Virus record (IMG/VR): IMGVR_UViG_2648501165_000014
Direction: 5' to 3' (one strand)
From: a virus
Taxonomy: Duplodnaviria > Heunggongvirae > Uroviricota > Caudoviricetes
DNA: 3,772 nucleotides
Shown here: positions 1-3,772 of the stretch, in pieces
Layout of the letters: the number at the start of each line of letters is the position of its first letter
Numbering within the stretch: the first letter of the stretch is position 1
The notes under the pieces: generated by a model
The model's input: only the letters and a program-made list of their open reading frames with translations
What the model was told of the DNA's origin: nothing
Databases searched by the model: none
Made by a program: the position numbers and the translations under genes

Positions 1-357
1 TTAAAAAATCAGAACGCCGTGCGGCCTCAACACCCGAAAGGCTTCTTTAAATCTCTGTCGCGAATCATCACGCCAGGCATCTTTATTCAGCCGTCCATAT
101 TTCTTTCCCATCCAGGCGTTATCACCAACACTCTCAAGATGCGGAGGGTCTAATACAACCATCGAAAAAGATGCGTCTGCAAATGATAATGCACGAAAAT
201 CTGCGATAATGTCAGGGCTGATAATCAAGCGTCTCCCATTGCGTAATGTGTATCCTTCTTTTCTGATATCGCTGAATATCGCCCGTTCGTCAGACTTATC
301 GAACCAGAACATGCGGCTGCCACAGCACATATCAAGAATGGTTGCCGGTGCACTCAC
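1..357 (-). CDS. Putative SAM-dependent methyltransferase-like protein (amino-methyltransferase motifs), 118 aa, possibly truncated
   Basis: Complete ORF with GTG start at 357-355 and TAA stop at 3-1. The start overlaps the upstream gene's TGA by 4 nt (GTGA), suggesting translational coupling. The protein has an N-terminal motif-I-like segment (ILDMCCGSR) and, about 60 aa later, a DPPH tetrapeptide preceded by hydrophobic residues (MVVLDPPH), resembling motif IV (D/N-P-P-Y/F/H) of N6-adenine/N4-cytosine and RsmD/HemK-type methyltransferases. It ends just after a strand-like segment (LRPHGVLIF), so it is short for a full methyltransferase fold. Family assignment is by motif only. Confidence 0.55.
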   Translation of the reverse strand: MSAPATILDMCCGSRMFWFDKSDERAIFSDIRKEGYTLRNGRRLIISPDIIADFRALSFADASFSMVVLDPPHLESVGDNAWMGKKYGRLNKDAWRDDSRQRFKEAFRVLRPHGVLIF

Positions 358-776
358 TGCGCCACGTCCTGAAAATTACCCTGATAGAAAGCCAGTATGC
401 GCTGCATAACTTCGCTCTTCCGGCACTCGCGACAGATTCTGTTTAGGCGACTGTCGTAGCGACGTATTTCTCCGTCAGGTGATGACCAGATAAGGTCCGG
501 ATCAACCACAGCAGGTTTCTTCACCTTTGCCCTCGAGAGTTTTTTGCGGGCGTTTTGCCAGTCCTTACGCGCCTGTTCAGAGGGGAATAACCCGTAGCCG
601 GAGTTGTATACATCGCCACTGGCTACCAGCTCTCTGGCAAGAACGCTCATCAGATATCTAGTCGCACCTGTTTTAGCTTCCAGTTGCCGTAACGTCTCAC
701 GGCCGCTCTGGCGCACGAGTTCCACCACCTGCCATTTAATTTTTTCCCGCTCTTCTTGTGTAAAAACTTTTGCCAC
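354..776 (-). CDS. Hypothetical protein, 140 aa, putative winged-helix/HTH DNA-binding N-terminus with a basic central region
   Basis: ORF with GTG start at 776-774, preceded on the - strand by a strong Shine-Dalgarno (AAGGGGGA) about 5-12 nt upstream, and TGA stop at 356-354. It lies 40 bp downstream of the O-like gene and is coupled to the downstream methyltransferase-like gene. The N-terminal ~60 aa (EEREKIKWQVVELVRQSGRETLRQLEAKTGATRYLMSVLARELVASGDV) has the look of a winged-helix domain; the centre is basic (ARKKLSRAKVKKP); there is a single CxxC (CRECR). No confident family assignment. Confidence 0.55.
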   Translation of the reverse strand: MAKVFTQEEREKIKWQVVELVRQSGRETLRQLEAKTGATRYLMSVLARELVASGDVYNSGYGLFPSEQARKDWQNARKKLSRAKVKKPAVVDPDLIWSSPDGEIRRYDSRLNRICRECRKSEVMQRILAFYQGNFQDVAQ

Positions 777-816
777 AAGTCCCCCTTAAAATTACCTCAT
801 GACCTGAAATCAACAC

Positions 817-1782
817 TTATCCTCTGAAACCAGGCGGAATTTCTGTATCCGGTTCAGAAATATGATTAACACAACGCTGTACAGGTGAACGTCCCAGGCG
901 GATGACCAGTTCGTCCCATTTTTCGCGGAGCTTTGACGGGCTCATGATGTTTTTTACCCAGAATGGATCTCGCTGAACCCGACCAAACATTTCGCAAATT
1001 TGTCTGTGGCTTCTGCCATCCAGCATCCGCATTGTGCGCACGTCATTGGCCCAGGCAGTCCAGTTAGGCTCTTTTGGTCGCATGATCTCGCCATCATCAC
1101 TGGCTGCCTGTTCGTAGAGACCCACGATCCGCCCCCAGATCCACTGCGCACACGCCAAATCCTCCCTGCTACCCCACTGGCGTTTTTTCGCACTAAACAC
1201 AACCGCGTCGGAGTTCCGGGTTAAAAAATCCTGTTCAGTCGTCTGCGGGTCCGGTTGCGAAGCTTCCGGACGAAAAGTGTTTTTATTCTCTGTAGTAATC
1301 TCTGTTGTATTCTCTGTAAGATCATCAGGCCATTTTGACCCGATGACATTGGGTCGTTTTGAACCAATGGAGCGTTTCATTTTGACCTCTTCCATCGTGT
1401 CATTTTGACCTGATGGAGCGGCGCATTTTGAACCGATGGATTCGCTCAATTTGCCACCATCTAAAAGCTCGCTCCCATAGTTGATCGTGTAGAAATTGGT
1501 CATATCGCGCTTTGATTTATTGAGCTTTTCACAACGCAAAAGCCCCAGCGTTTTCAGACTTGCAAACGCGCGCTTTAACGTTGACTCTGACCAGAATGGG
1601 AACTGTTCCAGCCATTGTTCCGTTGTGTTATAAATCCAGCGAACACCATCACATTCCATGCCGGAGTTGGTATCTCTCAACCAGTAGTGCAGTTGTTGCA
1701 AAACAATGGCTTCGTTTAAGCCAATTTTCATTGCCAGCTGCGTGTTTATAACCAGTGGGCGTTCAGCAAAAAGAAGGCTCAT
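817..1782 (-). CDS. Replication initiation protein, lambda O-like (phage replisome-organiser N-terminal winged-helix domain) with embedded iteron origin
   Basis: Uninterrupted frame 817-1836. The preferred start is ATG at 1782-1780 (MSLLFAERPLVINTQ...) with a GGATGG-like SD; the ORF-track start at 1836 is TTG with no SD. The N-terminal region (FAERPLVINTQLAMKIGLNEAIVLQQLHYWL...STLKRAFASLKTLGLL) resembles the O/DnaD-like replisome-organiser winged-helix. The central linker is encoded by tandem DNA repeats (SIGSK...SIGSKRPNVIGSK and TENTTEITTEN), as the lambda O gene contains ori-lambda iterons. Confidence 0.8.
   Translation of the reverse strand: MSLLFAERPLVINTQLAMKIGLNEAIVLQQLHYWLRDTNSGMECDGVRWIYNTTEQWLEQFPFWSESTLKRAFASLKTLGLLRCEKLNKSKRDMTNFYTINYGSELLDGGKLSESIGSKCAAPSGQNDTMEEVKMKRSIGSKRPNVIGSKWPDDLTENTTEITTENKNTFRPEASQPDPQTTEQDFLTRNSDAVVFSAKKRQWGSREDLACAQWIWGRIVGLYEQAASDDGEIMRPKEPNWTAWANDVRTMRMLDGRSHRQICEMFGRVQRDPFWVKNIMSPSKLREKWDELVIRLGRSPVQRCVNHISEPDTEIPPGFRG
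1286..1318. repeat. Three tandem 12-bp repeats (core TCTCTGT) in an AT-rich stretch flanking the iterons; candidate DNA-unwinding element of the origin
   Basis: TTCTCTGTAGTA / ATCTCTGTTGTA / TTCTCTGTAAGA, with the TCTCTGT core at 1287-1293, 1299-1305 and 1311-1317 (exact 12-bp period). They lie next to the iterons on the 3' side of the array in the O-gene reading direction and are flanked by T-rich sequence (GTGTTTTTATTC 1278-1289). This matches the iteron-then-AT-rich layout of lambda-type origins. Confidence 0.45.
1331..1460. repeat. Iteron array (putative replication origin) inside the O-like gene: about 5-6 direct repeats, consensus CATTTTGA(C/A)CnGATGGAGC, ~24-bp phasing
   Basis: Seen directly: CATTTTGACCCGATGACAT (1331), CGTTTTGAACCAATGGAGC (1355), CATTTTGACCTCTTCCATCG (1379, second half inverted), CATTTTGACCTGATGGAGC (1401), CATTTTGAACCGATGGATT (1425), and a degenerate CAATTTGCCACCATC (1448). 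Start-to-start spacing is 24, 24, 22, 24, 23 bp. Confidence 0.7.
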
Positions 1783-2222
1783 AATTCCATCCAGCTTTTT
1801 GTTGGTATTGCTGTCGATACGCAAGTTTGAAAGCAATTGCTTTTTCTATAAGTTCGTCAGTTTCACGATCCACTACGGCAGGATCAGCAAAAAGCAGTCC
1901 GGACTCCACCACATCGCCATATTCTTTGNNNNNNNNNNCACGTGATGCTTTTTCCGTCAGTAATTTCACGATACAACCTGAAATCATTAATCCGGATAGC
2001 CTCCATAATTGCAGGCACTAGCGCCGTGAACTTTTCACGCTTATCCCTGGTGTCGATAGCCTTCCAGCGTTCAAATATCTTCACTCGATTAACGCCAAGC
2101 GCTCGCTGATCAATCGCGCCACCTTCATATGTGACACGCTGAACATCGATGTTCGGGCGCTCTTTCAAAGCCGGCGCTCGTCTGATGTAAGAGATAAAGA
2201 AATCGATGAGCGAAGTAATCAT
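1763..2222 (-). CDS. Hypothetical protein of unknown function, reading frame interrupted by a 10-N assembly gap (apparent frameshift; possibly annotated as pseudogene or two fragments)
   Basis: The frame from ATG 2222-2220 (SD GGGAGAG 6 nt upstream; the ORF track's TTG at 2240 is less likely) is open down to the N-run and terminates 14 codons beyond it. A second frame is open from just upstream of the N-run to the stop at 1765-1763, running 55 codons past the gap. The simplest reading is one gene of about 150-160 aa whose frame is scrambled by the placeholder gap. The product is not recognisable. Confidence 0.45.
1929..1938. other. Assembly gap (run of 10 N)
   Basis: Literal nnnnnnnnnn in the sequence. 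The length is probably a placeholder, so the true sequence and length are unknown. Confidence 0.95.
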
Positions 2223-2457
2223 GATTGTCTCTCCCGGCAAATGGGTATCCGAAGAGCAGTTAATTGCGCTGAAAGGAATAAAAAAAGGTACGTTAAAAAA
2301 GGCCCGGGAAAAATCGTTTATGGAAGGAAGGGAATATAAGCATGTCGCTCATGACGGTATGCCATGGGATAACAGTCCATGCTTTTACAACCTGGAAGAA
2401 ATTGATCGCTGGATTGAGCGCCAGGCATCAGCGAGACCAAGACGTCATCTTACTTGA
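2206..2457 (+). CDS. xis: Excisionase-like protein (Xis; recombination directionality factor)
   Basis: Small basic ORF (83 aa from ATG 2206, or 78 aa from ATG 2221) immediately upstream of, and co-oriented with, the integrase (19 bp from the xis stop to the int ORF start). The sequence (WVSEEQLIALKGIKKGTLKKAREKSFMEGREYKHV...PCFYNLEEIDRWIE) has the character of enterobacterial prophage excisionase-like proteins. Stop is TGA at 2455-2457. Start codon is ambiguous, as neither ATG has a strong SD. Confidence 0.7.
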   Translation: MSEVIMIVSPGKWVSEEQLIALKGIKKGTLKKAREKSFMEGREYKHVAHDGMPWDNSPCFYNLEEIDRWIERQASARPRRHLT

Positions 2458-2491
2458 CTAAAAGCCACACTAACTAATGAGAGAAGTTGAA

Positions 2492-3772
2492 ATGAAATAT
2501 CCGACAGGCGTGGAAAACCATGGAGGGAAATTACGTATCTGGTTTGTTTATAAAGACGTAAGAGTCAGGGAAAATCTGGGGGTTCCTGACACAGCAAAAA
2601 ACAGGCGCGTTGCAGGTGAACTACGCTCCTCTGTTTGTTACGCAATAAAAACTGGTGTTTTCGACTATGCAAAACAGTTTCCCTCCTCACGCAATCTGGA
2701 AAAATTTGGTGAGGCCCGACAAGATTTAACCATAAAAGAACTGGCTGAAAAATTTCTGGCACTGAAAGAAACTGAAGTCGCCAAAACATCACTCAACACA
2801 TACCGTGCCGTCATCAAAAATATCCTGAGCATAATCGGTGAAAAAAATCTTGCCTCATCGATTAATAAAGAAAAATTACTGGAGGTTCGTAAAGAGTTAC
2901 TGACTGGATACCAGATCCCCAAAAGTAACTATATTGTTACACAACCAGGGAGATCGGCTGTAACTGTAAATAATTACATGACAAATCTTAACGCCGTGTT
3001 CCAGTTTGGTGTTGATAACGGTTACCTGGCAGATAATCCGTTTAAGGGGATCTCGCCATTAAAGGAATCAAGAACCATTCCGGATCCTCTTTCGCGGGAA
3101 GAATTTATCCGTCTTATCGATGCGTGCAGAAATCAGCAAGCAAAAAATTTATGGTGTGTTTCTGTTTATACTGGAGTTCGCCCTGGTGAGCTGTGTGCAC
3201 TTGGATGGGAGGACATAGATCTGAAAAATGGAACAATGATGATCAGGAGAAATTTAGCAAAAGACCGTTTCACGGTACCAAAAACACAGGCGGGAACCAA
3301 TCGGGTCATTCATCTTATTAAGCCAGCAATCGACGCTCTCCGGAGTCAGATGACATTAACGAGACTGAGCAAAGAGCATATCATTGATGTTCACCTCAGA
3401 GAGTATGGCAGAACAGAAAAACAAAAATGCACCTTTGTTTTTCAACCTGAAGTGTCAGCGAGAGTAAAAAATTATGGTGACCATTTTACCGTTGACTCAA
3501 TAAGGCAGATGTGGGACGCAGCGATAAAACGTGCCGGACTCCGCCATCGAAAATCATATCAGTCGAGACATACTTATGCCTGCTGGTCGCTGACAGCTGG
3601 TGCTAACCCGGCATTTATAGCAAACCAGATGGGCCATGCAGATGCGCAAATGGTATTTCAGGTATACGGAAAATGGATGTCTGAAAACAATAATGCACAG
3701 GTAGCTTTGTTAAATACACAGTTAAGCGAGTTTGCCCCAACCATGCCCCATAACGAAGCAATGAAAAATTAA
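2492..3772 (+). CDS. int: Tyrosine site-specific recombinase (phage integrase, lambda-Int family with N-terminal arm-type DNA-binding domain)
   Basis: The ORF is open from ATG 2477. The preferred start is ATG 2492 (MKYPTGVENHGGKLRIWF...), which has a purine-rich SD-like GAGAGAAG 5 nt upstream, whereas 2477 has none. The C-terminal catalytic domain shows the conserved tyrosine-recombinase signature residues: R in VYTGVRPGEL, the H-x-x-R box in SRHTYACWSL, H in MGHAD, and the nucleophile Y in VFQVYGKWM. The N-terminus (GGKLRIWFVYKDVR) resembles the arm-binding domains of enterobacterial prophage integrases. Stop is TAA at 3770-3772, the window end. Confidence 0.9.
   Translation: MKYPTGVENHGGKLRIWFVYKDVRVRENLGVPDTAKNRRVAGELRSSVCYAIKTGVFDYAKQFPSSRNLEKFGEARQDLTIKELAEKFLALKETEVAKTSLNTYRAVIKNILSIIGEKNLASSINKEKLLEVRKELLTGYQIPKSNYIVTQPGRSAVTVNNYMTNLNAVFQFGVDNGYLADNPFKGISPLKESRTIPDPLSREEFIRLIDACRNQQAKNLWCVSVYTGVRPGELCALGWEDIDLKNGTMMIRRNLAKDRFTVPKTQAGTNRVIHLIKPAIDALRSQMTLTRLSKEHIIDVHLREYGRTEKQKCTFVFQPEVSARVKNYGDHFTVDSIRQMWDAAIKRAGLRHRKSYQSRHTYACWSLTAGANPAFIANQMGHADAQMVFQVYGKWMSENNNAQVALLNTQLSEFAPTMPHNEAMKN

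Follow-up and report, generated by a model that had tools for sequence, protein, structure and literature searches.

The window analysed here, a stretch of 3,772 bases, belongs to a lambdoid prophage of Escherichia coli that has suffered a deletion and is defective; in E. coli genomes the element adjoins rspB and thus, by genome context, occupies the Qin-type site. On the minus strand the genes are transcribed in the order cII/YdaT-like gene, O-like replication initiator, an open reading frame for a 140-aa protein, and a DNA methyltransferase gene; the excisionase and integrase genes lie on the plus strand (Table 1).

Table 1. Genes and sequence features of the window, with coordinates, strand and the evidence for each assignment.
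Feature	Position	Strand	Evidence
SAM-dependent DNA methyltransferase gene, cut at the window edge	1..357	-	PHROG 954, E 7e-58; PADLOC MTase_II, E 4.5e-45
140-aa DUF977/LygF/Ren-like gene, GTG start	354..776	-	Pfam PF06163; PHROG 142; AlphaFold2; Foldseek; dN/dS
Shine-Dalgarno AAGGGGG, 4 nt 5' of the GTG start	781..787	-	sequence read directly
O-like replication initiator; longest ORF 339 aa from TTG, 321 aa from ATG at 1782	817..1836	-	PHROG 391, E 1e-91
DnaT-type tail QRCVNHISEPDTEIPPGFRG, last 20 codons of the initiator	820..879	-	14/20 identical to E. coli DnaT 160-179
lambda-O-type C-terminal domain (aa ~217-312 of the 339-aa ORF)	901..1188	-	BLASTP vs lambda O
Three tandem 12-nt repeats (TATTCTCTGTAG) beside the iterons	1284..1319	-	repeat family D3
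Origin iterons within the initiator gene, 4-5 copies of ~23 nt (CATCnGGnCATTTTGACCnGATG)	1323..1454	-	repeat families D1 + D2
cII/YdaT-like gene, 5'-truncated	1763..2172	-	PHROG 163; Pfam YdaT_toxin
Deletion junction	2164..2172	.	blastn of the window vs relatives; E. coli UTAK-1 annotation
Excisionase	2206..2457	+	Pfam DUF1233, E 1.6e-31; PHROG 539
Tyrosine integrase	2477..3772	+	Pfam Arm-DNA-bind_2 + Phage_integrase

Phage genomes align to the window as two separate blocks (1-2172 and 2171-3772), between which intact relatives carry approximately 5 kb with cro, cI, ydfB/C-like genes and exonuclease VIII. At the deletion junction the window lacks this early region, which in PhiR42_1 spans ~5 kb and includes cro, cI and exo among others; the PhiR42_1 alignment of the cII/YdaT-like region stops at 2172, and E. 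coli UTAK-1 contains an IS3 precisely at the junction. Lacking the 5' part of cII and the early region, the replicon of the window itself is thus headless. An excised insertion sequence was considered as the origin of the run of N at 1929-1938 and dismissed, since the run conceals 18 nt of normal cII sequence and related strains carry their IS3 at 2164-2172.

The gene of the 140-aa protein is preceded by a strong Shine-Dalgarno sequence inside the 41-bp spacer that separates it from the initiator gene; no promoter-like or terminator-like site was found on the minus strand of this spacer. At its 3' end it is translationally coupled to the methyltransferase gene by a GTGA overlap (354-357; stop codon/GTG start). 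Compared with three homologues of 86-91% DNA identity the dN/dS ratio was 0.11-0.12, and the minus-strand frame 354-776 therefore represents a real coding gene. In E. coli UTAK-1 the RefSeq product annotated here is WP_001151262.1, "DUF977 family protein", and the name given in phage records to these proteins of enterobacterial prophages is "LygF".

A profile search placed the protein at full length in Pfam DUF977 (PF06163; 98.7 bits versus a gathering cut-off of 22.1; protein residues 1-136 on model positions 1-134 of 134) and in PHROG 142, "Ren-like exclusion protein" (E 1.3e-46); NCBIfam contains no family for it, and a sequence search against PDB chains returned chance-level matches only. 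The family is small: at 50% identity, 1.8 billion proteins yield only 98 representatives, and many of these are fragments. In the AlphaFold2 model, built from 15 diverse family members, helices at residues 7-24, 29-36 and 40-53 and a beta-hairpin wing at 57-64 form a winged helix of H-H-H-E-E topology, which is followed by a further helix (67-83) and is predicted together with it at pLDDT >90 (about residues 10-80); the basic linker (84-110) is modelled as disordered and a small helical motif follows at the C-terminus (116-131). Foldseek gave GntR, MarR and ArsR winged-helix regulators as best matches (probability ~1, with weak E-values of 0.02-0.09). The highest conservation within the family is found in the C-terminal motif PYDRxxNxICxECRxSxxMQRVLAFY and not in the winged helix or its recognition helix. 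A literature search for "DUF977" yielded a single paper, in which the domain was classed as winged-helix HTH by HHpred/COMPASS and described as fused to Fic domains, whose HTH domains are thought to be autoregulatory (PMC2686095); "LygF" appears as a gene name in Salmonella genome notes only, with no function attached. In sum, the gene is a further member of a known family, situated in a replication module of a generally known kind.

The conserved C-terminal motif links the family to Ren of phage lambda. The alignment of the DUF977-family profile with lambda Ren by hhalign (probability 92.9%, E 3.6e-7) spans both the HTH and the C-terminal motif, and pairwise BLASTP of the motif against lambda Ren gave an E-value of 8e-6; both proteins carry NxICxECRxSxxMxRVLAxY and both fall into PHROG 142. 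Their genes also hold equivalent positions, directly behind the replication genes of the rightward early (pR) operon: the lambda gene order being cII-O-P-ren, the 140-aa gene corresponds in position to ren, and the vacant slot is that of P. Unlike the 140-aa protein, lambda Ren is short (96 aa), lacking the helix and basic linker that correspond to residues ~65-105, and is not matched by the Pfam DUF977 model; its gene follows P, whereas the 140-aa gene directly follows the initiator. Ren reportedly confers a Rex-exclusion phenotype, as described by Toothman and Herskowitz in 1980; a Rex-related phenotype is known for lambda Ren alone. Lambda replication reconstituted in vitro requires O and P, not Ren. 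In two-hybrid experiments Ren contacts the Rex proteins (bioRxiv 10.1101/2021.04.19.439022), and neither P-lethality nor replicative killing involves it (PMC3640518). An anti-exclusion role of the 140-aa protein would be a transfer from this distant homologue.

The original prediction had described the 140-aa protein as having a winged-helix-like N-terminus and a basic region, with neither an ATPase motif nor similarity to lambda P, a description that is borne out by the structural model and the Pfam searches. [quoted passage not shown] The second reading could appeal to the position of the gene, which comes first after the initiator and is co-transcribed with it, to the lack of any other encoded loader, to the DNA-binding fold combined with a conserved motif as potential protein contact, and to the designation of Ren as "likely involved in DNA replication" (bioRxiv 10.1101/2021.04.19.439022). 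The protein, however, contains no Walker A sequence ([AG]xxxxGK[ST]), matched neither IstB/DnaC (PF01695) nor Phage_lambda_P (PF06992) in Pfam at E<=0.1 and no loader family in PHROG, and the Foldseek search of its model gave no match to loader folds. The corresponding positive controls were recognised (YdaV by PF01695 at 9e-20; lambda P by PF06992 at 6e-62, as well as the Rac-SA53 protein annotated "ydaV" at 4.6e-16). Moreover, lambda possesses both P and Ren.

The gene neighbourhoods of relatives bear on the same question. Among 80 IMG/VR loci with a DUF977 gene of >92% identity, 71 could be classified by the arrangement of the upstream initiator. In 54 of these 71 contexts the initiator stands alone and the DUF977 gene follows, with a gap of 41 bp in all 54 loci; in 12/71 a DnaC-like YdaV gene, usually together with YdaW, is inserted between initiator and DUF977 gene, and in 3/71 (the P-coupled class, thus n=3 only) a 153-225-aa protein and YdaW occupy this place; the remaining 2/71 have a frameshifted initiator. 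As most of the loci are closely related E. coli prophages, the counts do not stand for independent events. The 153-225-aa protein, which characterises modules of the Rac-SA53 type, belongs to the lambda-P family (Pfam, 59.5 bits). Annotated phages with both a loader and DUF977 are Rac-SA53, vB_EcoS-666R9 and vB_EcoS-683R6. An equation of K-12 YdaW with DUF977 was rejected: YdaW consists of DUF1627 plus HTH and does not align to the 140-aa protein, and the two occur side by side in intact phages of the Rac type. Titles and abstracts of the literature on YdaU, YdaV and YdaW make nothing functional evident.

In the loader-containing contexts the near-identical DUF977 genes are situated 3' of the DnaC-like and P-like loaders, 1.2-1.5 kb away from the initiator. 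Conversely, the gene is missing next to other lone O-like initiators: the slot is occupied by a PerC-like 162-aa gene in mEp460_4F5, the next annotated gene of the Shigella phage VIT_AJPSC (~0.5 kb downstream) encodes a 108-aa repressor-like protein, and in the Klebsiella phage vB_VIPKPNMC05 a methyltransferase gene follows directly. Since DUF977 genes occur after lone initiators, DnaC-like and P-like loaders alike, they form a separate mosaic cassette in the ren slot; being present beside loaders and missing from other lone initiators, they are neither restricted to nor required by loaderless modules. Their presence beside loaders still leaves room for DUF977 to assist in delivering the helicase. 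A function of the 140-aa protein as loader or adaptor is nevertheless highly improbable, and the protein very probably belongs to the Ren/DUF977 family without being the loader.

The observation that no helicase-loader gene follows the initiator was confirmed: there is none in the 41 bp between the initiator and the DUF977 gene. Six-frame scans of the complete mEp460_ev081 genome and of 40.9 kb of HannyBb likewise revealed no ORF resembling DnaC or P; apart from that of the terminase, no Walker A motif was convincing. The window is visibly defective (truncated cII, deleted immunity region, IS3 at the junction in related strains), which might suggest that a decaying prophage has simply lost its loader by deletion. 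The deletion, however, lies on the opposite side of the initiator, and the 41-bp junction between the O-like gene and DUF977 is identical in HannyBb, PhiR42_1, mEp460_ev081 and the 54 IMG/VR contexts. PhiR42_1 (99% identity), HannyBb and mEp460_ev081, all phages that form plaques or can be induced, show the same arrangement, and complete relatives keep the order cro-cII-O-DUF977-methyltransferase. Loss by decay is thus refuted by intact phages and retains a next to negligible probability. The phage lineage of the window really is without a loader gene; with 54 of 71 contexts this is the commoner arrangement in the phage group and therefore not an oddity of the window. Modules of the lone-initiator type are said to have been classified by Weigel and Seitz in 2006. 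The original prediction had named, as the outcome that would speak against it, membership of the 140-aa protein in a non-replicative family (e.g. a transcription factor) together with a loader gene elsewhere in the element; found were a known family with a transcription-factor-like fold, and no loader gene elsewhere.

This fold raises the question of whether the protein is a plain winged-helix transcription factor for delayed-early, nin-region or host genes, unlinked to replication or exclusion. Besides GntR, MarR and ArsR regulators as its closest structural matches, the published classification of DUF977 as a winged-helix HTH domain found fused to Fic domains (PMC2686095) would agree with such a role, as would the occupants of the same slot in relatives, YdaW (HTH_20 plus DUF1627) and the PerC-like protein. 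The recurrence of regulator-like genes in this post-replication slot fits both the accessory and the transcription-factor view. Conservation peaks in the C-terminal Ren motif, however, rather than in the recognition helix, no repeated operator-like site was noticed near the gene within the window, and the homologue Ren has an exclusion-related phenotype; a purely regulatory function is regarded as rather unlikely, yet as a rival to be taken seriously. As regards the domains, the modelled winged-helix fold says nucleic-acid binding, and the conserved C-terminal motif suggests a protein partner. By analogy with Ren, the 140-aa protein may, at low confidence, be taken as an accessory factor that modulates or protects phage replication; a protective role in the specific manner of Ren is a tentative proposal. 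PADLOC defence models matched neither the 140-aa protein nor lambda Ren.

Attention then shifts to the initiator. An O-like initiator gene with internal iterons had been recognised upstream from the sequence, and both features hold; the repeat search showed the iterons to be spaced with a period of 23-24 nt. The neighbouring 12-nt repeats are probably part of the origin as well, because of their analogy with the A/T-rich region that adjoins the lambda iterons. The 321-aa version of the protein corresponds to the start as annotated in phages. In its C-terminal domain the initiator is homologous to lambda O (BLASTP, 34% identity over 148 aa, E 2e-26), and a DnaT-type tail is appended. The protein is a mosaic: its N-terminal domain is common to initiators of Klebsiella, Hafnia, Pseudomonas and Staphylococcus phages, and Phage_rep_O (PF04492) was not matched by the window initiator in the Pfam search, which recognised the lambda O control at 5.7e-36. 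The module thus resembles the lambda O-P module in its in-gene iterons, the homologous C-terminal domain and its place in the pR operon after cII, but differs from it in the missing P, in an N-terminal domain that is not Phage_rep_O, and in the DnaT-type tail with which the initiator ends instead.

The match to DnaT is confined to the last 20 residues. Neither the three-helix DNA-binding domain of DnaT (PF17948) nor its N-terminal oligomerisation domain is present in the window initiator, and the NCBIfam DnaT model scored 16 bits versus a cut-off of 201; YdaU of Rac-SA53, used as positive control for PF17948, does carry the domain. This 20-residue match is the sole basis of the label "Primosomal protein I" on these phage initiators. 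The tail, ending in IPPGFRG, is found in 66/66 initiators that stand alone or are coupled to a DnaC-like gene in the sampled contexts, on four otherwise unrelated initiator types, and as variants (IPAGFRG or VPAGFRS) on more distant lone initiators, whereas it is absent in 3/3 P-coupled initiators and in lambda O.

Over its full length the phage DnaC-like YdaV shares 50% identity with host DnaC, and the host operon dnaT-dnaC has the same order as phage initiator and DnaC-like gene; dnaC has been described as domesticated from a phage (PMC5109545). The initiators of the window and of the Rac-type YdaU-YdaV(-YdaW) modules share the PPGFRG tail with DnaT; the Rac-type modules encode a DnaC-like gene and the window module does not, and E. 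coli DnaT, unlike the window initiator, has no origin-binding domain. A published example of an O-like N-terminus joined to a C-terminal element of DnaT is DopC, of the domesticated lambda O/P-like pair DopC-DopE (PMC5509034). DopC has a P-like partner, is chromosomal and lacks iterons, whereas the window module has iterons and no loader, and its DnaT element is a 20-residue tail only, appended to a lambda-O-type C-terminal domain.

One and the same type of initiator can be found with or without a DnaC-like gene behind it, as seen for relatives of the window initiator (57-61% identity) and for the 640R1 type, all of them bearing the DnaT-type tail. The optional DnaC copy behind the same initiators amounts to a natural experiment pointing to the use of host DnaC. 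Of the two readings offered originally, this comparison favours recruitment of host DnaB/DnaC through the C-terminal part of the O-like protein; the loader or adaptor role of the 140-aa protein finds no support in a Ren/DUF977 member that lies downstream of true loaders in relatives and is missing from other lone initiators. That the lone initiator uses host DnaB-DnaC is, judged from sequence comparison, the somewhat more probable case. For the tail, a function as the specific handle for host DnaB-DnaC is a reasonable candidate that falls a little short of an even chance. According to two papers, DnaT is believed to recruit DnaB/DnaC by a mechanism described as unknown (PMC13377028, PMC4132743), and recent preprimosome work proposes the N-terminal domain of DnaT, not the tail, as possible DnaB/DnaC recruiter (PMC13377028); for DnaT residues 154-179, the published data show only that they contribute to the cooperative binding of ssDNA (PMC4132743).

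Alternatively, PriA or PriB might be the target of the tail. The lone initiator would then load DnaB via the PriA restart primosome, with the tail docking on PriA/PriB and a need for PriA, PriB, DnaT and DnaC in place of direct contact with DnaB-DnaC. It would be consistent with the tail being a copy from DnaT, with the presence of the whole DnaT DNA-binding domain (PF17948) in some related initiators, and with the preprimosome structure, in which the DnaT C-terminal domain docks on PriA (PMC13377028). The text of that paper specifies neither the DnaT residues in contact with PriA nor whether the tail is among them; the tail tracks DnaC-type partners and not any PriA-related gene, and an iteron-bound initiator has no obvious need for a fork-recognition helicase. 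Loading through PriA is considered unlikely, although engagement of PriA or PriB by the tail is the chief rival reading.

Taken together, the proposed course of initiation would be as follows. The O-like protein would bind the iterons inside its own gene and itself bring host DnaB-DnaC to the origin, with no phage loader encoded; the DnaT-type tail would serve as handle for the DnaC pathway, and the phage DnaC-like gene of some relatives would be an optional extra. The 140-aa protein may bind DNA by its winged helix and a protein partner by its Ren motif, and may thereby modulate or protect replication, much as Ren counters Rex exclusion in lambda; helicase loading would not be expected of it. 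This explanation as a whole, comprising a Ren/DUF977 protein that is not the loader, a lone initiator using host DnaB-DnaC and an accessory role, appears moderately probable.

The 140-aa gene itself changes little: it is a routine DUF977/Ren cassette and no new loader. Worth keeping is the comparative pattern, i.e. a common E. coli prophage lineage that replicates with an initiator and no loader, and the DnaT tail associated with the DnaC pathway is a better lead than the 140-aa gene, offering an inexpensive approach to the recruitment of DnaB-DnaC by DnaT-like elements, a step whose mechanism is called unknown in recent structural papers. As a more far-reaching and correspondingly doubtful proposal, the (I/V)P(P/A)GFR(G/S) tail, which DnaT has in common with many enterobacterial phage initiators of otherwise unrelated sequence, may act as a transferable peptide for recruiting loading machinery of the DnaC type (DnaC or DnaB6-DnaC6). 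Secondarily, Ren/DUF977 proteins may be accessory factors that act on this initiation complex. If the tail worked in this way, lambdoid phages could dispense with a loader gene, a concrete and testable explanation would be at hand for the transfer of DnaB-DnaC from DnaT to the restart primosome, and the host dnaT-dnaC operon would descend from a phage module of "initiator C-terminus plus DnaC".

Three tandem 12-nt repeats within the initiator gene, coding for TENTTEITTENK in the initiator linker, may be where the origin unwinds, or may otherwise assist it. Upstream of this gene, the truncated cII/YdaT-like gene contains 10 consecutive N (window 1929-1938) in place of 18 nt that read TTTAACCCGGCGATCATG in the related phage PhiR42_1; the N-run is an artefact of masking in the source record, and its interpretation as an IS scar was rejected. 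The element adjoins rspB (Qin-type site), and approximately 5 kb of PhiR42_1 (cro, cI, exoVIII and others) are missing at the deletion junction. As E. coli UTAK-1 carries a 1.24-kb IS3 exactly at the position of this junction, an IS-mediated deletion is suggested.

Coordinates of features in the window and in comparison loci (L003, L006 and L007, further loci; L005, Rac-SA53; L090, mEp460_ev081; L095, mEp460_4F5)
Feature	Coordinates	Strand	Remark
Orphan-type DNA methyltransferase	window 1-357	(-)	PADLOC MTase_II / oMTase
DnaT-type tail of window initiator	window 820-879	(-)	
Three tandem 12-nt repeats	window 1284-1319		TATTCTCTGTAG / TAATCTCTGTTG / TATTCTCTGTAA; directly adjoining iterons
Deletion junction	window 2164-2172		5'-truncated cII-like gene fused to region upstream of xis
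Other initiators with DnaT-type tail	L003:4120-4977; L006:5467-6255; L007:3967-5037; L095:2877-3857		
Slot genes	L095:2386-2874; L005:3931-4692		mEp460_4F5; YdaW
'ydaU'	L005:5181-6251		
Partner annotated 'ydaV'	L005:4727-5188		
449-aa hypothetical protein	L090:33822-35171	(-)	

The slot directly 3' of the replication genes is occupied by different small regulator-like genes in different phages, namely DUF977, YdaW (HTH_20 + DUF1627) or, in mEp460_4F5, a PerC-domain protein of 162 aa, which hints at a common accessory role of the occupants. The methyltransferase start overlaps the DUF977 gene (GTGA at window 354-357), the two genes being translationally coupled. Its counterpart in phage HannyBb is annotated with a length of only 68 aa and may therefore be decaying there. 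In mEp460_ev081, the methyltransferase position of the window lineage, just downstream of DUF977, is held by the oppositely oriented gene of the 449-aa hypothetical protein, possibly a moron or defence cargo.

The gene names in the Rac-SA53 record are misleading: the protein annotated 'ydaV' belongs to the lambda-P family and is not DnaC-like. In Rac-SA53 'ydaU', DUF1376 is joined to a true DnaT DNA-binding domain (PF17948; 54% identity to DnaT residues 82-157), and the PPGFRG tail is lacking. A C-terminal tail of ~20 residues (...SxPDxxIPPGFRG; variants IPAGFRG and VPAGFRS) is shared by E. coli DnaT and at least four mutually unrelated types of phage initiator. Among 69 sampled IMG/VR contexts of near-identical DUF977 genes, this tail was present in all 66 initiators with a DnaC-like partner or no partner, but missing in the three (3/3) with a lambda-P-like partner. 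This distribution suggests that the DnaT-type tail is portable between phage initiators and serves as their handle on the DnaC pathway.

Follow-up and report, generated by a model that had tools for sequence, protein, structure and literature searches.

The ORF occupying positions 1..357 (minus strand) of the 3,772-nt stretch of viral DNA analysed here, hereafter the window, is very probably a dead gene fragment in a decaying Qin prophage, that is, an ordinary pseudogene disrupted by two lesions. In the history that we propose, a lambdoid ancestor of the E. coli Qin prophage would have carried, downstream of an O-like replication gene and a DUF977 gene, the gene for a small (~162 aa) class I SAM-dependent methyltransferase whose SAM loop lay near the N-terminus, whose catalytic motif was DPPH, and which lacked a separate domain for target recognition. 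In the Qin lineage, this gene would have acquired a nonsense mutation at codon 119 (AAA>TAA), which is visible in the window, and a 1-nt insertion of G ~78 nt further on, which we infer for the window's own genome. The 118-codon remnant would then have been deprived of the end of strand β5 and of strands β6 and β7, would have gained substitutions at near-invariant sites, and would have persisted only because of its place in a vertically inherited prophage remnant. Most likely, its product does not fold properly and has no methylating activity.

Identification of the remnant ORF

The ORF has a GTG start, 118 codons and a TAA stop, and its translation reads MSAPATILDMCCGSRMFWFDK...VVLDPPHLESVGDNAWMGKKYGRLNKDAWRDDSRQRFKEAFRVLRPHGVLIF. 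Reverse complementing the window confirmed the preliminary description of a methyltransferase-like ORF with the signatures LDMCCGSR and DPPH, whose stop codon falls on window bases 1-3. The 118 sense codons (bp 4..357, minus strand) represent the 5′ remnant of a gene for a small phage class I SAM-dependent (DPPH-type) methyltransferase, and are identical to WP_001310834.1. The motif I-like SAM-binding loop LDMCCGSR (residues 8-15; bp 313..336, minus strand) was read from the sequence, and motif IV, DPPH (residues 70-73; bp 139..150, minus strand), from the sequence and the conservation table. Among 81 homologues, L8, D9, C11 and C12 were invariant, and G13, S14 and R15 were at least 90% conserved; the residues of DPPH were likewise invariant or conserved to at least 90%. 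The ORF matched phrog_954, "DNA methyltransferase", in a profile search (E 6.7e-58) and the PADLOC model MTase_II PDLC03288 (E 4.5e-45), as well as Pfam Methyltransf_11, for which the match was marginal (21.6 bits vs the 21.2 cut-off). Judging by these matches, it is a real coding sequence and no chance ORF.

The upstream operon neighbour is a DUF977 (YdaW/LygF-like) gene (354..776, minus strand; PF06163, E 3.7e-28). As follows from the coordinates of the two ORFs (354..776 and 1..357), the TGA stop of this gene and the GTG start of the remnant overlap in the tetranucleotide GTGA (bp 354..357, minus strand), a layout typical of translational coupling. The 4-nt overlap with the DUF977 gene is also present in the intact O121 allele (1088-1504 and 1501-1974). 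Since the start codon, the overlap, motif I and DPPH are all retained, a truncated peptide could still be made. This raises the alternative that the 118-aa product is functional, being made by coupling to DUF977 and serving as a SAM-binding, regulatory or partner-dependent half-enzyme, in favour of which one may also cite the identity of the allele across many E. coli genomes and the listing of WP_001310834.1 as a CDS in RefSeq. We consider this alternative very unlikely, for reasons given with the results below.

A scan of the window with Rfam found no element, and a promoter scan of the window gave matches at chance level (5 found vs 5.5 expected). A terminator-like hairpin at 12-35 was rejected, as it consists of the coding sequence for GVLIF and the T-run that follows.

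The window as a copy of the Qin prophage

Several hundred complete E. coli chromosomes matched window bases 1-1000 at 99.9% identity; in them, the remnant ORF corresponds to WP_001310834.1, annotated as "class I SAM-dependent methyltransferase", in the Qin cryptic prophage. The gene order in Qin is dicA/dicC, a ydaT-like gene, the O-like replication gene, the DUF977 gene and the remnant ORF. Its downstream neighbours are a DUF7167 gene interrupted by an internal stop, a hypothetical gene with a frameshift and part of an ISNCY transposase gene, all annotated as pseudogenes, in keeping with a decaying prophage; ydfW, flxA, relBE and hokD lie beyond. In the window, xis (2206-2457) and int (2477-3772) are part of the Qin integration module next to rspB.

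The lambdoid O-like replication gene (817..1782, minus strand), which belongs to the same operon as the remnant, has a counterpart called "DNA replication protein O" in phage PhiR42_1. Its RefSeq CDS is 321 aa long, and the 339-aa ORF extending to 1836 starts at an upstream TTG. Within this gene, at 1323-1454, there are 4-5 iteron-like direct repeats with the core CATTTTGAMC..GATG and a spacing of 23-24 bp. An origin inside the O gene is the lambdoid arrangement, and these repeats fit it. A separate 12-bp triple repeat (TATTCTCTGTAG-like) was located at 1284-1319.

The Qin copy in the window lacks the ~7.5 kb that would separate the ydaT-like gene from xis. At the deletion joint, ~2171-2180, a remnant of the ydaT-like gene is fused to the region upstream of xis, the missing Qin genes being dicC, dicA, ydfA-C, dicB, ydfD and the exonuclease gene. 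Of the complete E. coli genomes in the collection, just two (UTAK-1 and OkiPb01711) share this joint; both have a ~1.25-kb IS3-family element exactly at the joint, whereas the window has no IS there. The IS-free joint may be the ancestral state of the site or may have arisen in assembly. Also lost with the deletion is the Cro/DicC-side promoter region that heads the remnant's operon in fuller Qin copies, and this loss in the window argues against a functional 118-aa product.

It was also noticed that a run of 10 N at 1929-1938, within the ydaT-like gene, stands for 18 nt (TTTAACCCGGCGATCATG in E. coli OkiPb01711). As the run alters the apparent frame, the ydaT-like gene appears split in ORF lists. 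The possibility that the run marks a scaffold gap over an IS was rejected, because alignment to the corresponding locus L009 revealed that only the 18 nt are replaced and that the IS3 element present in related genomes is ~250 bp away (~2180).

Truncation relative to homologues

A search with the repaired full-length sequence as the query retrieved 6,694 proteins at E ≤1e-5. The best 120 of these 6,694 were 155-279 aa long except for one 133-aa fragment, which was set aside, leaving the best 119 as the alignment set. The preliminary description had considered that the homologues might be uniformly about 118 aa; alignment revealed instead that the best 119 of 6,694 were all at least 155 aa, with modes at 160 and 248. 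All of them extend 37-161 residues beyond residue 118, none has its end near this position, and in 119/119 a Lys follows residue 118, which argues against the functional-fragment alternative. The Enterobacter phage Mulvp2 homologue, at 155 aa, has the same layout as the full-length relatives. A subgroup of ~248 aa (P0009, P0015, P0017-P0019 and others; hosts Leclercia, Klebsiella, Citrobacter and Enterobacter) consists of the methyltransferase core and a ~90-aa C-terminal extension.

The part absent from the remnant ORF is a C-terminal block, K119-W-N-E...K-T-H-W (end of β5, β6 and β7), that is conserved in the homologues with the pattern KWNETQIPVSQILALTD.KP.I.QRTGK.DKTHWIIF.K. The same shortening was apparent from the profile coverage: out of the 229 positions of phrog_954, the remnant covered 52-165 and the repaired protein 52-205, and out of the 169 positions of PADLOC MTase_II, the remnant covered 3-122 and the intact E. 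coli homologue P0001 covered 3-163. There are 45 residues between His73 of DPPH and the end of the remnant, not the approximately 55 given in the preliminary description.

Two lesions and the surviving tail

A DNA alignment of the Qin alleles with the intact 157-aa O121 prophage allele WP_001275735.1 and the O157 prophage alleles revealed two lesions. The first, inside the window, is a nonsense lesion at codon 119 (bp 1..3, minus strand), where a T for A substitution (alignment column 355) has changed AAA, coding for Lys in intact alleles, to TAA; both Qin alleles read TTT TAA at this column, and the O121 and O157 prophage alleles read TTT AAA. The second is one extra G in a GG run (column 433), ~78 nt downstream of the TAA, at a position outside the window. 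It was found in the L001, L006 and L009-L017 loci, and its presence in the window's own genome is inferred from identical alleles elsewhere: the ORF of the window and the L001 allele (6001-6357) are 100% identical at the DNA level with 0 mismatches, and the nine loci that encode the exact protein (L009-L017) share an identical 508-nt allele with both lesions, so that ten loci of other E. coli genomes (L001 and L009-L017) carry the window allele, base by base.

In these identical alleles, the missing tail is still encoded past the stop, in the same frame (WNETQIPVSQILALTDRKPVICQRTGK...), because the first lesion is a nonsense mutation. In L001 the sequence after the Phe codon reads TAA TGG AAT GAA ACG..., which translates as stop, WNETQIPVSQILALTDRKPVICQRTGKKR, stop, and after a shift of one base the tail continues as NDKTHWIIFMKEASSE, again followed by a stop. 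Between the repaired tail and the tail of P0001, the intact E. coli protein, 38/43 positions are identical. We expect the sequence to the left of the window to read TGGAATGAAACGCAAATACCG...ACAGGGAAAAAACGATAAAACCCACTGG, with GGG in place of GG. A frameshifted continuation had been considered beforehand; the missing tail and the frameshift do exist in the identical alleles, but the tail starts in the same frame as the ORF and the shift comes only ~78 nt on. With a tail directly downstream and all of the best 119 of 6,694 homologues longer, the reading as a truncated pseudogene, one of three options raised in the preliminary description, is borne out.

The sister Qin allele (L006, 1546-1990), which is 98.8% identical, has both the TAA at codon 119 and the extra G, which places the two lesions before the split of the two Qin sub-lineages. 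In one metagenomic variant, P0006, codon 119 specifies Glu, yet the frameshifted end is the same. Copies in other phages and prophages are broken at other positions: the O157 prophage copies (L008, 1501-1974), annotated as pseudogenes, have W95stop (TGG>TAG at codon 95), whereas in Salmonella phage vB_SosS_Oslo (L004, 1989-2366) the reading frame shifts after about codon 92. Such different lesions in independent copies suggest random decay of a dispensable gene rather than programmed recoding. Recoding, by which readthrough of the TAA together with a frameshift at the G/A run would yield a low level of the full-length enzyme, could appeal to the tail being still recognisable in the DNA and to the insertion lying in a slippery-looking GGGAAAAAAC run. 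However, it would require two separate recoding events, whereas intact relatives use one uninterrupted frame, with AAA and GGAAAAAAC at the two positions, and no Rfam element accompanies the gene in the window; with the gene broken differently elsewhere as well, we regard recoding as extremely improbable.

Just as negligible is the chance that the stop codon stems from an error in sequencing or assembly and that the actual genome has an unbroken gene. The window assembly is imperfect, as indicated by the N-run at 1929-1938, and the stop comes after a T6 homopolymer run. Nevertheless, the lesion is a substitution and not an error in homopolymer length, and the stop was found in 10/10 loci checked base by base. 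The complete E. coli records with this allele (≥99% identity) number 382, and 22/22 sampled rows, being 100% identical to the two-lesion query, carry the stop by definition.

Regarding the "intact" reference itself, the O121 allele WP_001275735.1 (L007, 1501-1974; 157 aa) has an Arg at the otherwise invariant Trp82 (NARMGKKYG), and may be inactive too.

Substitutions and selection in the remnant

The remnant differs from the consensus at 11 residues in sites at least 80% conserved among the best 119 of 6,694 homologues. Six of the changes, C39R, D40N, P58S, F69L, R76S and G102R, affect sites at least 99% conserved, and the residue found in the remnant has a frequency of 0 in the same 119 homologues. 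F69L adjoins DPPH, with Leu in the remnant and Phe in 119/119 homologues, and G102R is in the helix before β5. H36Y affects a site that is 97% conserved in these homologues. The substitutions at invariant sites point to relaxed constraint, and six never-seen residues at such sites, F69L and G102R among them, are difficult to reconcile with a functional fragment. As no independent lineage of ~118 aa was found either, the two other options offered at the outset, a minimal orphan methyltransferase needing a partner and a non-catalytic SAM-binding protein, received no support.

Private changes were counted at those codons on which four intact E. coli alleles agree, and came to 12 nonsynonymous and 8 synonymous for the Qin branch vs 5 and 10, respectively, for the four intact alleles summed; the direction of this contrast fits relaxed constraint, although it was not significant (Fisher p = 0.18). 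Pairwise dN/dS was 0.20-0.28 between the Qin and intact alleles and 0.09-0.32 among the intact alleles, thus giving no separation of the Qin allele. That the Qin values are no higher is due to the divergence being mostly older than the inactivation. For this reason, the case for a pseudogene is based on lesion mapping and site conservation.

Predicted structure and what the truncation removes

The intact E. coli homologue P0001 (162 aa), to which the remnant is 87% identical over 118 residues, was modelled with AlphaFold2 from 81 aligned homologues (mean pLDDT 77.5, pTM 0.79). In the N-terminal part, the model has β1 at 7-11, short strands at 34-37, 43-46 and 50-52, and β4 at 64-70, ending at DPPH; in the C-terminal part, it has a helix at 95-109, β5 at 110-121, a helix at 127-131, β6 at 140-143 and β7 at 150-156. 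The last residues of the remnant, GVLIF (114-118; bp 4..18, minus strand), correspond in this model to the first two-thirds of β5. The preliminary description, which put the end of the ORF just behind the strand that comes after motif IV, is therefore nearly right, but the end lies within that strand. By the model, the residues lost beyond 118 comprise the end of β5, a helix, β6 and β7. As the remnant ends inside β5 and is without β6 and β7, the seven-stranded class I sheet could not be completed; having 3/7 core strands missing or cut, as predicted, weighs further against a functional fragment.

Foldseek matched the P0001 model to class I SAM methyltransferases in the PDB. The best match was archaeal Trm11 (6zxy; E 1.3e-5, TMq 0.43, 17% identity over 110 columns), and matches to DNA N4-cytosine/N6-adenine enzymes (8s9m, 8urk and 1aqi) were weak (E ~1e-3, TMq 0.34-0.47). 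When the repaired protein was compared with PDB entries by sequence, nothing was retrieved at E ≤1, and NCBIfam gave only generic methyltransferase matches, all sub-threshold. For Pfam PF01555 (N6_N4_Mtase), the 118-aa ORF had no match and the repaired protein remained below the threshold (15.6 vs 26.7 bits, E 0.016). Pfam detected no THUMP and no additional domain of another kind in the remnant ORF or the repaired protein.

Distribution in E. coli and annotation

The remnant is already catalogued, with its exact sequence deposited in RefSeq and shared by thousands of E. coli assemblies; E. coli W and ATCC 8739 are among the strains with this allele. A 498-nt query comprising the gene plus the tail had matches in 901 of 5,426 complete E. 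coli genomes. At ≥99% identity, corresponding to the window allele, there were 382 complete E. coli records; at 95-99%, corresponding to the sister pseudogene allele, 98; and at 90-95%, 20. The 402 records at 80-90% represent other prophages, with intact and broken copies mixed. The exact 118-aa protein was found in 23,673 blocks of the assembly collection, and each of the 8 places displayed among these had the Qin context, with the ~1.1 kb downstream free of called genes.

The wide spread of the exact protein could in principle be a sign of retention. One such scenario, to which we assign a chance slighter still than that of a functional product in general, is that the fragment is translated via DUF977 coupling and has been kept for binding SAM or for interference, for instance by poisoning or titrating the intact homologous methyltransferases of superinfecting lambdoid phages. 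However, a single Qin remnant passed on vertically accounts for the cross-genome identity. Moreover, the untranslatable tail is also 100% identical, and the identity of the allele is therefore no evidence of selection on the ORF.

In RefSeq, the two Qin alleles are treated inconsistently. The sister allele (NZ_CP027462.1, C6W75_RS11095; L006) is at the same locus, has the same TAA and the same extra G, and differs from the window allele at 6/508 nt, with R76 and L99 instead of S76 and S99; its RefSeq entry is that of a pseudogene ([quoted passage not shown]), whereas the window allele (L001) is annotated as the CDS WP_001310834.1. Because this CDS carries the same lesions as the annotated pseudogene, inventories of methylomes or restriction-modification systems should leave the 118-aa entry out of their methyltransferase counts. 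As one more decayed Qin gene, the remnant is of little importance in itself.

Comparison with the intact family and known methyltransferases

The real question concerns the intact family, whose members of 157-162 aa have DPPH, have no target-recognition domain, are closest to Trm11 among solved folds and occur in phages of many phyla. Searches of a paper collection (Qin prophage, DPPH motif, accessions and orphan methyltransferase) returned nothing on the gene or the family, and no report on the substrate or activity of this small phage methyltransferase family. The names given to homologues in phage records vary between DNA, N4-cytosine and cytosine methyltransferase, and the hosts of the phages carrying the family include Streptococcus, Vibrio, Acinetobacter, Listeria and Gordonia, among others. 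Considering the motif and the annotation, the intact family most likely acts as an exocyclic-amine methyltransferase on nucleic acid.

In E. coli and other Enterobacterales prophages, the intact family is represented by WP_001275735.1 and WP_000145671.1 (157 aa), P0001 (162 aa) and phrog_954, and is also described by the PADLOC models PDLC03288 (MTase_II, Type II methyltransferase) and PDLC03730 (oMTase, orphan methyltransferase). It shares with the remnant motif I, DPPH, and the same place in the lambdoid early-right operon, after the DUF977 gene with a 4-nt overlap. The intact proteins extend 39-44 residues further (KWNETQ...KTHWIIF), whereas the remnant stops and its tail is frameshifted. 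At 157-162 aa, these proteins have no room for a separate target-recognition domain. The absence of such a region from the ORF, as reported in the preliminary description, is thus correct, but it is a family trait and not a result of the truncation.

The DNA N6-adenine/N4-cytosine methyltransferases (M.TaqI, 1aqi; M.BceJIV, 8urk; and rotifer N4CMT, 8s9m) have a catalytic half that likewise comprises DPPH, a helix and a hydrophobic β5; the small phage family differs in having no target-recognition domain. The best structural match to the P0001 model is the class I fold of the tRNA m2G10 methyltransferase Trm11 (6zxy, 6zxv and 5e71), and one E. coli allele, 85% identical at the DNA level, is named "TRM11 family methyltransferase" in RefSeq. 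Trm11 has the D-P-P-aromatic amino-methyltransferase motif after β4; it is ~320 aa long, with a THUMP RNA-binding domain and a Trm112 partner. The small phage family has neither THUMP nor the Trm112 partner, and 6zxy aligned with it on the catalytic domain only.

Follow-up and report, generated by a model that had tools for sequence, protein, structure and literature searches.

Phage lambda and the Stx phages 933W and P27 (six-iteron origins) carry the replication origin in the middle of the initiator gene (PMC7466680). SPP1 oriL is also located within an initiator gene, G38P, where direct repeats are followed by an AT-rich DNA-unwinding element (DUE), and has been reconstituted in vitro (PMC6316719). 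In pSK41, the N-terminal fold of the RepA_N protein Rep binds four Rep boxes placed centrally within rep; the central segment encoded by ori is a linker that can be dispensed with, and Rep has a host-specific C-terminal domain and swapped modules (PMC5703833). Plasmid Rep is reported to read one strand of the DUE 13-mers in a sequence-specific manner (PMC4081077). Here we describe a probable origin that, as in lambda, lies mid-gene, in a 3,772-nt stretch of DNA (the window, meaning the whole stretch analysed) that is a piece of a Qin-type lambdoid prophage inserted beside rspB in E. coli. Positions 1278–1461 are probably the replication origin of this prophage, contained in the part of its initiator gene that encodes the linker; the call, which draws on anatomy and comparison, is well supported, and this kind of origin is already known. 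The new part is the conservation, across phyla and at the nucleotide level, of a 12-mer that adjoins the iterons, with novelty judged against a limited literature search: this search turned up background on lambda, Stx, SPP1 and RepA_N origins and no description of the 12-mer, and full-text queries with the motif string gave unrelated papers only.

The initiator gene in the window (Table 1) is 100% identical to a gene of the intact phage PhiR42_1 annotated 'DNA replication protein O', and the genes of HannyBb and mEp460 are 97–98% identical to it; all three are viable phages. The RefSeq label is still 'hypothetical protein', and identification of the origin is a routine gain in annotation. Pfam searches of the initiator returned no family match at E values up to 0.01, including RepA_N and Phage_rep_O, and a search of NCBIfam returned only a weak match to the DnaT tail. 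BLASTP of the N-terminal 107 residues against lambda O detected no similarity, and only a Y(G)W-type motif is common to this domain and the lambda O family. For the N-terminal domain, structure prediction gives a winged helix most similar to the RepA_N initiator and to the N-terminal domains of DnaD and DnaB; the alignment used for this prediction came from a homologue search that yielded mostly short fragments without precomputed Pfam domains. This N1 family ranges over Enterobacterales, Pseudomonas, Moraxellaceae, Bacillaceae, Staphylococcus, Lactobacillaceae, Clostridia and other groups. By contrast with the N-terminal domain, initiator residues 147–294 align with lambda O residues 135–270 (BLASTP; 34% identity over 148 aa, E 1e-26), and the alignment sets the last iteron and the 12-mers opposite lambda iteron 4 and the lambda AT-rich tract. 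The gene thus presents, in order, a presumed N-terminal DNA-binding domain, the iterons, an AT-rich element and the C-terminal domain. An initial reading of the window, made from its sequence only, had proposed a layout like lambda ori in an O-like gene, and both this order and the homology of the C-terminal half to lambda O agree with it.

Table 1. Features of the origin, the initiator gene and the surrounding prophage genes in the window.
Feature	Position	Strand	Description
SAM methyltransferase gene	1-357	minus	
DUF977 / Ren-like gene	354..776	minus	directly downstream of initiator, where lambda has P
Initiator gene, 321 aa, O-like	817..1782	minus	PHROG 391 'replication initiation O-like', full length, E 1e-91
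C-terminal 21 aa (VQRCVNHISEPDTEIPPGFRG)	820..882	minus	resembles the very end of the E. coli DnaT chain
Lambda O-like C-terminal domain (aa 197-294)	901..1194	minus	BLASTP against lambda O
AT-rich, purine/pyrimidine-asymmetric tract holding the 12-mers	1278..1322	.	GATC at 1320-1323, on the iteron side
Three tandem 12-mers (ACAGAGAATACA / ACAGAGATTACT / ACAGAGAATAAA, coding strand)	1284-1295, 1296-1307, 1308-1319	minus	encode TENTTEITTEN
Iteron array, six 23-bp units	1323..1461	minus	coding-strand consensus ATC-n-GGTCA-AAA-TGACC-n-GAT
Iteron cores	1331-1340, 1355-1364, 1378-1387, 1401-1410, 1424-1433	plus	
Degenerate sixth iteron core (CAATTTGCCA)	1447-1456	plus	at +23 from the fifth; read from sequence
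N-terminal winged-helix domain (aa 1-107), family N1	1462..1782	minus	presumed iteron-binding
cII-like/YdaT-family gene, 5′-truncated	1763..2172	minus	upstream of initiator; N-run 1929-1938 inside; ends at deletion joint 2171/2172
xis	2206-2457	plus	
int	2477-3772	plus	

Alignment with intact PhiR42_1 revealed that window positions 1–2172 and 2171–3772 match phage segments 5.05 kb apart. The missing 5.05 kb hold the 5′ end of the cII-like gene, cro (dicC), cI (dicA), recE, the promoter region and other genes, and in strain UTAK-1 an IS3 element occupies the deletion joint. The N-run inside the cII-like gene was considered as a masked insertion sequence and rejected, as the alignment puts the IS3 of related strains at the joint itself. 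A search of the DNA upstream of the initiator in the window detected no sigma-70-like promoter, and the upstream pR–cro–cII transcription unit present in intact PhiR42_1 is deleted. Because the regulatory region is gone, the replicon in the window is a remnant; the suggestion that the element could replicate autonomously after excision is unsupported for this copy, which combines the deletion with the lack of a detected promoter and of a helicase-loader gene. The region 1278–1465 was found in 1871 of 5426 complete E. coli genomes (about a third).

The iterons form a regular array. The sequence CATTTTGAMC, with at most one mismatch allowed, occurs five times in the window, always on the plus strand and at spacings of 24, 23, 23 and 23 nt; none of 200 shuffles reached five matches (mean 0.91). 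A repeat search and TRF identified the 23-nt array independently, and TRF over the window found no repeat array other than the iterons and the 12-mers. The repeats named in the sequence-only reading, about six 24-bp iterons and a triple 12-mer, are therefore real, with the corrections that the iterons comprise five good units and one degenerate unit and that their period is 23 bp, not 24. Each unit is a partial palindrome, and the array folds better than shuffled sequence (z −2.4 and −3.5), as expected from palindromic units. Since 23 is not a multiple of three, the core passes through all three reading frames, so that a single gene contains it as GSK, GQN and VKM. The peptide repeat (S/V)IGSK, which had been taken as the product of the whole array, is encoded by only three of the six units; the other good units read as PSGQND and EEVKM. 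In the frame where TCA-AAA-TGA would create a stop codon, the copies have TGC, TGG or CGA instead, differing from the core precisely at the base concerned. Judged by these reading frames, the iterons are constrained as DNA, not as a protein repeat.

Comparison with related genes removes the impression that these iterons are peculiar to the element. A matching core with 22–24-bp phasing accompanies the N1 domain family in Proteus, Edwardsiella, Staphylococcus and Limosilactobacillus, and 38 units drawn from 10 taxa give the consensus CGATCAGGTCAAAATGACCCGAT. Most N1 genes have linker repeats 22–24 bp apart or at multiples of this distance, clearly so in about 50 of the 76 examined. A protein of an S. 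aureus phage, with an N-domain 42% identical to that in the window, carries GGGTCATTTTGACCT three times at distances of 22–23 bp, which is essentially the E. coli iteron, and other N1 branches have shifted cores, such as GGGCAAATTGCCC in Pantoea and Erwinia. Neither the iteron sequence nor the spacing is distinct in the way first supposed: the core is common to N1-family genes, and lambda iterons start 20, 24 and 23 bp apart.

The 12-mers directly abut the last iteron, on the side where lambda opens. We define their class by at least two tandem ACAGAGAnTACw units (coding strand) that are read as T-E-x-T and placed straight after the iterons, mid-way in an initiator gene; the window has three such units. 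The period is exactly 12 by both repeat search and TRF, and TCTCTGTWGTAW gives two matches compared with 0.03 expected. GC content is 27.5% over positions 1280–1319 in a gene of about 50% GC, and of all 40-bp stretches of the gene the array has the lowest stability (−44.9 kcal/mol, compared with a mean of −55.1 kcal/mol). In 60 of 91 genes that carry the motif, the stretch of lowest stability is no more than 40 nt away from it, compared with about 8 genes expected by chance. The GATC at the junction with the iterons likewise occurs in Stx2_14040. A hairpin or cruciform in the array was rejected (MFE 0, with neither strand folding as single-stranded DNA), and Rfam at a permissive threshold gave no match and no support for a known RNA element. 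On the basis of iteron adjacency, low GC content, lowest stability and lack of single-strand structure, we presume the array to be the DNA-unwinding element and helicase entry site.

The 12-mer extends far beyond this prophage. A 48-nt query matched about 100 phage records, including those of Acinetobacter, Staphylococcus, Bacillus, Klebsiella, Stx, Erwinia and Pseudomonas phages and others, and nearly all annotated matches fall within replication-initiator genes. In one Stx phage, four 12-mer units sit beside wholly different iterons and the protein is unrelated at both ends. The exact two-unit pattern, which by our estimate is hardly ever expected by chance in IMG/VR, is present in at least 120 contigs of that resource; 118 of 120 among the matches listed have it mid-ORF, in the T-E-x-T frame and in proteins of 260–370 aa, and at least 16 of 20 representatives match replication-initiator PHROGs. 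Domain clustering by single linkage at E 1e-4 merged nearly all proteins and was redone at 1e-8 with coverage limits, yielding at least 7 N-terminal and at least 18 C-terminal clusters joined around the 12-mer in many combinations. By these comparisons the 12-mer is a conserved module: among phages of Proteobacteria and Bacillota it links many different N-terminal domains of initiators to many different C-terminal ones. The triplet, initially likened to oriC 13-mers as an oddity of this element, thus belongs to a module common to initiator genes across phyla, which would account for the shuffling of replication modules at one precise joint and provides a short marker with which origins can be found in the genomes of uncultured phages.

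Codon usage indicates that the constraint on the 12-mer acts below the level of the peptide. Homologues for codon counts were gathered through the protein domain alone, avoiding circularity. Across 80 genome loci of the N1 family, the glutamate codon of the motif is GAG in 109 of 111 cases, compared with 358 of 824 (43%) elsewhere in the same genes, and in N1 genes below 45% GC the counts are 28 of 30 in the motif and 98 of 279 elsewhere. In N2, a second and unrelated-looking N-domain family from viral contigs, all 89 motif codons are GAG, compared with 283 of 935 (30%) elsewhere. Among 56 representatives of less than 60% identity, GAG is used in 62 of 62 units against a background of 41% and is preceded in 62 of 62 by A at a four-fold degenerate site, with the proviso that 12-mer conservation counts are not phylogenetically independent and that a P-value for the 62-unit set is only indicative. 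In the third codon, A-n-T, the middle base is free to vary and the residue encoded is I, N, T or S. Fixed synonymous sites next to a free non-synonymous site indicate selection on DNA or RNA and not on the peptide.

A further instance lies outside coding sequence. The Bacillus plasmid pBSG3 has three ATCTCTGTAGTA units and three iteron-like repeats at 22–23 bp upstream of rep, in DNA without a long ORF and in a frame different from T-E-x-T. The tandem 12-mer is absent from several N1 homologues, for example in Neobacillus and in TTTKTTT variants, and the canonical form was not found in lambda ori or SPP1 oriL, the models studied in most depth, indicating that it is not indispensable for the architecture. 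The near-perfect frame lock among the matches listed (118 of 120) suggests a protein-level role as well. None of the three frames of the unit contains a stop codon, and the constancy of T-E-x-T is therefore probably due either to selection for an innocuous acidic linker or to inheritance through exchanges in frame.

Two alternatives address what the repeats are. Both repeat types lie within an ORF and encode recognisable peptide repeats (SIGSK and TENT), with the 12-mer read almost uniformly as T-E-x-T, and could in principle be merely a repetitive protein linker whose DNA similarity is a by-product of peptide coding. This explanation is scarcely credible. A 23-nt period is not a multiple of three, the same core yields GSK, GQN and VKM in other taxa too, the synonymous sites of the 12-mer are fixed while a non-synonymous site is free, and the pBSG3 cassette stands outside any long ORF; on these comparisons, three-frame iterons and synonymous fixation have largely refuted it, and the DNA-level constraint on which the sequence-only reading had made its origin call to depend is upheld. 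The 12-mer could instead be a recombination joint for swapping origin-binding modules (N-domain plus iterons) and host-interaction modules (C-domain), with no direct role in initiation. The 12-mer is the precise point at which N and C clusters meet in numerous combinations, always with the frame preserved, and the shared stretch of 24–48 nt is near the minimal length for homologous exchange. However, selection for future recombination is hardly able to fix specific bases across phyla, and the shuffling of modules may result from the shared sequence instead of having caused it. Iteron adjacency, minimal duplex stability and the non-coding plasmid cassette point to a direct role in cis, and we consider a pure recombination joint improbable.

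Two other alternatives accept a role for the DNA and place that role elsewhere. The 12-mers could act through transcription, with a purine-rich sense mRNA forming an R-loop or primer on the pyrimidine-rich template and CTG/CTA triplets serving as primase starts. Lambda ori needs transcriptional activation, the orientation of the 12-mers relative to the gene is constant, and purine/pyrimidine asymmetry is found both here and in the lambda AT-rich tract. Coding frame and iterons fix the orientation equally well, however, and the sequence-specific positions include fixed T and C outside the purine run, making this account unlikely. The iterons, for their part, could be regulatory sites for autorepression, copy control or titration exclusion of related phages, with the real origin elsewhere in the phage. 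Plasmid iterons also act in control and phage origins on plasmids can titrate replication factors; the iteron and 12-mer cassette of pBSG3 stands alone, and the surrounding 2.3 kb that were inspected showed no initiator gene. Against this stand the TRF result, with no other repeat array in the window, and a layout that matches the mapped origins of lambda, SPP1 oriL and pSK41, leaving a purely regulatory array very unlikely. An origin at 1278–1461 remains our preferred reading.

From the observed repeats, reading frames, conservation, homologies, predicted fold and duplex stability we infer a mechanism for binding, unwinding, helicase recruitment and reading of the 12-mer. Winged-helix dimers of the N-terminal domain would bind the five or six dyad-symmetric 23-bp iterons, and the resulting nucleoprotein complex would open the adjoining 12-mer array. 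The lambda O-like C-terminal domain, perhaps with the DnaT-like tail, would then recruit the helicase system of the host. This last step of the scheme is a guess, because no P- or DnaC-type helicase-loader gene follows the initiator in the window, and in intact PhiR42_1 no P, DnaC or DnaB gene follows it. The 21-aa tail shares 14 of 21 residues with DnaT, both segments lying at the chain end (E about 0.01), a likeness that is suggestive only. In a limited reference set, a recognisable loader or helicase gene lies downstream of 2 of 25 initiators with the tail, compared with 27 of 54 without it; this association is a lead and should not be taken as a result.

Unwinding elements are usually thought to require only AT-richness, in contrast to the specific bases fixed here across phyla inside coding sequence. 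The fixed C and G positions imply that more than low stability is selected and hence that something reads the 12-mer sequence. An (I/V)xYW motif is common to all N-domain clusters, making a conserved initiator surface a plausible reader. Our preferred candidate is such a surface, conserved among winged-helix initiators as a superfamily, that would act on one strand after unwinding, like plasmid Rep at DUE 13-mers, with the T-E-x-T frame kept as a harmless acidic linker. More broadly, and tentatively, ACAGAGAnTACw may be a hitherto unrecognised, sequence-specific core of the unwinding element in a large superfamily of origins, carried by phages, prophages and some plasmids of Proteobacteria, Bacillota and further phyla and read in single- or double-stranded form by a winged-helix initiator surface or by a universal host replication protein, and also maintained for a very long time as dual-coding linker codons. 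Synonymous recoding offers a simple handle on DNA opening and helicase hand-over by initiators of the lambda O, DnaD and RepA_N types.

Among known systems, the closest likeness is to the origins of lambda, 933W and P27, which share with the window four to six dyad-symmetric iterons about 20–24 bp apart with an A-tract at the centre (TCAAAACGA compared with TCAAAATGA); the central TCAAAAYGA of window-type iterons resembles the lambda TCAAAACGA. Lambda also has an AT-rich purine-asymmetric tract immediately downstream of the iterons, and the C-terminal domains are homologous. By contrast, the N-terminal domain of lambda O (Phage_rep_O) has no detectable similarity to that of the window initiator and the iteron arms differ. 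The lambda AT-rich tract has only two single inverted TCAGAG(A/G)AT units, whereas the window has a discrete 12-mer array, and lambda has P next to O, whereas the window has none and an extra DnaT-like tail.

The other described systems resemble the window in organization. The pSK41 Rep protein (RepA_N; PDB 4pta) has a winged-helix N-domain, as predicted here, and binding sites mid-gene that encode a linker. It serves a plasmid replicon and not a phage, the window initiator is without a Pfam RepA_N match, and the C-terminal domain of Rep binds DnaG whereas that of the window initiator is lambda O-like; pSK41 was not among the matches in the 12-mer search of plasmids. SPP1 differs from the window in its N-terminal domain and has a DUE of AACAATGAWAAC-like units with no tandem CAGAGA motif. 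The DUE 13-mers of oriC and of iteron plasmids (RK2 and others), and the DnaA-trios, are short tandem units beside initiator sites, as here. Those elements are non-coding and of other sequence and period, whereas the 12-mers of the window are codons of the initiator itself and are common to unrelated hosts.

The initiator encoded in the window ends in a tail resembling part of E. coli DnaT (table below), and this tail may provide a route to the host restart machinery that replaces phage P or DnaC. Among the non-redundant initiators bearing the 12-mer motif, a recognisable loader or helicase gene lies downstream of 2 of the 25 with such a tail, versus 27 of the 54 without one. At the other end of the protein, the family N1 N-terminal domain (residues 1–107) has relatives with doubtful taxon labels. 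Within a group of five loci (L132, L133, L178, L189 and L193), 100% matches to the E. coli domain are labelled as Veillonella, Bacillota and Collinsella metagenome-assembled genomes, and Nocardioides and Micromonospora labels are attached to two identical 41,200-bp contigs, each with an initiator gene of 33% GC that contains iterons of the Staphylococcus type. These labels look like mis-binning or contamination, and taxon lists for the N1 domain must therefore be read with care.

Features of the window and of a related plasmid cassette
Feature	Location	Strand	Description
DUF977/PHROG 'Ren-like exclusion' gene	window 354-776	-	directly downstream of initiator
Initiator C-terminal tail	window 820-882	-	last 21 aa, VQRCVNHISEPDTEIPPGFRG; like extreme C-terminus of E. 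coli DnaT
GATC	window 1320-1323		exactly between 12-mers and first iteron
10-N run	window 1929-1938		within truncated cII-like/YdaT gene
Deletion joint	window 2171/2172		5.05 kb gone relative to phage PhiR42_1
12-mer and repeat cassette, plasmid pBSG3 (NC_014104)	L292 (pBSG3 locus) 1505-1610		three ATCTCTGTAGTA units beside three CTTTCCCTGTAGG repeats

Within the probable origin, the GATC may be a Dam/SeqA site, and the junction GAT CTT ACA GAG recurs in Stx2_14040 and in several Enterobacterales homologues. 12-mer units beside iteron-like repeats also occur in pBSG3, a small Bacillus plasmid of the rolling-circle type, in which the CTTTCCCTGTAGG repeats are spaced at 22–23 bp. The DNA holding this cassette lacks a long open reading frame, and no initiator gene was found around it in the 2.3 kb examined. 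The plasmid copy could serve as a second origin or as a decoy of a phage origin, or it could be a hitch-hiking site.

Compared with PhiR42_1, an intact phage with an identical initiator gene, the window has lost at its deletion joint the 5′ part of the cII-like gene together with cro/dicC, cI/dicA, ydfB/C/D and recE. UTAK-1 and CE10 are among the strains that carry an IS3-family element exactly at the position of this joint. The N-run replaces about 18 nt of PhiR42_1 sequence. It is a mask or gap, and we rejected it as an insertion-sequence site, since the IS3 element of the related strains maps to the joint instead.

In lambda ori (lambda locus L003, 863-892), the known inverted repeat just right of the AT-rich tract is made up of two TCAGAG(A/G)AT units in opposite orientations. 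Each looks like a single copy of the 12-mer core, and one is translated as S-E-N-S. The lambda iteron centre TCAAAACGA is also similar to the TCAAAATGA of the window. The slot after the initiator gene is held by P in lambda and by the DUF977 gene in the window.

Follow-up and report, generated by a model that had tools for sequence, protein, structure and literature searches.

Loss of the immunity region probably brought the integration and replication genes of a Qin-type Escherichia coli prophage together

The window, i.e., the whole stretch of 3,772 nt analyzed here, carries two groups of genes placed back to back: xis-int on the plus strand and ydaT'-O-DUF977-methyltransferase on the minus strand. 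The reference for comparison is PhiR42_1 (PV340562.1), deposited as a complete 48-kb lambdoid phage genome from ECOR13. The following features were identified:

1-357, minus strand: class I SAM-dependent (DNA) methyltransferase gene (PHROG 954 "DNA methyltransferase", E = 6.7e-58)
354-776, minus strand: DUF977/LygF gene (Pfam DUF977, E = 3.7e-28; PHROG 142, E = 1.3e-46)
817-1782, minus strand: lambda-O-like replication initiator gene (PHROG 391 "replication initiation O-like", E = 1.1e-91, residues 17-321)
1284-1319, unstranded: three tandem 12-nt repeats, TATTCTCTGTAG, within the O-like gene and adjoining the iterons (repeat search, family D3)
1323-1438, unstranded: five ~23-bp iterons (CATyrGnyCATTTTGAmCyGATG-like) within the O-like gene, at spacings of 23-24 nt (repeat search, families D1 and D2)
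1763-2172, minus strand: 3' part of ydaT (CII-equivalent regulator), codons 36-173 of the intact gene (collinear with the "cII" of PhiR42_1)
1929-1938, unstranded: run of 10 N, replacing 18 real bases, TTTAACCCGGCGATCATG (alignment to L001, L009 and L010)
2171-2172, unstranded: deletion joint, "CC" common to both flanks (blastn against PhiR42_1)
2173-2222, minus strand: predicted new 17-codon N-terminus, MITSLIDFFISYIRRAP, of the ydaT' fusion ORF (ORF reconstruction)
2206-2457, plus strand: excisionase gene xis (Pfam DUF1233, E = 1.6e-31; PHROG 539, E = 1.4e-35)
2492-3772, plus strand: tyrosine integrase gene int (Pfam Arm-DNA-bind_2, E = 3.8e-22; Phage_integrase, E = 4e-18)

The first-pass annotation had described int/xis as divergent from a single gene and an O-like initiator, with no repressor, Cro or antiterminator, and both the gene order and the profile searches bear this out: no ORF of the window matches these three families in Pfam or PHROG profiles. 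Rfam families gave zero matches in the window. The gene between xis and O, which had been called unrecognised, is recognisable as a YdaT/CII-like regulator, its product matching Pfam YdaT_toxin with 24.6 bits (cut-off 21) and PHROG 163, "CII-like transcriptional activator" (E = 7.8e-27). Both xis (PhiR42_1 2380-2631) and int are 100% identical to their PhiR42_1 counterparts; the integrase is 426 aa as annotated, with an in-frame ATG upstream at 2477. The PHROGs label of the DUF977/LygF gene is "Ren-like exclusion protein". The methyltransferase gene, WP_001310834.1 by annotation in L001 and PhiR42_1 9544-9900, has a weak Pfam Methyltransf_11 match. It is the final gene of the early-right block inside the window.

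The O-like initiator is 321 aa long as annotated elsewhere; the mechanical ORF extends to a TTG at 1836. A Pfam search with this protein gave no match, and its PhiR42_1 counterpart is named "DNA replication protein O". The iterons are the presumed origin of replication, their position being the same as in lambda.

In function, YdaT corresponds to CII, and it has an N-terminal HTH/POU domain (PMC9986795). The PhiR42_1 "cII" spans 7617-8138, and the ydaT' of the window is collinear with it down to 7721. The first 35 codons are lost, with 17 unrelated codons in their place, and no intact CII-equivalent regulator is left. These new codons read antisense to the 5' end of xis and the region upstream of it. 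As the fusion ORF starts at 2222 and overlaps the start of xis at 2206, the intergenic region between the divergent genes is absent; such an overlap is a sign of a scar rather than of a divergent promoter region. Window 2080-2172 is 100% identical to the ydfX remnant of K-12. With PDB 3c4r, the lost part of YdaT gives a weak alignment at the beginning of the HTH/POU domain (E = 0.06), and a phmmer search of PDB sequences with the intact variant found none at E <= 0.01, the weak matches being 3c4r and 8bt1 at E ~0.06-0.08. Because these matches are weak, it can be suggested only tentatively that the 35 residues correspond to helices alpha1-alpha2 of the DNA-binding domain. The N run shifts the frame, so that ydaT' appears as two overlapping ORFs in the window. 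This run was also considered as the trace of an IS or a repeat scaffold gap; alignment shows 18 ordinary bases under it and no more, and the IS site described below is 230 bp away.

Alignment with PhiR42_1 by blastn places the joint exactly. Window 1-2172 corresponds to PhiR42_1 9900-7721, differing at the masked bases alone, and window 2171-3772 to PhiR42_1 2666-1065 with 100% identity; between the two, PhiR42_1 carries an extra 5,054 bp that are absent from the window. The matches to PhiR42_1 and to phage Tritos both end exactly at the joint. The breakpoints of the intact phage read AAAGCC|CAGAATG and TGCAA|CCGGCG, and the window reads AAAGCC|GGCG. The missing block contains exoVIII, ydfD, dicB (identical to the annotated dicB of Tritos), DicF (Rfam match, 76.7 bits), ydfC/B/A, dicA (cI-like), dicC (cro-like) and ydaT codons 1-35. 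The dicA-dicC intergenic operators lie inside it, and the cI/cro switch of an inducible lambdoid prophage is missing from the window. In Qin, DicA and DicC are the analogues of CI and Cro, and dicCp and dicBp those of pR and pL (PMC10448788). The gene order of PhiR42_1 is canonical: int-xis-exoVIII-ydfD-...-cI|cro-cII-O-LygF-MTase-...-Q-lysis-terminase-head-tail. No paper on PhiR42_1 was found in the literature, and it is taken for an infectious phage from its database record and its circular (terminally redundant) assembly.

On neither strand did a crude consensus scan find a sigma-70-like site near the joint. The nearest one directed toward xis-int is ~2 kb upstream (plus strand, 183-210), and the nearest toward ydaT'-O ~1.25 kb upstream (minus strand, 3500-3471). 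Five such sites occur in the window, compared with 5.5 expected by chance.

Contigs of the lineage of the window were located through the exact 155-aa fusion ORF, which is present on 170 public E. coli contigs. Two of them, L009 (1.28 Mb) and L010, differ from the window at the masked bases only. An exact-match search for the joint, CTCTTTCAAAGCCGGCGCTCGTCTGATG, found none in genome_contigs (one genome per species), viral_contigs or metagenome_contigs, and 0/5,426 complete RefSeq E. coli genomes have the IS-less joint. UTAK-1 is the closest complete genome; its joint consists of AAAGCCCAG, a 1240-bp IS with 99% identity to IS911, and ACCGGCG. The IS breakpoints of UTAK-1 and OkiPb01711 are 3 nt and 1 nt from the joint of the window on the two sides. 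Since UTAK-1 retains four native nucleotides that are missing from the window, it cannot be derived from the window by insertion. The IS aside, L009/L010 and UTAK-1 are 99.9% identical across 20 kb. The dicA-dicBF block has been lost repeatedly and independently, with six different scars in six genomes.

The chromosomal context in L009 is ynfE-F...rspA-rspB-int-xis-ydaT'-O-DUF977-MTase-IS66-IS3-ISNCY-flxA-ydfV-relB, and rspB adjoins int in L001, L009 and L010. The lineage of the window was read for 10 kb to relB, a stretch collinear with UTAK-1; the full late region in canonical order was read in UTAK-1 and PhiR42_1. UTAK-1 continues with relE, hokD, rem, ydfU, a Q-like antiterminator, lysis, nohA/terminase, portal, capsid and tail genes, pinQ, ydfK and ydfJ'. 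The att core, GAAATCCATAA, starts 36 nt past the end of the window on the int side. Fixed by comparing both host junctions with the attP of PhiR42_1, this core is found in that attP and at both UTAK-1 junctions (L001 25062-25079 and L011 23629-23646), where it encloses ~48 kb within the rspB-ydfJ interval; the far att core was seen in UTAK-1 only. A direct att-repeat search between the two prophage ends gave a lone 11-bp match of borderline significance. Of the matching places in E. coli genomes, 11,975/11,999 are chromosomal and 24/11,999 are on plasmids.

The window is best explained, with a probability of about 0.93, as the left arm of an E. coli Qin-type (PhiR42_1-like) lambdoid prophage at the rspB-ydfJ site, minus one internal block of 5,054 bp. 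The object is of an already known kind, a grounded Qin-type cryptic prophage. The immunity region would be missing because the block between xis and ydaT, which carried the repressor switch, was deleted, and the integration genes would adjoin the replication genes for that reason only. With it would have gone the pL-operon genes, the whole immunity switch with its pL- and pR-equivalent promoters and operators, and the start of ydaT, and its loss would have welded xis-int to ydaT'-O-DUF977-methyltransferase. By the most likely route, ydaT would first have received a copy of IS911. A deletion starting at the IS and ending a little upstream of xis would then have given the state of UTAK-1 and OkiPb01711, and loss of the IS with four flanking nucleotides between two "CC" dinucleotides that of the window. 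This order, with the IS first and its loss later, is inferred from the breakpoints alone. Native promoters and regulators would be gone from both modules, and the int/xis and O/ori modules are therefore probably silent, as the consensus scan and the loss of the known promoters suggest. Having no repressor to inactivate, no pR or pL and no intact CII-like activator, the prophage appears to be grounded, although the sequences of int, xis, O with its iterons and the int-side att core are undamaged. The fallback of the first-pass annotation, a decayed prophage remnant, is correct.

The same end state could have been reached in one step, by illegitimate recombination at "CC" independently of IS911. 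CC is present at both breakpoints of the intact phage, and a direct deletion would yield the exact joint of the window. Nevertheless, this route is unlikely: UTAK-1 and OkiPb01711 share the lineage-specific flanks (99.9% across 20 kb, with the same IS66, IS3 and ISNCY insertions), and two independent events with breakpoints 3 nt and 1 nt apart in a 5-kb interval would be very improbable.

The remnant is possibly not inert, because int, xis, O with its iterons, the int-side att core and a YdaT fragment with the recognition and tetramerisation helices are all kept. It may be helper-dependent, a co-resident or superinfecting Qin/mEp460-type phage supplying the regulators for its excision or replication; the truncated YdaT may be dominant-negative and interfere with such phages; or the scars may reflect selection, in which case "IS911 in, adjacent deletion, IS911 out" would be a hit-and-run route of prophage grounding. 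Together, these readings are given little credence.

It is very unlikely that the joint is an assembly artefact, with IS911 collapsed or skipped in short-read assembly of a UTAK-1-like genome. IS911 does occupy the joint in the closest complete genomes, no complete RefSeq genome has the IS-less form, and the window contains an N run. The fusion ORF, however, can be encoded by the IS-less joint only and comes from many assemblies, some contigs exceeding 1 Mb. A simple repeat collapse would not remove the four native flanking nucleotides, and the N run, 230 bp off, hides ordinary sequence.

A phage satellite (PICI-like) or integrative plasmid-like element with a naturally compact int/xis-rep/ori core, as had first been proposed from a 3.8-kb window showing int, xis, an initiator with iterons and no repressor, is hardly credible, as both halves are ~100% identical to a 48-kb phage with 5,054 bp more at the joint, the integrase (99.5-100%) and att core are common to the full phages PhiR42_1 and Tritos, UTAK-1 has lysis and structural genes over its ~48-kb span, AlpA-type regulator and primase-type Rep are absent, close relatives of every gene occur in complete phages, and just 24 of the matching places are on plasmids. 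The gene said to be unknown is the cII-equivalent YdaT, and near-identical genomes have, in the flanks, the early-right and late regions usual for lambdoid phages, in canonical order (relBE/hokD/rem, Q antiterminator, lysis, terminase, head, tail); the first-pass annotation had itself named these two outcomes as refuting its reading. Of the two outcomes envisaged for the flanks, that of a full morphogenesis set holds in UTAK-1, with att sites, lysis, terminase, capsid and tail, and that of a satellite finds no support. The O-like and Int proteins trace to complete phages (PhiR42_1, and Tritos for int). No plasmid Rep or Par families were matched in the window (Pfam, PHROG).

The main lesson is one of caution: where a prophage has suffered a deletion, a short window across the scar can look like the compact int-rep arrangement of a satellite, and the two are told apart at once when an intact relative is compared. 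The effect on E. coli biology is modest: strains that carry the scar have no Qin DicA, DicC, DicB or DicF, known from the literature as Qin-encoded modulators of cell division and phage receptor. In such strains, the Qin-type prophage can probably no longer leave its site, even though the sequences of integrase, excisionase and origin look intact. Deletions associated with IS elements have recurred independently across the dic interval and offer a small example of toxic prophage modules being purged.

With lambda, the replication module shares an iteron cluster in the middle of the initiator gene and an initiator downstream of the gene in cII position. The initiator of the window, on the contrary, has no Pfam match to lambda O, and no P- or DnaC-like loader gene follows it; DUF977/LygF and the methyltransferase are found instead. 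PhiR42_1 has the same attP core and ~100% identical int, xis, ydaT 3' part, O with iterons, LygF and methyltransferase, and differs by the block between xis and ydaT codon 35.

The likeness to Gram-negative PICIs, such as EcCICFT073 (Fillol-Salom et al. 2018, PMC6092414), is superficial only: a short stretch that has no cI-type repressor and brings an integrase close to a replication module. A PICI has an att site never occupied by prophages and, in E. coli, an int, AlpA and Pri-Rep organisation (PMC6092414). Here, the att core and int are those of PhiR42_1 and Tritos, a DUF1233 excisionase adjoins int, and the initiator is lambda-O-like, not a primase-replicase; on every PICI feature open to a sequence test, the element departs from the definition. 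It differs further in its ~48 kb, its structural and lysis genes and the lack of satellite-exclusive genes, with no interference or capsid-redirecting candidates in the window or examined flanks.

The closest known system is the Qin (Kim) prophage of K-12, likewise defective and riddled with IS elements. Both share the chromosomal site, int by rspB, a ydaT remnant (ydfX), relBE, hokD, rem, ydfU, the Q-like ydfT, essD/rrrQ/rzpQ, nohA, pinQ, ydfK and a truncated ydfJ. K-12 Qin retains the dicA-dicC switch and dicBF, and has lost most replication and morphogenesis genes, with a truncated int. The variant in the window shows the opposite pattern, having lost the immunity switch and dicBF but retained int, xis, O/ori and, in UTAK-1, the genes for head and tail.

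The window holds six genes, identified from the ORF list and the family scans, and two sets of repeats.

Genes and repeats of the window.
2477/2492-3772, plus strand: tyrosine integrase (int), Arm-DNA-bind_2 plus Phage_integrase
2206-2457, plus strand: excisionase (xis), Pfam DUF1233
About 2222-1763, minus strand: ydaT' (5'-truncated ydaT) adjoining xis, YdaT family
1782-817, minus strand: O-like replication initiator, PHROG 391 (E=1e-91), no Pfam match
1323-1438: five ~23-bp iterons, within the O-like gene
1284-1319: three tandem 12-nt repeats (TATTCTCTGTAG), directly beside the iterons, within the O-like gene
776-354, minus strand: DUF977/LygF, from family scans
357-1, minus strand: SAM-dependent methyltransferase, from family scans

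The arrangement described in the first-pass annotation, with the integration and replication modules back to back, one gene between them and the immunity genes absent, is borne out by this list: among the window ORFs, the family scans gave no match to repressor, Cro or antiterminator families, and no family was found in an Rfam scan of the window. The gene in between, called unrecognised at that stage, is recognisable as a member of the YdaT family, above the cut-off for Pfam YdaT_toxin and matching PHROG 163, "CII-like transcriptional activator" (E=8e-27). In one group of lambdoid phages, YdaT takes the role that CII has in lambda; it has an HTH/POU DNA-binding domain at its N-terminus and a tetramerisation helix at its C-terminus (PMC9986795). 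The O-like initiator is named "hypothetical" in RefSeq despite its PHROG match. Its 12-nt repeats code for a repetitive T/E/N-rich linker, and its 3' neighbour is DUF977/LygF ("Ren-like exclusion protein"), a P-/DnaC-like helicase-loader gene being absent there.

In a megablast search of 5,426 complete E. coli genomes, the window falls in a Qin-type prophage adjoining rspB. The decisive result came from phage genomes: the lambdoid phage PhiR42_1 (PV340562.1) matches window 1-2172 and a second phage, Tritos, 2171-3772; both matches stop at the same two bases. In direct alignment, window 1-2172 corresponds to PhiR42_1 9900-7721, and 2171-3772 to 2666-1065 (100%). The gene order of the 48-kb PhiR42_1 is canonically lambdoid: a left arm with int, xis, exoVIII, ydfD, ..., ydfC, ydfB and cI, divergent from cro and cII (YdaT), then O, LygF, methyltransferase, ..., relBE, hokD, rem and ydfU, and, at the late end, Q, lysis, terminase, head, tail and pin. 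Because both sides are collinear with this genome, the window reads as a PhiR42_1-type phage minus 5,054 bp.

Content of the missing block.
exoVIII and ydfD
dicB, the same as the annotated dicB of Tritos
DicF sRNA (Rfam, 76.7 bits)
ydfC, ydfB and a ydfA-like gene
dicA (cI-like) and dicC (cro-like)
35 codons of ydaT

In the PhiR42_1 record, dicB (5456-5644) and the DicF sRNA (5819-5870) are present but unannotated. In Qin, DicA and DicC are the analogues of CI and Cro, and the promoters dicBp and dicCp those of pL and pR (PMC10448788). As these lie in the missing block, the immunity region is not invisible, as had been noted, but cut out, exactly where the two modules now meet.

The deletion also changed the ydaT gene. 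A run of 10 N at 1929-1938 replaces 18 ordinary bases (TTTAACCCGGCGATCATG in the UTAK-1 locus, L001, and in two contigs, L009 and L010), which shifts the frame and splits ydaT' into two overlapping minus-strand ORFs (1763-1987 and 1884-2240). With the masked bases restored, it forms a single 155-aa ORF, of which the last 138 residues are the same as 36-173 in intact YdaT (173 aa), and the first 17 (MITSLIDFFISYIRRAP) are antisense to the xis upstream region and the xis 5' end. The predicted product is therefore a truncated regulator with junk sequence fused on, which, from a weak alignment to 3c4r, appears to lack the beginning of the DNA-binding domain. The fusion ORF starts with an ATG at 2222 (minus strand), preceded by GGAGAG, and overlaps the xis start codon region (2206, plus strand); the intergenic region between the two divergent genes is therefore zero.

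In the intact phage, the sequence at the ydaT breakpoint is ...AAAGCC/CAGAATG... and that upstream of xis ...TGCAA/CCGGCG...; the window reads ...AAAGCC/GGCG.... The closest complete genomes, UTAK-1 and OkiPb01711 (same span), read ...AAAGCCCAG-(1,240-bp element)-ACCGGCG..., where the element (L001 22184-23423) is frameshifted and 99% identical to IS911. Four native nucleotides (CAG and A) survive in this state and are absent from the window, so an insertion into the window sequence cannot have produced it. The flanks of the two states are 99.9% identical over 20 kb, with IS66, IS3 and ISNCY insertions in common. These breakpoints suggest an economical route: IS911 would have inserted in ydaT, an IS-adjacent deletion would then have reached just upstream of xis, and the IS and four flanking bases would finally have been lost, imprecisely, between two CC dinucleotides. 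A single-step deletion via microhomology is possible; it would require an unlikely coincidence of breakpoints. That the joint (2171-2172) is an assembly artefact is very unlikely: as a contiguous match it was not found in the 5,426 complete RefSeq E. coli genomes, and exact searches of three contig collections did not detect it, but the exact 155-aa fusion ORF, encodable only by the IS-less joint, occurs on 170 contigs, and L009 (from a 1.28-Mb contig) and L010 equal the window save for the masked bases.

The joined segment is most likely non-functional as a module. In this phage type, xis-int would sit at the far end of the pL (dicBp) operon, and pR (dicCp) would drive ydaT-O and the genes after it; the two promoters, the operators that go with them and the two repressors are all predicted to be within the missing block. 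In a consensus scan, neither strand of the window showed a sigma-70-like site close to the joint; the first one directed toward xis-int lies about 2 kb upstream (plus strand, 183-210), the first directed toward ydaT'-O about 1.25 kb upstream (minus strand, 3500-3471), and the total count is at chance level. With these controls gone and the CII equivalent truncated, the prophage is therefore probably grounded: induction via the repressor would be impossible, the origin could not fire from pR, and neither pL nor a CII-dependent promoter could drive Int/Xis. The window and the complete phage nonetheless share identical int, xis, O and iteron sequences, and the int-side att core has been kept.

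Between xis/int and ydaT/O, six different deletion or IS scars were seen in the six genomes examined (L001-L006): IS911 (ydaT to upstream of xis), dicC to int, another IS3-family element (ydaT to exo), IS66 (ydfB to int), O to exo, and ydaT to exo. This suggests that the dicA-dicC-dicBF region has been lost repeatedly and independently; the toxic dicBF module may have been purged along with its repressor. The slot just downstream of DUF977/lygF (L006 3719-5554; L004 8173-11882; window 1-357) resembles a hotspot for morons or defence genes, its cargo differing by strain: a SAM methyltransferase in the window, a retron Ec67-family reverse transcriptase/endonuclease in H6, and two AAA ATPase genes with an IS3-family element between them in ECCHD184.

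The surrounding element is large. The gene order in L009 is ynfE/F...rspA-rspB-int-xis-ydaT'-O-DUF977-MTase-IS66-IS3-ISNCY-flxA-ydfV-relB. UTAK-1 continues the same order with relE, hokD, rem, ydfU, a Q-type antiterminator, cold-shock genes and a lysis cassette, then nohA/terminase, portal, protease, decoration and capsid proteins and a full tail set (one gene frameshifted), and ends with the tail fibre, pinQ, ydfK, ynfT and a 5'-truncated ydfJ. The PhiR42_1 record has a 781-bp terminal redundancy (3-783 = 47888-48668), which indicates a circular assembly, and the att core was found by comparing the two host junctions with its attP region.

Att sequences.
attP (PhiR42_1): CTTGAAATCCATAATTCA
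Int-side junction: CTTGAAATCCATAAATTCA, beginning 36 nt past the int stop, just beyond the window
Far junction: CTGGAAATCCATAATTCA, in ydfJ', seen only in UTAK-1

In UTAK-1, about 48 kb separate the two cores.

The satellite or plasmid-like core preferred in the first-pass annotation is not supported. Plasmid matches are negligible (24 of 11,999 places), and the element departs from a PICI on every testable criterion (PMC6092414): it spans about 48 kb instead of 12-15 kb, carries structural and lysis genes, has an att site and integrase common to full phages, and is devoid of AlpA, Pri-Rep and satellite-exclusive genes. Its collinearity, integration site and late-gene content are those of a Qin/PhiR42_1-type lambdoid prophage, and it lacks the immunity switch and the intact CII equivalent of a functional one. 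The fallback reading, a decayed prophage remnant, was thus the right one: the object is of an already known kind, a well-known cryptic prophage carrying a deletion.

Follow-up and report, generated by a model that had tools for sequence, protein, structure and literature searches.

The unassigned gene at 1763-2222 of a Caudoviricetes record reads as a deletion remnant of a YdaT-family, CII-like regulator gene of the Escherichia coli Qin prophage

Experiments have established YdaT as the functional counterpart of lambda CII (PMC8630535, PMC9986795, PMC11879457). The YdaT proteins for which the mechanism has been studied, those of CP-933P and Rac, form tetramers that recognise an inverted repeat close to the cro/cII boundary and switch on a PRE-like repressor promoter (PMC9986795, PMC8630535, PMC11879457), and they need oligomerisation to function (PMC9986795, PMC11879457). 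Their tetramer geometry differs from that of lambda CII, and they read an inverted repeat instead of a direct one (PMC9986795). In CP-933P YdaT (PDB 8bt1), the architecture comprises α1, α2, a long α2-α3 loop, α3 with an Arg-Trp pair, and C-terminal helices (PMC9986795); this protein and the YdaT of E. coli O6 (3c4r) are about 141 aa long. The YdaT of the K-12 Rac prophage plays a CII-like role and forms a tetramer through its long C-terminal helix (PMC11879457). It is intact, comes under repression by RacR and OxyR, and has the host rcsA promoter as a further binding target.

We analyzed a 3,772-nucleotide stretch of a Caudoviricetes record (IMGVR_UViG_2648501165_000014; hereafter the window), in which a minus-strand gene at 1763-2222 lies between an O-like replication initiator gene and a divergent excisionase-integrase pair. 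Judged by its sequence, this gene is the 3′ 138 codons of a CII-equivalent YdaT-family regulator gene from a lambdoid E. coli prophage of the Qin (DicA/DicC) type. Taken as a whole, the data are best explained if the window copy is a non-functional remnant of that Qin gene left by a 5,060-bp deletion, a reading that we hold to be very probable. Membership in YdaT, the counterpart of lambda CII, makes this an already known family and no new regulator. The features are listed in Table 1. For the integrase gene, the longest ORF begins at 2477, and the host gene rspB adjoins it in related genomes.

Table 1. Features of the window, with the parts of the fused gene listed separately.
Feature	Coordinates	Strand	Details
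O-like replication initiator gene, 321 aa	817..1782	-	PHROG 391 'replication initiation O-like', E 1.1e-91
YdaT-family 3′ part	1763..2172	-	codons 36-173 and stop of WP_000705358.1; N run inside
ORFs as they stand in the record	1884-2240 and 1763-1987	-	different frames, N run 1929-1938 between them
Placeholder	1929..1938	.	10 N for 18 bp TTTAACCCGGCGATCATG, encoding part of ...T-C-M-I-A-G-L-N-K...
Deletion junction	2172..2173	.	AAAGCC / GGCGCTCG; codon 36 of YdaT-family gene joined to point 35 bp upstream of xis
Fusion codons, n = 17 (MITSLIDFFISYIRRAP)	2173..2222	-	antisense of xis leader (2173-2205) and of xis codons 1-6 (2206-2222)
Excisionase gene, DUF1233	2206..2457	+	Pfam PF06806, E 1.6e-31
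Tyrosine integrase gene, 426 aa from annotated start	2492..3772	+	Pfam Arm-DNA-bind_2, Phage_integrase

The initial annotation could not assign the protein to any family, a view refuted by the family searches. The intact 173-aa relative (WP_000705358.1), which NCBI names 'toxin YdaT family protein,' matched PHROG 163 'CII-like transcriptional activator' over residues 1-155 (E 5.5e-40). It also passed the gathering score of 21 for Pfam YdaT_toxin (PF06254) with 24.2 bits, as did the gap-closed fusion with 24.6 bits; the N-terminal half alone reached 20.6 bits, just under this cutoff. An NCBIfam scan of the intact protein returned no family. In Pfam scans with E-values allowed up to 1, YdaT_toxin was the only match, and none was returned to the lambda CII family (Phage_CII); the likeness to lambda CII is functional and positional only, not one of sequence membership.

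Against the PDB, a single-sequence search was marginal (3c4r, E 0.063; 8bt1, E 0.083), and significance was reached only with profiles. A broad profile (A2) found 8bt1 at E 8.5e-22 and 3c4r at E 4e-21 (profile positions 2-114), and a strict Qin-type profile (A3), built without canonical-like rows, found them at E 2e-5 and 1.3e-4. Both the profile search and the structure prediction that had been proposed as checks thus led to known YdaT proteins. An AlphaFold2 model of the intact relative from a 16-sequence alignment (pLDDT 84.9) placed helices at residues 5-16, 23-35, 57-73, 77-97, 99-106, 111-130, and 135-163, with a long loop at 36-56. An earlier model from six sequences was unusable (pLDDT 49.5) and was kept out of the fold search. 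The two top Foldseek hits of the later model were 8bt1 and 3c4r, both at probability 1.00 with modest E-values (0.013 and 0.035) and about 26-29% identity over the structural alignment. The intact relative is accordingly modeled as a five-helix POU-like helix-turn-helix, whose α2-α3 loop is unusually long, followed by a long oligomerisation helix, the predicted counterpart of the CP-933P architecture. Across 16 diverse homologues, R70 and W71 of recognition helix α3 never varied; in the alignment with 8bt1 they fall on its ...IF-RW... motif (Arg60-Trp61; PMC9986795), and they correspond to R57 and W58 of Rac YdaT (PMC11879457), a distant paralogue from the same Pfam family. At 173 aa, the intact Qin-type protein is longer than the 8bt1 and 3c4r proteins, and an additional helix is predicted at its C-terminus.

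An intact prophage would produce the 173-aa protein from a rightward early operon, dicC(cro-like)-ydaT-like-O-like-..., and homology with the YdaT proteins that have been studied predicts a tetrameric helix-turn-helix transcription factor. It is expected to work like CII, by analogy with those proteins, and its regulatory mechanism is likewise drawn from homologues with only ~26-29% identity to it over the structural alignment. Intact Qin-type loci have the gene order dicA / dicC / YdaT-family / O-like / DUF977 / methyltransferase, which puts the gene after a cro-like gene and before an O-like gene, the position that cII holds in lambda. The initial annotation had placed the gene in a cII slot and proposed synteny in related elements as a check; both hold in these relatives, whereas the window keeps only the O-like neighbor. 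Its observation of an overlap of about 20 nt with the O-like start was also right: the YdaT-family stop codon lies at 1763-1765 and the annotated O-like start at 1782, giving a 20-nt overlap that is native to the operon in relatives.

The 10-N placeholder had been said to break the reading frame, and it does, splitting a real minus-strand ORF (1763-2222) into two frames. Alignments to near-identical DNA from five loci (L001-L005) show 18 bp, TTTAACCCGGCGATCATG on the plus strand, in place of the 10 N. Two of these, L004 and L005, are gap-free E. coli assemblies that match the window at 100% over 3,780 aligned columns once the 10 N and a single 8-nt gap are set aside, and L001-L003 have the same 18 bp at the same place. 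The 8-nt shortfall of the placeholder is the exact cause of the apparent frame change. Closing the gap, as had been suggested, here against near-identical E. coli assemblies, restored a single ORF of 155 codons from the ATG at 2222. Its 155-aa product is an exact database protein (P0079) on 170 E. coli contigs; a 161-aa version starting at TTG 2240 was not found in the protein collection. These alignments mark the N run as a fault peculiar to this record, and it accounts for the apparent frame break. The allele is stably present on the 170 contigs, which clonal descent explains; its carriers include the isolates behind GCA_046576045.1 and GCA_013185625.1. A further expectation, that automated annotation would skip the gene or call it a pseudogene, held in part: gap-free GenBank records call it a 'hypothetical protein,' and the pseudogene label appears in RefSeq, on a sister allele that bears an insertion sequence (IS).

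Comparison with an intact Qin locus (L001) revealed the larger alteration. By BLAST, window positions 1-2172 correspond to L001 4402-6581 with a single non-N mismatch, and positions 2171-3110 correspond to L001 11642-12581. The alignment endpoints and junction sequences place the absence of 5,060 bp of intact Qin at 2172/2173. Lost with this segment are dicC, dicA, ydfA, ydfB, ydfC, dicB, ydfD, an exonuclease gene, the native promoters, and codons 1-35 of the YdaT-family gene. The 17 N-terminal codons of the fusion are foreign to the YdaT sequence, and the start at 2222 is a fusion artefact derived from xis-leader antisense. Relative to the 8bt1 and 3c4r proteins, the window copy is missing α1 and α2 of the DNA-binding domain (residues 1-35), which are replaced by these unrelated residues, and the domain is incomplete; the copy is a truncated, pseudogene-type member of the family. 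The fusion ORF lies head-to-head with the excisionase gene, with a 17-nt overlap.

The history of the junction is suggested by the sister allele of strain UTAK-1, in which an IS3-family element lies 3 bp from each deletion endpoint and RefSeq annotates the gene as a pseudogene without its N-terminus. The closest complete genomes carry an IS3-family element at the junction spot; OkiPb01711, like UTAK-1, is an IS-bearing genome. Past the IS ends, a further 3 bp and 2-3 bp of native flank are absent from the window junction. Most likely, the deletion was IS-mediated and the IS was then lost, perhaps by a nearly precise excision across a CC microhomology. A direct microhomology deletion independent of the IS allele was also considered, but it seemed unlikely given that each endpoint is no more than 3 bp from an IS end in UTAK-1.

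The proposed course of events begins with a deletion that would have taken dicA, dicC, both early promoters, the dicB operon, and codons 1-35. The remainder would have been fused to xis-leader antisense, where a chance ATG opens the 155-codon frame. Its product would be without α1 and α2 of the five-helix DNA-binding domain, and the gene without its native promoter and presumed operator region; because all of these are gone, the remnant is most likely non-functional. The suggestion that it might regulate replication or excision therefore fails for the window copy, which has neither codons 1-35, nor the native start and promoter, nor a YdaT-type operator region. Gap closure, the deletion endpoints, family membership, and the gene order of intact relatives are shown by the data. 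We infer that the remnant is not expressed and has lost its function, and that the IS was excised from an earlier state of the junction.

Among the alternatives, the one that survives best supposes that the 155-aa fusion is expressed and forms mixed tetramers that dampen the YdaT-family (CII-like) regulators of co-resident prophages in a dominant-negative manner. The ORF is intact after gap closure, and its ATG at 2222 is usable, with GGGAGAG, by chance resembling a Shine-Dalgarno sequence, placed 8 nt upstream of it. Any read-through transcript crossing the ORF, for example one arising by antisense transcription from the rspAB side, could lead to its translation. The fusion retains recognition helix α3 (R70, W71) and all C-terminal helices, including the predicted ones at 111-130 and 135-163, and residual oligomerisation of its product may persist, a property that YdaT requires (PMC9986795, PMC11879457). 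However, the native promoters are deleted, and a simple scan of 1700-2700 turned up no sigma-70-like promoter on the plus or the minus strand where 1.7 were expected by chance, an absence that is weak evidence. Loss of α1 and α2 probably destabilizes the globular domain. The presence of the allele on 170 contigs could be taken in its favor, but these are identical in sequence and therefore give no sign of selection, and independent decay of the same region in other strains suggests neutral loss. We regard an expressed, dampening fusion as improbable. Its more elaborate form, in which low-level product from read-through poisons or re-targets intact YdaT-family CII-like regulators as a domesticated dominant-negative fragment, is a still slimmer prospect; if true, the fragment would shift the lysis-lysogeny behavior of co-resident lambdoid prophages.

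Less credible still is the reading of the initial annotation itself, an intact, unclassified regulator that heads a leftward operon and controls replication or excision. The gene does lie directly upstream of the O-like gene, with the 20-nt overlap, and is divergent from xis-int. Yet the protein falls in a named and studied family, its first 17 codons are xis-leader antisense in place of 35 native ones, and in intact relatives dicC and a promoter stand upstream of it. The gene is first in its operon, in the regulatory position described, only through the 5,060-bp deletion; the real first gene, dicC, is lost, and the apparent position arises because dicC went together with the repressor gene dicA, the promoters, and codons 1-35.

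A toxin function, in a YdaS/YdaT-type toxin-antitoxin pair, is just as hard to sustain. The NCBI and Pfam names invite it, and over-expression of Rac YdaT leads to filamentation and cell death (PMC11879457). That toxicity is, however, ascribed to transcription-factor action (PMC11879457), and experimental studies conclude that YdaS and YdaT are analogues of Cro and CII and form no bona fide toxin-antitoxin module (PMC8630535, PMC9986795, PMC5917428). The copy in question is only a fragment, and the window no longer contains its partner gene, dicC.

Lastly, we rejected, as having next to no chance of being right, the notion that the junction is itself an assembly artefact from a collapsed IS element: although the IS-less junction occurs in 0 of 5,426 complete RefSeq E. 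coli genomes, its exact 37-mer gave 0 hits in species-representative genomes and 0 in JGI metagenome contigs, and the closest complete genomes have the IS3-family element there, the exact fusion protein has been called on 170 contigs drawn from numerous separate assemblies (some as long as 1.28 Mb and 5.1 Mb), the junction is identical in L004 and L005, and the native bases flanking the IS are gone, unlike in an assembler collapse.

The preferred reading, a deletion remnant, also bears on YdfX (b1568) of the K-12 Qin prophage, which is the same gene. YdfX corresponds to the 5′ part, its residues 1-93 being 100% identical to the 173-aa protein, and like the intact gene it overlaps dicC by 17 nt; it is C-terminally truncated, and the replication genes are lost. 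In the window, by contrast, it is the 3′ part (residues 36-173) that survives, and dicC and dicA are gone. YdfX and the window remnant are independent decay products of one gene.

The biological weight of the locus is low, as the least-explained ORF of the window is a remnant of a characterized family in a well-known cryptic prophage. It does carry three cautions. An N placeholder of the wrong length, here 10 N for 18 bp, makes a false frameshift; a deletion fusion can imitate a divergent "regulatory" arrangement with head-to-head overlapping starts; and the label 'toxin YdaT' misleads, the protein being a CII-like transcription factor. K-12 YdfX is now tied to its full-length parent gene.

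The two minus-strand open reading frames predicted on either side of the N run, 1884-2240 and 1763-1987, lie in separate frames. Using megablast against complete E. coli genomes, we found the DNA flanking the gap in about 3,300 genomes, and the matches spanned the N run without a break, 573 bases of the query pairing with 581 of the record. A base-level comparison put 18 bp, TTTAACCCGGCGATCATG, in place of the 10 N, and this 8-nt difference in length exactly accounts for the apparent frame shift. Two gap-free E. coli assemblies from GenBank (GCA_046576045.1 and GCA_013185625.1) aligned to the window along its full length (3,780 columns); apart from one 8-nt gap and the 10 N they do not differ from it, identity outside the gap being 100%. 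Judged from these alignments, the gap is an artefact of the window's own record. Once it is closed, the frame from ATG 2222 encodes 155 aa, and the exact sequence is present in the public protein collection as "hypothetical protein [Escherichia coli]" (entry P0079), on 170 contigs of up to 5.1 Mb. Thus, the initial annotation correctly described one gene broken by a placeholder, and its 20-nt overlap with the O-like gene agrees with the start at 1782 annotated in relatives.

Features of the window surrounding the gap-broken frame
Feature	Coordinates	Strand	Supporting match
DNA methyltransferase gene	1-357	minus	
DUF977 / Ren-like gene	354-776	minus	
O-like replication initiator gene	817-1782	minus	PHROG 391, E 1.1e-91
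N run	1929-1938		
Excisionase gene (xis)	2206-2457	plus	PF06806, E 1.6e-31
Tyrosine integrase gene (int)	2492-3772	plus	

Several features of the neighboring genes were also recorded. The DUF977 protein hits PHROG 142, "Ren-like exclusion protein" (E 1.3e-46), and its gene occupies the slot of P or ren in lambda; the stretch from there to the O-like gene contains no gene for a P/DnaC-like loader. The O-like gene contains an iteron-like array of about five copies of the 23-bp CATCnnnnCATTTTGAmCnGATG at 1323-1438, spaced 23-24 bp apart; ahead of them, at 1284-1319, stand three 12-mers in tandem (TATTCTCTGTAG). This region (1284-1438) resembles a lambda-type origin located within the initiator gene. 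The C-terminal 20-25 or so residues of the O-like protein (window 817-880) match the C-termini of several replication-protein families that otherwise differ (phrog_18526, phrog_3729), and weakly match the C-terminus of the primosomal protein DnaT (NF002770, E 0.0059); a short motif for interaction may be common to all of these. The longest integrase frame opens at ATG 2477 (431 aa), whereas ATG 2492 is the start in all annotated relatives (426 aa, MKYPTGVENHG...).

The protein had been considered unassignable to any known family, a view that did not survive comparison with its relatives. In other genomes, its counterpart is a 173-aa protein annotated as "toxin YdaT family protein" (WP_000705358.1), whose residue numbers we use here. 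Pfam YdaT_toxin scored 24.2 bits on the intact protein and 24.6 bits on the window's protein, above the gathering score of 21, and the N-terminal half by itself scored just under it (20.6 bits). PHROG 163, "CII-like transcriptional activator," matched residues 1-155 (E 5.5e-40). Sixteen diverse homologues were gathered with a word-indexed search and with HMMER run exhaustively; out of 1.84 billion proteins, HMMER retrieved only 65 representatives at E ≤ 1e-3. The resulting profile matched YdaT crystal structures over the entire DNA-binding domain (CP-933P, 8bt1, E 8.5e-22; E. coli O6, 3c4r, E 4e-21). Because one of its rows looked partly canonical, the search was repeated with Qin-type rows only, and the same two structures came out on top (E 2e-5 and 1.3e-4, respectively). 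An AlphaFold model built from the 16-homologue alignment was confident (pLDDT 84.9), and Foldseek ranked 8bt1 and 3c4r first with it (probability 1.00, 26-29% identity over about 138 columns), at modest E-values of 0.013 and 0.035 and with no related structure below them in the ranking. The model has helices at 5-16 and 23-35, a 21-residue loop, and further helices from 57-73 onward. R70-W71, invariant in the alignment, aligns with Arg60-Trp61 of CP-933P YdaT; its equivalent in Rac YdaT is R57-W58, a pair required for DNA binding and fold (PMC11879457). The gene is a member of a known, experimentally studied family.

Published work identifies YdaS and YdaT as the counterparts of Cro and CII in lambdoid prophages of the Rac and CP-933P types, and not as a toxin-antitoxin pair (PMC8630535, PMC5917428). 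YdaT forms a tetramer; its binding site is the inverted repeat TTGATT-N6-AATCAA, located between ydaS and ydaT, and the promoter it activates is PRE-like (PMC9986795, PMC8630535). In addition, Rac YdaT targets the host rcsA promoter (PMC11879457). Given these published analogies, placing the gene in a cII/cro-type slot from position alone was right.

In an intact Qin-type prophage (L001), the order is relB ... methyltransferase, DUF977, O-like, YdaT-family, and dicC (cro-like) on one side, and dicA (repressor), ydfA, ydfB, ydfC, dicB, ydfD, exonuclease, xis, and int on the other. Window 1-2172 corresponds to L001 4402-6581, and the window from 2171 on to L001 from 11642 on, so 5,060 bp are deleted from the window, at the junction AAAGCC|GGCGCTCG (2172/2173). 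Both early promoters, dicC, dicA, the dicB operon, the exonuclease gene, and codons 1-35 of the YdaT-family gene were lost. The gene heads the leftward operon in the window only because dicC, which precedes it in L001, is deleted here. The retained part, A36 to C173, is joined to DNA normally 35 bp upstream of xis, and the 17 foreign codons (MITSLIDFFISYIRRAP) plus ATG 2222 are the minus-strand reading of the xis leader and first six xis codons, which explains the odd head-to-head overlap of two starts at 2206-2222.

Judged by the AlphaFold model and the YdaT structure (PMC9986795), the missing residues 1-35 are helices α1 and α2; the globular DNA-binding domain, which has five helices, thus loses two, the first HTH helix among them. 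A promoter scan of 1700-2700 found no sigma-70-like promoter on either strand; a Shine-Dalgarno-like GGGAGAG lies 8 nt upstream of ATG 2222 by chance. We conclude that the frame is a promoterless, N-terminally truncated deletion-fusion remnant, most probably inactive. Read-through transcripts could conceivably express it; that the fragment would then interfere with the intact YdaT-type regulators that other prophages encode, the sole non-trivial possibility left, is highly improbable. The xis-int pair (2173-3772), which in intact Qin closes the operon on the dicA side (ydfABC-dicB-ydfD-exonuclease-xis-int), has likewise lost its upstream operon. Just 35 bp of native DNA are left upstream of xis, so the normal promoter of the excision functions is probably gone.

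The closest relatives suggest how the junction arose. UTAK-1 and OkiPb01711 are 99.4-99.5% identical to the window with the 10 Ns counted in. UTAK-1 shares the window's left-hand context and carries at the junction position a 1,240-bp IS3-family element (L002 6184-7423; ends TGAAGTGG...CCACTTCA) with a frameshifted transposase gene, between ...GCCCAG and ACCGGCGC... Neither deletion endpoint is more than 3 bp from this element, which is flanked by CAG and ACC with no target duplication, and UTAK-1 has three extra native bases on the ydaT side and two to three on the xis side. Since both flanks are native, the IS-bearing allele cannot derive from the window's. Conversely, the window's allele would result if CAG, the IS, and AC(C) were lost between two flanking CC dinucleotides in a nearly precise excision. 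This comparison suggests that an IS mediated the deletion and was later lost, almost precisely, across a CC microhomology. The IS-less junction occurs in none of 5,426 complete RefSeq genomes, nor in species-representative genomes or JGI metagenome contigs; its presence on 170 contigs from draft or GenBank assemblies, despite this absence elsewhere, shows that it is real and lineage-restricted.

The Qin immunity region has also decayed independently in CE10, NCCP12480, and K-12. CE10 (L007 3263-5595) has a different IS3-family element in the YdaT-family gene with a different endpoint, its deletion reaching the exonuclease gene and its xis frameshifted. In NCCP12480 (L003 6268-6409), part of dicC runs directly into an integrase gene truncated at its 5' end. 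K-12 has lost the replication genes and keeps only residues 1-93 of the 173-aa protein, at 100% identity, as the 96-aa YdfX (L006 3347-3637, b1568). YdfX is the remnant of the same CII-like gene that lacks the C-terminal part, complementary to the one in the window.
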